Shown here in pieces: positions 1 to 64,000 of a DNA stretch of 64,000 nt. Positions within the stretch are counted from its first letter, which is position 1; each line of letters starts with the position of its first letter. The stretch lies in sequence record MF498774.1; one strand, written 5' to 3'. The translations under genes and the position numbers were made by a program. Under the pieces are notes generated by a model that was not told the origin of the DNA, searched no databases, and saw only the letters and a list, made by a program, of their open reading frames with translations.

Positions 1-1633
1 AATATAGCCAACCACCCCCCGCATCCGGTGTGATATTGGAACCGGAATAATAGACACCACTAGCAGGAGAAGACCCTTTAATAAAAGGTAGTTTTTCTGA
101 TTGTGGATATTCATAATATCTTGAATTATTTGGTAGCTCATAATCTTCATACTCCGAAGATATGATATACCCACTCATTTCAGAACCAACTCGAATTTCT
201 TCAAACTCTCGTCTTGCTAAGTCTTCTATTGTTGTACTTCCAACTAAAACCCCGTTGACATAAAACTTCATACTTGGGCTATCAATTTCCAACTTATACA
301 AATATTCTTTATTACAAGAAATTATTTCATTCGTGGTTATCGTTTTTCCAGCATAAGTAACAATATGCCCCATACCAGTAGGATGAGTCTTTGTTGTCAT
401 ACCAATGAAAATAGTATCATCGGATCCAGATCCAACCCGGTTTACAGGTACGTTGGTATCTGTATAAACCATTGATATAAAATAAGAAAATTTCTTACCA
501 ACTACCAATTTAGGGTCTTTTATATATTTTCCGTCATTATATGTGAAGTGTGGAAAACTGACATTTTCTAAATTACCATATTCAAATGCGGTAATATTTT
601 TCTCTTTAATTCTACCTGCGATGTCCCCACTGGTTTCTATCGCGTCTTCTGTAATAAAACCCCATTGACCAAAAGAAGCAGTTCCGGATTTAACAACTAC
701 CGGTTTTTTCCTGAATACGGATACCGTGCGAACCCCAGTAGTACCAATATATTGGGATTTAACGGGCCATGACGTAGCATATACGGTTAATCTATCTATT
801 GTGGTTGGAACAACAAAATCGTTATAAACAAAATCCCACTGCCCAGACGTATCAAGAGAACTGACATATCCGGAAGTAACGGAAGTATTTCCGTTATATC
901 CAATATAATATAGTCTTATTGATTCACCAGCCGCCGCCGCTAGGTCGTCCCTATACGTCTCAAGGCTGAATCTAAGGGTTTCGCCCCAGTTAACCACCAT
1001 ATCAGATATAAGGGTTTTATTCATGAATGTTTTGAATTCCGCTGTTTTTGATTTTTCGTTTATATATTCCTGTTGGTCTGAGATGATATTGTTTCCATAT
1101 CCTACAACACCAATATCATTGAACGTATCAAAAACAACTTCTAGAGAAACATTTATAAGCGAACTAACCCCAAATTGTTCTACCATAACCTTTTTCAGAC
1201 CACAGTCATATATTGCAGCGTATCGGGTGTTCTGTGTGTTTGTTGATGGATTCCAATGATTTGACCAACCAATACATCCAATTTTTTTGAAATAGTTGTT
1301 GATTGATGTAGTTGTTATGTTTTCACCATGAGAGATCATTAGAATAATCCCACTACCAATGGAATTGATCCAACCTTCAAACCGATTTACGTCAGTTGAA
1401 TTCTTAAAATTAAAAACGTCTCTGATTCCAACACTGAGATCGTTGTTTATACTGATACACTCAAGACCGTCTATTTCTACTGGGTTAATTGAGTATCCGT
1501 TGATAGACGCAATTTTATTTTGAGTGTCTGTTTTTGGGGATATCTTGATCTGATTTAATCCAGAAAAGTTCTCTGATAATTTATTAGACTTGATACCACC
1601 GTTTGAAATACTTGATATAACAAGTTCGGCCAT
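1..1633 (-). CDS. gp35: Long tail fibre hinge (knee) protein gp35 with C-terminal extension; truncated at window edge (>=544 aa)
   Basis: Missing from the ORF track. Hand translation from ATG at 1633 stays open to the edge. YAAIYDCGLKK, LEVVFDTFNDIGVVGY, GQWDFVYNDFVVP and ASFGQWG match T4 gp35 (YAAFYTSSKR, LDVVFDSLEDVGATGF, GSWELKEDYVVVP, AEFGVNG). Directly downstream of gene 34. Confidence 0.85.
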   Translation of the reverse strand, partial: MAELVISSISNGGIKSNKLSENFSGLNQIKISPKTDTQNKIASINGYSINPVEIDGLECISINNDLSVGIRDVFNFKNSTDVNRFEGWINSIGSGIILMISHGENITTTSINNYFKKIGCIGWSNHWNPSTNTQNTRYAAIYDCGLKKVMVEQFGVSSLINVSLEVVFDTFNDIGVVGYGNNIISDQQEYINEKSKTAEFKTFMNKTLISDMVVNWGETLRFSLETYRDDLAAAAGESIRLYYIGYNGNTSVTSGYVSSLDTSGQWDFVYNDFVVPTTIDRLTVYATSWPVKSQYIGTTGVRTVSVFRKKPVVVKSGTASFGQWGFITEDAIETSGDIAGRIKEKNITAFEYGNLENVSFPHFTYNDGKYIKDPKLVVGKKFSYFISMVYTDTNVPVNRVGSGSDDTIFIGMTTKTHPTGMGHIVTYAGKTITTNEIISCNKEYLYKLEIDSPSMKFYVNGVLVGSTTIEDLARREFEEIRVGSEMSGYIISSEYEDYELPNNSRYYEYPQSEKLPFIKGSSPASGVYYSGSNITPDAGGGWLY

Positions 1634-1648
1634 TATATTGCCCCTATG

Positions 1649-1674
1649 AAAAAGCCACCCCGTAGGATGGCTTT
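1649..1674 (-). terminator. Intrinsic terminator between genes 34 and 35
   Basis: Minus strand GCCATCC-TACG-GGGTGGC followed by a T run (UNCG loop). Confidence 0.8.
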
Positions 1675-1680
1675 GTTTTA

Positions 1681-4600
1681 TTAACTGATCCAAACAAAGT
1701 CAACAGACTTGGTAGTTGGGTTTGCTCTTATTTCTAAGAATTCTCCGTTACCAACTGCTATCCTAAGTTTATTTACGGTTGTTGTTCCATTCAGGTTAGA
1801 ATCACCATTTACGGTTAGCGCTTTCACCGAATTGATGATAAGCTCGCCTGTCATGGTATCACCACCCTTAAACACACGAGAACCAGATGTAGTATTCATA
1901 TCGTCTATCACGGAATCCAGATAGTCTTTACGAATTGCATCATCAGGATCAATCGGTAATGCACTTCCTATCTTAACTTGAGCATTTACCTTTAGGTCAC
2001 CATTCGATTCAAACGATGATGTATTTGATGGCGAAGATAGACCATTAGGGCGAATTTGTAATCCACCAAGAGAACCAATATTCAAACTCTCGTTTGCGTT
2101 TATGGTTATCCCACTCTTAGAAGTATTACCCATCCATATATTTTGGACACCGCTGTTCTTAAAATATGTAGTATTAACAAACGTTTTGTTACCGGTAATA
2201 GTTTCTGCGAAGTTACCCGGTCCACGAACATATCTTTCTTCTGCATAAGCAAAACGAACAAGGTGGTTCCCAGACGTTGGGTTCTGTCCGCCGTTTTGAA
2301 CTTGGTTGGTGAATATTGCATTACCATCCCGTTCAACAGTAAAGATCCTATAGTATCTACTGTTTTCGTCCATTGCGTTAAGGATTAATGGGCCATCAAT
2401 CGTGTTTACACCAAGATCTAAAAACGCATTGCTACCCTGACGTTTCCACTGGATCATGGATACATGAGATGTAGTCGATGTTTCGTTGAGATAGAAATAA
2501 GGTCTAATCTTCTCAATAGACGGATTTGCAGTAAATGTCATTTCGCCGGTTATTGTTTGTGCAATAGTACGACGAACCCAATCAGTTGAAGGTATACGGT
2601 TTCCACCAACCTCCATTGCACTGGCACTTACAGCCACAGCTTTAAGTGGTAGGAAATTAGCTAATGCTGTATTCAAACCTCTTGGAGAAACCAATACATC
2701 CCCATGTGCGTAACCGGTTAATGCTCTTGTAGAACCAAGAATATCATTACCTTCAAACACAGAGTTAGCAGAGTTGTTGTTTGACAATATTGCAGTAATA
2801 CCAACACCATATCTAGTATCAGTCATTCTATAACCCGCACTATTTCTAGAGCTGGTTAGAGCGGTTAACGGGGTTAGGTATTTTGTGTTGTTAGTACCGG
2901 TATCAACCTCAGATTGAGTTGCAATTTGAGACAAACCCGTTTGGGTCGTAGTCGCTAGTCTTGCACTCAGTTTCTTTGGAGTTACGATAATTTCGTCATT
3001 TGCGGTTCCGGTCATATCGTTTACTTCATTCTGAGTTGCAATTCTAGCAGTGCCTCGTTGTGACTCAGTAGGAATAACGATATTAAAAGATTGACCTTCC
3101 CAAATATTACCAACGGTTCTAAGTCCCGATGTATCGAACACAGTCAGTCTTTCTCTAGCTAACCAGTTACCAAATGTTTTTGGAGTAACAAACCATTTGT
3201 CATGTAATGTTCCCGCATCTACTTCCGCTTGTGTTGCGGTTTCGGACAAACCCCAACGGGTTTCGGTTGCGGTTCTACTTACAAGTCCTTTTGCGCTAAC
3301 GTGTACGTTGTCACCAGCCGGTGGTGTGTTGCTTAGTACTTCTGTTGATGTTGCCGCCCTTGACAACCCGGTTAGTGATGCTGTAGCCTGACGTCCTTCT
3401 AGGGTAGTTGCGGTTACTACTAGCGCACCGGTTGCGGTGTCAGCAGTACCTGTGTTAACCTCCCCTTGGTTGGCAATGTACACCATACCTTGTGAAAACT
3501 CAGTTGCGTTTTTCTCAAATAGAGTTTTCGGAGTGATTACCTTGCTATGATCGTTATAATCATAAACACCTGTACCCGGAGTTGTTCTTGTGGTAGGCTT
3601 AGTTCCATTAGCTGAGACAAGAGCCGATAAACCAGTCATAGACTCGGTGGCGACTCTACCGTTAAGGGTAGATGGTGTGACTGCAACTTGAGCCCAGTTT
3701 TCACCGGAACCGGATTGTGCGTTTGCTTGACTCTGTGTCGCTACCTTCAACAACCCACGCATTGTTGTTGTAGATAGACGGTCGTTCAACAGGAACGGAC
3801 TTATTGCCACCCCGGACCATGCTTCATCGGATAGGTTTCCACTAACTGCCTTGGATTCACCGTTAGATGCATATCGGGTGATACCACGCCGGACGGTACT
3901 TGCTGTTTTGTTAGCCAATGTTTCAGCGGTAACAAAATCCTCACAATCTGGGTTTTGACCGGTTGTGATCTCTTCTTTGTTCTTGTTTACAGATGATTGA
4001 GACGCAATGGCAGCCATACCATAAAATTCTGGTACATTTCGGTCTACTCGATACGGAATCTCAGACATAGTAACAACAGACCATACGTCTTTACCAGAAC
4101 CAAGAGCATTTGTGAAGTACACAAATTCCCACTGTTCCCCACGGTTTTGGATATCAAATGACTGAGTTTTTACGGTATTTGATTCCATATTAGCAAGAAA
4201 ATCGCGGTATGCGCTGATCCGGGGGTTCATTAGAGTGTTACCATCGGGTACAAAGAAATCATTTGTACTGGATGTATCAATATTTAAAGTTAAAGTGGAA
4301 CCCCTTTTCATGTATCGTGTGTCTATAAAGAAGCTATCACCTCTTGCCGCATCACGAGGGAATGTAATGTTGACAGTCGACGGAGTTTCAGTATAAACTA
4401 CTAGTCGGTCGTTTGGTTGACCTAAGTATGTGGATGTTTTGACACTTTTCCAACGACTAAGGTTGTCAGCGTCGAAAACTCTCCAAGCGTTGAGGGTTGA
4501 ATCAAAGACAAACATACCCCAATCTGTAGAATCAAAAACGACCGTTTTCATTGGGGTCGACCCATATTCAACTATGATGTTGTGGCTACTACCCGGATGA

Positions 4601-5373
4601 ACGTTTACGGTTGTCTTTGTTACTGGGTTATTACCATCAAGATCATATGTGGTAATAGTATCACCGTTTCTGGCGTATTTTGGTAGTTGGATCTTAATTC
4701 CACCAGTATATCTGGTTTCTCTCATCAACTGGTCACCAACAATGGATTTATAATATCCACCGGCTGGATACGACTTGTTGCTGATAAATGATTTGTTTAC
4801 ATCACCAGCGTATTCAGTTTGAACAAACCATTCGCTACCATTCAAAATGAAGTAGTTGGATGAATTTTTGGCTGTGATCTTATAAGAAGCCAAACCGGAA
4901 ATAGTTCTTCCATTACCAGAAACATCTATGGTATAATCGTGAAGATTAGAACCATTATCTCTGATAACAATAACGTCCCCATTAAGGGCATTCGTTGGTA
5001 AGGTAAATGTTACATCACTACTTATGGTCTGTGCCAAAATATGATCACCGGCAGAAAGATTTGTCAATGCTGGTGCATTAGTCGTAACCAGTTTCCAACT
5101 TGGGTCTGTACGTACTGGTTTCCATTTTACTGGGTTGAATGCCTCTGGTGAGGTTATATCAACTTGACTTAGGTATATGCGGTTATCATAGATAACAGCA
5201 AAGTTTTTGTCGTATGTTCTAGTTGCGTCATATAGTTGGATTGTGTTTTCTTGTACAAAGAAATCGACACTCACACCATCCATCTTTGAGTTAATATCGG
5301 GATAACCGACGTTAACTATTTTTTGACCAGCGGCATCTAAGCCATCGGTAACGCGAAACGGAATTGAAGACAT
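1681..5373 (-). CDS. gp34: Long tail fibre proximal subunit gp34 (1230 aa)
   Basis: N-terminus FRVTDGLDAAGQKIVNV, many ATxxxxG(L/I)xxxAT...(V/I)TP fibre repeats, C-terminal IRANPTTKSVDFVW; divergent from rnh as in T4. Confidence 0.95.
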   Translation of the reverse strand: MSSIPFRVTDGLDAAGQKIVNVGYPDINSKMDGVSVDFFVQENTIQLYDATRTYDKNFAVIYDNRIYLSQVDITSPEAFNPVKWKPVRTDPSWKLVTTNAPALTNLSAGDHILAQTISSDVTFTLPTNALNGDVIVIRDNGSNLHDYTIDVSGNGRTISGLASYKITAKNSSNYFILNGSEWFVQTEYAGDVNKSFISNKSYPAGGYYKSIVGDQLMRETRYTGGIKIQLPKYARNGDTITTYDLDGNNPVTKTTVNVHPGSSHNIIVEYGSTPMKTVVFDSTDWGMFVFDSTLNAWRVFDADNLSRWKSVKTSTYLGQPNDRLVVYTETPSTVNITFPRDAARGDSFFIDTRYMKRGSTLTLNIDTSSTNDFFVPDGNTLMNPRISAYRDFLANMESNTVKTQSFDIQNRGEQWEFVYFTNALGSGKDVWSVVTMSEIPYRVDRNVPEFYGMAAIASQSSVNKNKEEITTGQNPDCEDFVTAETLANKTASTVRRGITRYASNGESKAVSGNLSDEAWSGVAISPFLLNDRLSTTTMRGLLKVATQSQANAQSGSGENWAQVAVTPSTLNGRVATESMTGLSALVSANGTKPTTRTTPGTGVYDYNDHSKVITPKTLFEKNATEFSQGMVYIANQGEVNTGTADTATGALVVTATTLEGRQATASLTGLSRAATSTEVLSNTPPAGDNVHVSAKGLVSRTATETRWGLSETATQAEVDAGTLHDKWFVTPKTFGNWLARERLTVFDTSGLRTVGNIWEGQSFNIVIPTESQRGTARIATQNEVNDMTGTANDEIIVTPKKLSARLATTTQTGLSQIATQSEVDTGTNNTKYLTPLTALTSSRNSAGYRMTDTRYGVGITAILSNNNSANSVFEGNDILGSTRALTGYAHGDVLVSPRGLNTALANFLPLKAVAVSASAMEVGGNRIPSTDWVRRTIAQTITGEMTFTANPSIEKIRPYFYLNETSTTSHVSMIQWKRQGSNAFLDLGVNTIDGPLILNAMDENSRYYRIFTVERDGNAIFTNQVQNGGQNPTSGNHLVRFAYAEERYVRGPGNFAETITGNKTFVNTTYFKNSGVQNIWMGNTSKSGITINANESLNIGSLGGLQIRPNGLSSPSNTSSFESNGDLKVNAQVKIGSALPIDPDDAIRKDYLDSVIDDMNTTSGSRVFKGGDTMTGELIINSVKALTVNGDSNLNGTTTVNKLRIAVGNGEFLEIRANPTTKSVDFVWIS

Positions 5374-5414
5374 TTACAAGATCCTCTTGTGTTAGAATTA
5401 GTTATCATATATTA

Positions 5415-5421
5415 TTTAGGG
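5415..5421 (-). promoter_or_regulatory. Late promoter (CCCTAAATA) for gene 34
   Basis: TATTTAG(GG) on the plus strand ~40 nt upstream of the gene 34 start; the same motif recurs before most structural genes. Confidence 0.75.
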
Positions 5422-5431
5422 AGATTAACAG

Positions 5432-6367
5432 ATGTCATTATTTGACAATCCAGATCTTGGGTTAACTGGCGAACCCAATATTCAACTAATAGATTATAGC
5501 CAAATAGTAATTTCAAATTTGATGTATTACTTCAAACCAGAAGATATCATCACACCAAAAATCATTCGTAATATCATCATCGATGCATTACGTTCTCACG
5601 TTTTGAAAAACAAAAATGATTATCCAAATATCATTATTGCGATAGATTCCGTTGATGGATATTGGAGACGGGACGTGGCTCCGTATTATAAAAAGAGTCG
5701 AATCGCTAAAAAAGAAGAAAGTGGTTACGATTGGAAAGCTATTGGCGAAGCAATGACCGAAGTTCGGAAAGAAATTGCGCAGTACCTTCCATATAAGACT
5801 ATTTATGTTCCGGGTGCAGAAGCAGATGATATTTTTGGTGTTTTGATTAAATACTTCAAAGAAAAAGACCCAGATGTTAAGATACACATAACGTCAGCAG
5901 ATGGAGACTTTACCCAGCTTCAAAGGTGGAAAGGTGTTCGTCAATGGAACCCAATGCATAAGAAATGGGTTAAACCTGAACATGGTAGCGCACAACGGGA
6001 TCTCCTTTATAAAATTGTAAAGGGGGACACCAAGGACTCCATCGCAAATATCTACTCCCCGTCAGATCTTATTTATAAGAATAGTCTTCTGGAAAAAGAA
6101 GACCGAGTGAGACAGAAGTCAATTCGAAAAGAATTGTTGGCAAGTGTATTTACTGCCAAGGAACCAAAATCACTTTTTGAAGGTGATGTATTGGAAAGAT
6201 TTGAAGAAAACGAAAAATTAATTGATTTTAACTTCATACCGGATGATATTTCTGCTAAAATACTGACAGAATATCATTCTTTCAAAGTTCCAGCTCGTGG
6301 TAAAATCACAAATTACTTTATCTCTTCTGGTATGTCAGAAATGATCGGAAAAGAATCTGAATTTTAA
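5432..6367 (+). CDS. rnh: T4-type RNase H / 5'-3' exonuclease
   Basis: LIDYSQI, YWRRDVAPYYKKSR, EADD, SADGDFTQL and KGDTKDSIANI FEN-family motifs. Confidence 0.95.
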   Translation: MSLFDNPDLGLTGEPNIQLIDYSQIVISNLMYYFKPEDIITPKIIRNIIIDALRSHVLKNKNDYPNIIIAIDSVDGYWRRDVAPYYKKSRIAKKEESGYDWKAIGEAMTEVRKEIAQYLPYKTIYVPGAEADDIFGVLIKYFKEKDPDVKIHITSADGDFTQLQRWKGVRQWNPMHKKWVKPEHGSAQRDLLYKIVKGDTKDSIANIYSPSDLIYKNSLLEKEDRVRQKSIRKELLASVFTAKEPKSLFEGDVLERFEENEKLIDFNFIPDDISAKILTEYHSFKVPARGKITNYFISSGMSEMIGKESEF

Positions 6368-6382
6368 TTGAGGAAATATAAT

Positions 6383-6706
6383 ATGGCTCGTGAAGCAAAA
6401 GAAAAACCTATTTTTAATATCCATTCTTCTAAGCAAGAACTTATTCAACTAGTAAAAACTTGCTATGAACATCACACCAAGATCTCTATCGAGAAGGAAG
6501 GTATCAAAGCCGCTAAAGATGCAGCAAAGGCTATGGGTGTGGACGGTAAGCGTTTCAATAAGGTTCTGAAAATGTATCTTGATCAGAACCGCGACGAAGT
6601 AGAACAAGAAAACGAAGAAGCAATCGACCTCTTTGATACTCTGTTTGTTAATGGTATGAAACAAAAATCCCATGACTTCGATGATGAAGTTGAGGAAGAT
6701 GAATAA
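6383..6706 (+). CDS. dsbA: dsDNA-binding protein DsbA
   Basis: GVDGKRFNKVLKMYLDQNRDEVE matches T4 DsbA; ATG at 6383 follows a GAGG Shine-Dalgarno; synteny. Confidence 0.9.
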   Translation: MAREAKEKPIFNIHSSKQELIQLVKTCYEHHTKISIEKEGIKAAKDAAKAMGVDGKRFNKVLKMYLDQNRDEVEQENEEAIDLFDTLFVNGMKQKSHDFDDEVEEDE

Positions 6707-6945
6707 TGGCTACAGAAAACGATAAGATTGAATTCTCTAAGAGAGTTGAAGAACTAGCAGAGGCTCAAGGTTTGAGCCTGCTTACAGCCTGTTTTGAAGT
6801 GGCTGACGAACAATCGGTGGAAGAGGATCAGATCCATTCTCATATCCATCCTGTTTTAAAAGAGAAAATTCGAATGGAAGCTATCAGCAACCGAGTGCTT
6901 CGAGTTGAACAAGAAAATAACTTGGACTTTCTATTTAACCAATGA
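6706..6945 (+). CDS. gp33: Late transcription co-activator gp33
   Basis: Synteny (dsbA-33-59); LKEKIRMEAI..RVLR core and C-terminal clamp-binding-like LDFLF. Confidence 0.85.
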   Translation: MATENDKIEFSKRVEELAEAQGLSLLTACFEVADEQSVEEDQIHSHIHPVLKEKIRMEAISNRVLRVEQENNLDFLFNQ

Positions 6946-7607
6946 TTAAACTAATTCTCCCTCCAAAACCAATGATTACGATTGATGGGAGAAGCTGTTA
7001 TCGCCTTTATAGGTCTTTAAAGACCCAATTTTCGAACCCTAAATATCAGGTGGTTAAAGGTGGTGATTGGAAACTCCTAAATACATCGGAAGCAACCTAT
7101 AATAAAATGGCGCGAAAGCACATTTATGAAAGGTTGGCGAAGAAATATAATCTGGGTACTCTCTGTGGTATAATGATCACGAATCTGTGTTCTAATCCGG
7201 ATATGTGGGGTGGTGAATTCGGTGGTGAAGACGCCCACGATCATTACTTAAAAACTACCGGTAAATATGAGAGAATGAGCATAGTCTTTAAGAAAGAAAT
7301 TCAAGACTTACTCAGGAAATCAAAATCAAAAGGTGTGTCGTTCCGTGATATGATACTACCGACTGATGGTCAACCTTGGTTATTTAAATACGTCCAACAA
7401 GACGTTATTAGCTATGAAACGATGTTGCTTTTGGATTCATTATTCAATTTCATTGATTCATATGATAAATTAAACGACCATGTTTGGCAGAACGGTTATT
7501 CTAGCCGTATCAAAGCTTATCGTAGCTTAGTTAAAATAGATAAAGAAAAAGTAAGAAAGCATTTCAAAAAAATAATCGAAGATTACAAAGAACTAAACAA
7601 TATCTAA
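6942..7607 (+). CDS. gp59: Helicase loader gp59
   Basis: MIKLILPP..IDGRSCYRLYRSLK, YERLAKKYNL and ISYETMLLLDSLFNFID match T4 gp59. Confidence 0.95.
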   Translation: MIKLILPPKPMITIDGRSCYRLYRSLKTQFSNPKYQVVKGGDWKLLNTSEATYNKMARKHIYERLAKKYNLGTLCGIMITNLCSNPDMWGGEFGGEDAHDHYLKTTGKYERMSIVFKKEIQDLLRKSKSKGVSFRDMILPTDGQPWLFKYVQQDVISYETMLLLDSLFNFIDSYDKLNDHVWQNGYSSRIKAYRSLVKIDKEKVRKHFKKIIEDYKELNNI

Positions 7608-7632
7608 AAATAATCCAAAAGGAAAATAAAAT

Positions 7633-8604
7633 ATGTCTACTGCATTTGTTCGTCGTAAAAAAGACCCGTCCGCCCTGCAAGCTCAACTGGAAGCTGTATC
7701 TAACAAAGGTGGTTTCCAACAAGATCTGACTGAATGGAAACTGACTGTTGATAAGAAGACCAAAGAAGGCTCCGCTATCATTCGTTTCCTGCAACCTAGT
7801 GATCTGGAAGGTATGGAAGATTGGCCCACCATCGTGACCATCTCCAATCACTTTGTAGAGCGCGGTGGTAAGTACTACGTAGAAAACTGTACCGGTGGTA
7901 CTCACAAGAATTACGATGGCTGCCCTGTGTGTCAATGGCGCAATGCTCAAGGTTGGGACTGGTCTAGCGAAGCAGATAAGAAAGCTGCTCGTGAAACTGG
8001 AACCAGTATCAATACCAACTACTGGGCTAACATCATGGTCATCAAAGACCCGGCTAACCCGGATAATGAAGGTAAAGTATTCAAATACCGTTTTGGTGTT
8101 ACCATCCTGAAAATGATTCAAGCCGCTGCCGCTGGTGATGAGGAAATGGGTGAAGCCAAGGTTACAGTTACTGACCTTGATGAAGGTGCTAACTTCCTGC
8201 TCCGTTCTACCAAGAAAAACGAGAAGAATGCCACTCTGGAAACTTCCAAGTTCCAACCAGTAAGCCCGCTTCCGGGTATCGAAAAGCCGGAAGTTCAGAA
8301 GGCAATTTTGGAAGGTATGCAAGATCTGCGTAAGATTGTAGCACCTGACCAATTCAAGCCTTATGATGAACTCAAGAAGAAGTTTGATACTATTATGGGT
8401 GTTCGTGGTTCTACTGCTTCTGCAAAGAAAGCTGATCAAGAACTCGATTCATTCGAAGCGGATATGAAAAACTTCGAAGCAAGCACCACTTCCAAACCGG
8501 AAGTAAAGAAAGATGATACCGACGAACTGGCTAAAGCTGTGTCAGAAAGTGTAGGTTCCTCTGATGGTGATGACGACCTCGACGCTCTGTTGGCTGGTCT
8601 GTAA
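7633..8604 (+). CDS. gp32: Single-stranded DNA-binding protein gp32
   Basis: Zn ligands NH...C...CPVC, YWANIMVIKDPANPDNEGKVFKYRFG and acidic tail DDDLDALLAGL. Confidence 0.97.
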   Translation: MSTAFVRRKKDPSALQAQLEAVSNKGGFQQDLTEWKLTVDKKTKEGSAIIRFLQPSDLEGMEDWPTIVTISNHFVERGGKYYVENCTGGTHKNYDGCPVCQWRNAQGWDWSSEADKKAARETGTSINTNYWANIMVIKDPANPDNEGKVFKYRFGVTILKMIQAAAAGDEEMGEAKVTVTDLDEGANFLLRSTKKNEKNATLETSKFQPVSPLPGIEKPEVQKAILEGMQDLRKIVAPDQFKPYDELKKKFDTIMGVRGSTASAKKADQELDSFEADMKNFEASTTSKPEVKKDDTDELAKAVSESVGSSDGDDDLDALLAGL

Positions 8605-8610
8605 GAATTC

Positions 8611-8637
8611 AAAAAGAGACCTTCGGGTCTCTTTTTT
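8611..8637 (+). terminator. Terminator after gene 32
   Basis: AAAAAGAGACC-TTCG-GGTCTCTTTTTT. Confidence 0.9.
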
Positions 8638-8639
8638 AG

Positions 8640-8669
8640 TTTACAACGTATGAAATTTTGTGATAGAAT
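8640..8669 (+). promoter_or_regulatory. Early sigma70-type promoter
   Basis: (G)TTTACA-18 nt-TAGAAT with TGTG just upstream of the -10, like T4 early promoters. Confidence 0.65.
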
Positions 8670-8694
8670 GAGTCAAAACATAATGAGGTTTAAA

Positions 8695-9297
8695 ATGAAA
8701 AGTGTATTCTTAACAGACATTGATGGTGTATGTGTTTCTTGGCAAAGTAATCTACCGTTCTTTGCGGCTGAACATAACTTACCAACCAATGTCATCATTG
8801 AGATGATTCAAGATGAAAAATTCCGCCCAATGAGCGAGATATTCGACTGTTCTCCTGCATTTGGTGATCAGCTTCTTAGGAAATATAATGAAAGTAAATG
8901 GATTCGTGGACTCAAACCTTATAACGACGCACTAAAATTCATCAACGAAAATAAAGATGAATTCGATTTCGTTGGTATTACTGCTTTGGGAACTAAGTTT
9001 GAAGTTGCTGCAAACCGGATGTCAAACCTGAATGTATTGTTTCCCGGTGCGTTTCGTGAAGTTCTGATTTGCGATCACAACGAAAGTAAAGAGAAACTGT
9101 TTGAAGAGGCGTTTCAACACTATGGAAACCGGATAGTAACTTATGTGGATGATCTACCTCATCACTGTGATATGGCTCGTAAGGTGCTAAATGACCGTTG
9201 TGGACTCAATATTCCAGTTTATGAAATGAACCGCCGTAATAGCGACAAATCCGAATTCGTAGTTAACGATTTCAGTCAACTAGTAGGTAAAATTTAA
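8695..9297 (+). CDS. 30.2: HAD-superfamily protein, T4 gp30.2 homolog
   Basis: LTDIDGVCVSWQSNLPFFA, MIQDEKF and NLNVLFPGAF closely match T4 30.2. Start moved to ATG 8695, after a GAGG SD. Confidence 0.9.
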   Translation: MKSVFLTDIDGVCVSWQSNLPFFAAEHNLPTNVIIEMIQDEKFRPMSEIFDCSPAFGDQLLRKYNESKWIRGLKPYNDALKFINENKDEFDFVGITALGTKFEVAANRMSNLNVLFPGAFREVLICDHNESKEKLFEEAFQHYGNRIVTYVDDLPHHCDMARKVLNDRCGLNIPVYEMNRRNSDKSEFVVNDFSQLVGKI

Positions 9298-9758
9298 TGC
9301 AATATGAAGTAATTTGTGATGAAACAAATAATCCGATGTTAAATATTCAATCCCCGGTTCCAACCTATTCTGTACCTCGTCGTGGGTACGTTTTTGTGCA
9401 TCGTGGGATCTCTGGTATCTATGCTGGTATTCAGCTTGCACATGCACTCGCACGACTTGTACATGATCAATACGCAAATACTGATATGATTGAGTGGATC
9501 CAAAACCACGAAACTCTGGTTGCTCTGGATGGCGGTAATTCCGATAACATGAACCAGATTATGGGAATTTTGTATGGTGCTGATAATGTGTTTGCATCAT
9601 TTAATGAACCAGATATGAACAATATGGTTACCGCAATTGCATATGTTCCCTCCGAGGATGAAATGTTGGATATCGAATTCTATAAAAATAACAAGGAATT
9701 GATCCCAACAAACCCAGTAATCGATCTCCTTATTAAAACTCGTACTCATAAAGGTTGA
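9297..9758 (+). CDS. Peptidyl-tRNA hydrolase II (Pth2)-like protein
   Basis: YVFVHRGIS..AGIQLAHA, W..NHETLVAL and FNEPDMNNMVTAIAY resemble the phage Pth2-fold family pattern. Confidence 0.65.
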   Translation: MQYEVICDETNNPMLNIQSPVPTYSVPRRGYVFVHRGISGIYAGIQLAHALARLVHDQYANTDMIEWIQNHETLVALDGGNSDNMNQIMGILYGADNVFASFNEPDMNNMVTAIAYVPSEDEMLDIEFYKNNKELIPTNPVIDLLIKTRTHKG

Positions 9759-9761
9759 TAT

Positions 9762-11315
9762 ATGATTCTTGATATTCTGAACGAAATTAATACCGCCCGT
9801 GGTAGCGCAAAGCTGGAAGTTTTGAAGTCACACGTAGATAACGAACTTCTCGCTCGCGTGTGTCTGATGACATACAGTAAACAGATTACATTTGGTATCA
9901 GCAAAAAGACATTCCCGGTAGTGTCATCCCATACAGGGGAATGCAGTCTTGAAAAAGCTCTAACTTTCATGATGGAAAAATTCGCAACTCGGGTCTTCAC
10001 TGGTGGAGATGCTATCAGTAGACTTTCTGAAATTCTCAGTCAATTGTCTGAATCTGATTCGGAAGTGGTTAAAAGGATCATGTTTGGTGATCTGGATGTC
10101 GGTATTAACGTATCCACTATCAACAAGGTATGGAAAGGTCTGGTTAAAGAACAACCTCAGATGTTGAGTAGTCCAGAAGATCAAAAACTGATTGATAAAA
10201 TTCTCAAACTTGGTAATGCATATGCAGAACTTAAGGCGGATGGGGCTCGTGGATTTGGTGATGTGACCGGGTTATCCACCGACGATGGTGTACATTTCTT
10301 TACCCGTAGTTCAAACGAATATTTGGGTCTTAATCGCATTTTGAGAGCGATTGATAAGATGCAGTGCATTGGGTGGGTGTTGGACGGGGAATTCGTTGTA
10401 CGCGCATCTGATGAGCCAGAAATCGATGTTATGGCAGCCCTTATGGGTGATGTTGAAGAAGTTGAACTCTCGAAAAGTAAAAAGTACGATAAAACTGTGT
10501 TTGACCGTGAATCTGGTAATGGGATCATGAATACATCCCTTAAAAACAGTATCACTCCGGAAGACTCAGAGCGTGTTGTTTATCAGGTATGGGATATTGT
10601 ACCCCGTGATGTGTATTATGGTTTGGTTCCTTGTCCACCAGAATTGACTCAACAGAAACGACGTAAAATTTTGATTGACTTCTTGTCTAAGTTGGATGAT
10701 GATTGTATCCAGATCATTGAGTCTACCCCTGTTAAAACCCTTGCTGACGTACGTCGCGTGTATCAGGGTTATGTACAGGATGGATACGAAGGTATCATTC
10801 TTAAACACGGTGATTCTTTGTGGGAAAACAAGCGTAGTAAACTGTTTGTTAAGTTCAAGGAAAAATACCCGTTTGACCTTCGGATCGTTGAGGTTTATCC
10901 TCATGACAAAGACCCTAACAAGGTTGGTGGGTTTGTCATGGTCTCTGAATGTGGTACTATCAAGACAAACGGTGGTAGTGGTCTTACCGATACAACCCAT
11001 AAAAAATCATATAGTTCGGTTGACATTTTTAACCATCCAGAACTAGAACGGTTTGAAGATAAGGGTGGACAATTTATCGAAATCTATATCCCGTTGGAAG
11101 AACGTGGTGAACTAGACAGAGAAAAATTGATGCAGATGTATCGCGACGGGGAACTTGATGATATGATTGTTGAATGTGAAGTTAACGCACCAACCACATC
11201 AAAAACCCGGAAAGCTGGTGATCCAGAGTATAGTTTCTTCTTGCCTATCATCAAGAAACTGAGATGGGATAAGAACACTGCAAACCGTTATGAAGATGTT
11301 TTTGTTGTTAGTTGA
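9762..11315 (+). CDS. gp30: ATP-dependent DNA ligase gp30
   Basis: ELKADGARG adenylation motif, LDGEFV, EGIILK, KFKE and FFLPI..LRWDK. Confidence 0.97.
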   Translation: MILDILNEINTARGSAKLEVLKSHVDNELLARVCLMTYSKQITFGISKKTFPVVSSHTGECSLEKALTFMMEKFATRVFTGGDAISRLSEILSQLSESDSEVVKRIMFGDLDVGINVSTINKVWKGLVKEQPQMLSSPEDQKLIDKILKLGNAYAELKADGARGFGDVTGLSTDDGVHFFTRSSNEYLGLNRILRAIDKMQCIGWVLDGEFVVRASDEPEIDVMAALMGDVEEVELSKSKKYDKTVFDRESGNGIMNTSLKNSITPEDSERVVYQVWDIVPRDVYYGLVPCPPELTQQKRRKILIDFLSKLDDDCIQIIESTPVKTLADVRRVYQGYVQDGYEGIILKHGDSLWENKRSKLFVKFKEKYPFDLRIVEVYPHDKDPNKVGGFVMVSECGTIKTNGGSGLTDTTHKKSYSSVDIFNHPELERFEDKGGQFIEIYIPLEERGELDREKLMQMYRDGELDDMIVECEVNAPTTSKTRKAGDPEYSFFLPIIKKLRWDKNTANRYEDVFVVS

Positions 11316-11340
11316 CAAAACTGTGCAGGGGGAGTAAAAT
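11312..11340 (+). promoter_or_regulatory. Early sigma70-type promoter
   Basis: TTGACA-17 nt-TAAAAT; the -10 sits in the loop of the hairpin GGGGGA-GTAAAA-TCCCCC. Confidence 0.75.
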
Positions 11341-11369
11341 CCCCCATACAATCAAAAGAGGAATACATT

Positions 11370-11546
11370 ATGAAAGGTTATATCTCATATATGGGTAAAG
11401 TTGTTGATGTAGAGCTTGATGAAAATGGTAACATCGATTTTGAATCGATGGGGATCCCAATCGTCGGAGTTTTACCGACTGTGTTTAACAAAAACACGTT
11501 TGTTGATGCATATGGTAACGTCCTTCATTTCAACGTTCATCGGTAA
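11370..11546 (+). CDS. Hypothetical protein (58 aa, not in ORF track)
   Basis: GAGGA SD, ATG 11370, MKGYISYMGKVVDVELDENGNIDF...VHR, TAA at 11544-11546. Confidence 0.7.
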   Translation: MKGYISYMGKVVDVELDENGNIDFESMGIPIVGVLPTVFNKNTFVDAYGNVLHFNVHR

Positions 11547-11554
11547 GGGATTTT

Positions 11555-12175
11555 ATGACTCGTAAATTTAAATTCAAAGACGAAGAATCATTTAACAATT
11601 TCGTCAGTAAACATCCTTATCTGAAAGGGTTTTTGTTCTGGTTCAGAGAATTTGAAGTTGATTATGACGAGGACTTTGGTAGGATCTATAATATCCAAGA
11701 CGTTTTTGGAAATTGGCATACTGCCCAGTTCGGTTCACCTTTTTTCTGGTATGGTGATATTAAATCATCCCTTATCGAGATTTATGATTGTGAATATCGT
11801 AATAAGTATGGTATGACCAGAGAAGAATATTGGGATGAGGTAATGCGCCGTCGTCAACCGGAATATTGTGAGCTTGACAGGCTTAATATGATTGGGTCTT
11901 ATTTCTTCCATGAAGAAGAATACAAAGACTCGCATTATGATGGTAAACTGTCTGTATTCCTTAGTGAGGCAAAACGACCTTATGGGAACAAAAATATTCA
12001 ACAATCTATCGCATATACTTTGGGATGGGATTGGGGTCGAGAACTTTGTTACGATATGAAGGGGTTGCCAGATAATGTCAAAGAAGCAGCTACACAATTA
12101 CATGAAAAATTGATAGCACAAGTTAGAGAGAAGGAAAATAATGAGGAACGAGAACGAAATAACACTAACAAATAG
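11555..12175 (+). CDS. Hypothetical protein with KFKFKxEE N-terminal domain
   Basis: 206-aa ORF with SD; N-terminus resembles ORF 56600..56965. Confidence 0.75.
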   Translation: MTRKFKFKDEESFNNFVSKHPYLKGFLFWFREFEVDYDEDFGRIYNIQDVFGNWHTAQFGSPFFWYGDIKSSLIEIYDCEYRNKYGMTREEYWDEVMRRRQPEYCELDRLNMIGSYFFHEEEYKDSHYDGKLSVFLSEAKRPYGNKNIQQSIAYTLGWDWGRELCYDMKGLPDNVKEAATQLHEKLIAQVREKENNEERERNNTNK

Positions 12176-13445
12176 TCAACAAATGGCGGTAGATGCGGTT
12201 CGATCTGGGACTGGTCATATTACGATATCCGGTCCTCCCGGTAGTGGTAAAACATTCTTGGTAAAATATATTATCAAAATGCTTGGTGACGAATTGGGTA
12301 CGGTTCTTGCTGCCCCCACACATCAAGCTAAAATCGTTCTAACTGAGATGTCAGGTATTGAGGCTTGTACAATCCATAGCCTAATGAAAATCCACCCAGA
12401 AACACTTGAAGATATTCAGATCTTCGACCAAAGTAAAATGCCAGACCTTAGTACGGTTCGATATCTCATTATCGAAGAAGCGTCTATGCATTCAAAAACC
12501 CTGTTTAATATTACGATGAAATCTATTCCTCCGACTTGTCGTATTATTGCCATAGGTGATAAAGACCAGATCCAACCAGTAGATCACGCACCGGGCGAAT
12601 TGAGTCCGTATTTTACAGATAGTAGGTTTACTCAAATCCGAATGACTGATATTATGCGTCAATCTCTGGATAACCCGATTATTCAGGTAGCAACAACTAT
12701 CAGGGAAGGTGGATGGATTTATCAGAACTGGAACAAAGAGAAAAAGTCTGGCGTGTATAAAGTCAAAAGTATCACAGACCTGATCAACTCATATCTCCGA
12801 GTTGTGAAAACTCCGGACGACCTAACCAAATACAGGTTCTTGGCATTTACAAACAAGGTCGTTGATAAAGTCAACTCGATTGTCCGAAAACACGTATACA
12901 AAACAGATCTACCATTCATCGAAGGTGAGAAGCTTGTTTTACAAGAGCCGGTTATGGTTGAATACGACGATGATACGATAGAAACAATCTTCACTAATGG
13001 TGAGGTAGTAACTGTTGATGAAATCGAAGTGTCTGATATGAACATTCGTATTGATGGATCCCCTGCATTTTCTATTTCAGTTGCCAAGCTTAAGGTAACA
13101 TCAGATTTTTCTGGTGTGACCCATGACATTATGTCTGTATATGGCGAAGACTCAAAAGCCGAGTTTAATTACCAACTCAGTGAGGCAGCGGCTGTTATAA
13201 AACAAATGCAACGTGGACAAACTAAGGCGGCGTGGGCTTCGTTCTGGGATGCTAAAAAGACATTTACAGAAACGAAATCTCTTGGTGCATGTACCATTCA
13301 TAAGAGCCAAGGATCTACTGTGAAGGGTGTCTGGCTTGGGTTGCATGATATCAGTTATGCCGATACCGACCTACAGCAACAGCTTGTTTATGTTGGCGTG
13401 ACCCGCCCAACAGATTTCTGTTTGTACTTCGATGGCTCTAAATAA
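12141..13445 (+). CDS. dda: SF1B DNA helicase Dda
   Basis: GPPGSGKT, AAPTHQAK, TIHS, IGDKDQIQPV, IMRQS, ACTIHKSQGST and YVGVTR. Confidence 0.95.
   Translation: MRNENEITLTNSQQMAVDAVRSGTGHITISGPPGSGKTFLVKYIIKMLGDELGTVLAAPTHQAKIVLTEMSGIEACTIHSLMKIHPETLEDIQIFDQSKMPDLSTVRYLIIEEASMHSKTLFNITMKSIPPTCRIIAIGDKDQIQPVDHAPGELSPYFTDSRFTQIRMTDIMRQSLDNPIIQVATTIREGGWIYQNWNKEKKSGVYKVKSITDLINSYLRVVKTPDDLTKYRFLAFTNKVVDKVNSIVRKHVYKTDLPFIEGEKLVLQEPVMVEYDDDTIETIFTNGEVVTVDEIEVSDMNIRIDGSPAFSISVAKLKVTSDFSGVTHDIMSVYGEDSKAEFNYQLSEAAAVIKQMQRGQTKAAWASFWDAKKTFTETKSLGACTIHKSQGSTVKGVWLGLHDISYADTDLQQQLVYVGVTRPTDFCLYFDGSK
13438..13444 (+). promoter_or_regulatory. Late promoter (CTAAATA) for uvsY.-2/uvsY
   Basis: Motif overlaps the dda stop; followed by the hairpin AAGGGGG-ATT-CCCCCTT (13450-13466). 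Confidence 0.6.
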
Positions 13446-13485
13446 AGGAAAGGGGGATTCCCCCTTACTTGAAAGGAATATGAAA

Positions 13486-13659
13486 ATGAAATGTATCATT
13501 TGTAAACAAAAAATTGAATCGCATCAAACAACTGTAGACACTCCCCATGGTACTCTCCATTATCAAGGGTGTTATGCATACTACAAAGATCAATTTGAAA
13601 ACTCTAAACTAAACGAATCGGATTTGAGTTCTAAAATTGAAGAGGTGCAAATGCTGTAA
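13486..13659 (+). CDS. uvsY.-2: UvsY.-2 homolog (small Cys/His protein)
   Basis: CIICKQKI...TPHGTLHYQGCY matches T4 uvsY.-2 (CVVCKTPI...TDKGPVHPGPCY). Start moved to fit SD spacing. Confidence 0.8.
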   Translation: MKCIICKQKIESHQTTVDTPHGTLHYQGCYAYYKDQFENSKLNESDLSSKIEEVQML

Positions 13660-14075
13660 TGGATTACTCATTGGAAAGCTTACAAGCAGAATTGGAAAAA
13701 GACCTTATTATCGACCGTGGTAATATTCAAAATTCCGCTATGGACAATCCAGTAATCTATGGGAAATGGATCCGGTACAAAGCAGACTTAAGCCGCCAGC
13801 GTATTGGTATTCATTCTTCGCATGTTGTTATCCTGAAAGATAGTCTAATGCACAATACTGGGCGTGGTGATGATATATGCGAGTTCGATTTCAGTGCAAC
13901 TGAATTAAAAACCATCATCCCGGCGGACGATAAAGTTCTTTTGTCATCAAAAAAACTGGATTATCTGGATCTGATGATTAAGTTTTGTGATGGTGCAATC
14001 GAATCTATCCGACAACGTGGATTTAGTATTAGAGCGATTGTTGACCACCAAGCCCTTATGGTTGGTGTAAAGTAA
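13659..14075 (+). CDS. uvsY: Recombination mediator UvsY
   Basis: LQAELEKDLIID, NPVIYGKW, YLDLMIKFCDGAIESIRQRGFSI. Confidence 0.93.
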   Translation: MDYSLESLQAELEKDLIIDRGNIQNSAMDNPVIYGKWIRYKADLSRQRIGIHSSHVVILKDSLMHNTGRGDDICEFDFSATELKTIIPADDKVLLSSKKLDYLDLMIKFCDGAIESIRQRGFSIRAIVDHQALMVGVK

Positions 14076-14078
14076 AGT

Positions 14079-14113
14079 AAAATCCCAAGTGAATCAATCA
14101 CTTGGGATTTTTT
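14079..14113 (+). terminator. Terminator after uvsY
   Basis: AAAATCCCAAGTGA-ATCAA-TCACTTGGGATTTTTT. Confidence 0.85.
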
Positions 14114-14135
14114 GCATTTATTTTTCAAAAATCGC

Positions 14136-14163
14136 TTGCACCAAAATCCAGTTCTGGTAATAT
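14136..14163 (+). promoter_or_regulatory. Early sigma70-type promoter with A/T-tract UP element, followed by a stem-loop
   Basis: TTGCAC-16 nt-TAATAT with TG extended -10; downstream hairpin GGGAC-GGGTT-GTCCC, then AAGGA SD. Confidence 0.6.
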
Positions 14164-14211
14164 TACTCATGTCGGGACGGGTTGTCCCTCTTCTGAAAAA
14201 GGAAATGAACC

Positions 14212-14439
14212 ATGACTATGACCGCTCAAGTTTTCTTCGCTACTCGTTCTGCCGCCCGTGTCGCTTCCTTCGGTAAAATGACCGACAACGGCAAAGATTC
14301 CGCTAATCGCTGGGCTCGTTCTGTTGAGGTTACCCCTTCCCAGAAAAAAGAGACCATGACCCTCACCCGTACTGGTCGTCGTGGTCCTTCCACCCAGACT
14401 ACCGTGGTTGTTAAGAAAATGAAAACCATGGTTCGCTAA
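14212..14439 (+). CDS. Small basic early protein (75 aa)
   Basis: Promoter plus SD; codon usage like highly expressed genes (GCT/CGT/ACC). Confidence 0.8.
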   Translation: MTMTAQVFFATRSAARVASFGKMTDNGKDSANRWARSVEVTPSQKKETMTLTRTGRRGPSTQTTVVVKKMKTMVR

Positions 14440-14450
14440 GGAGAGATAAA

Positions 14451-14786
14451 ATGAATCACCACAATAACGATGTTTTGAAAAATGGTGAATTTGGTCAAGT
14501 GATGGAGATCCGTGAACTGACTAACCAAGTTCGAAAAGAACTTAATTGTCTTGTTCTAGAACACACACGGGGAAAGAACCGCCAAAACTGCATCTTGGCT
14601 CTCCTTTATGATGTAGACCCAGATCTCGCCCCCCTGTTTTCCGCGTCACGTTATGCTCGGGTTAGTGGAGCAATCTATCAAAAAGGAAAATGTAGCGTTG
14701 GTTTCATAGCGCAAACGGTTTATGATGAGTTGAAGAATTACGAGAAGTTCCTTAAAAACCCAAGTAAAAACCACAACCCATTCTAA
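14451..14786 (+). CDS. Hypothetical protein (111 aa)
   Basis: AGGAG SD; ends at a bidirectional terminator. Confidence 0.75.
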   Translation: MNHHNNDVLKNGEFGQVMEIRELTNQVRKELNCLVLEHTRGKNRQNCILALLYDVDPDLAPLFSASRYARVSGAIYQKGKCSVGFIAQTVYDELKNYEKFLKNPSKNHNPF

Positions 14787-14790
14787 ACAG

Positions 14791-14820
14791 AAAAGCCCCA
14801 ACCGAAAAGGAAGGGGCTTT
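14791..14820. terminator. Bidirectional terminator between convergent genes
   Basis: AAAAGCCCC...GGGGCTTT hairpin. Confidence 0.75.
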
Positions 14821-14825
14821 AAAAA

Positions 14826-15107
14826 TCAAAAGTCTTCTACTTCCTCACCGCCTTCCTCTTGTTTAAAGGCTTCGCGGCGACCATCGATTGCATCACGGAT
14901 CTGAATATCATCAGTATCCGAAATAGCAACGGATTTTATTCGACTTTTATAATAACGCTCTAGTTCGTCAAGTCCTTTGGGTGTCATTGCTGACATAATT
15001 TTACCCAAAAACTTTTCGATACTTACAGCAGGCTTGTCATCACCACCATCGGTGTTTTTTTCTTCTACCTCTTCTTGAAGGCGAAGATAATCAGCAAAGT
15101 ATATCAC
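14826..15107 (-). CDS. uvsW.1: UvsW.1
   Basis: SIEKFLGKIMSAMTPKGLDELERYYKSRIK..DTDDIQIRDAIDGRR matches T4 UvsW.1; GTGA overlap with the uvsW stop. Confidence 0.9.
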   Translation of the reverse strand: MIYFADYLRLQEEVEEKNTDGGDDKPAVSIEKFLGKIMSAMTPKGLDELERYYKSRIKSVAISDTDDIQIRDAIDGRREAFKQEEGGEEVEDF

Positions 15108-16609
15108 AGTTCTATTTCCTTAATTTGATAGTCAAATTGTTCACTTGCATATCTTTCGATACGAAGCATTGCATGTTTGTAAGCATAATTTTTATGTGCA
15201 TATTTAACCGAGCCCGGTTTCGAATTTTTGGTCTCAATACATAGGTTATCTACGATATCCCATAGAGTGGCGATAGTCTTTTCTCCATGTTTTCGAAGAA
15301 CCCGACCAATACTCTGTAATGTGGTAACCTTAGATTTAAATGGGGAAGCGAAAATAACGTGGAATAGCTTTTTGATAGAAATACCTGTCGAGAATATACC
15401 AATAGAAGCAACGATAATCATTCCGTCGCTACCCTCTGCAATTTTCTTAAGCTGATCCCGTTCCTCTACGTTAGTATCGCCATTAGCAAAGAATACATTG
15501 TCATGTTTTTTTCTAAGGGCCTCATAAAGCTTCTTCCCATGTTCCTTATGCCTAAACAGTATCAAGGTATTCTCTTTCTTCTCTTTGGCTAATTTTAAAG
15601 CCAAACGACACACAAAAGCATTTCTCTTTGTATGTTCCTCGATATATTTAATCTCTTGTTGATATTCTATTCCTTTAGTTAATACACAATCTTGTTTAGG
15701 ATACCGCAAGAACAGGTTATTTATTTTAAGATCTGTTACTTGACCCTCTTCCATAAGTTGTTTAGTACTAACCGGCTTGAATACATCCCCAAACAAACCA
15801 ACATACGACATAATATTACATTTACCATCTTTCAAAGAACCACTCATACCCCATTTAAACGGGCACTCAGAGAGGTTTGTGATGATATTCTTAATCTCAC
15901 TACCTACGTTGTGACATTCATCAATCAAAAGAGCCCCAAATTGGCGGAACCAATGAACTGGTTGTTTCGATGCACTTTGCCATGTACTAACAAATACTGG
16001 TGCTGGGTGATCTTTTGTTTTACCAGCCATAATACCATGAGAAAATTCCCGTCTCATAAACTGATAATCTGAGAAATCGTCCATCATCTGAGTAACAAGG
16101 GAGGTTGTTGGAACGATTAGCAATATTTTCCCATCATAATTAGTCATATACCAGTAACAAATAAGAGCTGCTATTAGGGATTTACCGGCAGACGTAGGAA
16201 GGTTTAAGATACCCCGGTTATTCTGAATTGCGTAATAAACCGCATCAGCCTGATACCAGTGCGCGGTAATCTTATTTCCCCCAGAATATATATCAATATC
16301 AGCCAACCATTTATCAAACTCTTCTCTAGATGTGAAATGGTTAATAGGAGTAAAGTCTTCTTCTTTTTCAAATTCGTATTCGTTTCTAGCGCAATATTTC
16401 TCAAGGTTATTGACCAGACCATAAGGGAATTTTCCATCCGGTTGTAGGAGACGGATCCGACCATCCCAACCGCTATATTTGAACTTAGGATTAAATCTAG
16501 CACCACCTTCCGTCTCAAATGAATAATACTCTCTCAATTCCATGAATATGTCACGTTCACATTCAATAATAGCATTACTATAGTCGTTGAATTTAACTGA
16601 TACTTTCAT
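15104..16609 (-). CDS. uvsW: SF2 DNA helicase UvsW
   Basis: WDGRIRLL, HWYQADAV, LPTSAGKSLI, IDECH, FSTGISIK and LQSIGRVLRKH. Confidence 0.97.
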   Translation of the reverse strand: MKVSVKFNDYSNAIIECERDIFMELREYYSFETEGGARFNPKFKYSGWDGRIRLLQPDGKFPYGLVNNLEKYCARNEYEFEKEEDFTPINHFTSREEFDKWLADIDIYSGGNKITAHWYQADAVYYAIQNNRGILNLPTSAGKSLIAALICYWYMTNYDGKILLIVPTTSLVTQMMDDFSDYQFMRREFSHGIMAGKTKDHPAPVFVSTWQSASKQPVHWFRQFGALLIDECHNVGSEIKNIITNLSECPFKWGMSGSLKDGKCNIMSYVGLFGDVFKPVSTKQLMEEGQVTDLKINNLFLRYPKQDCVLTKGIEYQQEIKYIEEHTKRNAFVCRLALKLAKEKKENTLILFRHKEHGKKLYEALRKKHDNVFFANGDTNVEERDQLKKIAEGSDGMIIVASIGIFSTGISIKKLFHVIFASPFKSKVTTLQSIGRVLRKHGEKTIATLWDIVDNLCIETKNSKPGSVKYAHKNYAYKHAMLRIERYASEQFDYQIKEIEL

Positions 16610-16643
16610 CTCATTCTCTCTTTAAATTTTTCACATATATAAT

Positions 16644-16664
16644 TATTTAGGGCAACACTAAATA
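16644..16664. promoter_or_regulatory. Back-to-back late promoters (uvsW leftward, 120-aa gene rightward)
   Basis: TATTTAG-GGCAACA-CTAAATA. Confidence 0.75.
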
Positions 16665-16709
16665 AATGCGAGGGAATACCATTTCCTCGTGACGTAGGGA
16701 GAAAATAAA

Positions 16710-17072
16710 ATGCTTATAAATAGTAAGCTGTTTAAAGACACCCTACCCGTCCTAACCGTTATTGTGGCGATCTGGGCCTCTATATTTTCATATAATGAAT
16801 TTATAGCGGATTCCCGCCAAGTAGCTTTTAAAGAGCAAATCACTTCCCACATGGACAAATCTATAGATAACCTAAGAACGGAGATTAAATCTCTCCCAAA
16901 TAAGGATTCTGTAGAAACTGCTCAACTGCGGGCAATGCTTTATAGTAAGGATCTTATCGATGAGGTTAATAGGGGGAACCGAGTTGAATTGGAGAGACTT
17001 GAGAAGCGGATCAGTGAGATGGAAAACGCCAGAGTTGAGAAGAAAACTCAAACAAAACGCGAGGACGGTTAA
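16710..17072 (+). CDS. Late-expressed single-TM coiled-coil protein (120 aa)
   Basis: Hydrophobic LPVLTVIVAIWASIFSY followed by helical, charged heptads; has its own late promoter, SD and terminator. Confidence 0.8.
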   Translation: MLINSKLFKDTLPVLTVIVAIWASIFSYNEFIADSRQVAFKEQITSHMDKSIDNLRTEIKSLPNKDSVETAQLRAMLYSKDLIDEVNRGNRVELERLEKRISEMENARVEKKTQTKREDG

Positions 17073-17085
17073 GTTGTCTAACGTG

Positions 17086-17117
17086 GGTCATGATGCAATT
17101 TGCTCATGGCCTTTTTT
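17086..17117 (+). terminator. Terminator after the 120-aa gene
   Basis: GGTCATGA-T-GCAA-T-TTGC-TCATGGCC-TTTTTT. Confidence 0.75.
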
Positions 17118-17131
17118 CTTTTAAAAAGGGG

Positions 17132-17161
17132 TTGACTCATGAAACTTGTGTGTAGTATTAT
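17132..17161 (+). promoter_or_regulatory. Early sigma70-type promoter
   Basis: TTGACT-18 nt-TATTAT with upstream A/T tracts. Confidence 0.7.
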
Positions 17162-17193
17162 CTATCTCGTTGAGACACAAAAGAGGAATTACA

Positions 17194-17676
17194 ATGCTGA
17201 ATGATCCTTACGAGTTGTTTTTTGATATGGATGGGGTGATGGCTGACTGGTGTCGTGCATTCGATGCTCGTTTTGGTGAGGGTGCGGCAGAACAGTTTGA
17301 CAGTCTGAACAAAGAAGATAAGAATCTTATCAAAGAAGAACTGGCAAATGGTAATTTCTATCGTCATCTTCCGGTGATGGAAAAAGGGGTTTCTCTGGTT
17401 ATTGAGATGGTTCGTAGTGGTCGCAAGGTAAGTATCTTAACCAGCGTCGGTCGTCAAAACCCAGAGAACGTAGTTCGCCAGAAGAAAGCTTGGGTCTCTT
17501 ATGTATATCCTGCTGACGTCGCTGCGGTACTGTTAGAAAACTTCCATTATACCCTGTGTAGTGAAGACAAAGCCGCGTTTGCTCGTCCTAACGTTTGTCT
17601 GGTTGATGACCGTGCCAAGAGCCGCATCCCGTTCATCGCTGCTGGTGGTGTTGCTGTTGATATCGCTGACCTTTAA
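17194..17676 (+). CDS. HAD 5'(3')-deoxyribonucleotidase-like (NT5C family)
   Basis: FFDMDGVMADW motif I, ILTS motif II, QKKAW and LVDDR motif IV; ATG 17194 follows a GAGGA SD. Confidence 0.8.
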   Translation: MLNDPYELFFDMDGVMADWCRAFDARFGEGAAEQFDSLNKEDKNLIKEELANGNFYRHLPVMEKGVSLVIEMVRSGRKVSILTSVGRQNPENVVRQKKAWVSYVYPADVAAVLLENFHYTLCSEDKAAFARPNVCLVDDRAKSRIPFIAAGGVAVDIADL

Positions 17677-17688
17677 GAGGAATTAATT

Positions 17689-18024
17689 ATGTTGGTAGAA
17701 AGTTTGTCTGTTGGTGTTGTTTGTCTTGGTCTGGCATATGGTCTTGACAAGTTTTTAGGAACTGGTATATTTTCTTGGAAAGAGAAAACCCCATCAAAAC
17801 TGATGCGATCTAACGCAGATCAAGATTCAGTAATGAGGAACCAACACCACCAAAAAGGTATGATCGCCAAAAATGTGTTTGGTAAATTTTATGGTGGAAA
17901 ACACAAAGCTAGGGTAAGTTATACCGAGAAAGAAATTTGTGTCCCTCACCCGGTAATTGTTAACTTTATTAACAACCTTTATAAAGAAAGGAAACAAAAA
18001 TGTGTAACGAAGAATTGCAAGTAA
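17689..18024 (+). CDS. Hypothetical protein with N-terminal hydrophobic helix
   Basis: GAGG SD; LSVGVVCLGLAYGL segment. Confidence 0.7.
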   Translation: MLVESLSVGVVCLGLAYGLDKFLGTGIFSWKEKTPSKLMRSNADQDSVMRNQHHQKGMIAKNVFGKFYGGKHKARVSYTEKEICVPHPVIVNFINNLYKERKQKCVTKNCK

Positions 18025-18323
18025 AATACCCAAACATTTATTTTTCGAAGTACTGCACAGGGTCTTATTGGCGAAAAGGGGTTGGTGGTCGAGATGCAGA
18101 AGCACTCCCACGAAACAAACCACTTGAGTTCCTTAACGAACAGTGTGGTTTGGTAAATGTAGGTGTTCGATATTTTGTATGTACTTGTTGTGGTACTGCA
18201 CAAGACGAAGACCAACTTGTTGGTAATGTGTTTGCTGGGAAATATTGCAAAACCTGCTATGACAAAGAGCCACAAATTCGCAAATCTATTGCTGAAAGCA
18301 AAAAACCCGGTTTTTACGACTAA
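18000..18323 (+). CDS. Putative Zn-binding protein
   Basis: CTCC...CKTC pairs; AAGGA SD. Confidence 0.7.
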   Translation: MCNEELQVKYPNIYFSKYCTGSYWRKGVGGRDAEALPRNKPLEFLNEQCGLVNVGVRYFVCTCCGTAQDEDQLVGNVFAGKYCKTCYDKEPQIRKSIAESKKPGFYD

Positions 18324-18326
18324 ATA
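18320..18326 (+). promoter_or_regulatory. Late promoter upstream of rnlB
   Basis: CTAAATA 12 nt before the rnlB ATG. Confidence 0.55.
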
Positions 18327-18338
18327 AAAGGAAATAAT

Positions 18339-19340
18339 ATGATTTTTGTAAAATATAACTCTCTTGAGAACCACTATCGTCAAAACGTCATCGACTCTTT
18401 TGCAACTTCCGGATATACTGCAAAGGGTGTTGAATGGGTTGCAATGGAAAAGATTCATGGTACTAATTTTCAACTTGCTGTAAATGATGAACATGTACAG
18501 GCTGGTCGTCGAACTGATCTTCTTGGTGATTTTGACCAGTTTTATGAAGCAGACCTGATTGTAAAGAAATATCATGATAATGCCCGAAAAGTATACAACT
18601 TTGTTAAACAAAAACACCCAGAAGTTGATCAAGTTACAATCTTCGGGGAATATGCCGGTAATCTTACTACTGGAAAAATGATTCAAAAAGAAGTAGAGTA
18701 TGGAGATCAAGACTTTTATGTGTTTGATATCTTCATTTTCTCTGGTGAAACTGGAATGTACCTCTCCCACGATTTCGTTATGGATGCAATCGATGGGATC
18801 TTCAAACATGCCCCTGTTATCTACCGTGGGGATTTCGATGGTGTAACAAAACTCCCGAACGACTTCCAATCAGTTGTTATCCCAAGCAACAAAGCAGGAA
18901 AATTCGATCTTGTTGAAGGAACTGATAACATTGCGGAGGGGTTTGTTGCGAAGACAGTAGACCCACATTATACCCGTCAAGGTCGGACTATTTTCAAATC
19001 TAAAAACTCCAAGTTTACAGAGAAAGGGAAATCTGACAAACCGGTAAAGGTAAAAGAGCCTCTGGGTGAATCAGATCTTGCTATGGTTCATGAGATTGCT
19101 GAATATATCAACGTGAATCGTCTTAAAAATGTCCTCAGTAAGATTGGGATCCCTACCACCAAAGAGTTTGGTAAGGTTTCTGGTAACCTCTCGAAAGACG
19201 CAATTGAAGATTTCACGAAGGATACCAGCAAAAATCTACGAGATGCAGAACGTCCTTCTGATGTAGGTAAAGCAGTGAACAACCTAGCAGGGGAACTTGT
19301 TCGGGAACACTGGATGAATATCCTTGATGGAAATTTCTAA
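18339..19340 (+). CDS. rnlB: RNA ligase 2
   Basis: KYNSLENHY, EKIHGTNF, FGEYAG, FDI, EGFV, FKSKNSKFTEK and C-terminal domain YINVNRLKNVLSKIG. Confidence 0.95.
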   Translation: MIFVKYNSLENHYRQNVIDSFATSGYTAKGVEWVAMEKIHGTNFQLAVNDEHVQAGRRTDLLGDFDQFYEADLIVKKYHDNARKVYNFVKQKHPEVDQVTIFGEYAGNLTTGKMIQKEVEYGDQDFYVFDIFIFSGETGMYLSHDFVMDAIDGIFKHAPVIYRGDFDGVTKLPNDFQSVVIPSNKAGKFDLVEGTDNIAEGFVAKTVDPHYTRQGRTIFKSKNSKFTEKGKSDKPVKVKEPLGESDLAMVHEIAEYINVNRLKNVLSKIGIPTTKEFGKVSGNLSKDAIEDFTKDTSKNLRDAERPSDVGKAVNNLAGELVREHWMNILDGNF

Positions 19341-19349
19341 AAATAAATG

Positions 19350-19387
19350 AAAAAGGCTTGCCAATGGGTGAGCCTTTTTGATATCTT
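19350..19387 (+). promoter_or_regulatory. Terminator hairpin overlapping an early promoter
   Basis: AAAAAGGCT...AGCCTTTTT encloses TTGCCA; -10 TATCTT follows at 18-nt spacing. Confidence 0.55.
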
Positions 19388-19423
19388 ATCCATATCGAAA
19401 CAAGAGACAAAAAGGAACGAACC

Positions 19424-20059
19424 ATGAACAACGAAAAATTCAATGAAATTATGGAAAACGTAGTTGGTATGGTTGAAGCCGGTTTTGTTTCTAAGGCCGG
19501 TCAGAAACGCGCCCTGAACGAATGCGCAAAAATGATGGAACTGGTGCGGGCCGAATTCTCTTCTTTCTATCTGGACTCCATCAACATCGAACAGCGTAAT
19601 ATGAATCTTCCGGAACACGAAGCAGCGGTAGACCTTTATTATGCACAACCAAACACCGCGACTTTCGCCAAATATCTGGTAAAAGCAGAAAAAGCAATGC
19701 CTTGGATGGATAAAGCTCTGTGTGAAGAATTGGTTTCTATGGGTGAACAGGTTGTTGCTATGATTGCAACAGTTAAAAACGCTCCCATCAACCAACCAGA
19801 ACCGAAAGTTAGCGAGAAGGAAGCCGTTATCAAGAAAAACATCATGGAGATCATGGAACTTCGGGGTGAACAGTTCAACCGGTGTCTTCGTTTGGATGAG
19901 ATGTTTGGTCGGATGATGGTAACCGCTAACGTTCACCTTGTTCGTGGACACAAAGGTACTGTGTTTGTTCGCGCCTTCTACTACGTTTGTGGACACCTGA
20001 CTCCCCTGAATGTCATCATTGCTGCTATGGAAGAAGCAGCAAAAAAAGAAACAAAATAA
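19424..20059 (+). CDS. Hypothetical early protein (211 aa)
   Basis: AAGGA SD; C-terminal VTANVHLV...FVRAFYYVCGHLTPLNVIIAA looks like a recurrent phage family. Confidence 0.8.
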   Translation: MNNEKFNEIMENVVGMVEAGFVSKAGQKRALNECAKMMELVRAEFSSFYLDSINIEQRNMNLPEHEAAVDLYYAQPNTATFAKYLVKAEKAMPWMDKALCEELVSMGEQVVAMIATVKNAPINQPEPKVSEKEAVIKKNIMEIMELRGEQFNRCLRLDEMFGRMMVTANVHLVRGHKGTVFVRAFYYVCGHLTPLNVIIAAMEEAAKKETK

Positions 20060-20080
20060 CTTTAAATTGAGGAATGAAAA

Positions 20081-20800
20081 ATGAAAAAGCGGTTTGTTAG
20101 TTTTGCTATCTTAGGTGCTATGTGTGCTATTAGTGTGGTACAGGTTAATGCGGCATCTTTTGACTGTGAGAAAGCATCGAGTAAAATAGAGCGAACTATT
20201 TGTGCAGACGAACGGCTGAGTGAATCAGATGAGAAACTGAATTCTGTTTATAAAGAAGTTCGAAAAATTAACCCAGCGATCATCGAAGGTCAGCGAGATT
20301 GGGTCAAACGTCGTAATAAAGCATCTTCAATCGAAGAACTTGACCAACTCCATGAAACACGGATCCAAGAACTTGAATCCATGCTTAAACCAATCATCGA
20401 ACAAGATGATGAAAGTGTATTCACCCGTTCTGAACAACCAAAAATCAAGAAAGTGTCTGTTGTTGAAAATAAAAACGTAGTGAAAGACATTAAATATTAT
20501 GTCGATGAAGTACAACGCACTGGTGGAATGACTAATAAGGATGGATTCTTTTCTGCAAAAGTAGTGGGAAAGGGTTATCCTAGTTGGTTAAAAGATTGTG
20601 GGATGGTTGTAGGAGAAGCACACGATACAAAATATTTCATTAATGACGCCAATAAATATGGTCAATTTGATATCTATATTCAGAACGAATTGAGCTTTAA
20701 AAATGTTGCTGCGAACATGATGATCAAATATATGGTGGATTCCGTAAAAGGTGATTTGGGTCTTGTTAAAATCATGTGTGATTCCGGAGAATTGTATTAA
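20081..20800 (+). CDS. Secreted LprI/DUF1311-like (lysozyme-inhibitor family) protein
   Basis: Signal peptide MKKRFVSFAILGAMCAISVVQVNA, then ASFDCEKAS..IERTIC...LS..DEKLNSVY...QRDWVKRRN. Confidence 0.75.
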   Translation: MKKRFVSFAILGAMCAISVVQVNAASFDCEKASSKIERTICADERLSESDEKLNSVYKEVRKINPAIIEGQRDWVKRRNKASSIEELDQLHETRIQELESMLKPIIEQDDESVFTRSEQPKIKKVSVVENKNVVKDIKYYVDEVQRTGGMTNKDGFFSAKVVGKGYPSWLKDCGMVVGEAHDTKYFINDANKYGQFDIYIQNELSFKNVAANMMIKYMVDSVKGDLGLVKIMCDSGELY

Positions 20801-21066
20801 TGAACCAAAAAGCTCGTGAATTGATGATAGAGCTATTCAATAGCGGGATCGAGTGTAAGTTGGTATCTTCATCCACAAGCTCTTATATCGACGTACAGGG
20901 GCATATGGTGAGGGTTTCAGACCATGGGGGTCACTCCAAATTCAAAGGAACTCAGATCAGGAAAGACCATGGCTATAAAAAGACCAAATATGGTATGATC
21001 TTTGGGTATAACGAGATTGGGATGGCAGTAAAATATCTCAAATCCCTAAATACATTAACAAACTAA
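20800..21066 (+). CDS. Hypothetical protein (88 aa, RVSDH motif)
   Basis: TAATG-coupled to the upstream gene. Confidence 0.7.
   Translation: MNQKARELMIELFNSGIECKLVSSSTSSYIDVQGHMVRVSDHGGHSKFKGTQIRKDHGYKKTKYGMIFGYNEIGMAVKYLKSLNTLTN
21046..21052 (+). promoter_or_regulatory. Late promoter for inh
   Basis: CCCTAAATA 26 nt before the ATG. Confidence 0.7.
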
Positions 21067-21078
21067 GAGGAATGCGAA

Positions 21079-21876
21079 ATGGCATTGAATTATGTAGAAG
21101 AACCAGTAGAAAAAGAAAATAAACCAAAAAAGTCTACTGCGAAAAAACAAAAAGAACTTGACCTCGGGGTAATCAACGAAATTGTTGATGCTAATACCGC
21201 ACCAGAAGCGAAAGCGAAAATTCAAGCATATGCTAAGGAATGTGGTTTTAAAATTAGCAAGTCTAATACTTCGGTTGACGATATGATCGTTAAACTCCTT
21301 GAAATGGCGGACGCCAAAGAGAATGAAAAACTGGACCTTGCACCGGAACCGAAAGAAAAAACCCCTTTTGTCGAACCAGTTGTAGTCGATGACGAATTCG
21401 ACAATGTAGATGAGGTTATTGAACTTGGTGTGGTTGAATCAATCAAAATTGATGATGGGGTGGTTAATATCAATACTCCCAACGATGTTAAAATTGAATT
21501 CACTCCACCGAAACAACCAGAATATATTGATTCTTCTGGGTTTAAAACTCTTGACGAATTAATTGAAGATGAAAAGAAGTTCGTTAAAGAAAAAATGAAT
21601 TTGGAAACTACTAAAGATACCCAAGAACCGGATTTGACTTATGGTTTCAAGCCGAAAGTAAATCTGATTGGGGCTGTTGGTAACCAATACCTCAATTGCC
21701 CGTATTGGATTCTTGATTGGATCCTTGAGAAAGGACCGTCTTGGAAGAGTATTATTGATACTCATGAACGCGAACCGGATAAAGCACTTCTGAAAACAGT
21801 TCTTTATTACATCCAGATTAATGGTAGTGTGACATTGCGCGAGAGTCGTAATTCTCGTTTCCATACCATTTACTAA
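21079..21876 (+). CDS. inh: Inhibitor of prohead protease gp21
   Basis: EAKAKIQAYAKECGFKI, GFKPKVNLIG, PYWILDWI and LYYIQINGSVTLRESRNSRF match T4 Inh. Confidence 0.9.
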   Translation: MALNYVEEPVEKENKPKKSTAKKQKELDLGVINEIVDANTAPEAKAKIQAYAKECGFKISKSNTSVDDMIVKLLEMADAKENEKLDLAPEPKEKTPFVEPVVVDDEFDNVDEVIELGVVESIKIDDGVVNINTPNDVKIEFTPPKQPEYIDSSGFKTLDELIEDEKKFVKEKMNLETTKDTQEPDLTYGFKPKVNLIGAVGNQYLNCPYWILDWILEKGPSWKSIIDTHEREPDKALLKTVLYYIQINGSVTLRESRNSRFHTIY

Positions 21877-21881
21877 TATCT

Positions 21882-21906
21882 AGCCATCCTACGGGGTGGC
21901 TTTTTT
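21882..21906 (+). terminator. Terminator after inh (same sequence as 1649..1674)
   Basis: AGCCATCC-TACG-GGGTGGC-TTTTTT. Confidence 0.85.
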
Positions 21907-21912
21907 GTATCC

Positions 21913-21919
21913 CTAAATA
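21913..21919 (+). promoter_or_regulatory. Late promoter for the 73-aa ORF
   Basis: CCCTAAATA followed by the palindrome ATTGACCA-TTT-TGGTCAAT. Confidence 0.6.
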
Positions 21920-21957
21920 CTAATTGACCATTTTGGTCAATATAATAAGGGTGTTAA

Positions 21958-22179
21958 ATGGAATACAATTTCATCGAAGTTAATGAAAATACTTTTGTTC
22001 TTACTGGATATTTCGGTTCTTATAATTTGATTGAAAGGTGGAAAAGACTTGAAGAAGATGACCATTTGATGATCGAGAAGATAAAGGAATATTTGGAGAG
22101 GGGAGATATTGTGGTTGTACATGATGTACAAGAAGATTTATTCGTTAAACTAGATGGAGATAAATTTTACGTTTTTTGA
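21958..22179 (+). CDS. Hypothetical protein (73 aa)
   Basis: AAGGG SD, upstream late promoter, downstream terminator. Confidence 0.7.
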   Translation: MEYNFIEVNENTFVLTGYFGSYNLIERWKRLEEDDHLMIEKIKEYLERGDIVVVHDVQEDLFVKLDGDKFYVF

Positions 22180-22226
22180 TTTCGTATTGTATCAGACATT
22201 ACGAATGTTTTTAACTTTTTATACTT

Positions 22227-22250
22227 AGGTGGTCGAGAGATCACCTTTTT
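22227..22250 (+). terminator. Terminator with GNRA loop
   Basis: AGGTGGTC-GAGA-GATCACCT-TTTT. Confidence 0.7.
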
Positions 22251-22283
22251 GTATATTTTATATACAAAATAAAATAGTTTCAC

Positions 22284-22312
22284 TTGCAATCAAAGTATAA
22301 AATCTCTATAAG
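22284..22312 (+). promoter_or_regulatory. Sigma70-type promoter upstream of the structured element and SLOG gene
   Basis: TTGCAA-17 nt-TATAAG with an AT-rich UP region. Confidence 0.55.
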
Positions 22313-22319
22313 TATTTAT

Positions 22320-22416
22320 ATAGAAGATCTATAATTAGAAAGAGTGTGAGCGAAGCGAACAGGCGGCTACGCCGTCTCACTACGTTCGAGATCTATTTAT
22401 TTATAATGCTATTTAG
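22320..22416. other. Structured non-coding element (GC-rich mini-hairpin cluster between AGATCTAT direct repeats)
   Basis: GCGAAGC (22350-56), GGCG-GCTA-CGCC (22362-73), GTGAG/CTCAC (22346-50/22376-80), CGAAC/GTTCG (22356-60/22384-88) and AGATCTAT at 22325 and 22389, inside very AT-rich DNA. Confidence 0.7.
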
Positions 22417-22434
22417 GTGTGTTAAAATATCATC

Positions 22435-22995
22435 ATGAAAAGGAAAATTGTAACTCTTATAGGAACCAGATATCCTAACGAAGAGTATAAACAGTTGATG
22501 ATAAGAATTGGAAAAGCTTTTTCTGATCGTGGTTATGGTGCTAGATCTGGTGGTGCCATTGGTTCTGATACGCTTTTCCTAACCGAATATGACCCAGCAT
22601 TAACCGTTGTATATCGTCCTGATGATAGACCCGGTTGTGTTAATGTCAAAAATCATGAAAACTATTATGAATTTGAATTGCTTGCTTCCCGTGTTCATGG
22701 GTCTGGTATTGGATGGGAATTTATGCCAATTGGTCACCAAGAATTACACGCTAGGAACGTTCCTCAAGTTATGGGATTAAATCTCAAGTCTTATTCTGAC
22801 TTAGTTGTATTTTGTGCGGAAGAATCGATACATGGTACTGTATCTGGTGGAACTGCTACTGCGGTTAAAATAGCAAGAAGCCTAAATATACCTACCCTAA
22901 ACATTATGAACCCAGTTCAAAGATCAAAACTTTGTAAATGGTTGGGTATTGATGATATACCAGTATTAGAAAAGGTTGACATTTTCAATCTCTAA
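22435..22995 (+). CDS. SLOG-superfamily (DprA/Smf/YpsA-like Rossmann) protein
   Basis: TLIGTR, SGGAIGSD, HARN..V.G and SGGTATAVKIAR...IP motifs. Confidence 0.8.
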   Translation: MKRKIVTLIGTRYPNEEYKQLMIRIGKAFSDRGYGARSGGAIGSDTLFLTEYDPALTVVYRPDDRPGCVNVKNHENYYEFELLASRVHGSGIGWEFMPIGHQELHARNVPQVMGLNLKSYSDLVVFCAEESIHGTVSGGTATAVKIARSLNIPTLNIMNPVQRSKLCKWLGIDDIPVLEKVDIFNL

Positions 22996-23033
22996 ATATT
23001 GTTGTGGAATAATAACAATAAACGAGGTTGAAA

Positions 23034-23378
23034 ATGAAAAGCTCACCACGTAAGATCGCCAGAACTGCGCATGATGCGATTCGACGGTTTAATTTAATAC
23101 TAGGCGACACCGATACATTGTGGAAAGAAGAACCCGAAAAGGTTAAACGGGTCTGGACTAAACATGTAACATATATAATCGACCACCCTGATTCTGATGC
23201 TCGAACTGTTCATGAGCTTTGGAGAAATTATAAAGAGGGAGAAGGTTGGATATTTGGTGAAGATAAATCTAGAGACGAGAAAACCCATCCATGTTTGACA
23301 TCTTACGATGAATTACATGAAATAGAAAAGATGAAATATTATATTTTCATCGAAACTGTTCTTGAGCAATCAAAATAA
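23034..23378 (+). CDS. Stand-alone RyR-repeat domain protein
   Basis: HELWRNYKEGEGWIFGEDKSRDEKTHPCLTSYDELHEIEK matches the RyR repeat consensus; ATG 23034 follows GAGG; CTAAATA at 22992-22998. Confidence 0.85.
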   Translation: MKSSPRKIARTAHDAIRRFNLILGDTDTLWKEEPEKVKRVWTKHVTYIIDHPDSDARTVHELWRNYKEGEGWIFGEDKSRDEKTHPCLTSYDELHEIEKMKYYIFIETVLEQSK

Positions 23379-23409
23379 AAAAGCCCCGACCTAAAAAGGT
23401 TGGGGCTTT
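23379..23409. terminator. Bidirectional terminator between the RyR gene and gene 24
   Basis: AAAAGCCCCGACC-TAAAA-AGGTTGGGGCTTT. Confidence 0.8.
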
Positions 23410-23456
23410 CTTTTATCCAGAATAAAGCTTCTACGTCTTTTTATCTGGAAAATTAA

Positions 23457-24686
23457 TTATGCGTAATCTTTCATTTCGACCATACACATACGAGCCAATT
23501 GAGACTTGTTGGCGGCACCTACCCAATCTTCCCCATCATATACCTTAGCCGGGTTGGATTCAATTTTTCTGAAATCTGGGCTAGTAGATAGAGCGTATCT
23601 TGAGATAATACCAACTACAGGTTGTAGTGCGTCCGGATCGGCAGCAACCATAAAAGTTCCTGCTTCGTCTTCTTCTATATACGGACTGTAATAAACTGCA
23701 CTTACTGTATCAACACTATCATCAAATTTAGCTTTAACACCAACCAGCATATAATGGACTGGTGTTTTTGTATCAACAATCAATTTCATTTTAGTACCGA
23801 TAATTCGGTGTTGATCGTCAACTAATCCAGACGTTTGAATAAGTGCGGCCACATGAGCAGAAGCAAGAATATAAGTCGGTTTGAATGTGGTATCCAAAGT
23901 AATTTGTGCAGCCATACGACATGCACGAGCAACAAGATCACGACCAGCAAAATATTCAGTGGTTGCTACATTGTACGGGGTTGCTTTAACTTCTTTAGAT
24001 GCAACGGTTACCAGCTTCATGATAATATCGCTGTTAATTTCTTCTGCGATGGCGACAGACAATAGATCTTCTACTGCGGCATCACCATCCATATTCATAC
24101 CACCCATATCTTGAAGAAGTTCTAGAGTGATGTTAGATTTTAGTTTGCGACTACGAACAACGGATTTCCATTTGTTCATTACATATCTGGTTTTTTGGAT
24201 TTCTTTATCTTCTTGTGTGTTCGGTACAATTGCGTCAACAACAAGACGAAGGTTACCAGTAAAGACATTCTCAAAAAGAGAATTCAAATCACCGGAGTAA
24301 TCACCATCATTGATAACTTGGAACACATAACCTTCACTGGCAAAATATGTTTTTGATACCATACTAGCACTACCGGCTGGTAATGCAGCAACGGCGGCCA
24401 TATCAAATTCACCACCATAATTACGGTTGTCAAGGTTAATATCCCGATGACTTTGATTGTCTTCGCTAATATACTCGTAACGTACACCAAATACGTTTGC
24501 TACTGGGTCTGTAGTTGGTTGAACACCAGCAAGCTCATCATAAATTTTATTAAATGTTTTGCGAGTTAGTGAAACTAAAGAAGGGCGACCCGTTACGATA
24601 TCACCACTACTAGATTCAACCAACCGCCCGGACATACCAGACTCTTTAATTAGGTCTTGTATTTTTTTGGAGACTACTTTAGCCAT
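23457..24686 (-). CDS. gp24: Capsid vertex protein gp24
   Basis: RPSLVSLTR, VQPT, RKLKSNITLELLQD, EEINSDI, YYSPY and SRYAL; follows gene 23. Confidence 0.93.
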   Translation of the reverse strand: MAKVVSKKIQDLIKESGMSGRLVESSSGDIVTGRPSLVSLTRKTFNKIYDELAGVQPTTDPVANVFGVRYEYISEDNQSHRDINLDNRNYGGEFDMAAVAALPAGSASMVSKTYFASEGYVFQVINDGDYSGDLNSLFENVFTGNLRLVVDAIVPNTQEDKEIQKTRYVMNKWKSVVRSRKLKSNITLELLQDMGGMNMDGDAAVEDLLSVAIAEEINSDIIMKLVTVASKEVKATPYNVATTEYFAGRDLVARACRMAAQITLDTTFKPTYILASAHVAALIQTSGLVDDQHRIIGTKMKLIVDTKTPVHYMLVGVKAKFDDSVDTVSAVYYSPYIEEDEAGTFMVAADPDALQPVVGIISRYALSTSPDFRKIESNPAKVYDGEDWVGAANKSQLARMCMVEMKDYA

Positions 24687-24709
24687 TTTTAAGATTCCTC
24701 TTTTTCTTT

Positions 24710-24763
24710 TATTTAGGGCTCATTCATTGGTTGACTGTATGAACTCTATCTAGTATTATTTAG
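24710..24763 (-). promoter_or_regulatory. Two tandem late promoters for gene 24
   Basis: TATTTAG at 24710-16 and 24757-63. Confidence 0.65.
24731..24759 (+). promoter_or_regulatory. Sigma70-type promoter facing antisense to gene 23
   Basis: TTGACT-17 nt-TATTAT; same hexamers and a similar spacer to the early promoter at 17132. Confidence 0.55.
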
Positions 24764-24780
24764 ACCAGTAAGAAAAACGA

Positions 24781-24809
24781 AAAGGGAACCCGAAGGTTCC
24801 CTTATTTTT
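24781..24809 (-). terminator. Terminator after gene 23 (potentially bidirectional)
   Basis: Minus strand AAGGGAACC-TTCG-GGTTCCCTTTT. Confidence 0.9.
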
Positions 24810-24819
24810 GGATTTGCTA

Positions 24820-26502
24820 TTAGGCACCCAGAACACGTACACGACGGTAGAAGGAGTTCTTACCGAAGATTGCAGCACCCGGCATACCGGAAGTGATCTT
24901 GGAGAAGCCTTTGTTCTTGGAACCGTCAGCGAACGGGTGCAGTTTAACACCGTAACGGGTCTTGAAGCCAAGAATGGTAGCGAAGGACTTAGGATCCACA
25001 CCACGCAGCGGGCTCAACGGGACGTATGGGCAGTAGTACAGACCTGCATCCAGTTCGGAGCTACCCTTGAAGCCTACAGTGAAGTAATCTTCAACAGCGT
25101 ACTGGTCGATGAAGACACGATACTTACCAGCCAGAACACCAGCGAACTGAGATACGGAGGTATCAGTGTTCAGCTTGGTAGTACCAGCAGCAGCCGGAGA
25201 AACCAGTTGGTCGGTGGAACCGAGCATTACGGCAACGTTACGGGAACAGATTACGAAGTTACCGTTACCACGACCGGTTTGACGACCGATTTCAGCAGCT
25301 TCCTTATCGATTTGGGTAACCAGAGCCTTGGCGCTCTCACCTTGCCAACGAGCACCACGAATGTCGTTCGGGTCGGCAAAGTTGAAGACACCAGCTTGAC
25401 CACCATGTTGGTTAGTCCAACCGGTCTTACCAATTTGAGCGGTAGCGTTGATCCACAGGATCATTTCACGGTTGATTTCTAGCATGATTTCGTTAGCCAG
25501 AATGCTGGACAGTTCGCTATCTGCATCCAGACCATGAACGTTACGCAGGTCCTGAGCCAGTTCGATGGAGTACTGAGCTTTCAGTTGACGAGCCTTAGCT
25601 TCAACTACTTGCTTATCAATACGGAAACTCATTTCAGGCCACGGGTTATTGCTGGAACCATTAAAGTTCTCTTGCAGTTCCGCCATGGAGGTAGCCATAC
25701 CTTCACCGATTTCAACCGCGATCTTGTCGTGGATTAGTTTCAGGTAACCAGCGGTTTTAACGTCAGCAGCAGTACCAGCAGTATAAGCGGTAACAAACTG
25801 AACAACCTTAGTACCGGAGTTGGAATAAGCGTCTACTTCTTCATCCAGTTGGAAGCGAGCCAGATCACCGATTGCATAGGTTCCGTCTTTATCAAAAGCA
25901 GGAATCAGCGGGGCAGTGGCACCACGACCAGAGAAGCTGGAATCAGGTGCATATTGCGGGTGAAAAGCTTCGCGAGCTTGAGCATCCAGCGCATCAGTAC
26001 CATAGATGGCACGAAGGGTGAATACCTGACCAGCGGAAGAGGTCATCGGCTGAACACCACAGATATCAAAGGCAATCAGGTTGCTGATAGCACGACGAGC
26101 CAGACCCATAACAGCCGGACCGACGTTGGTGATGTTACCGGAAGCTTCACCAGAGGCGATCTTAACAGCATCATAACCGTGGTCACCGACGATGTTAGCT
26201 TCGGTTAGCATGGTTTCCATCTCTTCACCGGTCAGTTCGCGACCTTCTGCCAGAGCAGCGGCTTGAGCTTCGTTCAGCATCTTTTTGGCTTCTGCCAGTT
26301 GAGCTTTACGACCTTGAACGTCAACCATGGAGTCGATTACGGTTTGGTCGGTATATGCAGCACCGTCGTTACTCTTGATGTCTTCATATTGGTTTTCCAT
26401 CAGACGAGCGACGATATCCTTGCGCTTCATGGTAGCAATTTCCGGCATACCTTCTTTTTCAAGCAGCGGTTTCCACTTAGCGATAATAGCGGTCTTAGAC
26501 AT
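24820..26502 (-). CDS. gp23: Major capsid protein gp23 (560 aa precursor)
   Basis: KWKPLLE, LTE|ANIVGDHGY, NLIAFDICGVQPM, SIELAQDLRNVHGLDA and GFKTRYG. Confidence 0.99.
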   Translation of the reverse strand: MSKTAIIAKWKPLLEKEGMPEIATMKRKDIVARLMENQYEDIKSNDGAAYTDQTVIDSMVDVQGRKAQLAEAKKMLNEAQAAALAEGRELTGEEMETMLTEANIVGDHGYDAVKIASGEASGNITNVGPAVMGLARRAISNLIAFDICGVQPMTSSAGQVFTLRAIYGTDALDAQAREAFHPQYAPDSSFSGRGATAPLIPAFDKDGTYAIGDLARFQLDEEVDAYSNSGTKVVQFVTAYTAGTAADVKTAGYLKLIHDKIAVEIGEGMATSMAELQENFNGSSNNPWPEMSFRIDKQVVEAKARQLKAQYSIELAQDLRNVHGLDADSELSSILANEIMLEINREMILWINATAQIGKTGWTNQHGGQAGVFNFADPNDIRGARWQGESAKALVTQIDKEAAEIGRQTGRGNGNFVICSRNVAVMLGSTDQLVSPAAAGTTKLNTDTSVSQFAGVLAGKYRVFIDQYAVEDYFTVGFKGSSELDAGLYYCPYVPLSPLRGVDPKSFATILGFKTRYGVKLHPFADGSKNKGFSKITSGMPGAAIFGKNSFYRRVRVLGA

Positions 26503-26539
26503 TTTTGTTTTCCTTTTTGGATTTGAAATTTAATTTTCT

Positions 26540-26615
26540 GGGAGAAGAACCATTTCTTCTTTCCCTTACAAATATATTTAGGGGAGTTATTTCTAGTTAT
26601 TTTTTATAACTCCCC
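26540..26615 (-). promoter_or_regulatory. Gene 23 late promoter with upstream hairpin and 5'-leader hairpin
   Basis: CCCCTAAATA at ~26575-84; upstream GGGGAGTTAT...ATAACTCCCC; leader GGGAAAGAAGAA-ATGG-TTCTTCTCCC. Confidence 0.7.
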
Positions 26616-26628
26616 GTTAAACAGAAAA

Positions 26629-27462
26629 TTACCAGTGCATGAACTCTTGCACAGACTCATCGATTTTTGATTTGGGTTCTGGCTTTTTATCTTTCTTACC
26701 TTTTTCGCCTTTCTCACCCTTTTCATCTTTGTCGTCTTTCTGACCTTCGTCATCATTGAAGTTAAGATTTTCGTTTAGAGGTTTCTGATTAGGTTCTTGT
26801 TCTTTCTTCTGAGAAACCATTTCAACCAGAGCACTTACACGAGTACCGAATTGTTCAGCAGAACCAAACGAAATTCCTTCACAAAGAGTTTTAACTTGTT
26901 CTTGTTGAACCATAGTCAGATCTTTAATAGACTCGGCGATAACAGCTTCACGTTCTTTAGCTTGAATACTTTCGGTCAGAGCAGAGTTTTTACTAACCAG
27001 ATCGTTAATCATGCTTTGGGCTTCTTCCAGTTCAGCAGCTTGTTCAGCAACGATGTCAACTGCATCCTCTGGAACAACAACATGATGAGACACAAATAGT
27101 TCTTTCATACCAGCAAGCAGACTTTCAGCAAGTTGGGCTTGGATACCAGTTTCAATAGCTACTTTGTTATCTTCCATAAAGCTTTCTGCTAGATGTTCGA
27201 AATAACTATCCATGGTTTTAATCAGTTCTGCATTCTTTGCTTCGGCAGCTTCTTGAACCAGTTCATCGGATTTAGCGGCTAGGGCTTCGATGTGCGATTC
27301 TGCGAGCTGTACGGCTTCTTCACGCAGTTTGGTTTGAAATACTTGGGTCAGTGCGTCAACTACACCCTCGCTCAAATTGAGCCCTTGCAGAGCGCCAGAA
27401 ATGGCATCTGCTTGTACAGTGATATTTTTAGATTCACTGAGCAGTTGGTCTTTAATAGACAT
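26629..27462 (-). CDS. gp22: Prohead core scaffold protein gp22
   Basis: KDQLLSESKNI, YFEHLAESFMEDNKVAIE, LKELF-like segment, and LVEMV followed by a charged tail; late promoter at 27534-40. Confidence 0.93.
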   Translation of the reverse strand: MSIKDQLLSESKNITVQADAISGALQGLNLSEGVVDALTQVFQTKLREEAVQLAESHIEALAAKSDELVQEAAEAKNAELIKTMDSYFEHLAESFMEDNKVAIETGIQAQLAESLLAGMKELFVSHHVVVPEDAVDIVAEQAAELEEAQSMINDLVSKNSALTESIQAKEREAVIAESIKDLTMVQQEQVKTLCEGISFGSAEQFGTRVSALVEMVSQKKEQEPNQKPLNENLNFNDDEGQKDDKDEKGEKGEKGKKDKKPEPKSKIDESVQEFMHW

Positions 27463-27483
27463 TGGTTTTTCCTTATTTGAAAG

Positions 27484-28209
27484 TTAACTTTTCAATGCTT
27501 CGATTAATTTTAGAATCTTTGCATCGTCTGTATTATTTAGGGTAGGTTTTTGATCGGTTTTTGATTCGTTAACTCGGTATGCGTTTGTATACGCATTAGG
27601 TGCGCTTGGTCCCCAAACAACATCCACCCCAACAGTTAAACGATAACCTTCTTGAACTTCATTTAAACCGCGTGAATTACGCTTTAAAGAACCAAGACCA
27701 CGAGAACTAACACCCGGAATCCAACCAGCTCTAATAAGAGCAGCGACCTTATCACCTTCCGCATGGTCTCCTTCTACAATACGAGCACGACCATAAACGT
27801 CATTACCTTTCCACCAGAGCTTTTCAATGACCAAAGCTGACTTGGATGGATCTGGATAAGAACGATCACCGGGGTGATTTAGCTCACCAAGAGATTGTTT
27901 AGACGCAACCTGATCTTTAATGTATCTTTCTACGGCTTTTTCCATTACCCGTTTTGGATAAATACGACCATTACCATTAGGAACTTCCGCTTGGAGGAAA
28001 ATACCCTCGATATAAAGATTACCAGTACCTTTGTCATCCACTGATTCAATAAGGTAACATTCTTTATTGGGAACCCCGGATTCATTTTTCTCGGTTAGAT
28101 TAGTATCAGTCCTATATTCGGTGCTCCAATGCTCAATTAAAAGCATATTTTTTGAAGGTTCACCGTTGTCTCTACCTTCCCAGTTTTCTACTAGAATATT
28201 TTCATACAT
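27484..28209 (-). CDS. gp21: Prohead protease gp21
   Basis: LYIEGIFLQAE..NGNGRIYPK, LGELNHP, GWIPGVSSRGLGSL and DVVWGPSAPNAY. Confidence 0.97.
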   Translation of the reverse strand: MYENILVENWEGRDNGEPSKNMLLIEHWSTEYRTDTNLTEKNESGVPNKECYLIESVDDKGTGNLYIEGIFLQAEVPNGNGRIYPKRVMEKAVERYIKDQVASKQSLGELNHPGDRSYPDPSKSALVIEKLWWKGNDVYGRARIVEGDHAEGDKVAALIRAGWIPGVSSRGLGSLKRNSRGLNEVQEGYRLTVGVDVVWGPSAPNAYTNAYRVNESKTDQKPTLNNTDDAKILKLIEALKS

Positions 28210-28211
28210 GA

Positions 28212-28688
28212 TTAGAGCCCCATCGAATGGCGCTTACGCATAGCCTTTTTATATTTCTTATTAGCTCGAATCTGAATAGACGGGTTAGCTCTTTTGGTTT
28301 TAACCGCATGTCTAGCAATTTGACGACGCTGTGACTTACTTAATCCAGTGGTTTGTGACGCTCTACGTTTACGGGTTTCGCGGTCATGGATACGTGTAAC
28401 AGTACCGGCAGCATTTACACGCTTCACAAGAACTTCATCAAGTTCCTCAGACTCTTCCAAAATACTTAGGATCGCCAATGCTTCAATCGCATTTTCAGAA
28501 ATCATATTTTCTGCAATTGTCAAAGAGTCATCTTCACCAAATACAGATTTAAGGTGTTGTGCTTTTTCGGGAGCAGTTGATTCAACGCATTCAGCGATTA
28601 ACGAAAGGAGTACGTCGTACTCCAAATCGGTTTCAAGAATGCGAGAACCTTTTACTCCCCATTTGGAAATTACTTCTTGTTTTTCCAT
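28212..28688 (-). CDS. gp68: Prohead core protein gp68
   Basis: VKRVNAAGTVTR..DRETRKRRASQTTGLSKSQRRQIAR...KRANP. Confidence 0.93.
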   Translation of the reverse strand: MEKQEVISKWGVKGSRILETDLEYDVLLSLIAECVESTAPEKAQHLKSVFGEDDSLTIAENMISENAIEALAILSILEESEELDEVLVKRVNAAGTVTRIHDRETRKRRASQTTGLSKSQRRQIARHAVKTKRANPSIQIRANKKYKKAMRKRHSMGL

Positions 28689-28716
28689 TTTATTTTCCTT
28701 ATGGGGTTGTTAAAAA

Positions 28717-28872
28717 TTATTCTTGTTCGTCTTCGAAGGGGGCTAAGGATGCTCCCATCTGAACCCGCATATCATGAGTTTTAGCGGCAATACGTGAAAA
28801 CATTTCAGTTTCGAATGCACCTTTAGCGGCAATAAGATCACCAGCTCGTGCTGCATTAATAAATTCTTCCAT
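28717..28872 (-). CDS. gp67: Prohead core protein gp67 (51 aa, not in ORF track)
   Basis: MEEFINAARAGDLIAAKGAFETEMFSR resembles T4 MEGLIEAIKSNDLVAARKLFAEAMAAR; between genes 20 and 68; late promoter at 28886-92. Confidence 0.8.
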   Translation of the reverse strand: MEEFINAARAGDLIAAKGAFETEMFSRIAAKTHDMRVQMGASLAPFEDEQE

Positions 28873-28897
28873 CACTCTATACCTTTATTTAGTGTTG

Positions 28898-30475
28898 TTA
28901 AAAATCAGCGAGACCATCTTCTGGATTTGGTGGATTGAGAATTTCGGATTTCATTTCTTCCTCAATCTTCTTCGCCTCTTCTTCAATTTGTTTATCTGTC
29001 ATTTTCATTATGTCTTTCATTATTGTGTTATGAGACATATATTTCCCGACGATATTATTTTGAATGAGACTACTTACCACATCTATTCTACGTTGAAGAA
29101 TCTCAATATCTTTAAGTTCTTCATAATAAGAATCTTTGGCATATACAATCTTGATGTTATTCTTTTCTTCGTCCCATTCTTCCTGACTCATAATACCTTT
29201 TAGAATAAGGTTTGTAACCAGCGGGTCATAGAAAATTGGGTCAAATTGGCGCTGCATACCACGAACCAATTTAGCAAACAACAGCTCATCACGAGATATT
29301 TCCCCACCATTTGAAAATGTAACACCACCAGATTCCATTGGGAGGCGACTAAGTGGTAATTTCATTGCTTCATACACTTTACGGTTGAACCAACGAACGT
29401 CGTCCATTTCACCAATAGACTGAGCACCCGGAAGAGTAGAAATCTCAGTAGAAGCCTTACCATCGCGACGCATCAACCAGAAATCTTCTGTCATGCTTAG
29501 GTTATTGGCTGCTGTTTTAACCTTACCAGTTGAACTGTCATAGATAACCCGGTTTTTAAAACCTTGCATGACTTTGTTTACGTGTTCGGTTGCTTTTTTC
29601 GGTTGCATATTACCAACGTCAATATAAAAAATACGACGTTCTGGTGCGCGTGATACGCGATATATAACCAATGCATCCTCTAACATCTTCAAAATGTTAG
29701 CTGGCTTTATTGCAGCATGTAAATGTCCTATAATGGATCTACCATCACAAGATACTTTGCCACTATGAGCATAAACCATCGCATCTCGGGGGATAACGAT
29801 ATGGTTTGTATTGGCTTGGTTTATATTATAAGTTGAACATTCAGTACCAGAATAAGTAAAATATTCACGATGACCTTTATAAATGCTATTACCACCTTCA
29901 ACCTCTTTAAAGTTTTCTCTGTGATAATATACGGCTCGTGGATCTAACAACCGAAGTTCTTTAATACCTTCTTTTTGGTGTTTCGGGTCGATCATTTTAT
30001 GGAAATAGATTCGACTATCGACATACCAACGGCGATATAATCTCTTACCTTCTTTTTCGAAGTTCAAAAGAGACAATATTTCTTCAAATTCTTCCTGAAC
30101 CCGGTCTTTAATGGATTTATTCCATTTAGTTGCATCCAGATCCAATGAAACAGTATTCTTTTCGTCTTCTTGAACAATTGCATCGTTTACGATTTCATCA
30201 ATCGCATTATCAACTTCGTGATAATTTGTTAGAGCGCGATATTGATCTATAAGTTGACGAGTTGAATTAATTTTTTGTTCAGTACCATATGCATAAGCTT
30301 GATATGCACGACTGGGTGCTGATGTATCGGTTCTATCAATAGAATTTGCACCATCGGGATTGTCTGGTGCGGAGAAACTATCAATACCCGATTTTAGTTC
30401 TATATCTAGTTCCTTATCGTCATCTTTCGCCCACGGACGAAGAAAACTTGGAACAGTAAAACGACCATTGAACAT
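28898..30475 (-). CDS. gp20: Portal protein gp20
   Basis: YHEVDNAIDEIVNDAI, RRWYVDSR, EDALVIYRVSRAPERRIFYIDVGN and EDFWLMRRDGK. Confidence 0.98.
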   Translation of the reverse strand: MFNGRFTVPSFLRPWAKDDDKELDIELKSGIDSFSAPDNPDGANSIDRTDTSAPSRAYQAYAYGTEQKINSTRQLIDQYRALTNYHEVDNAIDEIVNDAIVQEDEKNTVSLDLDATKWNKSIKDRVQEEFEEILSLLNFEKEGKRLYRRWYVDSRIYFHKMIDPKHQKEGIKELRLLDPRAVYYHRENFKEVEGGNSIYKGHREYFTYSGTECSTYNINQANTNHIVIPRDAMVYAHSGKVSCDGRSIIGHLHAAIKPANILKMLEDALVIYRVSRAPERRIFYIDVGNMQPKKATEHVNKVMQGFKNRVIYDSSTGKVKTAANNLSMTEDFWLMRRDGKASTEISTLPGAQSIGEMDDVRWFNRKVYEAMKLPLSRLPMESGGVTFSNGGEISRDELLFAKLVRGMQRQFDPIFYDPLVTNLILKGIMSQEEWDEEKNNIKIVYAKDSYYEELKDIEILQRRIDVVSSLIQNNIVGKYMSHNTIMKDIMKMTDKQIEEEAKKIEEEMKSEILNPPNPEDGLADF

Positions 30476-30556
30476 ATGAGTAATCCTTTTATTTTATCTA
30501 TATTTATTTAGGGCAATAAAATTAAAAGGATATGGGGTATTTCTACCCCAATCATT

Positions 30557-31045
30557 TTATTCCCACCAGTCCAAAGCCATAATAACTTCAAACATTTCAA
30601 CCTCAGACCCAGTATCCCAGTCCAAAGCAAGTTCGGAAATTTGGGTAGGCCAAGTACCATAAACTGTATAAGAACGAGTGCGCTTACCAGTACGGTCTAG
30701 TTGATGTACGGTTGCTTCCTTCTTATACACGGTTGGAACTTCACCATTGATATTACGACCAAGGGATTGAGCTATATTTTGCCACTCAATAAATTGTTGA
30801 CGTGTGTTGTGTTCGGTGTCATTATAGACTGTGAGTGTCCAGTCATCGAATGTACGGTCACCAGCCAGTTTGAGCTTTTTATTCTGATAACCCAGAATTA
30901 CGGGTTCTACAGTTGCACCCGGCATAGAAGCAGCTTTACATTTAAATGAAAAGTCTTGCCCCATGAAAGGAATTTCAATCTCAAACAGGTTAGGGCGAGC
31001 CAGATCACCGTTAGAAAACGCACGGCTTACATCAGTAAGATCCAT
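30557..31045 (-). CDS. gp19: Tail tube protein gp19
   Basis: GDLARPNLFEIEIP, AGDRTFDDWTLTVYND, WPTQI.ELALDWD and DWWE. Confidence 0.97.
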   Translation of the reverse strand: MDLTDVSRAFSNGDLARPNLFEIEIPFMGQDFSFKCKAASMPGATVEPVILGYQNKKLKLAGDRTFDDWTLTVYNDTEHNTRQQFIEWQNIAQSLGRNINGEVPTVYKKEATVHQLDRTGKRTRSYTVYGTWPTQISELALDWDTGSEVEMFEVIMALDWWE

Positions 31046-31112
31046 TTTAAACCTCTTTGTATTCTTTAATTATTTAGGGTGGTTAAAATGGGGGATATTA
31101 TCCCCCACTCTA

Positions 31113-33149
31113 TTAGTTTTGTGGACCAACCAACTCATCGAAGTTAGCGGAAGTTCCCACGGCGGAGAAGTTCAGGCTAACATAGTTGATAGACCGTGCT
31201 GGTTTGATTAGAATAGTTGCAACAAACTCGTTACGGTCAATAACCGCTGGGGTGTTGTTTGTCTCATCACACACGACACGGAAATCATAGATACCACCAA
31301 GAGACTTGATAGAATCTAGGTAGGAATTGACCTCACTGCGGAAAGAGTTACGAGTGAACGCATCGTTATTCTCAAACAGCTTATATTTCGCACTTTCAGA
31401 GATAGACTTCTTCAACAGGTTGAACAAACGACGGACGTTGATCCGGTCGAATGGGGTTGGTTGAAGACTCATAGTCTTATCACCATACAGAATGAAACCT
31501 TGTCCGGGGAATCCAACTACTGGGTTCATACTGTTTTGATACAGCTCATCACGATGTGCTTGACGAGTCTCGATAGCCAGCTTACGAACGTCTAGGATCT
31601 GACCACGGTTAAAACCAGCCGGAGACATCCATGGTTGGGCTACTGTGTCTGTACGAGCACACAAACCAGCCATATCAGCAGACAACGGAATCCAACGGTT
31701 AGTATCGTTGTATTTGTCATATTGCAGCTTGTAGTTTGCAGATGTAGAACTGTAGGTGGTTCCTATGTTCATGTTATCATCAACCACAACACCCGAATCG
31801 GTAACACCACGACGCCATTCAACCATCTTCTTAACAGAAGTTGCTACAGGTAGGTTTACCATGTATTCGCGGGGTGGGCTAATCCAGCCAAGGCAATCCT
31901 GACGCTCGTCACAGATCGCAGCAACGGATTTCTGTACAGTTGATGCAATTTCCACACCTTCACCAGCACAAGAACCGGCAATAAACAGGTTTACATCTAC
32001 GTGCTCACGGTCGGAGAACATATCCCAACCTTCGATCCAATCACCGGCAGAAGCAGTCGAGTTACCACTATTACCGCCACCGAATGTAAGGATTCCGGAA
32101 TATTCAGTAGGCCACGACTCAGCAACACCTTGAATAAAGGTGGAATATCCATTAATGAAGAATTCATCAACATAGATACTGGAACCGTATATATCGCGGT
32201 CATTCTCTTTTACTGACAGAACACGAGATTCAACAGCAGAACCACCAACAAAAACAATCATTGCGAACTGGTCTTTTGTTTGTGGACCATATTCCAAATA
32301 AGAGCTTGGGGTGATATTACCAAAACTCAAGCCACTCGGGAAAGTTTTCAGATTTACTGTATTAACAGACGAAATCTTACCATCAACACCAAACTTGTAA
32401 TAATCTTTGTACGCAATAAATGCGACTTGGATATTATCACCGGTCAGACCGGCATAACGAGAAGCAACAACCGGAATACCATAAGATTCACACATATCGA
32501 TGTATGTTTCAGTCGTTTCGTCTCTACGAAGCAGGGATTCACGGGAATATTCATCATTACGGATATAAATCTTACTATCTTGACGAATACCGTTCAGTAC
32601 AGCCGTTGCAGATTGACCACTACCGGGACCACCAGAGGTGAATTGGATCTGCCATCCATTTTGAAGGGCTGGGTAATCGTTAAGTTCTTTTGCCTTTTTA
32701 ACTACTTCGGCAGTAGAGAATCTAACGAAGGTAATACCACCAACGGAGTTAAGTGCAGACACTTTACCAGTGGTGATAGTTGCACCATTTTGGAGAATTT
32801 TAACATCGTCACCAATACGATAATCAACACCCGGAGATGTAATAGTATAATCAATTGTTTCAAAAAACGGACTAGAGTTACGTGCAGTATCTTCATCAAG
32901 AATACGGACGGTACGAAGATCGTTACCATATTTCAGGAAGTTGATCGCACTGAGAACGCTATCAGCAGTTTGATTATCAGGACGACCGAAACGGTCGATA
33001 AGATCGGTCTCGGAAACTAGTTGAGAAATTTGATATGCAGGACCCCACTGGAATTTACCAGCTAGAGCCGCCCGTCCAGTAGATGAACGGGCAATAGTAG
33101 TTTGCATATTATTCTCTTTAGCTTCTACACCCGGAGAAAGTAATGCCAT
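31113..33149 (-). CDS. gp18: Tail sheath protein gp18
   Basis: LLSPGVEAKE, GKFQWGPA, PWMSPAGFNRG, FDRINVRRLF and IKPARSINY. Confidence 0.98.
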   Translation of the reverse strand: MALLSPGVEAKENNMQTTIARSSTGRAALAGKFQWGPAYQISQLVSETDLIDRFGRPDNQTADSVLSAINFLKYGNDLRTVRILDEDTARNSSPFFETIDYTITSPGVDYRIGDDVKILQNGATITTGKVSALNSVGGITFVRFSTAEVVKKAKELNDYPALQNGWQIQFTSGGPGSGQSATAVLNGIRQDSKIYIRNDEYSRESLLRRDETTETYIDMCESYGIPVVASRYAGLTGDNIQVAFIAYKDYYKFGVDGKISSVNTVNLKTFPSGLSFGNITPSSYLEYGPQTKDQFAMIVFVGGSAVESRVLSVKENDRDIYGSSIYVDEFFINGYSTFIQGVAESWPTEYSGILTFGGGNSGNSTASAGDWIEGWDMFSDREHVDVNLFIAGSCAGEGVEIASTVQKSVAAICDERQDCLGWISPPREYMVNLPVATSVKKMVEWRRGVTDSGVVVDDNMNIGTTYSSTSANYKLQYDKYNDTNRWIPLSADMAGLCARTDTVAQPWMSPAGFNRGQILDVRKLAIETRQAHRDELYQNSMNPVVGFPGQGFILYGDKTMSLQPTPFDRINVRRLFNLLKKSISESAKYKLFENNDAFTRNSFRSEVNSYLDSIKSLGGIYDFRVVCDETNNTPAVIDRNEFVATILIKPARSINYVSLNFSAVGTSANFDELVGPQN

Positions 33150-33161
33150 TTTATTTTCCTT

Positions 33162-35084
<1,923 letters not shown>

Positions 35085-35390
35085 TTATCCCTCAAAAATA
35101 TATCGATAGAATGAACCTCTGGGGATATCTAACTTATTAGTAAATTTGATAACAGAGTTCCCGATGATATATTTATCACCAGAAACATCATATCCTAATT
35201 TAGAAAAAATATAGGTGTATAGTTCTCTAACAAGTGGATAATTAACAACTTGAACTCTAACACCATTTCTGTGTGTTAGAATATCCCACGATGTACTAAT
35301 TAGATGGTCATTAAATTCCGTTCTGTCTAGGTCAATATAAGCCCTTAGATGTTCTTCTGTTTTTATATGGTCTCGCCAATTAAGTTGCAT
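35085..35390 (-). CDS. Hypothetical protein inserted between genes 16 and 17 (101 aa)
   Basis: GAGG SD and ATG 35390 overlap the end of gene 16; the stop lies 3 nt before the gene 17 ATG. Confidence 0.7.
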   Translation of the reverse strand: MQLNWRDHIKTEEHLRAYIDLDRTEFNDHLISTSWDILTHRNGVRVQVVNYPLVRELYTYIFSKLGYDVSGDKYIIGNSVIKFTNKLDIPRGSFYRYIFEG

Positions 35391-35892
35391 TTTTAACCTC
35401 TTCTGATTCACCATCAATAACAAGAGATTGAGCCTGTGTTTGGGTTCCTTCTCTTAGCATTAGTTCAGCAGGGGTTCCCATAAAAACAGTAGCGTTTTCA
35501 ATATTCATACTCGGGCTAGGAGTTTCTGGTTTATTTCCACCAGTCTTTGTTTTCTCGGCTGTAATTGCGTCCATTTCTTTATGGAGCTTAAGAATTTCCT
35601 TTGTATTAGCAGTCCACGTTCCCATTAACTGAGTAAACGCATTAACTTGGTTTGGACTCTCTGAATTCTTTGCATTCTCCAATGCAATTGCCGCCATAGC
35701 CATAATCATTTGTTGTTGTTGGTTTAATGCTTGTCTAGCCAAACTGTAATCGTCTGATAGGTCTTTTGCTCTATCTAACGGGTTGGATTCCACCGGAAGT
35801 AATACAGTTGGTTCATACACAACAACTTCGCCACCATCAAATCCGGGCAACCCAGACACATCAAGTAGACTTTTCATATCTAATTCACTCAT
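35380..35892 (-). CDS. gp16: Small terminase subunit gp16
   Basis: LLDVSGLPG, VESNP, DYSLARQ, ALENAKNSESP and EILKLHKEM. Confidence 0.95.
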   Translation of the reverse strand: MSELDMKSLLDVSGLPGFDGGEVVVYEPTVLLPVESNPLDRAKDLSDDYSLARQALNQQQQMIMAMAAIALENAKNSESPNQVNAFTQLMGTWTANTKEILKLHKEMDAITAEKTKTGGNKPETPSPSMNIENATVFMGTPAELMLREGTQTQAQSLVIDGESEEVKNAT

Positions 35893-35893
35893 T

Positions 35894-36706
35894 TTAATTC
35901 TCTCTTGGTTTTGATGGTTCTGGATCTACGGGGATTGGTACTCCAGCAGAGCAAGTTTCTATATAATCCCCATTCCATGTATTCGGTGTGGAATCGAAAG
36001 GGGCCACTTGTGAGTCAACGGATTCATAAGCTTCAACCGGTAGTCTTTTCATATTCCCAAAGAAATCAAGATATGTTGTTTTGATCTCACCCTTAAGGTC
36101 TGCAAAGTTTGCATACATCCATCCATCTAGTTCAAAGAATAAGGTCCATTCTAGACGACGACGTTCTCCCCGGTCTCCTTCTAATTCTTCTGACATAGAA
36201 ACAGATTGGATTGTTATCTGAATATCTCTATTGACTGGGGTTTTACCGTCATGAAGTTCAACAATTTTGCATGGGAAGTTAGGTTGGAAATATGGTAGAA
36301 TTTGCTCTACGATGGTATGCATATCAGTTTCATATCTGGTATGAATAGAAACCTCAAAAGTAAATTTCCAAGGTACTGGGTTGAAAATATTATATGACTT
36401 ATTGTTTTGGTCAGATGCTTGTCTTCCCTGCATACCTGTTTTATACTGGGAATTATACATCATATCCACCATATGGATATTTATTCTAGGGAGAATGGTT
36501 TCACCACGAGCCATTTCACCATCATAATTGTTGCTAAACGCATTGTTAAGCTTTATGATAAATCGCTCTTTTGATGCGTTTGTAATTGGTACTTTATTAT
36601 AAAACTTTTGGTCTCCCCGTGTACGTTCTACTTGTACACCGCTAAGGAGGTCCATTAGCAAAACCGTATATCTACGCATTGAGCTATTATAGAAATATCC
36701 AAACAT
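35894..36706 (-). CDS. gp15: Tail terminator / sheath stabiliser gp15
   Basis: MFGYFYNSSMRRY, VPITNASKE, ILPR and IVEQILPYFQP; late promoter at 36733-39. Confidence 0.95.
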   Translation of the reverse strand: MFGYFYNSSMRRYTVLLMDLLSGVQVERTRGDQKFYNKVPITNASKERFIIKLNNAFSNNYDGEMARGETILPRINIHMVDMMYNSQYKTGMQGRQASDQNNKSYNIFNPVPWKFTFEVSIHTRYETDMHTIVEQILPYFQPNFPCKIVELHDGKTPVNRDIQITIQSVSMSEELEGDRGERRRLEWTLFFELDGWMYANFADLKGEIKTTYLDFFGNMKRLPVEAYESVDSQVAPFDSTPNTWNGDYIETCSAGVPIPVDPEPSKPREN

Positions 36707-36768
36707 AATTTATACTCCATATGTATTTATTGTATTTAGGGAAGCGGGGTTTCCCCCGCCTTTATATT

Positions 36769-37560
36769 TTATCTAAAGTCAAGATCACTGAATGGGTCTT
36801 TATTAGTTTGACCCTTAACAAATGGTTGATATGGAGCTTCTGCAACCGGGGCACCAGTACCAATTAACACATCAAATTCTTCTACAAAATCATCTGCTTC
36901 GTCAGAAACAAAATCATCTTCTTCATATTCAAGAATCGATGTATCAACTCGTTTATCGAGTTTACGAACCGGATCAAGGGAGGGGTTCATAATATAATCA
37001 GATGGACTAAATTCGGGTTGAATCTCTTCACCAGAATATATGAATTTCTGTGCTGTAATTTTATACAGTGTTTCTTGTCCATTTTGATAGAATGGGTTAT
37101 TTGGTTCAACCCAAGTTACTTCGAAAAGGGCATTATTCATAGGGAAATATATTAGGTCTCCCTCCCTTGCCTTCTCTCCATCACCTTGTCTATTAAACAG
37201 TTCTGGGGATACGGAGAATTCTGCTTCGTCATTTACACTCATACCAAATTTTGAGAAAAATTCTTGACGTCCCTGATACCCCTCAAAGTTTTCCAAATAC
37301 ATAGCAACCCGGAAAGCGTTGTTGAATTTGGATTGCATATCTTCCCCGTACAAAAGGTCAAGTTTCACCAGTTCCCTTCGAATATAGAAAACCTCAATTC
37401 CTTTCATTTGGATTGCTTCTGACATTAAATGTCTAGCAAATGCTTGTGTATAACCATGACCATAATTATTAACATGAGGATTCAATACTTCTTTCTTATT
37501 AGTTGAATCCTCATATCCGGAACCATCTTCTAGTCTGGCAAATAGATTAGAATCGTACAT
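36769..37560 (-). CDS. gp14: Neck protein gp14
   Basis: LFARLEDGSGY, VLNPHVN, EAIQMKG, FFSKFGM and EGDLIYFPMNNALFE. Confidence 0.96.
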   Translation of the reverse strand: MYDSNLFARLEDGSGYEDSTNKKEVLNPHVNNYGHGYTQAFARHLMSEAIQMKGIEVFYIRRELVKLDLLYGEDMQSKFNNAFRVAMYLENFEGYQGRQEFFSKFGMSVNDEAEFSVSPELFNRQGDGEKAREGDLIYFPMNNALFEVTWVEPNNPFYQNGQETLYKITAQKFIYSGEEIQPEFSPSDYIMNPSLDPVRKLDKRVDTSILEYEEDDFVSDEADDFVEEFDVLIGTGAPVAEAPYQPFVKGQTNKDPFSDLDFR

Positions 37561-37563
37561 ATA

Positions 37564-38484
37564 TTACCCCATAATAATTGGATCTGGGCCAGCCAACAGA
37601 AGCAATTCCTCTCGAAGGGTCTCAATTTCTTGTTTGGCTTCTTGGATTAGTCTAGTTCCGTCAACAGTTACTCCACCGGGGAGTTGCATCCCTTGGTGTT
37701 TAGCCATTATGTTCCCCCAAACCTCTTTAACGAACGCTGTGGACATATCTTTAACCCATCTGTTGTTATATACCTTCTGGTCTGGGAAATCGTTCCTTGC
37801 GCTTCCTATGACGCTTTGGGGGAGTTTCTTGTATGGGTTAGACCATTTATTTTCTAAATCCGATGCAGGTACACCGTGACCTATTGGTAAAGCACTACCT
37901 ATATCGTTAAATGCGTATTCGTCAAGGTCTACGAAGTTTTGAACATATGCTTCAATAACCATCACATCACCTTTTTTGAGGTTGTTGTGTGTGATCTGTA
38001 GAATCCCAGATTTGGTATCAAAATCATAATCCGGTAGTGGATTTAATTGGTCTTGTAGGAGTTTCTGATAGGAACTAAATGCAGCAAAATATCCAACGGA
38101 ACCGATTGTCCCAAAAGGTCCATGGTAGCAAGAACCAACGCCACTCGTTGCTAACCCAGTAATGAAACTAGCAAACCAGTTTAGAGGAACACCACCACCC
38201 AACAGAGTCATATTACCGACCATACTACGCAGAATTCTAGTTACTGCGAATACTGGGTATTCACTCAAATCGATATACCCGGTCATGGCTTGTTCTTCGG
38301 TTAGAATACAGGTTATAAAGGCCCGGTTTAGTGCATCGTGGTGGTAATCTTTATAAAGTTCAAGAGCCCGCCCGATACTGTCATAGATCTGAGTTTCTGT
38401 AACCTCAATATTTATAATTGGAGCACCTAACCGACGAAGAATATTATCTTTTAGTTCTTTAGGGTTATTACAGGTATTATACAT
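37564..38484 (-). CDS. gp13: Neck protein gp13
   Basis: NPKELKDNILRRLGAPIIN, YNNRWVKD and KHQGMQLPGGVTVDG; late promoter at 38513-19. Confidence 0.96.
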   Translation of the reverse strand: MYNTCNNPKELKDNILRRLGAPIINIEVTETQIYDSIGRALELYKDYHHDALNRAFITCILTEEQAMTGYIDLSEYPVFAVTRILRSMVGNMTLLGGGVPLNWFASFITGLATSGVGSCYHGPFGTIGSVGYFAAFSSYQKLLQDQLNPLPDYDFDTKSGILQITHNNLKKGDVMVIEAYVQNFVDLDEYAFNDIGSALPIGHGVPASDLENKWSNPYKKLPQSVIGSARNDFPDQKVYNNRWVKDMSTAFVKEVWGNIMAKHQGMQLPGGVTVDGTRLIQEAKQEIETLREELLLLAGPDPIIMG

Positions 38485-38521
38485 TTTATCTTCCTTTAAT
38501 AGTTTACAATGGTATTTAGAG

Positions 38522-38555
38522 AAAAGCCCCGAACGAATAAACGAACGGGGCTTTT
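38522..38555 (-). terminator. Terminator ending the 12-wac-adhesin-47aa operon
   Basis: AAAAGCCCCG-14 nt-CGGGGCTTTT. Confidence 0.75.
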
Positions 38556-38557
38556 AA

Positions 38558-38701
38558 TTATTGTTCTTTATTTTTGTTAGCCTCTTTATCTTCTTCATTC
38601 TGCTTCTGTTTTTTGGTGATTGCTTCCGCCGCCACCTTAAGCAACTGAGTTAGAATTTCGAGACCTATTGTCCTAAAGAATAAAAGTACAGCGGTTTGCA
38701 T
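38558..38701 (-). CDS. Small amphipathic/charged protein (47 aa, not in ORF track)
   Basis: AAGGGG SD; MQTAVLLFFRTIGLEILTQLLKVAAEAITKKQKQNEEDKEANKNKEQ; fills the gap between the 498-aa gene and the terminator. Confidence 0.65.
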   Translation of the reverse strand: MQTAVLLFFRTIGLEILTQLLKVAAEAITKKQKQNEEDKEANKNKEQ

Positions 38702-38712
38702 TTTAATGCCCC

Positions 38713-40209
38713 TTAAGATATTTGGATCCTAGTTGAGCGAGTGGTTACTTGACCATAACTGTTCTTATAAATGGCGTAGTAGAAAATTGATGTGTCTAGA
38801 GTTGGGGTAACTTCTATCTCTAGATTTTTAGAATTACCTACTTCAACACCCCTTGAGGTTTTCCATTGAACTGTGGAAAATCTATCACAATCCGATTCTA
38901 TCACGACCGTATCACCAACTTGCGCGTTATATATAACTTGCGGTTGTTTCGTTATTTTAGGCGCAACCGTACTCCACCAAATTGTATCACCGACGATATC
39001 AAGAACCAGTTTTCCATCAGTAGATACCAATTTTCCATTACCCTGATTTGAAATATTAAATAGATGACTGTTTCCATCCATGTAAATTTCAAATTGTTCA
39101 ATGGTGATGTTATTACTATTTAACCCGAATACAGTATTGAGCCCTGTATCAAGACTAAGATATGGATCTGTTATTCTTGCGTAGACTTCACCGTTTACAT
39201 ACAACCTTATATTTTGAGCAAATCCGTTAGATACATCAAACCAAACAGATACACCAATACTGTTATTTCTTGGTAATGGTCTTTTCAATGGTTTGGTGTG
39301 ATAAACACCATCAGGAGTTTTAACCCAGAATGTGTTAGTTTCTAGATTTATGCCCATACCAGTAGAAATACCACCAACGTTTTTTGAAGCTATCACTAGT
39401 TCTGTAGCGATATCACCAATAACAAGGCCACCAGAAACTTTATGTGTCTTGTTCGCAACCATCAAAGAACCAGTGGTAGAGAATCCAGCGTCTCTATTTA
39501 AAATAATTGCTTCGTTGGTTAAAACGTGGGGGGTTGGTTGATAATCGATCAGGATATTTGTATTTGTAACCATAGGTGAATCAAAAGAGAAATCACCATT
39601 TGTGTTATATCTAACTCCAACACCAAAGTTAAATTGTATTAGACAGTCTTTCTTTGCGGTGAAAGTAGAGTATATACGGGTTCTCTCATCACCAATTAAT
39701 GGATTATTATCAAATTTAGTTTTAAATGTTAGATAATTATCAATGGGGTCACCATTGTCCATGTATATATCAGCAAGTACACCACTATGAACCAACGTAA
39801 GATCGTTGTTTTTAACCATAACGCTTGCGGTATAAGTTTTTCCAGCCTTTAACGAAATACGGGTTTGGAAGAACATTCGACTATCAATAGTTCTGAATGT
39901 ATATCCTTTCGTATTTTCATTATCTTGGTTGAAGCTTATAGCAAAAGCGTTATTTCCCGTATTTGTCGAGTTATTATAAACGGTATAGCATGGTGGAACG
40001 TTTCCAATAACAACCCCGTCAGAATAACAAAAAATATCAGTACCATTCAACATTCGACTATTTGCTAATAGGTTTTCGTCGCCAAGGTCATAAGCTCTAT
40101 GCCATGCCCCATTAGAAAAAACCCACGGTACGGACCTATGCCAGTTATTTTTATAAATGGATGGGATGGTGTCATGCACCACCCCATTTTTATACACTTT
40201 GTTAGCCAT
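38713..40209 (-). CDS. Putative whisker-associated adhesin (aromatic N-terminal anchor, CBM-like, LamG-like, Ig-like; 498 aa)
   Basis: NLLANS...LKAGKTYTASVMVK...DYQPTP (CBM-like), RLYVNGE (ConA/LamG-like) and APKITKQP...VQW...YYAIY (Ig-like); 11 nt downstream of wac. Confidence 0.65.
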   Translation of the reverse strand: MANKVYKNGVVHDTIPSIYKNNWHRSVPWVFSNGAWHRAYDLGDENLLANSRMLNGTDIFCYSDGVVIGNVPPCYTVYNNSTNTGNNAFAISFNQDNENTKGYTFRTIDSRMFFQTRISLKAGKTYTASVMVKNNDLTLVHSGVLADIYMDNGDPIDNYLTFKTKFDNNPLIGDERTRIYSTFTAKKDCLIQFNFGVGVRYNTNGDFSFDSPMVTNTNILIDYQPTPHVLTNEAIILNRDAGFSTTGSLMVANKTHKVSGGLVIGDIATELVIASKNVGGISTGMGINLETNTFWVKTPDGVYHTKPLKRPLPRNNSIGVSVWFDVSNGFAQNIRLYVNGEVYARITDPYLSLDTGLNTVFGLNSNNITIEQFEIYMDGNSHLFNISNQGNGKLVSTDGKLVLDIVGDTIWWSTVAPKITKQPQVIYNAQVGDTVVIESDCDRFSTVQWKTSRGVEVGNSKNLEIEVTPTLDTSIFYYAIYKNSYGQVTTRSTRIQIS

Positions 40210-40220
40210 CGTAAACCCTT

Positions 40221-43200
40221 TTAGTTGATGAATTCGAAGAACACATCACCTTCTTTAGGACTGGTCGGTGCGTCTGTAGCAAAATCACCGTAGTAATACG
40301 CTCTTGTCCACTGACCATCTTGTCTTACGTACTTGTTTCCGTCTGCTGGTGCTTCGAAACTATCCTTTGTGAGGACTTTATCGTTATTGATTGTTACCTC
40401 AGATGTGGTAATACGAACCGGTAGATCGGTGTCACCAATTGCGATAAACTTTTCTGTAGAAGGTTGCGATATACTAATTATGTTCTTATCGACATTATTT
40501 ACCTGTGTGGTAATACCGAAACTATTATTGGCACCTACTTCTGCAAGCTTGAGGTTAGTTACCTTACCGTCAAACTTCATGAACGTTCTACTATCACCAA
40601 TAACCATTAGCTTATCGACACCAACTGTATCCACCTTGGCTACGTTATATCCACCAATGATGAAATCGCTGGTTTCACCAACAGAAACATCCTTGGTTGG
40701 GTCTATACCGTCATGGATTAGAGTCCATTGCCCACCCTTACGAGCGTAGAAATTCGCGTTGTTTGGTGCGTCATGTGCGTCGGTCCAAACTTTCTTAGCA
40801 TCAGAACCAACACCAACAAACAGATTCCCAGTAGAATATACATTCACTGGTGTGGTTGTGTCGCCGATCACTATTTTGGTTTGGGTACTTTCTAAAAGAG
40901 AACCATAAGATGTAGAAATTTTACTTTCTAATTTGAAATCGGATACAGTACCACGAAGGTTTATTTTCCCTGTAGTTCCACCAATTCGAGTTGTTACGGT
41001 TGCAGAATCAACGGTAAATGCAGTAATCGTACCACTATTGGTTTTTGCCATTATAGATACGTTTTCTGCTAGGGTTATATTTCTTTCGCCTACGGCTTGC
41101 CAGAAACCAACACCATCGTCATTTACCCGAGCGTATGCCAATCCGGACTGTGGTGCATCACCAATAATACCAGTACCAGAACCACCCTGTTCAACGACCA
41201 TCCATTGGTTGTTCTTACGAGCGTAAAAACTACCATCTGCGGGTGCATCCATACCTTGGTGCCAAACCTTAAACCGATCAACCCCAGTACCTTGAATATA
41301 AAGGTCCGTTGCAAATACGTTAGTAGTTTCAATATCACCGTATGTCAATATTCCACCAAAGTTATTGACCACGTTTAGATGTTTACCCATACCAACATTC
41401 ATCTTAAACGCTTTGTCTTGGTCCATAATCAATTCGCTGACATTTCCCTTAAATGCGAGGTTTGTATTAGCAGAACCAATATTTATTGTAGTGTTATCTA
41501 ATTTAATAACATCTGCGCCTGCATAACCAATTACCGCATTCTGGTTTAGGGTAAATCCATTCTCTGGGTTAACGTCGGTGATATATTTTTTGTAGTTCCC
41601 AATATGCAGAACATCAAATTCACCGGTTGGTGTGTTATACTTGAAAGAATCGATATCCTTACCAACCATAACTATATTCTTATCACTCTGACCAACTTTT
41701 ATAGTTTGATCGGTAGAGCCAAGAATAGTTTTCCCATATTTTCTGATATCAGAGGTTGTATCAAGAGAAATATTTCCGATAATGTCGCCGACTATACGGA
41801 GTTTGGTTGTTCCGTTATGACCAAAGGTCGGGATATATTTCCCATCAGAACCAGTAGAATAAGAAACAAGTGTGGTTCCGTCGATGGCGGTAATCTTATT
41901 GTTATCACCAACCACAAAGTTAGTGGTAAACAAATCTCGCCATACCCAGTTAGCACCATCATATTCTCGCGACCATACAGCACCAAGCCGAGTTTCTGTT
42001 GGGTTAGGGATATATCCAGCACCATTCTTATAATCACGGTACATCTGTTCATACATATCTTTCGATGCTTGATATGAACCAATTCTACGGTAATCGTCGT
42101 CAGCGACGTTTTTTGTCCCTTCTACCTTGATAACCAAACCTGTGTTTGGATTACCTACGGTATTTTGTAGATCCTCAATAGAAGTTCTATATTCGACGTT
42201 AACAGTAGTTGATATACTCGAAACACGACCATCAAGATCTTCGAAATGTTCTTTCTCTCTCTGGTCTACTTCTTTAACTTTTCCCTGCAATCCATCTAGA
42301 GGACTAGATCCTAGAATACCTTCGTTATTCTCCATACGGACACGTAGATCATTAATTCTACCCCAAGCGGTGGTATCCAGTGTGGAATCACTAGCCGAAC
42401 CAAGAGAACGAGCCAAGTCATCAGACAGACCCTCGGTTTGTTTGGCGATACCACTAATATAATCTACGTCTTTCTTGACATGTAAAGAATAATCGTATAG
42501 ATTACCTACGGTTTGATAAGAATCGGTTTGTACATCAAGATACTGGAGAGGGAATTCACCGTATCCAGTGTGTTCTACAAGTTCTTGAACCAAAGGTGAA
42601 TTTGTTTCGTCGGCCATTTCTAAATCGCCGATACGAGAATAAATGTTCCTTGTTGGATCAGGGTCTTGTCCAAGTTCGGTTCTAATCTGGTTAACTTCTT
42701 CCCTCAAAGATGCAGGAGTTGAGTCTTCCCACCATTTTTCAAGAGAAGTAACACGAACATCAAGGTTGACACCAGTGTTATAGTTACGTTCGATCTGACC
42801 TTTCACCCCCGAAGAAAGTGAGCCGGGTGATGGAACACCATCAATATCAAAATCTTTATAATTACCCAACATTTTTTTGATATGAAGGTCATCTGCTCGG
42901 AGAGTTCGGAATCTAAGAGATGGATCCCCAACTCCGATATTATCTGAAATTGACTGGATTTTTGCGTCGAGGATTACATCGGTTTCTTTTATTTCTTCAA
43001 GGATTCCGCTATGGACATCCATTTCGGTTTCCAAATCACCAACTCGTTGATATAAATCTCGCCCATCACCAGCATTAATTATATCATCATGAATATTCAC
43101 CTTGTCGATAACTTCCGACATCTTAGAAAGGATTGTTTCTTGGTTTTTATCCAATGTCTCTACGTTAGCAGAAATTTGAGTAGAGGGGCGGTTTAAAACG

Positions 43201-43346
43201 CCCCCTTTATCACCAACAATATAAGGATCTGCACCTTGTGGTTGCTCACCATTTTTAATCCATTCAACCTGTTTTTGACCAGAACCAGCAACAGGCATAT
43301 CAGAAGTATATTTCAGGTCATCCAATACAGGTTTAATAATTTCCAT
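40221..43346 (-). CDS. wac: Fibritin (whisker/collar) with long multi-foldon C-terminal extension (1041 aa)
   Basis: LDDLKY...EWIKNGEQPQGAD...LNRPST..NVETLDKN matches the T4 fibritin N-domain; segmented coiled coil; between genes 12 and 13; late promoter at 43378-84. Confidence 0.92.
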   Translation of the reverse strand: MEIIKPVLDDLKYTSDMPVAGSGQKQVEWIKNGEQPQGADPYIVGDKGGVLNRPSTQISANVETLDKNQETILSKMSEVIDKVNIHDDIINAGDGRDLYQRVGDLETEMDVHSGILEEIKETDVILDAKIQSISDNIGVGDPSLRFRTLRADDLHIKKMLGNYKDFDIDGVPSPGSLSSGVKGQIERNYNTGVNLDVRVTSLEKWWEDSTPASLREEVNQIRTELGQDPDPTRNIYSRIGDLEMADETNSPLVQELVEHTGYGEFPLQYLDVQTDSYQTVGNLYDYSLHVKKDVDYISGIAKQTEGLSDDLARSLGSASDSTLDTTAWGRINDLRVRMENNEGILGSSPLDGLQGKVKEVDQREKEHFEDLDGRVSSISTTVNVEYRTSIEDLQNTVGNPNTGLVIKVEGTKNVADDDYRRIGSYQASKDMYEQMYRDYKNGAGYIPNPTETRLGAVWSREYDGANWVWRDLFTTNFVVGDNNKITAIDGTTLVSYSTGSDGKYIPTFGHNGTTKLRIVGDIIGNISLDTTSDIRKYGKTILGSTDQTIKVGQSDKNIVMVGKDIDSFKYNTPTGEFDVLHIGNYKKYITDVNPENGFTLNQNAVIGYAGADVIKLDNTTINIGSANTNLAFKGNVSELIMDQDKAFKMNVGMGKHLNVVNNFGGILTYGDIETTNVFATDLYIQGTGVDRFKVWHQGMDAPADGSFYARKNNQWMVVEQGGSGTGIIGDAPQSGLAYARVNDDGVGFWQAVGERNITLAENVSIMAKTNSGTITAFTVDSATVTTRIGGTTGKINLRGTVSDFKLESKISTSYGSLLESTQTKIVIGDTTTPVNVYSTGNLFVGVGSDAKKVWTDAHDAPNNANFYARKGGQWTLIHDGIDPTKDVSVGETSDFIIGGYNVAKVDTVGVDKLMVIGDSRTFMKFDGKVTNLKLAEVGANNSFGITTQVNNVDKNIISISQPSTEKFIAIGDTDLPVRITTSEVTINNDKVLTKDSFEAPADGNKYVRQDGQWTRAYYYGDFATDAPTSPKEGDVFFEFIN

Positions 43347-43380
43347 TAGTTTTTACCCCATTCGTTTTATATATTAGTAT

Positions 43381-44733
43381 TTAGGTTGTTTGGTATATGT
43401 CATTAACACCCCAAACATGCCATATAATACAGTTGTCACCCGTGGTATGGAAATAAGTACCATTAGCGTTAAACCTACCAATCCACCAAGTAGAATCGGT
43501 GTCTGCAATCCACCAAGCGTTAGCGAAATTATCTTGAAGGATAGAAATTTGAGCCTTCGATATATAGTTAGACTTCATATGTCTACCATCATCACCAGAG
43601 GATACAACTATTAACCCATCGTAATTCCACCACGGTTGTGACATATTAAAGTCACCACTTTTATGACCACCATATGGAGCAGCATTAAAAATCAATTGTC
43701 TATCAGTTCTATTAAGAGTTACTGCACTTCCACGATTAACCTTTCCATTTATTTGGTTTTGTTTATCCTCGAATGCTCCAACTGCCCAATCATATCTAAC
43801 AACCGCATTAGGTGAACCATCTTGGGGATTTGTAAGATATATATTTGGGGTAATCAATGCACCGGTCATTGTTCCCCCAGTTTTTGCAACTAAGGTTGTT
43901 GCTCCATGAGAACTTAACGCTTTATTCGTTGCCCCTTGCACAGCAACGTCTGTCAATGCAACAATACCCCACTGGGAAGACGATGCAATTGGAAGAGTTG
44001 CTGGGCTAATGGCTACGTCAGTTGCAGTACGGGCATTAGACTCGGCTTGAGTTGCCATTTTTACTGTACCAACTCTTGATTGAGTTGCACGAGTCTCAAT
44101 AAAGCCTTTCGGGCTAACTGCTACACCGTTATGTAAAGCCGCATTAATTACTGGGGATGGGGAAATCTTAACTATCCCAGAGGTCAATTCAGTTGCACCG
44201 GAATTTGCAGTAACTGCGAACTTATCTATCATTGCCTTAACAACATCAGGACTTGTTGCAGTAGTTGAATCAGTCCCTTGTTGTCCAATGGTAATCGTCG
44301 ATAATTTCAACGTACCTGCTTTTGTGGTAGAACCAATTGCTTTTGTTCTGATGATATCCCATATACCAGCCGTATTAATGCCTATAGATGCGCTTGCTGC
44401 TGTTTCTAGACGTTCCGCGCTGGTAGCGTACCTAACTAGACCCTTAACCGTTTCTGATGCATCTGGGCGCACCCATTTGGCTTGTAGGGTCTTGGGAGTA
44501 ACGATTGCATCAGCCACGGTTCCTGCCAATACTTCCGCTTCCGTCGCAATCCTGAGAATACCCATTTTTGTTTCGGTCGCTTTCATATCCTCATACCTTC
44601 CAATTGCATGGGGTTGTATGAGTTCAGCCATTTTTTGTACATCATTAGTTGTTGCTGGGAAATTAGTGGTGCTAGGATCTAGCACCACATCAACAGCTTT
44701 AGAACTAATATGTTGTTCTGTATTATTAATCAT
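43381..44733 (-). CDS. gp12: Short tail fibre gp12 (450 aa, non-T4 tip)
   Basis: NNTEQHIS...DPSTTNFP, ATETKMGILRIATEAEVLAGT..AIVTPKTL repeats. Confidence 0.92.
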   Translation of the reverse strand: MINNTEQHISSKAVDVVLDPSTTNFPATTNDVQKMAELIQPHAIGRYEDMKATETKMGILRIATEAEVLAGTVADAIVTPKTLQAKWVRPDASETVKGLVRYATSAERLETAASASIGINTAGIWDIIRTKAIGSTTKAGTLKLSTITIGQQGTDSTTATSPDVVKAMIDKFAVTANSGATELTSGIVKISPSPVINAALHNGVAVSPKGFIETRATQSRVGTVKMATQAESNARTATDVAISPATLPIASSSQWGIVALTDVAVQGATNKALSSHGATTLVAKTGGTMTGALITPNIYLTNPQDGSPNAVVRYDWAVGAFEDKQNQINGKVNRGSAVTLNRTDRQLIFNAAPYGGHKSGDFNMSQPWWNYDGLIVVSSGDDGRHMKSNYISKAQISILQDNFANAWWIADTDSTWWIGRFNANGTYFHTTGDNCIIWHVWGVNDIYQTT

Positions 44734-44735
44734 TT

Positions 44736-45707
44736 TTAACCAATCCTTTTCCAGTAATAAAGTGTTGTTACCGTGGTATCAATTGCAACTTTATCTTCTT
44801 TGAAAAACATTTCCCAATATCCGTAACCATAAGATGCAGGAGATCCAACAACCCAATCGATGGTCATCCCATATTCTGACCATGGTTCTGGTGTGTGATC
44901 ACGAAGGTCTCTATATGTGAAGTTTATAGAATCACTAGAAAGTTTAGTAACATCCCTCACATATAAACCATCCACTTCAAATTGTTTAAGTAAATCGAAT
45001 ACTTTATCTCTAACAAATGTCGGACTTACACCATCTGCAACTTCAATTCGAGTACCAAATACATCAAGAACAACAGGCATACCAGAAATTGGAGAGGAAA
45101 TAGCACCAGAAAAGGTTAATGTATCGATTTGTGGTTTTCCGCCGGGGTCCGTATTATCTATATTTATAATAACAGAACCTTTATTAAGTCTTCCCACATA
45201 TGCAGCATCGGAAATTGCGTTTTCAACTGTCTTGAACTTGTTATGACTTCTGGCATCTTGGATTGTTAGGTTACCGATACCACCAACAACAGATAACGTC
45301 TCTAATGTCGGGTCTCCATTAAATTCGTGGTCTGATGCTTTTCTACTCTTGATCATAGAAGCCATTCGACTTCTAGTCATATCTGTGTTTGTTCTACCGT
45401 CAAACATAGTCACGGTTACAACAGACGAATCCAAAGAACTTAGTTCCGCGCCTGATGTGGAATTGACTTCTTTAACACGACATCTGAAATAACCATGATT
45501 ATATGATGCGTTTGATGGAAGAACTCTTAGATTATCAGTTGCCGCACTAGCATCAACAACGGCAGTCCAAGCATTGCTATCTACGGAAGATTCCCAAGAA
45601 TATCTAAGTTCTGCATCTACGTTGTTTGTACTTGCTAAAATAGAAAGCTGGTATGAACTACCAGCATAATATGTTAGGCTTCTTGGTTGTTGAAAAATAC
45701 TTATCAT
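44736..45707 (-). CDS. gp11: Baseplate wedge/pin gp11 with N-terminal Ig-like domain
   Basis: TAATG overlap with the gene 10 stop gives start 45707. IKSRKASDHEF, GSVIIN, QIDTLTFSG and YGYGYWE...LYYWKRIG match gp11; the first ~100 aa are Ig-like. Confidence 0.85.
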   Translation of the reverse strand: MISIFQQPRSLTYYAGSSYQLSILASTNNVDAELRYSWESSVDSNAWTAVVDASAATDNLRVLPSNASYNHGYFRCRVKEVNSTSGAELSSLDSSVVTVTMFDGRTNTDMTRSRMASMIKSRKASDHEFNGDPTLETLSVVGGIGNLTIQDARSHNKFKTVENAISDAAYVGRLNKGSVIINIDNTDPGGKPQIDTLTFSGAISSPISGMPVVLDVFGTRIEVADGVSPTFVRDKVFDLLKQFEVDGLYVRDVTKLSSDSINFTYRDLRDHTPEPWSEYGMTIDWVVGSPASYGYGYWEMFFKEDKVAIDTTVTTLYYWKRIG

Positions 45708-47845
45708 TATTCTACCCTTAGCCATCTATGGGCGGTGGTTGTAGGTTGGATCACAGAGAACGGGTTTACTGTTTCGTTTGGTCTGGTATAGACATAATCC
45801 TCTCTGTATTTCTTATAACCCGGACCACTCTCGTCTGGGTCGTATTGACACCCACCAACAAGAACATCACCATTCGGATCTGCAATAAGCGCCTTTTCCG
45901 TACTTTTTGTTCCGGGGGTATTGTCAACCGCAAGGGTTACGTCGTTTTCACCAAAAATACTACCAGCACTGTGTCTTGGTTGTCCGTTAATATCCAAATC
46001 TTGGTTATTCAGACCGTATATCGGATCGTTTGGATTCTGACTATTCCACCCAGCAACAACCTTACCCTCTGCCCAACGAACCCAAGTACCAATCCCCATA
46101 TAGGTTGCTGGGTTGTTCGGGTTATGTGCGTTTTCGTAGATAGTACCAACTGGATAAAACATATCAAACAGCATTGCAATAGAGTTTGCAGGAACGTTGA
46201 TCAAATCGTTAGGATCTGGTTGTACTGTCTTTGGGGTTGGATTGAAAGGATCAGAATATCTAATTTTCCCGGTCAAAGTAACAGGAACAGTATTGATATA
46301 CTTTTTGTCTGTCTCTTTGATAATATCGTCAAGTTCAAGCAACGAACCAATATCATTATTAAACCAACGAATCGTAATAACGTCTTCATGGTTGAACGGT
46401 TCGTTCACCACAATATCACGCATATAACCGTTCTCATCTTCGATAGGTCCAAAATCAACACCAGTAGGAACCCAAACACCACCATTAGCAATACAAGATT
46501 CTTGAGTTAAGCTATCCGCACCCTCACAAGTAAAAAACGGTATATCACCCTGTCCAGATTTAACCAATTGACGACCGTTGACAATCATCTCTAGAGTTTT
46601 TGGGTTAAAAGTCTCACTTGGTTGGAAGCCAAATTCGGAAAGGTTAAATCTAAATTTAGCAGACAGATCCCCAACAAACCGACGCCCTGTTTCAGAAACA
46701 TAATCTACAGGAACATATTGGTCGGAATAAACCCGAATAGTCGCAGTTTCGTAAGAACTTCTATATGTAGCCAAACCGTCTAAGAAAGTTTCGATAACAA
46801 CAACATCACCAGCTTCGCACGGCTTTTCTAGCTTAATGGTATATCCATCAAGGTCTGTTATTTTGCTAACACCAACATAATATGAAAATTTTGACGCGAT
46901 TTTCATTTGAGCTAGAATGTCAGGGGTTTCATTCACAGAAACATATTCGCTGGTCAGCTTATCGAATTTCATTAGGTATGTTTTATCGTTATAAACACAA
47001 ACCAAACGGTCTTCGTTAAGTGGTTTCTTATTAAGGTCAAATTTTATGTATGTCTTTTTATCAGACTCTTTGGAATAAAAGGATACTATAGTATTCCCTT
47101 CAACTGTTCCAAATCTAGTTCCCTTACCAACAATAGTACCCCACCTATCGCTATCGATTTGTACCGGGTTAATATCAATCTTGGCTGGGTCTGCAACAGT
47201 CTTTTGAACAATAGACCCATAGTTTGATTCGGGACCGTATTCCTGACCGTAATAAAGAATGTTACCGCGCTTATATACGTTAATCGAGTTTCTGTTATAA
47301 CCAGACGAGAATATATTTTGAAAATCGGTTTGACCTTCGGTGGCAATAAATTCTTTTTTGGCAACAGTTGCTATGTCGTTGGATCTAATTTCACCAACAT
47401 ATTTACTTGGTACATAATCCCAGTTACCGGGAGAGCAATATACAAGCTCAACGTCCATGAAATTGTTTTCTAATCTGTGTGTACCAGAAGACCCTTTGAT
47501 GGTATTAAATCCACCGGGAACAAGAATTACTGGGTTTCCACCCCAAGTTCCCATTACATCACGAACACGAATAACCTTACCATAATCGGCTGGTGTTCCA
47601 CTCGGAAGATTGACAGTAATACGACCGGTTGTTGTATTAATTACCCACGCCTGACCCATAATAGCCGATAGAGTTTTTGTGTGGTCGCTATATGGTTTCC
47701 ATGCACCAGCAGCATGAGGAATGTTACCATCCCCCAAGTTGTAGTAAAGTTCATTAAAGTTGTCGTTTGTCTTCTGACCACCTTTTCTAAGGTAATCACC
47801 GGTTCCGTCATCAACACGATTACCAATAATAATTTGCTGTTTCAT
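45707..47845 (-). CDS. gp10: Baseplate wedge gp10 (712 aa)
   Basis: MKQQIIIGNRVDDGTGDYLRKGGQKTNDNFNELY, FDMFYPVGTIYENAHNPNNP and IQPTTTAHRWLRV. Confidence 0.97.
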   Translation of the reverse strand: MKQQIIIGNRVDDGTGDYLRKGGQKTNDNFNELYYNLGDGNIPHAAGAWKPYSDHTKTLSAIMGQAWVINTTTGRITVNLPSGTPADYGKVIRVRDVMGTWGGNPVILVPGGFNTIKGSSGTHRLENNFMDVELVYCSPGNWDYVPSKYVGEIRSNDIATVAKKEFIATEGQTDFQNIFSSGYNRNSINVYKRGNILYYGQEYGPESNYGSIVQKTVADPAKIDINPVQIDSDRWGTIVGKGTRFGTVEGNTIVSFYSKESDKKTYIKFDLNKKPLNEDRLVCVYNDKTYLMKFDKLTSEYVSVNETPDILAQMKIASKFSYYVGVSKITDLDGYTIKLEKPCEAGDVVVIETFLDGLATYRSSYETATIRVYSDQYVPVDYVSETGRRFVGDLSAKFRFNLSEFGFQPSETFNPKTLEMIVNGRQLVKSGQGDIPFFTCEGADSLTQESCIANGGVWVPTGVDFGPIEDENGYMRDIVVNEPFNHEDVITIRWFNNDIGSLLELDDIIKETDKKYINTVPVTLTGKIRYSDPFNPTPKTVQPDPNDLINVPANSIAMLFDMFYPVGTIYENAHNPNNPATYMGIGTWVRWAEGKVVAGWNSQNPNDPIYGLNNQDLDINGQPRHSAGSIFGENDVTLAVDNTPGTKSTEKALIADPNGDVLVGGCQYDPDESGPGYKKYREDYVYTRPNETVNPFSVIQPTTTAHRWLRVE

Positions 47846-47847
47846 TT

Positions 47848-48774
47848 TTATGCCCCAATTGCATCGATAGATTTTATATATACGTCTATCGTTGACTGAC
47901 TAATGTTTTTTATGGTCAGTAAAACAGAATTACCTGTGATGCTATAAGAAGCTTCAAATAAAAGGTTTTCTTCCGCTTTATCTGGTGTTTTGGTTCGCAG
48001 TCTAGCGTATTCAGTAGAATAAACTTTTGTATCTGCGGTACTGGTATTATTTACCATCAGTAAAGTTTCGCATGATTCTTGAAGGGCACCAACGCCACGT
48101 TGAGTAACAAAGATCATGTGTTTAACCGCGTTGAATTGTGGCTTACTAAACAAAACCACGTTTCGGTCAGCACCAACCGCGATCCCAGTAATAGTGGCGC
48201 TATATGAAGTTGCAGAGTCACCATAAATCGATTCAAGCTTATAATTCCATTTCGAACCTGCTGGACTTGCTTCTGCTACCCATAGGGTTAATTTGAAATT
48301 GGAACGGTTTACAACCAATCTATTCCCACTAGCCCCGATGGTATCACCAGAACCACTAGTCCGAATAATCACTTCTTTACCAGCACCAAACCCCACAGAA
48401 CCGTCTGTATTGACGAATTCTACACATTCCCCACCATGACCACTACCTTGAGGGAGAGTTATAGTAAGGTCTCCTGTACCGTCTCTGATAACAGATAGGT
48501 CGTGCATAGAACCAAATTCTACTGGGTTGCCAGACGGCTGTTCTGCCCCTGCATAGTATGCCCGAGTGTGTTTTTGATAATATCCAGTACCATGGAGGGT
48601 CTGAACGCGATTACCAAAACCAGAAGTCTTACCAATTCTGTAGTCCCCGAACACGTTCCAAATACTGTTTATATCTTGGTTTAATTTTAAGCCGCCGTCA
48701 TGAAGGGTATCACCGGTTCCTTCTTGACCACGGACGCCAGTATCAACTAGCTCTTTAGGCTTTTGTACAGACAT
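47848..48774 (-). CDS. gp9: Baseplate long-tail-fibre connector gp9
   Basis: QKPKELVDTG..GTGDTLHDGGLKLN, IWNVFGD and HGTGYYQK; late promoter at 48811-17. Confidence 0.95.
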   Translation of the reverse strand: MSVQKPKELVDTGVRGQEGTGDTLHDGGLKLNQDINSIWNVFGDYRIGKTSGFGNRVQTLHGTGYYQKHTRAYYAGAEQPSGNPVEFGSMHDLSVIRDGTGDLTITLPQGSGHGGECVEFVNTDGSVGFGAGKEVIIRTSGSGDTIGASGNRLVVNRSNFKLTLWVAEASPAGSKWNYKLESIYGDSATSYSATITGIAVGADRNVVLFSKPQFNAVKHMIFVTQRGVGALQESCETLLMVNNTSTADTKVYSTEYARLRTKTPDKAEENLLFEASYSITGNSVLLTIKNISQSTIDVYIKSIDAIGA

Positions 48775-48827
48775 TATTTTATATCCTTTATTTTATAGGG
48801 TTCACCCTTGTATTTAGGAGAAAATAA

Positions 48828-48856
48828 AAAACCCGACCTAATGGTCGGGTTTTTTC
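48828..48856 (-). terminator. Terminator after gene 8
   Basis: AAAAACCCGACC-TAAT-GGTCGGGTTTTTT. Confidence 0.85.
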
Positions 48857-49838
48857 AGAAACTAAACACCACGTTAAATTCTTCCGTTTGATCTCTAGAA
48901 CGAATTACAGGTTGTCTATTATCCATATAGATAATATTCCCACTATGTCTTTCTAACTGAGATGGATCATAACTGAGTGCAGTTGCTTTTACATCCGGAT
49001 CTGCTGGTGTATTTTTAACCAAAAGTGGATTATTTATAATCCCCATCTGCCGAAAACCAGTGTTACCGATTTTACTTGATGCGGGGAAATTATAACTATC
49101 AAAATATGATCTAAACCTAAGTGTATTACATTTTATTCTACCAATAAGGTTATAATCATTTGGATACCAAGTTATAACGTGTTGGTATCCCCATACATCA
49201 GGAGATGTTTTTAGTTCATCTGGAGTTGGTACTACGATATATTCATTTGAACAATCGTTTATCGCAACGTCGGTTGGTATTGTGTATAGGTATTCCCATA
49301 TATAACCATCTTGCATGTTTACGCCATCAGAACGTCCTATCGGGAGTATGCTGAATATTGATGGAGTCCATTTACCACCAACTTTCAAACACTCTTCCTT
49401 GTCTTTAATGGTTTGAATTGAACACATACCATCTGATGGTACATCAACACAACGATATACCATCCACCCAGATCCAATTTCAGTTGTATTATACGGGGCT
49501 GAGTTGGTAACTACAATGTCACCGATATGGAAAGTGTATGGGTCTGCATATCTCTGGTCCCCCCAATCCTTACGGGGCACTACTGGACGAATAAGCTCTT
49601 TTTGGATCTTAACAGCTCCCAGCATTCTAGACCAAACATCAGAATACCCCTCTGACGTATCATCGGGATATGGTGGTGCAAATTTTGGGTCTGATTCATT
49701 ATCAGCCCATGCTTCACTTCTCCCGAAATATGCATAGAGGGTATTTTGTGTATTACCATCTCCGATAAGAGAATAAAAGTTTAAAAGGTTAGCGACCCGA
49801 AAGTCGCTAGTAACCATTGCTCTATAAATCACTGACAT
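48855..49838 (-). CDS. gp8: Baseplate wedge gp8
   Basis: SVIYRAMVTSDFR, FGRSEAW...FAPPYP.D, PRKDWGD and WEYLYTIP. Confidence 0.97.
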   Translation of the reverse strand: MSVIYRAMVTSDFRVANLLNFYSLIGDGNTQNTLYAYFGRSEAWADNESDPKFAPPYPDDTSEGYSDVWSRMLGAVKIQKELIRPVVPRKDWGDQRYADPYTFHIGDIVVTNSAPYNTTEIGSGWMVYRCVDVPSDGMCSIQTIKDKEECLKVGGKWTPSIFSILPIGRSDGVNMQDGYIWEYLYTIPTDVAINDCSNEYIVVPTPDELKTSPDVWGYQHVITWYPNDYNLIGRIKCNTLRFRSYFDSYNFPASSKIGNTGFRQMGIINNPLLVKNTPADPDVKATALSYDPSQLERHSGNIIYMDNRQPVIRSRDQTEEFNVVFSF

Positions 49839-52800
49839 TATTGTTCTACCTTAACTTGGGTAGGTGGTACTGGCACAAGGAGTTTACTTACATCACGAGG
49901 ATTGCCTATATCATCCTTAAGCCGTTTTTCTGACAACCGTTTAAGGTCAGAATACCTACTACTGAAATCGCTAAACAGGGGACTACCATCAAGCCTACGT
50001 GCCGATGGGGTATAAACAACACCGTCAACAGTCCAGTTCTGTTCATCTTGGTCATAATTCCTGACCTCAAATACATTACCGGTACTTGTATCAATTGCGT
50101 TATTCCACTCAGACACATCAAATGGCGTTTGTGGTTGTTCCACTTCCATTAATTCCCCAGTTATCGGGTCGAATAGAGGTACTGGATCTGTAAACGAACC
50201 ATTGGGGTCTGGTACTGTTCTATATTTAGGGGTTAGGCTAGGTAAACCAGAATCCCACCGATATGATTTATTTATATCGACGATAGTCTCTATGTGTTTC
50301 ATAGAAATACCCCCGTTAACCATAACAGTTAGTAGAGTAATACCAACAAATCCAAATCCAACTGGATGAACAAACCGAATAACATCATCCTTATACCGAG
50401 ATGTGTTCAATTCAGAACGAATTCTCATCATATAGTAAGATCTGTTTCTGTTTATATAATCTATGTCGGAATATGCTAGCTCTTTACCCTTAACTCCCCG
50501 AGTGACTTCACCAACAAAAGAACTAGATTCAGATTTTATTTCTTGCCCAACTTCCAACTTCCCAATAAGGTTATGAATCGTTATTTTCCATCTTAATTGA
50601 CCATCAACAAACTGACGTTCAATATAGGTAACGTTGGCTCGACCAGTTTTGGTAAATATCGTTCTTCCAACAAGATCAGTACTGATATTAGACGACTTAA
50701 CCAGTATATCATAATCTATCCCAACTTGAGATTCGATTTCAATATCTACATCGGCATCATATAGCAGTTTGAACAAGAACTTATAACTATCCAGAGTTCC
50801 CTTTGAGCTATAAAAGTTATTGGCGTTGGCTTCGAAGAATTTAACAACCTCATCTCTCTTGTTTTGGTCTAGATATATATTCCTTCTTCTCATCTCAGAC
50901 CACAAAAATACAAAAGAATCTTTCTCTCTCGGGTATTTTAGTTTGATGAAATTGAGAAGTTTACCATACATCGAATCAGTACCTTCTGATAGGAATTGAA
51001 GATAATATTCAGCAAACTTAGAGTAATTTGAGTCGTTGAAATAATGTTCAGGTCCCATAATTCTCAACATAGGTGCGATATTTGGATCAATTATACCTGT
51101 ATCATCCTTCTTCTCTTCAACAACTTCTCTTTCTTGGTTTATCAAAGAAGCTTGCAACGCGATATATTCTGGTCTCCAAAATACAGATGCTTCATCTCTA
51201 ACACGATAAGGGAACTCATAGTATCCAAATATCTCCCCACCAAGACCATTCTCTCTATTGTAGGCAGTGTGAATCAAAATACCGTTACAATACTTACTAA
51301 AGTTTTTGAAATTAATATTGTTCAGATAAAATTTTACAGAACCTTTATTCCAAACTTCTTTGTTATATTCCCGTGTAGGGTCTATGTTATATTGGTATTT
51401 GGTGGAAGGTGTTATAAGAACTATTCGGTTTTCATGGTTTTTCCAAACTCTCTCCCCAGTCATAGCCATATAATCAAACCCAGCCTCGTTATAATATCTA
51501 GCTGGTCTTAAGGAGAAAACATCACCATCTTCGGTTTCCCATTGATACATGAAAACTTTCTTTTCACTAAGATATCCAAAGTCCGAACTGTATTTTACCG
51601 CATAGGTCACATCATCCGGGTATTTATTAACGGTATCAAGATCTTCGATAGTATTGGTGTATTTATAAGTTGCACCGGATACAAATAATTTAGTACCATC
51701 AACACTCATATCGGAATATTTGTGTTCGATATTATACCGTTCATCCTCAGTATTTCCAAACACTCTTTCCCATGACCCACCATCCGGAACAGAAGGCTTT
51801 ACTATCTGCCCATCTTCTTGGTAAAGGTCAAAAATATTAGGATATGCAAAATCATCAACAAACCGACTATATTTCACCGGGTCTACTATCTTTTGTACTG
51901 GATCGGAATAGATATCAGCAATAAACTCAAACGAGTCATGGCTATCACTTGGTACAAAGTTGACTTTCATTTGCATCCCATGGGTTCTACCTTGGAATAC
52001 TCTAGATTCCCATCTAGTAGAAACTTTACCAACGTGTGTACCGTCAGGAAGGAAAGTTACCATCTCACGACCAACGTCAATACCATTTACGAAATTAATA
52101 TCTTCTGTTGGGTCGGAAAAGTTCATATCCCCCAACATGAAATCTTCTTTCTTGTATTTTTCGTTGAGGCGATATACACCAGAATATGTAGATTTCTTTA
52201 CGTTTTTAGGATCTCGTTTATCTTTCCCTGCATCTACTTCACCGGATACCAGCGCATAACAAACCTCGTTAAGTACATCCATTTTCTTAACTACTACGTT
52301 TGGATTATCACAGATCGTAAAGACTTCCGGGTCCCATATGATATTACCTTCATTATCGGTTGGACCACCAGATACTCGTATACGTCTAGTAACACCATTT
52401 GCAGCGGCATATAGCCACATATTAGAGGAAGTTTGAGCTTCTACTTTTCTTCTGATATCGTCTGGGTACTTGGCAAAAGTCCCAAAGAACATAGTAGGAA
52501 ATGGGATAGACGAATCAGTATCCATCTTAACAAATGTAAGCTGATCATCCGACCAAAAATGAAGGTCTGAGCTAAATCTTACTTCATCAACATTTCGTCC
52601 GTAAAAAGCAAAATCATAACCAAGAAGGAAAGATGTATTCCTGTTTTGGCTCATTACGGTATTACCGGTTGGATATCCAACGCGATCAGAAATAGCTTGG
52701 TAGTAATACCAGTTCTGCCCACCGTCGTTAGTTACCTTACAGTAGTTTTGATATTTTTCAAATGCGTATACAACACGACGGTTTGCGCCAAGGTAAACGC

Positions 52801-53341
52801 TATTAATATCCCGACAAATTTTTGATACAGAACCCAAAATCTCATGGTATTCATCGTCACTAGTAACAAAATTTTCTATATTCGTGACGTTTGAGATACT
52901 AGGATCGTATATAAAGTTTTCATTCATCAAACTAGCCTGAATCACATCACTATTGAGGTTGATATAATCCATCTTGTTTTTATGTAACTTCATATCAATA
53001 AACTTAAACGATGGAATGAATTTCTCCATGGTGGTTATTTGATATGCGTTTGTTGTGAATGATTCTATTACATCACTAACAACCCAATCAGACGGCTCCA
53101 AACCGGGATGAGTTGTAGATATTCTAAATTTATATTTTGTATCTGGAATGAGAGATGAACTAAAAAATTCGGGGGAATATTCCACCCCCAATTGTGTCCA
53201 ACTATCTACCCCAGTACCTGAAACGATGGTGTATTCGACAATATAAAAATAGTTCGAACCTACATCATCCCATTTTAGGTGAACGAAGTTCGCGCCGAGC
53301 ATGGCGACGCGAAGACTTGTTATTGTTGGAGCTTTTATCAT
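49838..53341 (-). CDS. gp7: Baseplate wedge initiator gp7 (1167 aa)
   Basis: KAPTITSLR, WDDVG.NYFY, WERVFGNTE, YSSKGT..SYKFLFKLLY and RFVHPVGFGF. Confidence 0.96.
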   Translation of the reverse strand: MIKAPTITSLRVAMLGANFVHLKWDDVGSNYFYIVEYTIVSGTGVDSWTQLGVEYSPEFFSSSLIPDTKYKFRISTTHPGLEPSDWVVSDVIESFTTNAYQITTMEKFIPSFKFIDMKLHKNKMDYINLNSDVIQASLMNENFIYDPSISNVTNIENFVTSDDEYHEILGSVSKICRDINSVYLGANRRVVYAFEKYQNYCKVTNDGGQNWYYYQAISDRVGYPTGNTVMSQNRNTSFLLGYDFAFYGRNVDEVRFSSDLHFWSDDQLTFVKMDTDSSIPFPTMFFGTFAKYPDDIRRKVEAQTSSNMWLYAAANGVTRRIRVSGGPTDNEGNIIWDPEVFTICDNPNVVVKKMDVLNEVCYALVSGEVDAGKDKRDPKNVKKSTYSGVYRLNEKYKKEDFMLGDMNFSDPTEDINFVNGIDVGREMVTFLPDGTHVGKVSTRWESRVFQGRTHGMQMKVNFVPSDSHDSFEFIADIYSDPVQKIVDPVKYSRFVDDFAYPNIFDLYQEDGQIVKPSVPDGGSWERVFGNTEDERYNIEHKYSDMSVDGTKLFVSGATYKYTNTIEDLDTVNKYPDDVTYAVKYSSDFGYLSEKKVFMYQWETEDGDVFSLRPARYYNEAGFDYMAMTGERVWKNHENRIVLITPSTKYQYNIDPTREYNKEVWNKGSVKFYLNNINFKNFSKYCNGILIHTAYNRENGLGGEIFGYYEFPYRVRDEASVFWRPEYIALQASLINQEREVVEEKKDDTGIIDPNIAPMLRIMGPEHYFNDSNYSKFAEYYLQFLSEGTDSMYGKLLNFIKLKYPREKDSFVFLWSEMRRRNIYLDQNKRDEVVKFFEANANNFYSSKGTLDSYKFLFKLLYDADVDIEIESQVGIDYDILVKSSNISTDLVGRTIFTKTGRANVTYIERQFVDGQLRWKITIHNLIGKLEVGQEIKSESSSFVGEVTRGVKGKELAYSDIDYINRNRSYYMMRIRSELNTSRYKDDVIRFVHPVGFGFVGITLLTVMVNGGISMKHIETIVDINKSYRWDSGLPSLTPKYRTVPDPNGSFTDPVPLFDPITGELMEVEQPQTPFDVSEWNNAIDTSTGNVFEVRNYDQDEQNWTVDGVVYTPSARRLDGSPLFSDFSSRYSDLKRLSEKRLKDDIGNPRDVSKLLVPVPPTQVKVEQ

Positions 53342-53343
53342 TT

Positions 53344-55299
53344 TTAAATTACCACCGAGTTCATTTCAATTGTTGTGTATTGAGGACGTAGGTTATTCTC
53401 AAAAACGATCAATGTACCATCTGACGGGAATATATTAAGTGAAGTTGGTTCACTATGTAATTCAATATATGCCGCAATAAACTGATCTGGATCTTTATTG
53501 AGAACGCCAAGGTCGAATGTGATTTGGTCTATTTCATAATTTATAGATCCAACTACATAGTATTTACTGCGCCCATCAATTTCTTTCCTATCAAAGTCGC
53601 TTCCGGTATATTCTTGAACACCAGATATATGACCAGCAGCAAAGGGTCCAACCAACATCAACCCAGTATTTTCGCTGTGTACCCCAGACGGATCAGGAAT
53701 ATCGTTCTTCTTAGTACCAACATAATGAACATCATAACTTGTTGTTGTGTTATGGATATATTTTATTTCGGTGCTATAGATAGAGCCTTCAACTAGGTCG
53801 TTATTGTACTGAATACCATTCATCGGACTAACTAGATAGTTGTCTATTTCTCGAACAAGTCCAATTTTTGTTTCAGTACCAAGAATAGACACATCAGTAT
53901 TATCAATACGACTGTTCATTTTGGATGTATAGAAACCAGCGTTGAAGATTTCAACCTCTTCCGTATAATAACGGTCTATGGAATTCAAGATCTGACCTTG
54001 TAACCATTCTTCTGTTTGTGGGAGTTGGTTTATTGCGTAGGTAACCTTGGCATTGGTTTTCACATACATATAATTTGGACTATGAACAACCGGAGTAATC
54101 GTACTAACGTTAAACGGTCTCAGATAGTTTTGGATGTCTTCTTTCTGCACAGTAGTCAGATATAAACCATCTTGAGGCTTTATCGCAATGAATGCATAAC
54201 CCGGCTTTTCTGGGTTGGTATAACACTGGATAGCCTGAACGATATTTCCAAATCGACTAGATATGAAAGTTTCGTAGTCGGAAGCAGTAACACAACGACG
54301 CTGTGTCTCTCTCATTACCGGACCTAGTGAACGAATACGTTCTATATCCTCAACTTCACCACCACCAATAGATCCGACATAATTCACATCGTTGATTCCG
54401 TCAGGATGAGTTGGGTTTTCTCTAATCTCTTCAACAACCAAGTTAGGAATTGTATCCACATAATCAAAACCACGAGAACCATTAGCGGCGGTTCCTTTGG
54501 TGCTTATATATTCCAAAACGATGGTATCCCCTACAGAAGGCTTTAAACCACCAACGTAGTTACTGCGGAGCATACCGTTAGTATCAACGGTAGAGTCGCC
54601 TTCCCCGAAATATATTTCAGTGAAACTATCAATTGTTTCTCGTTGATAAAAAACAGTCGAAGTACCACCAACACGAACAATCGGTTTATTAGACCAGTCT
54701 TCCCATTTAGCCCCGTTCACATAAACGTTAACATATCTACGGTCAATATTTGGATCCTGAATTACAATAGTTCCATCCTGTCCAAACGTCATTTGGTTTC
54801 TGATAATTCTACCTTGAACCAAGTTAAGATCGGTAATATATCGTTTATCTATACCACGTATTACCTCAACGTCTTCCCAAGTGACATAATCATAAAATTC
54901 AACTTCTTCAATAGAAGCAGTAAATTTAGTACCCTTCGGAATTGTAATAGAACGAGGACTACTATCAATCGGGCTATAATACGCTTGGATCTGTATCATA
55001 TTAGTACTAGCACTCATACCCCAAGGCATATATCCATTATCTTGTGCGTGTTGAACCACAGAAGAACGAAGGCGGGCAGTTTGGTTGTACCCTTCAAATA
55101 AAGCCCCGTTCGCAAATTGCTGATGATACAGCATAGCATAAGCCATAGATTCGATTAGAACAGTCAATCTTGACCCTTCAAAATCATAATCTTTAAATTC
55201 ATATTGGTTTTTAAAGAAATCCCGTAATCTGGTTTTGAAACCTTCAAAGGTACTCTCTTTGAATACGTTTGGGATTTCAACTGAGTTAATATTAGCCAT
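53344..55299 (-). CDS. gp6: Baseplate wedge gp6
   Basis: YDFEGSRL, RSSVVQHAQDNGY, RETQRRCVTASDYE and FENNLRPQY. Confidence 0.97.
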   Translation of the reverse strand: MANINSVEIPNVFKESTFEGFKTRLRDFFKNQYEFKDYDFEGSRLTVLIESMAYAMLYHQQFANGALFEGYNQTARLRSSVVQHAQDNGYMPWGMSASTNMIQIQAYYSPIDSSPRSITIPKGTKFTASIEEVEFYDYVTWEDVEVIRGIDKRYITDLNLVQGRIIRNQMTFGQDGTIVIQDPNIDRRYVNVYVNGAKWEDWSNKPIVRVGGTSTVFYQRETIDSFTEIYFGEGDSTVDTNGMLRSNYVGGLKPSVGDTIVLEYISTKGTAANGSRGFDYVDTIPNLVVEEIRENPTHPDGINDVNYVGSIGGGEVEDIERIRSLGPVMRETQRRCVTASDYETFISSRFGNIVQAIQCYTNPEKPGYAFIAIKPQDGLYLTTVQKEDIQNYLRPFNVSTITPVVHSPNYMYVKTNAKVTYAINQLPQTEEWLQGQILNSIDRYYTEEVEIFNAGFYTSKMNSRIDNTDVSILGTETKIGLVREIDNYLVSPMNGIQYNNDLVEGSIYSTEIKYIHNTTTSYDVHYVGTKKNDIPDPSGVHSENTGLMLVGPFAAGHISGVQEYTGSDFDRKEIDGRSKYYVVGSINYEIDQITFDLGVLNKDPDQFIAAYIELHSEPTSLNIFPSDGTLIVFENNLRPQYTTIEMNSVVI

Positions 55300-55732
55300 T
55301 TGATAGTTCCATTTTTAGTTCAACAACAGTTGATAAATTTGTGATAAGAGAATAATAAATAGAAACTATATATTCGTTTCTGTCGTATAAAGGAACGACT
55401 TGTACCTGCCTCAATTTTACACGAGGTTCATAGTTTCTTATTGCATCATATATACTTCGTTCAACCGCACTAGTTGACGCATCATTCATTAATTCAAATA
55501 GTTCTGCACTAATATCACAGCCGAAATCAGGATCAAACGGTTTTTCACGCTTCCTAGTTGCTATAATACCAGCCATTGACAATTGCACAGCACCGATGTT
55601 CTGTGTCATAAGAACATCGTTTGTCTTTATATCACGACGAAAATTAGGGTCTATATCTGTATAATAGACAGTTTTCTCGTTGGTGATAATTTTTAATCTG
55701 TTTCCAAAAAATCCAGCCATAATAAACCTCAA
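55292..55732 (-). CDS. gp25: Baseplate wedge / sheath-nucleating gp25
   Basis: YTDIDP, GIIATRKREKPFDPDFGCDI, and AIRNYEPRV. Confidence 0.95.
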   Translation of the reverse strand: MRFIMAGFFGNRLKIITNEKTVYYTDIDPNFRRDIKTNDVLMTQNIGAVQLSMAGIIATRKREKPFDPDFGCDISAELFELMNDASTSAVERSIYDAIRNYEPRVKLRQVQVVPLYDRNEYIVSIYYSLITNLSTVVELKMELSNG

Positions 55733-56031
55733 ACAACAAATACATTAGATGAACATTCCACAATAACTTCCCCTTCTGTACAAAGATCTGCTAATTGCGC
55801 AACCCGTTTCCCTTCGATGAATACTTTCGCGCTACTGGCGATAACAAGTCCAGACTTCGGACTTGGGTCATCACCGGGCTTTATGTGAGTAATCACCCTA
55901 TCATCTTCTCTAACTAGAATTTGTTTTCCGTTAGCAAAAACCGTAGTTGTGGTTCCAATAACCTGACTTGGTAACCAAGGCCCCGGCCCAACAGTTTTTG
56001 CACCATTTAATACTAAACCTGCCATTTTCAT
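55729..56031 (-). CDS. 5.4: PAAR-type spike tip gp5.4
   Basis: Aligns with T4 5.4 over its length (MAGL..., VFANG, KVFIEGKR..QLAD, SSNVF). Confidence 0.85.
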   Translation of the reverse strand: MKMAGLVLNGAKTVGPGPWLPSQVIGTTTTVFANGKQILVREDDRVITHIKPGDDPSPKSGLVIASSAKVFIEGKRVAQLADLCTEGEVIVECSSNVFVV

Positions 56032-56540
56032 ATCCCCAATTTTGGAAAAGGTCCAGACGAAGATACATAAGCCCTAAATTTTGCAACCCAACCATCAAAT
56101 GAACCTATGATAGTCATATTTATAGAATCACTAACTGTTTTTCTAACTGGTAGTACAGGATCTGTAATATCGTCATAAACCAATGTCTGTGTATAAGTAA
56201 CAACCTTTTTCAATTCGCTTGGTGGGTTAAATGCTATGAGGTCACAAGTAGTTGGTTCTGGTAAAGAAGCAAACGAATTTGTTTGCGATATCTGTAGAGA
56301 TGTTCTATCTCTATACTTTAGAACCAAATCCACTTTCCCATCAAAATAGTCATTGACTTTCCCATACAATCTGTTACCATCAAGAAAAATCCCATCTGGT
56401 GATAGGTCTTCTGACGGAACCACCGTAAAACTAACCAGTTGGTCAGATGCGGCTAGTGTATAGCTAAACAAGCTATCTATAGAGGTCTCTCCATCAAAAA
56501 TGGTTGACTTCCAGTTGGTAGGTGTGTTAATTTGTGCCAT
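56028..56540 (-). CDS. 5.1: gp5.1 homolog
   Basis: NRLYG, LKYR, PVRKT and WVAKFRAYV match T4 5.1; GGAGG SD before ATG 56540; late promoter at 56563-69. Confidence 0.85.
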   Translation of the reverse strand: MAQINTPTNWKSTIFDGETSIDSLFSYTLAASDQLVSFTVVPSEDLSPDGIFLDGNRLYGKVNDYFDGKVDLVLKYRDRTSLQISQTNSFASLPEPTTCDLIAFNPPSELKKVVTYTQTLVYDDITDPVLPVRKTVSDSINMTIIGSFDGWVAKFRAYVSSSGPFPKLGI

Positions 56541-56599
56541 ATAAAAATCCTCCATTATGGAGTATTTAGGGGTTGTTCATATAAAATAGAGGGTATAAT

Positions 56600-56965
56600 A
56601 TGATGTATAATAAATTCAAATTCAAAAACGAAGAAGCAATGGAAAAATTTATCCAGTTTGGAGAAAAAGATGGCAACGAGGAAAATAATCGCATCATAGT
56701 GGAAACACTTGGTATGGATATCTTTTTTGTCGATGAAAAACAGGAAGATGAAATCTATAAAATAGAAGGATATGAAAATCTAAATGAATTCAGCCCAATC
56801 TTTACTTCGAAAGAGATGAAAGAATACCTTATGATAGCAGAATCAGATGATGAGGAATCTTATGAACCTCCGAAGGTAAACAAAACCAAAAATGATTTAT
56901 TGGTTTTGCGCAAAGAATTGATGAAGCAAGTACATCGAATTGACGAGATGTTGGAATCTCTATAA
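56600..56965 (+). CDS. Hypothetical acidic protein with KFKFKxEE domain (inverted insert)
   Basis: GAGGG SD; paralogous N-terminus to 11555..12175. Confidence 0.8.
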   Translation: MMYNKFKFKNEEAMEKFIQFGEKDGNEENNRIIVETLGMDIFFVDEKQEDEIYKIEGYENLNEFSPIFTSKEMKEYLMIAESDDEESYEPPKVNKTKNDLLVLRKELMKQVHRIDEMLESL

Positions 56966-56976
56966 GGAAAATAAAT

Positions 56977-57252
56977 ATGAAACTAATTTATGTAGGAACT
57001 AATTTTGCTGGTTTTAAAGAAAATCAGGTTCATAATTTTCGAGTTCGTCGAGAACTAAAAAACTTTATCGAAAAGAACTTTGATAAAGTTGAAGACGAAG
57101 AACTTCTGATGGAAGTAAAGATGAAAGAAACCATTTATTGGGATTTCTGTCCATTTGAAATTGATGTAGGTGCCGGCACTCTATCTTTTGTGTGGGGACT
57201 TGAAAAAGAAGCACTCCAAGAATATATCAAACGAAGTGCAGACGACATCTAA
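56977..57252 (+). CDS. Hypothetical protein (91 aa; inverted insert)
   Basis: AAGGA SD; ends at a bidirectional terminator. Confidence 0.75.
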   Translation: MKLIYVGTNFAGFKENQVHNFRVRRELKNFIEKNFDKVEDEELLMEVKMKETIYWDFCPFEIDVGAGTLSFVWGLEKEALQEYIKRSADDI

Positions 57253-57256
57253 AACA

Positions 57257-57284
57257 AAAGGGATCCCGATTTGGGATCCCTTTT
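57257..57284. terminator. Bidirectional terminator between the insert and gene 5
   Basis: AAAAGGGATCCC-GATTT-GGGATCCCTTTT. Confidence 0.85.
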
Positions 57285-57286
57285 CG

Positions 57287-59125
57287 TTAGTTAATACTAA
57301 CAGTAGAACCACTAATCTCGGTCGTACCTTGAGAGGTAATAAGAGATTGAGCAGCTTGCGATTTATAGTCACCAGATACAGTAACTGTATAATCACCAAA
57401 AACATTAAGGTTCATATCACCCTCTACGTTCTCGTTGCAATTACCTTGAACTGTTGCAGTTAAATTCCCTTCTATATCACTAACAACACTACCACCGACA
57501 GATAGGGTCACATCAGCGTCTATACGCGATTCTAAGCCACCGTTAACAGTTTGCTTAACGTTCCCCTTCACCGACTGTTCAACGTTACCATAAACCGATT
57601 CAGATACGTTTCCTTTGACAACCTGAGTCAAGTTTCCATCAACTTGCTGGGTACAGTTACCCATAACGTATACAGTCGCGTTACCTTCAACAACTACCTG
57701 ATAATCACCCTTTACGTTGATCATCCTGTTTGCCATATCGATAACATAGTCATCACCCATAACTTTGTTTACTTGACGACCACCACCAGAAATCTCAATA
57801 TACGTCCCTGATGTATGTTTCAGGTTATATCGTTCTTTCCCCGGAGTATCATCAAATTCCTGAATATGACCACTCTCCGATTCATATACATGGTTATATG
57901 GGTATTCAGCAGCATATGCGCTAGGTGGTTCTTCGAAAAGAAGACCATCAGTACGAGGTGGTGGTGGAACGGACGGATCATCTGGGTCTACTTCGTCAGC
58001 AAAAACAACCGGAGAGGACAATGCCATAATAGAACGCTTCATTCTCCCAGATATTGGGATAATAGGCGGTTCCTCTGGTTTTGGTTTTACTCCATAAGAC
58101 TCTAGGTTTCCGGTTAAAATAATCTTGGCAACCCGATTCGCTCGACCCGGAGTTTGTCTAGCCCAAAGAGAGTCGAGCATACCATTATATGCATCTCGCC
58201 AACGTTCTTCATACATAGCGTTTAGTGTATTTTTGAATTTCGCTAATCCGCCAGCCCCCATCTGAAACGCCATATTTTCTAAAGCCATTTGACGACTTCT
58301 ATTTTCTTTGACGTAGACACGACGTATATTTTCGAATCTCATCATATCAGCACGAGTCTTTTGGATATCCTCGTTAAACAGCTTTGTAACGTCTTCTGGG
58401 GAGATCACACCCCCTTGTACAGGATGACCCAACTGTTGGGTTAGAATAGCATCTATACGGGCTACGTTTCGTGTATTCTCATGTATGATTAGATGACCAA
58501 TACCTATGGTTGGATATCCAAGAGAATCGAGATACCATTTGTTCCTAACCCCTTCGTCCCCCTTCAACATTTTTTCAATTGTGAAATCTGGATCGTCATC
58601 TGCGATTGCATCGTCAAATGATTTGTCATCAGGGGCTAATGCACCAGAAGTATTTTCATCCTGAGTATAAACCGATAACGGCTTCCCATCAATAGAAACT
58701 GGTGCCGTTCCATGGATACTAGCTCCTTTTTGTCCACCACCGGCTAATATATTAACGTCGTTACCAATATATCGAGGGTATTGACCTGTTGGGTCACAGA
58801 ATCCCCGTAGAGTATTTGGTTTTTGGACATAAGATCCGGGGATAGAAAAAAGTATTAAACCATCCTGTTTAAATTCATCCTTGAAAACCCCCATCACCCA
58901 CACACCCTCTACTAGGTTTGTTGGGCTATTTCCTACACCAGATATAGAGGCTGAATCCGTTGACGTGGCACAGCGCATCCAAAGAAGTTCGTCAGTGGGT
59001 ATACCTATTAAATCATCTTTTGATTTTTGATCTGTGTGGTATCCCATCACACGAACTCTATATCTCCCTTGATTAAGAGGATCAAACCGATCCTCTACAA
59101 CTCCAAAAAAGAATTCAAATTTCAT
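57287..59125 (-). CDS. gp5: Baseplate hub needle / tail lysozyme gp5
   Basis: FFGVVEDRFDPLNQGRYRVRV OB-fold, lysozyme DEG..YLDSLGYPTIGIGHL, YPYNH..ESESGHIQEFDDTPG and V.GN beta-helix repeats. Confidence 0.97.
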   Translation of the reverse strand: MKFEFFFGVVEDRFDPLNQGRYRVRVMGYHTDQKSKDDLIGIPTDELLWMRCATSTDSASISGVGNSPTNLVEGVWVMGVFKDEFKQDGLILFSIPGSYVQKPNTLRGFCDPTGQYPRYIGNDVNILAGGGQKGASIHGTAPVSIDGKPLSVYTQDENTSGALAPDDKSFDDAIADDDPDFTIEKMLKGDEGVRNKWYLDSLGYPTIGIGHLIIHENTRNVARIDAILTQQLGHPVQGGVISPEDVTKLFNEDIQKTRADMMRFENIRRVYVKENRSRQMALENMAFQMGAGGLAKFKNTLNAMYEERWRDAYNGMLDSLWARQTPGRANRVAKIILTGNLESYGVKPKPEEPPIIPISGRMKRSIMALSSPVVFADEVDPDDPSVPPPPRTDGLLFEEPPSAYAAEYPYNHVYESESGHIQEFDDTPGKERYNLKHTSGTYIEISGGGRQVNKVMGDDYVIDMANRMINVKGDYQVVVEGNATVYVMGNCTQQVDGNLTQVVKGNVSESVYGNVEQSVKGNVKQTVNGGLESRIDADVTLSVGGSVVSDIEGNLTATVQGNCNENVEGDMNLNVFGDYTVTVSGDYKSQAAQSLITSQGTTEISGSTVSIN

Positions 59126-60360
59126 TGTATATCCTTCCCTCTAGTATCGGAATCAGATATCAATTCTAAGTTCATGATATAAGAGCCCTGTGTACAGACA
59201 TGATTTATTGAGTTGATAAGCCAGCGTCCTGCATCTTTTGATGTCATTTCACCATTCATATCACCAGCAATAATATTTACGACTTGACCACAACTCAGAT
59301 CCGAATTACCGGCAACTTGAATAAGCATTCTTTTTGCGTTTAGTGATGTTCGGTTTGTTGCTCTTATACCAAGAGAGTTACCATTAGAACCCATATTGAT
59401 ATACTTATACATCTGGTCTTCTGTTGTGAAGTAAACACAAGCATTTCTTTCTGGTTTTATATCACCACCAAACCATGGCTCTGGGTTTAGTGTTGGATAT
59501 ACATCTTTTACAGACGTATAATCCTGATAACTATTTGTATAAAGCTTTTTATCAAACGACATCGAATGAACGTTAACACCAAGACCACCATTCCTATATT
59601 GTTCTGGTATGTTGTATCCCTTAACACGCTGCATCTTGATTATCTTGTTATACATTGTTGTGTCGTGGGTTGCTTCAAATATCAGATCAACCACTGGATC
59701 TCCAACCATCATGGATGTACCAGTTCTGAATTTGGCTCCATCTACATCCTCATAAAAGTAGAAATTACTATCACCCTTTGAATTAACATCTGATGATTGT
59801 GCAGAAGAAGCTAAGAAATTAATAACTGATATCGGTGTTAAATTTGGGATTACAATATCCCGGTTATAAAGCGTTGGTTCGACAAATATGGTTTCGTCAG
59901 TGAACCCAATCACCCGGAGCATATCAGAAACGATTGCATGAATGGATGTCCCTTTATAACTTTTACTGATCCGACTATATTCATTCTTGTGATCTTGTTC
60001 GGATACAAGATGAAGTCTTACAAACTTTTGAGTTTGTGTATTTGGGTTTGTAATATCTTCGTAACGAGTAACTTTGAATATTTTAGAATACGTTTTTGCA
60101 TCCACCCCGTTTAAATGTACGGATCTAAAACTTATTTGTACCTTCTCATCACCTCTTGGATTAATTGAGTTTATTAAATTCATGAAATCAACAAATTCAA
60201 GGGTGCCTTTCAGCAACCCTTGACTAATCCCTTCATATATGGAGAAGGATTTGAATATATCAGTTATATCAAACCCTTCACTATCCAAGCTTTGAAAGAA
60301 AACAATACGCTCAATGGTAAAGTTTTCATACGCCGCCGTACTGCGTCTACTTATTCCCAC
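59122..60360 (-). CDS. gp27: Baseplate hub protein, gp27-like (412 aa)
   Basis: Size, position directly upstream of gene 5, and pattern (GTLEFVD, FYFYEDVDG, GNSDLSCGQVVNI, WLINSINH) typical of gp27/gpD-type hubs. Confidence 0.7.
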   Translation of the reverse strand: MGISRRSTAAYENFTIERIVFFQSLDSEGFDITDIFKSFSIYEGISQGLLKGTLEFVDFMNLINSINPRGDEKVQISFRSVHLNGVDAKTYSKIFKVTRYEDITNPNTQTQKFVRLHLVSEQDHKNEYSRISKSYKGTSIHAIVSDMLRVIGFTDETIFVEPTLYNRDIVIPNLTPISVINFLASSAQSSDVNSKGDSNFYFYEDVDGAKFRTGTSMMVGDPVVDLIFEATHDTTMYNKIIKMQRVKGYNIPEQYRNGGLGVNVHSMSFDKKLYTNSYQDYTSVKDVYPTLNPEPWFGGDIKPERNACVYFTTEDQMYKYINMGSNGNSLGIRATNRTSLNAKRMLIQVAGNSDLSCGQVVNIIAGDMNGEMTSKDAGRWLINSINHVCTQGSYIMNLELISDSDTRGKDIQ

Positions 60361-60913
60361 GGATACGCTCCATTAATCTTGTGTATTCATCCATAAACCT
60401 ACCCAAATCTGACGGATTTAAAACGTTTATGGTTCTCTTGGATTCGTTGGTTGCTAATTCATGTTCTATGGCAGTAACAGGGACTAAAGTCCCGACATAC
60501 TGTTTATATAGATGAGCGGTATCCCCTTCATCATACCAAACACCAGAACCAACCGGATATTCTTTCATACGAAAATACATCTCACCATTTTCATCAATAT
60601 GATATAAAACAGTTCCCTCTTTTGCTGGTAGGTTTTTATATTTTTGCGCTGTATATTGATGAACTATTTCTTCTTCACATATCCAATCATAAAAAGGATC
60701 GTATACTTGGTTAAGAAATAGTAGGATCCAATAATATTTCGTATCCCCATATAAATCGTAGGAAACAACTTCTGGTCTAGGAGAACCAGAGACGATATAT
60801 TTTCTTACAATGAATTTGCTTAAAATATCATCAAAATAGTTTCCATGTGGACGAAATATATCAGCAGTTGGAGCCCCATTATATTTTATAGGGGGAAAAT
60901 AGTTAAATAGCAT
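60347..60913 (-). CDS. gp53: Baseplate wedge gp53
   Basis: MLFNYFPPIKY, RPEVVSYDLYG...YWILLFLN.VYDPFYDW and NESKRTI. Confidence 0.95.
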   Translation of the reverse strand: MLFNYFPPIKYNGAPTADIFRPHGNYFDDILSKFIVRKYIVSGSPRPEVVSYDLYGDTKYYWILLFLNQVYDPFYDWICEEEIVHQYTAQKYKNLPAKEGTVLYHIDENGEMYFRMKEYPVGSGVWYDEGDTAHLYKQYVGTLVPVTAIEHELATNESKRTINVLNPSDLGRFMDEYTRLMERIRGNK

Positions 60914-61971
60914 TATCTCTTACCTCCATACGAACCGAAGAAGAATTCACCAGAATCAGGATTACCCAAATCTGATGTAAGAGCTTCCCAGTAATCGCGA
61001 TAAACCGGACGAAGTTCTGTAACAGTTATTTCTAGATCTATTGCGACGGAATCCGCAGCCGTTGACGCGAATGTATCATATATTTGGTCTGGGGTTTTGT
61101 TGATCCGGATATTACTAATACCGGCTGGACCCATTGCGAATTTAGGTGTAAATCTAATCTTCTGTTCTTGACTTTGACTTACCCTTTCTTCTATAAACCA
61201 CAAAGGGGGTACTTCGAGATAAGTATACCCTTCACCCGCACCAAGTTCTGAATCCGTACCAATTCCAAGAGAAGCAAGATCTACAGCCCCTTTGTTTTCG
61301 GCAGCACTAAGAACCATAAAAGTTTTAATTATTTGTCCAACCTCTTTTAATTCTGCCATAGACCTCGGTCGGAATTGAAATATAAATGTTTGGGAACGTA
61401 CACCAGTACCACGATACATTTGGGCGGCTCGATCACCAAGCAAATTACCAGTTACCTGAGAATTATATCGCTGTGCAATACCACCAGTGGAGACGATAAC
61501 CTTTTGAGCCATCGCGTTTACAACGGCTTTACCACCGTTTGCAATGCTATCCAATGTTCCATCTCTTTCTGATGCGTTGGCTTGGTAGTTCATAACTATA
61601 TCTTGAAGGAATCCACCATCGTTATCTTCATAATTATGACTAATGTTTTCGTTCATGTTTGGCATATATAGCTGAATAACGGCTAGGGTTTCTTCGTTGA
61701 ATTTACCCTTAACAGACCTCATAGAACGTTCGTGGATATCACTATTTTTAAGCCCCCCATTTGTTGGTTTCACAGCATAGAAAACTAAATAGGAAGAGTG
61801 TTTGTTGTCACTACCCTTCATGGTTAATGGGTACTGTAAAGCCTTTATACCGGGTTTCTTAGAGTTTTTATTTTCTATAATAAGATCGGTTCCCTCTGAC
61901 TTAGTGTCAGTGAGTGGGTTGAAACTACCACCAATAGCTCGGTTAACCCCATTGAGAATATTAACTTTCAT
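60913..61971 (-). CDS. gp48: Baseplate tail-tube cap gp48
   Basis: MYRGTGVRSQTFIFQFRPRS, GPAGISNIRINKTP and LEITVTELRP match T4 gp48. Confidence 0.85.
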   Translation of the reverse strand: MKVNILNGVNRAIGGSFNPLTDTKSEGTDLIIENKNSKKPGIKALQYPLTMKGSDNKHSSYLVFYAVKPTNGGLKNSDIHERSMRSVKGKFNEETLAVIQLYMPNMNENISHNYEDNDGGFLQDIVMNYQANASERDGTLDSIANGGKAVVNAMAQKVIVSTGGIAQRYNSQVTGNLLGDRAAQMYRGTGVRSQTFIFQFRPRSMAELKEVGQIIKTFMVLSAAENKGAVDLASLGIGTDSELGAGEGYTYLEVPPLWFIEERVSQSQEQKIRFTPKFAMGPAGISNIRINKTPDQIYDTFASTAADSVAIDLEITVTELRPVYRDYWEALTSDLGNPDSGEFFFGSYGGKR

Positions 61972-61996
61972 TTTTAAACCTCATGTTGTTTACTTG

Positions 61997-62019
61997 TATT
62001 TAGGGACAAACCCTAAATA
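61997..62019. promoter_or_regulatory. Palindromic back-to-back late promoters (48 leftward, 4 rightward)
   Basis: TATTTAGGG-ACAAA-CCCTAAATA perfect inverted repeat. Confidence 0.8.
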
Positions 62020-62040
62020 AAACAAATAGGAGAATTTATT

Positions 62041-62511
62041 ATGGCCGGAAATAATACATACAAAGGTCAATACTTTGTAAAGAATAGAGAAAAATATAAA
62101 GGAGACCCAAAAAAGGTTACCTACCGTAGTTCGTGGGAAAAGTATATAATGGAGATGTTGGATAATAATCCAGACGTTAGATATTGGAACAGCGAATGTA
62201 TGGTCATTCCGTATTTTTCTAATGCAGATGGAAAGAAACGACGTTATTTTATGGATATGTGGATACAGTGGTCCGACGGTTCTATTTCTCTCTGGGAAGT
62301 TAAGCCTAAAAAAGAATGTTTTCCACCAGTACCACCAAAAAGAAATACATTAAAAGCAAAAAATGCTTATATTCAAGCTGTGTATACATGGCAAGTCAAT
62401 AACGACAAATGGAAAACCACCGCTGAATTATGCAAGAAAAAAGGGTGGAGATTTAATATAATTAATGAGGACTCATTGAGAGCAATGGGTTTCAAAGGAC
62501 TTACTAAATGA
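62041..62511 (+). CDS. gp4: Head completion nuclease gp4 (gp50)
   Basis: KYKGDPKKVTYRSSWE, WNSE, RRYFMD, EVKPKKE and VNNDKW. Confidence 0.95.
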   Translation: MAGNNTYKGQYFVKNREKYKGDPKKVTYRSSWEKYIMEMLDNNPDVRYWNSECMVIPYFSNADGKKRRYFMDMWIQWSDGSISLWEVKPKKECFPPVPPKRNTLKAKNAYIQAVYTWQVNNDKWKTTAELCKKKGWRFNIINEDSLRAMGFKGLTK

Positions 62512-63506
62512 TATTCGAAATAACTGAACGTGCAGAGTCCACAACAGAAAAACGCAATAGAAAACAATGGATTGATGTTGGTGTTGATTATATGAACGCC
62601 AAGAAAAAGAACCCAAGTCTTACTGCAAAGAAATATGCAGAGGAAAAAGGGTTGAATTATGAAACATTCAGTAGAGCTATGCGCAGACACAGAGAAGAAA
62701 TAAAGACTTATTATTCTCTGGTAAACCCAAACAAGAATAAACAACAATGGATTGAGCTTGGTGTTGATTATTTGACACAAAAAGAAAAGAGTAGCATTAC
62801 TCTAAAAAATTATATTGAAGGACGTGGACTTAATAAAGAAACCACGGAGCGGGCATTCAGAAGATTCAAGCAAGATATTCTACTGGCTAAGAAGTTAAAA
62901 GATGCGCAAGTAAGCGGAAGAAAACTATCTAAAGCCGAAAAATATCAGATGTTGTTGGCTGACTTTAGAAATAAAGTAAGACAACACGAAAAAGAGCCTG
63001 TAAAGTCTCAGAAGAAGTCAACGGAATGGTTTAACAATTTCATAAAGAAAAACGTTCGTGGTCACCAAGTAACAAGACCAATTGCTGGTCGATTGTATAC
63101 TTTCGCATATGACGCAAAACATAAGGCAACACTACCATACTGGGATAAATTCCCCCTGATCGTATATCTTGGCCTAAGTGCAAAACACAAAGGTTTGATG
63201 TTGGGTCTCAACCTTCACTATATCCCGATCAAAGCCCGTAAAGAATTTATGGAAGAGTTGCTGAAACATGCAACCACAGAGAGGATTACCAACCGTACAT
63301 CCCTAAATATCAACTGGGGTAAGGTTAAGGGAATGAGAGGTGCAGACCATATGATCAAAGCGTATTTGCCGGGTCATATTAAGGGTCCATTAATGGAGAT
63401 TAAACCGCAGGATTGGAGTTCTGTCATTAATCTACCGACTCAACGGTTTGTATCTGGTGTTCCTCCGAAGACCTATAATACGAATTCCGTTTGGAGATCA
63501 TACTAA
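62508..63506 (+). CDS. gp2: DNA end protector gp2 with duplicated N-terminal module
   Basis: YDAKHKATLPYWDKFPLI, GLNLHYIP, VKGMRGADHMIKAY. Confidence 0.96.
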   Translation: MIFEITERAESTTEKRNRKQWIDVGVDYMNAKKKNPSLTAKKYAEEKGLNYETFSRAMRRHREEIKTYYSLVNPNKNKQQWIELGVDYLTQKEKSSITLKNYIEGRGLNKETTERAFRRFKQDILLAKKLKDAQVSGRKLSKAEKYQMLLADFRNKVRQHEKEPVKSQKKSTEWFNNFIKKNVRGHQVTRPIAGRLYTFAYDAKHKATLPYWDKFPLIVYLGLSAKHKGLMLGLNLHYIPIKARKEFMEELLKHATTERITNRTSLNINWGKVKGMRGADHMIKAYLPGHIKGPLMEIKPQDWSSVINLPTQRFVSGVPPKTYNTNSVWRSY

Positions 63507-64000
63507 TGAACTTAATACCACCTATTCCAACCATAGATAGTATGATAGATAGTACTATCGGGTTTGGTGAAGATTTATTAAACGATGGTGGGGATGCAAG
63601 CGAGATCCCCGATCTAACTAGGTTTATGCGGAAAGTTGAGAATACCGATTTGGCTAGACCAAACATGTTTATTGTAAGGTTCGGAGATTTCCGAACCTCT
63701 ATATTCAGTGATGGTGTTTTTGATAGGGATTTACCAATATTTCCTGATTCAAGTAGCGGGATGGACGTCAATGATAGTCTTTTCTCTGGTACAAGTTATG
63801 CTTGGCATAGAGTTCAGGACATTGCTTTGGGACAAGCACACAAAATCCTCACGCCTAGCATGAAGAAGATTTTTGGTGCTTGGGACCCGTCCTTGATCCG
63901 GATCATACCGGGAGCAGGAGAGATCCTTGATGGATTTTTGGGAACTGATTACGATGTAAACAGAGATCTAGCATTAATGGTAAAGAGTGTCGGTCTTCCT
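63506..64000 (+). CDS. gp54: Tail tube initiator gp54-like; truncated at window edge
   Basis: Not in the track. TAATG-coupled ATG 63506, open to the edge. DLARPNMF resembles T4 DFQRNNMF and LALMVKSVGLP resembles LMIYSVKMP. Confidence 0.7.
   Translation, partial: MNLIPPIPTIDSMIDSTIGFGEDLLNDGGDASEIPDLTRFMRKVENTDLARPNMFIVRFGDFRTSIFSDGVFDRDLPIFPDSSSGMDVNDSLFSGTSYAWHRVQDIALGQAHKILTPSMKKIFGAWDPSLIRIIPGAGEILDGFLGTDYDVNRDLALMVKSVGLP

Follow-up and report, generated by a model that had tools for sequence, protein, structure and literature searches.

Aeromonas phage AS-yj (MF498774.1) is a T4-like phage, and the window analysed here comprises bases 1–64000 of its record. Directly behind wac, which encodes a long fibritin of the Aeh1 type, lies a gene for a protein of 498 amino acids, here called ORF498 (Table 1). 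The original prediction placed its start 11 nt past the wac stop codon, which is confirmed with an ATG on the minus strand. Of the span given for it (38713–40260), the coordinate 40260 lies too far out, so that ~40 nt from the end of wac are included. The strings quoted from the ORF N-terminus, from the wac C-terminus and as RLYVNGE were all found in the translations.

Table 1. Features of the wac–ORF498 locus of AS-yj. Positions are those of the window.
Feature	Positions	Strand	Basis
Gene 13, neck protein, downstream neighbour	37564..38484	minus	phrog_211 head-tail adaptor; GenBank annotation
Intrinsic terminator at the end of the wac-ORF498-orf47 transcription unit, before gene 13	38522..38555	minus	RNA fold
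orf47, small ORF, hydrophobic N-terminus, phrog_20541	38558..38701	minus	GenBank ATI17679.1; phrog_20541 E 2e-33
ORF498, 498 aa, ATG start	38713..40209	minus	ORF list and translation; GenBank ATI17680.1 'hypothetical protein'
ORF498 residues 412-498, Ig-like domain (Ig_3/I-set type)	38716..38976	minus	sequence profiles
ORF498 residues 231-411, second predicted beta-sandwich (LamG/concanavalin A-like)	38977..39519	minus	AF2 pLDDT ~70-92
ORF498 residues 87-230, first predicted beta-sandwich (CBM/jelly-roll-like)	39520..39951	minus	AF2 strands 88-215, pLDDT ~57-89
ORF498 residues 1-86, conserved N-terminal segment, candidate wac-binding region	39952..40209	minus	AF2 pLDDT 23-41
ORF498 residues 28-44, predicted beta-hairpin, weakly similar to the final foldon-like hairpin in wac	40078..40128	minus	AF2 strands 29-32, 35-38
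wac-ORF498 spacer, 11 nt, AAGGG Shine-Dalgarno-like element	40210..40220	minus	read from sequence
wac, Aeh1-type long fibritin, 1041 aa	40221..43346	minus	phrog_9687 E=0; Pfam Fibritin_C
wac residues 1014-1041, C-terminal tail past last foldon-like motif, candidate docking/nucleation site for ORF498	40224..40307	minus	
wac residues 998-1013, foldon-like motif 4	40308-40355	minus	
wac residues 859-874, foldon-like motif 3	40725-40772	minus	
wac residues 730-749, foldon-like motif 2	41100-41159	minus	
wac residues 700-715, foldon-like motif 1	41202-41249	minus	
wac residues 475-1041, beta-rich extension that T4 fibritin lacks	40224..41924	minus	motif positions, PDB matches, AF2
wac residues 1-443, neck-binding N-terminus as in T4, followed by helical (coiled-coil) shaft	42018..43346	minus	PDB profile match
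Gene 12, short tail fibre, upstream neighbour	43381..44733	minus	phrog_910; GenBank annotation

The spacer between wac and ORF498 is too short for a promoter or a terminator. The small gene orf47 is the last in the wac transcription unit, and the unit's sole terminator sits behind it (-19.6 kcal/mol, z -6.0, equal stability in 0/200 shuffles, with a U-rich 3' side). The 11-nt spacer, together with a terminator only after orf47, points to an operon in which wac and ORF498 would be co-transcribed, and probably translationally coupled, within the block of late structural genes. Counterparts of orf47 precede gp13 in ZPAH1, Aeh1, Ahp1, VmeM-32 and one metagenomic contig. T4 had been said to lack a gene between wac and 13; in T2 and in Vibrio phage nt-1, too, gene 13 follows wac directly.

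Domain architecture of wac and ORF498

The PHROG match of the wac product is 'fibritin neck whisker' (E=0), and residues 388–474 match the Pfam domain Fibritin_C. Its family profile matches T4 fibritin (2bsg, 3j2o) over residues ~7–410 (E 1e-68). The AF2 model of the protein has helices at 57–443 and beta strands throughout 475–1041, both at low confidence. PDB chains containing foldon match profile positions 696–724 and 1001–1017. The C-terminal tail (1014–1041) has the highest between-clade identity in the fibritin, 0.62 compared with 0.37 for the neck-binding N-terminus and 0.20–0.28 for the shaft. In the AF2 model this tail has a pLDDT below 50 and no secondary structure. The wac end had been likened to a PxxPxxGDxW fibre motif; family models gave no match to the tail, though it is strongly conserved.

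The AF2 monomer model of ORF498 is of medium confidence (mean pLDDT 68). Residues 1–86 are predicted to be unstructured in the monomer, and within them residues 21–60 show the highest between-clade identity in the protein (0.53, compared with 0.24–0.35 elsewhere). The best conserved stretch of each protein is thus also one of low pLDDT, whereas the other domains of ORF498 are modelled with confidence, and we read the coincidence of these two peaks as the signature of a candidate interface. The N-terminus had been described as rich in tryptophan and tyrosine. An aromatic enrichment is present but modest, with W, Y and F making up 16% of residues 1–45 and 10% of residues 87–498. When the two family profiles are compared with hhalign, the sole match pairs the predicted hairpin at residues 28–44 with wac residues 1005–1021, and it is weak (E 0.044, probability 1.2%). 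In a BLASTP comparison of the hairpin region with wac, 8 of 16 positions are identical (E 0.008).

Two predicted beta-sandwiches follow. Foldseek matches of the first include the CBM-containing proteins CtXyl5A, CBM40 and BACOVA_03559. A CBM-like jelly roll had been placed at residues 45–228; a beta-sandwich is indeed predicted, at ~88–216, but residues 1–86 have a pLDDT below 50. The second sandwich matches laminin LG4-5, Gas6 LG, galectins and phage proteins with ConA-like or LamG folds. These LamG and CBM matches have probabilities of ~1.0 but TM-scores of 0.15–0.4 with a model of mean pLDDT 68, the scores being low because the matches are multi-domain. The proposed LamG-like region has support only at the level of the predicted fold (AF2, Foldseek) and not as a Pfam match, since a search with eight members of the family at E<=1 returned nothing except Ig, and no LamG, CBM or lectin family.

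The Ig-like domain expected at ~415–498 is confirmed by sequence profiles at ~412–498, the region through which the family profile matches tandem Ig_3/I-set arrays. The S13 and Ci1 homologues reach Pfam Ig_2/Ig_3, while the AS-yj protein itself falls below the Pfam thresholds. The domain is missing from the homologues in VmeM-32 (Vibrio) and P0011, so that by sequence comparison it is a dispensable or variable part of the family. A tblastn search found no other copy of it in the AS-yj genome at the sensitivity of that method.

Conservation, linkage to wac and relationship to Aeh1 gp218

On the evidence of its sequence ORF498 is a real gene. Homologues were found with tblastn in 41 phage records. 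Between AS-yj and CC2 the gene has 24 synonymous and 5 non-synonymous differences, and its pN/pS of 0.06 equals the values for gp13–gp15 and wac. Fifteen CC2-like records, whose phages came from A. salmonicida, A. hydrophila and A. dhakensis as isolation hosts, share 99–100% identity in the protein and 100% in its Ig domain. The original prediction had taken ORF498 for a multi-domain adhesin. The conserved N-terminus and the predicted lectin-like and Ig-like domains, of a sort that occurs on exposed virion proteins, agree with this, but adhesin-like diversification was not seen between phages of the three Aeromonas host species.

The C-terminal module of wac (residues 890–1041) and the ORF498 gene occur in an identical set of 41 of 50,697 phage records and are always adjacent, whereas the wac N-terminus occurs in 484. 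The view of ORF498 as a separate multi-domain protein, encoded directly after wac and tied to it, is thereby supported. The homologue lies directly behind a wac of 1014–1124 amino acids in eight lineages from four host genera and in metagenomic contigs; the same order is found in Aeh1, S13, VmeM-32, 65, Ci1, Ahp1, ZPAH1 and CC2 and in two metagenomic contigs. No fusion of wac to a gp218-type protein was found among the billions of proteins searched. Where the homologue in a relative has an additional C-terminal tail, a fibre-like gene also follows it. These genes include ones with a phrog_23703 N-domain and S13_093, which has phage tail repeats and foldon-like motifs; in L010 a fibritin-like protein of 902 amino acids is encoded there.

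The gene is not new. By sequence, ORF498 is orthologous to Aeh1 gp218, already described as a fibritin-specific chaperone. It matches phrog_9363 with residues 1–498 aligned to profile positions 1–499 (E 2.1e-247), and in a tblastn search against Aeh1 it has 37.5% identity at 98% query coverage (E 6e-97) to the gene whose locus tag was confirmed as Aeh1p218 (NP_944096). Both proteins belong to the same PHROG, lie directly after a wac of ~1040 amino acids and share the conserved N-terminal segment and the domain order. They differ in that the Aeh1 protein ends in a C-terminal tail of ~30 residues that is missing from the AS-yj protein, and in AS-yj no gp219-type gene lies behind it. Letarov et al. 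2005 is reportedly a further source for calling Aeh1 gp218 a 'fibritin chaperone'.

Homologues of gp218 follow wac in every Aeh1-type genome (Letarov & Krisch 2013, PMC3797505). According to unpublished data described in that paper, Aeh1 fibritin is insoluble when expressed alone, and its co-expression with gp218, on which soluble and trimeric fibritin is reported to depend, yields soluble, trypsin-resistant protein that forms oligomers resistant to SDS. The authors term gp218 a fibritin-specific chaperone, an activity reported for Aeh1 only.

This published reading, drawn from the rescue of fibritin solubility (PMC3797505), would make ORF498 purely an assembly chaperone, which aids trimerisation and folding of fibritin in the cell, dissociates and is missing from the virion, as T4 gp38 and gp57A do for the long tail fibre. 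Genes for fibre chaperones typically lie directly downstream of the fibre gene, and T4 gp38 and gp57 trimerise gp37. ORF498 resembles the T4 gp38/gp57A system in that its gene lies beside the fibre gene and, from the Aeh1 co-expression, in that the fibre is insoluble without its partner. Strong purifying selection without host-linked variation fits this reading, as does the finding that the most conserved part of ORF498 is the segment expected to contact wac. However, at 498 amino acids ORF498 is much larger than T4 gp38, gp57A and other such chaperones of tail fibres. Its two sandwiches, predicted to be lectin-like, and its Ig-like domain of the Hoc type set it apart from known fibre chaperones, and it matches none of their families (T4 gp38/gp57A, Tfa). 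Searches of Pfam, PHROGs and NCBIfam for chaperone families returned only phrog_9363, whose function is unknown. Its predicted domains are of an extracellular type, for which a transient chaperone would have no evident need, and yet these distal domains are under purifying selection. The literature places phage Ig-like domains on proteins that touch the outside, and the extra C-terminal tail in relatives accompanies extra fibre genes. We consider a role as a chaperone only to be rather unlikely.

Comparison with gp38 and with Hoc-like proteins

A scheme of attachment like that of gp38 had been proposed for ORF498. As a functional analogy, drawn by inference, this is reasonable, but there is neither homology nor hypervariability to support it. 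As with gp38 of the T2, T6 and S16 type, the gene lies directly behind a fibre gene and the N-terminus is proposed to dock on the end of a trimeric fibre. A dual logic, in which ORF498 would be both a helper of the fibre and a retained tip subunit, likewise recalls gp38 of T2 type. The two differ in that gp38 has ~260 amino acids and is built from a beta-helix and a polyglycine-II sandwich with hypervariable loops, whereas ORF498 has 498 amino acids and consists of beta-sandwich and Ig-like domains; the partner of gp38 is the long tail fibre and that of ORF498 the neck whisker. The assertion that gp38 adhesins dock through aromatic N-termini does not agree with the literature, which describes an electrostatic attachment. 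Membership of the gp38 family was considered and rejected for ORF498, on its architecture of two beta-sandwiches and an Ig domain and its lack of homology. Sequence searches of the PDB with ORF498 or its family profile returned no chain of gp38, and the 50 best PDB matches in Foldseek include none either.

If ORF498 were nevertheless a receptor-binding adhesin that works as gp38 does, the phage would have on its neck a second host-recognition system that determines specificity. The gene position mirrors that of gp37–gp38, the N-terminus is conserved with more variable distal domains, the predicted folds are of carbohydrate-binding type, and Letarov & Krisch argued that Aeh1 fibritin itself may contribute to host recognition. 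Against this, ORF498 resembles gp38 structures neither in sequence nor in fold, and it has no beta-helix, no polyglycine sandwich, no glycine-rich motifs and no hypervariable segments. The near identity of the protein across three host species and its low pN/pS also speak against it. Since ORF498 is uniform across phages of different Aeromonas species, it is no classical determinant of host range. In addition, adsorption of S13 was lost in a mutant of the LPS core (rfaC), and the authors credited tail-fibre proteins. We regard such an adhesin as improbable.

The best PDB sequence match of the Ig-like domain is the Hoc-like decoration protein gp20 of Shigella phage Sf14 (9c2d_S, E 2.9e-13), and ORF498 thus has the same Ig-like sequence type as T4 Hoc and its relatives. 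Hoc-type Ig-like domains stand out from the virion surface and are believed to sense or bind what surrounds it. The Hoc-like proteins have three Ig-like domains, whereas ORF498 has one, together with two beta-sandwiches and a linkage to wac. The match covers only profile positions 421–503 and residues 290–370 of the chain; no domain like the capsid-binding one of Hoc and Sf14 gp20 was detected in ORF498.

This similarity might be taken to mean that ORF498 decorates the virion elsewhere, on the capsid like Hoc or on the collar, and that its linkage to wac reflects shared late expression; that the AS-yj genome has no second copy of the Ig domain at tblastn sensitivity would agree with this. But the match is confined to the Ig domain, and the co-occurrence in 41 of 41 records is with one C-terminal module of wac and not with a type of capsid. 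The wac tail and the ORF498 N-terminus are also conserved jointly, and the rescue of fibritin by gp218 argues for direct contact between the two proteins. We regard binding elsewhere on the virion as very improbable. Whiskers bearing Ig-like, adhesin-like modules for accessory and reversible binding have already been proposed for RB43, where one to three Ig-like domains lie inside the wac polypeptide; in AS-yj the module would be a separate protein.

A proposed role at the neck whisker

We therefore favour, with a probability of roughly 0.55, the hypothesis that ORF498 is a dedicated partner of fibritin, which nucleates its folding and probably stays at the tip of the whisker. The conserved and unstructured N-terminal ~60–86 residues of ORF498 would bind the wac tail and the last foldon-like element. 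This binding would nucleate or stabilise trimerisation at the C-terminus, and so allow the fibre of ~1000 residues to fold. For AS-yj such help in folding is suggested by orthology, the co-expression result being that of Aeh1.

ORF498 would then most likely stay bound as the distal subunit of the whisker, where it would display two lectin-like beta-sandwiches and a Hoc-type Ig-like domain. The Hoc-like Ig match, the variability of the Ig domain, the LamG- and CBM-like folds and the extra fibre genes in relatives are indications of such exposure on the virion. The displayed domains could bind glycans of surfaces or of the environment, weakly and generically, and a role of ORF498 as a binding subunit at the whisker tip is plausible from the predicted model. 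No virion proteomics or structures of AS-yj and its relatives were found in the literature searched. In relatives the gp218-type protein appears to be the first link for the fibre-like proteins encoded behind it.

A stronger form of this hypothesis is possible, though we hold it only tentatively. The proteins of the gp218 family may be permanent tip subunits instead of transient chaperones. To dock, they would use an N-terminal hairpin of foldon-like form, with which the last foldon-like element of the long fibritin is completed. The six whiskers would thereby become composite neck fibres with lectin-like and Ig-like domains, and in some lineages the gp218-type proteins would serve as adaptors for gp219 and phrog_23703 proteins. 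If true, the phages would carry on the neck a second apparatus for attachment, which follows the principle of gp34–37 and gp38, and this would extend to the Aeh1-type phages of Aeromonas, Cronobacter, Citrobacter and Vibrio.

The gp218 family and its linkage to wac

AS-yj belongs to the genus Ceceduovirus (Straboviridae, Emmerichvirinae). The original prediction placed a 498-aa ORF directly after the fibritin gene wac, and this is borne out: the ATG lies 11 nt past the wac stop codon, with AAGGG ahead of it. The claimed span of 38713-40260 starts correctly, its end takes in the tail of wac, and the gene lies on the minus strand, where the order is gene 12, wac, ORF498, orf47 and then genes 13, 14 and 15. 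ORF498 is under purifying selection, as are its structural neighbours. It differs from its counterpart in phage CC2 by 24 synonymous and 5 non-synonymous changes (pN/pS 0.06), the values for wac and gp13-15 being 0.04 and 0-0.05. Positions 38400-40400 agree with the AS-yj record (MF498774.1) at 100% identity and unchanged coordinates; for 14 further CC2-like records, whose phages were isolated on A. salmonicida, A. hydrophila and A. dhakensis, the identity is 98.5-100%.

A strong hairpin terminator stands behind orf47, and wac, ORF498 and orf47 therefore form a single transcription unit that closes before gene 13. The terminator was located by reading the sequence and then by RNA folding; it had escaped a generic scan for sigma-70 promoters and terminators, which gave nothing informative. 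The 8-base T4-type late-promoter consensus has 10 matches in the window against 6.3 expected, which is not significant. The product of orf47 is hydrophobic in its N-terminal half and ends in a charged tail. In ZPAH1, Aeh1 (Aeh1p221), Ahp1, vB_VmeM-32 and a metagenomic contig, gene 13 is immediately preceded by a small ORF akin to orf47 (phrog_20541/20154).

Coordinates of the wac locus of AS-yj, protein regions and loci in relatives (L, sequences of relatives and metagenomic contigs)
Feature	Position	Strand	Description
gene 12	43381..44733	-	upstream of wac
wac	40221..43346	-	1041 aa
wac, last ~570 residues	40224-41924	-	beta-rich
wac, Fibritin_C (Pfam)	residues 388-474		mid-protein
wac, foldon-like motifs	residues 700-715, 730-749, 859-874, 998-1013		four motifs
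ORF498	38713..40209	-	498 aa
orf47	38558..38701	-	47 aa, phrog_20541
hairpin terminator	38522..38555		after orf47; -19.6 kcal/mol, z -6.0
ORF498, N-terminus	residues 1-86		essentially unstructured, pLDDT 23-41 (AF2)
ORF498, first domain	residues ~88-216		beta-sandwich (AF2)
ORF498, second domain	residues 231-410		second beta-sandwich, confident (AF2)
ORF498, third domain	residues 412-498		Ig-like domain (AF2)
phrog_23703-type genes	L001:7594-8199, L007:6614-7237, L002:7550-8761, L006:6512-7459, L010:9293-12001
wac of Vibrio phage vB_VmeM-32	L003:2613-5984
gap between genes 13 and 15, phage 65	L005:7646-8502		gene 14 unannotated

ORF498 is orthologous to gp218 of phage Aeh1 (Aeh1p218) and spans phrog_9363 end to end (E 2e-247). 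As a single sequence it has no useful match in Pfam, NCBIfam or PDB sequence searches. Homologues were found by tblastn in 41 phage records, which comprise the Aeromonas phage groups CC2, 65/ZPAH1 and Aeh1/phiAS5/PX29/Ah1 as well as Cronobacter phages S13 and LPCS28, Citrobacter phage Ci1 and Vibrio phage vB_VmeM-32. A word-index protein search returned only 7 relatives. An exhaustive profile search returned 24 proteins, 7 of them full length; the others are either partial members of the family or unrelated proteins whose similarity is confined to the Ig-like domain. ORF498 and its homologues are annotated as hypothetical proteins in all 41 records, even though work of 2005/2013 had given the Aeh1 protein a chaperone role.

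The gp218 gene was described by Letarov and Krisch (Ecol Evol 2013, PMC3797505). In their unpublished data Aeh1 fibritin expressed without gp218 goes into inclusion bodies, and co-expression of the two gives soluble oligomers resistant to trypsin and SDS. The idea that the separate protein is itself a binding tip is absent from that paper. Neither the gene nor its link to wac is therefore new: the family, its conservation and one function are already published, and the value of the present analysis is a functional hypothesis and not gene discovery. It usefully adds the arrangement of the domains, the parallel conservation of the wac C-terminus and the ORF498 N-terminus, and the cassette pattern, and these open the hypothesis of a whisker-tip subunit to testing.

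The genetic linkage of ORF498 to the Aeh1-type wac tail is obligate. Across all lineages examined, a wac of 1014-1124 aa comes first and the homologue begins 6-17 nt past its end, and a tblastn query with wac residues 890-1041 recovers the identical 41 records as ORF498. A recognisable wac N-terminus is present in 484 records, and in T2 and Vibrio phage nt-1 gene 13 directly follows wac. No wac-gp218 fusion occurs among the matches of two very large protein searches. The query from the wac C-terminus aligns at two positions each in the records of Ah1 (MG250483.1 / NC_055733.1) and avDM12-TAAL (OP380604.1), and the Ah1 feature beneath the match is named 'wac_2'; the fibritin gene of both may be in two pieces or duplicated in part.

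Domain architecture of the two proteins

Residues ~7-410 of wac match T4 fibritin (E 1e-68) and the protein is predicted, at low confidence, to be helical to ~443. The AF2 model of the full-length monomer has a mean pLDDT of 44.6 and was used for secondary-structure trends alone. Two of the four foldon-like motifs are recognised by foldon-containing PDB chains. Because these motifs are spread through the beta-rich C-terminal half and Fibritin_C lies mid-protein, the fibre looks like a series of modules, each ended by a foldon-like hairpin. The final 28 residues, past the last motif, are unstructured in the monomer model and have the highest between-clade conservation of the whole protein (identity 0.62, against 0.37 in the neck-binding N-terminus and 0.20-0.28 in the shaft).

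In the fibritin of vB_VmeM-32, more than 100 residues that the other seven lack are inserted directly past the first foldon-like motif; the gp218 homologue of the same phage has no Ig-like domain. P0041, a fibritin-like metagenomic protein of 821 aa, has precomputed Pfam matches to Fibritin_C, BNR and Sortilin-Vps10 (a sialidase-like beta-propeller), and is possibly another whisker protein with a glycan-directed C-terminal head.

The AF2 model of ORF498 was built from an alignment of seven sequences (mean pLDDT 68). Foldseek matches include CBM-containing enzymes, laminin LG4-5, the Gas6 LG domain, galectins and CBM40 and, among viral models, ConA-like/LamG and Ig-like phage proteins. The Foldseek probabilities are high and the TM-scores low, so 'LamG/CBM-like' is a fold-level prediction only; Pfam lectin families have no match among eight homologues. 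The prediction of an Ig-like domain is solid, the family profile matching tandem Ig_3/I-set arrays. This domain is absent from the Vibrio homologue and from one metagenomic homologue. The extra C-terminal ~95 residues of the protein P0010 are not a second copy of its own Ig domain by BLASTP. In the PDB the family profile matches gp20 of Shigella phage Sf14, a Hoc-like capsid decoration protein (E 2.9e-13); that ORF498 is itself a decoration protein bound elsewhere than the whisker tip is very unlikely for a gene so linked to wac.

Conservation and structural confidence run in opposite directions along ORF498, between-clade identity being highest at residues 21-60 (0.53) and lowest in the distal domains (0.24-0.32). 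The only profile-profile match between ORF498 and the wac family joins residues 28-44 to wac 1005-1021 (hhalign E 0.044, probability 1.2%; BLASTP E 0.008), where the last foldon-like hairpin passes into the tail. AF2 predicts a 4+4 hairpin at both places. The similarity is weak, and we offer it as a lead only.

The interval between wac and gene 13

Homologues from Aeh1, Ahp1, Ci1 and S13 carry an extra C-terminal tail of ~30 residues, and in these same genomes one more gene follows the homologue. Its product starts with ~78 residues that correspond to phrog_23703, the Aeh1p219 family; in S13 and Ci1 phage tail repeats come next. The S13 protein also contains foldon-like motifs in translation, and that of Ci1 has a weak, sub-threshold BclA_C-like match at its C-terminus. 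The 2013 description of Aeh1p219 was of a gene with no homologues, possibly a pseudogene. Relatives do exist, in Ahp1 (phrog_23703, E 6e-61) and at the N-termini of the fibre-like proteins of S13 and Ci1; Aeh1p219 has no significant similarity to the wac of the window.

On one metagenomic T4-like contig (L010) the interval between wac and gene 13 begins with a gp218 homologue (603 aa) and a 133-aa ORF. A fibritin-like segment and phrog_23703 are joined in the next protein (902 aa), and the last one (347 aa) matches Laminin_G_3 weakly. From these gene contents the interval is a variable fibre-gene cassette, in which the gp218 homologue always comes first and the small hydrophobic ORF usually last. 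Downstream of it, phage 65 (GU459069.1) has no annotated gene 14; the gap is of a fitting size and this is probably an annotation omission.

A proposed partner protein at the whisker tip

gp218 is reported to make Aeh1 fibritin fold (unpublished data in PMC3797505). We propose that ORF498 binds wac through its conserved disordered N-terminus, with the likewise conserved and disordered wac tail as the docking site. Binding would nucleate C-terminal trimerisation, and ORF498 would then remain at the end of wac, presenting its lectin-like and Ig-like domains. We put the probability that ORF498 is a fibritin partner that also stays at the whisker tip at about 0.55. The domain types of ORF498 are among the strongest arguments for retention, together with the dispensability of the Ig module and the correlation of the C-terminal tail with further fibre genes in relatives. 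Against it stand the published label of chaperone and a literature search that found no virion proteomics or structures for AS-yj, CC2, P19, 65, Aeh1, phiAS5, S13, LPCS28 or their genera. A pure chaperone, released from the finished whisker, would agree with that label and leave these domains with no obvious use; we consider it less probable, though the nearest rival.

The original prediction was of a gp38-like adhesin. The gp38 adhesins of T2/T6/S16-type phages are described as monomeric, built of an N-terminal domain for attachment, a beta-helix and a polyglycine sandwich that bears hypervariable loops, and their attachment to gp37 as electrostatic. ORF498 shares the gene position and, by analogy, may work like a gp38. 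It has none of the defining structural features and, unlike gp38, no host-linked variation, so membership of that family does not hold and a gp38-type specificity adhesin is very unlikely.

In T4 the whiskers are viewed as helping assembly of the long tail fibres and sensing the environment for them; they are not counted among the binding organelles. Throughout one branch of T4-like phages, some of them studied against fish and food pathogens (Aeromonas, Cronobacter), the fibritin is twice the T4 length and always comes with a gp218-type partner gene, and the annotation in all 41 records could become 'fibritin partner/chaperone, gp218 family'. As a chaperone only, the partner would be of unusual size and odd construction, and the finding would mainly improve the annotation. 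Retention of the partner at the tip would let its lectin-like and Ig-like domains provide neck-borne binding to surfaces or mucus-type glycans, and would make the variable wac-gene 13 cassette a second fibre locus.
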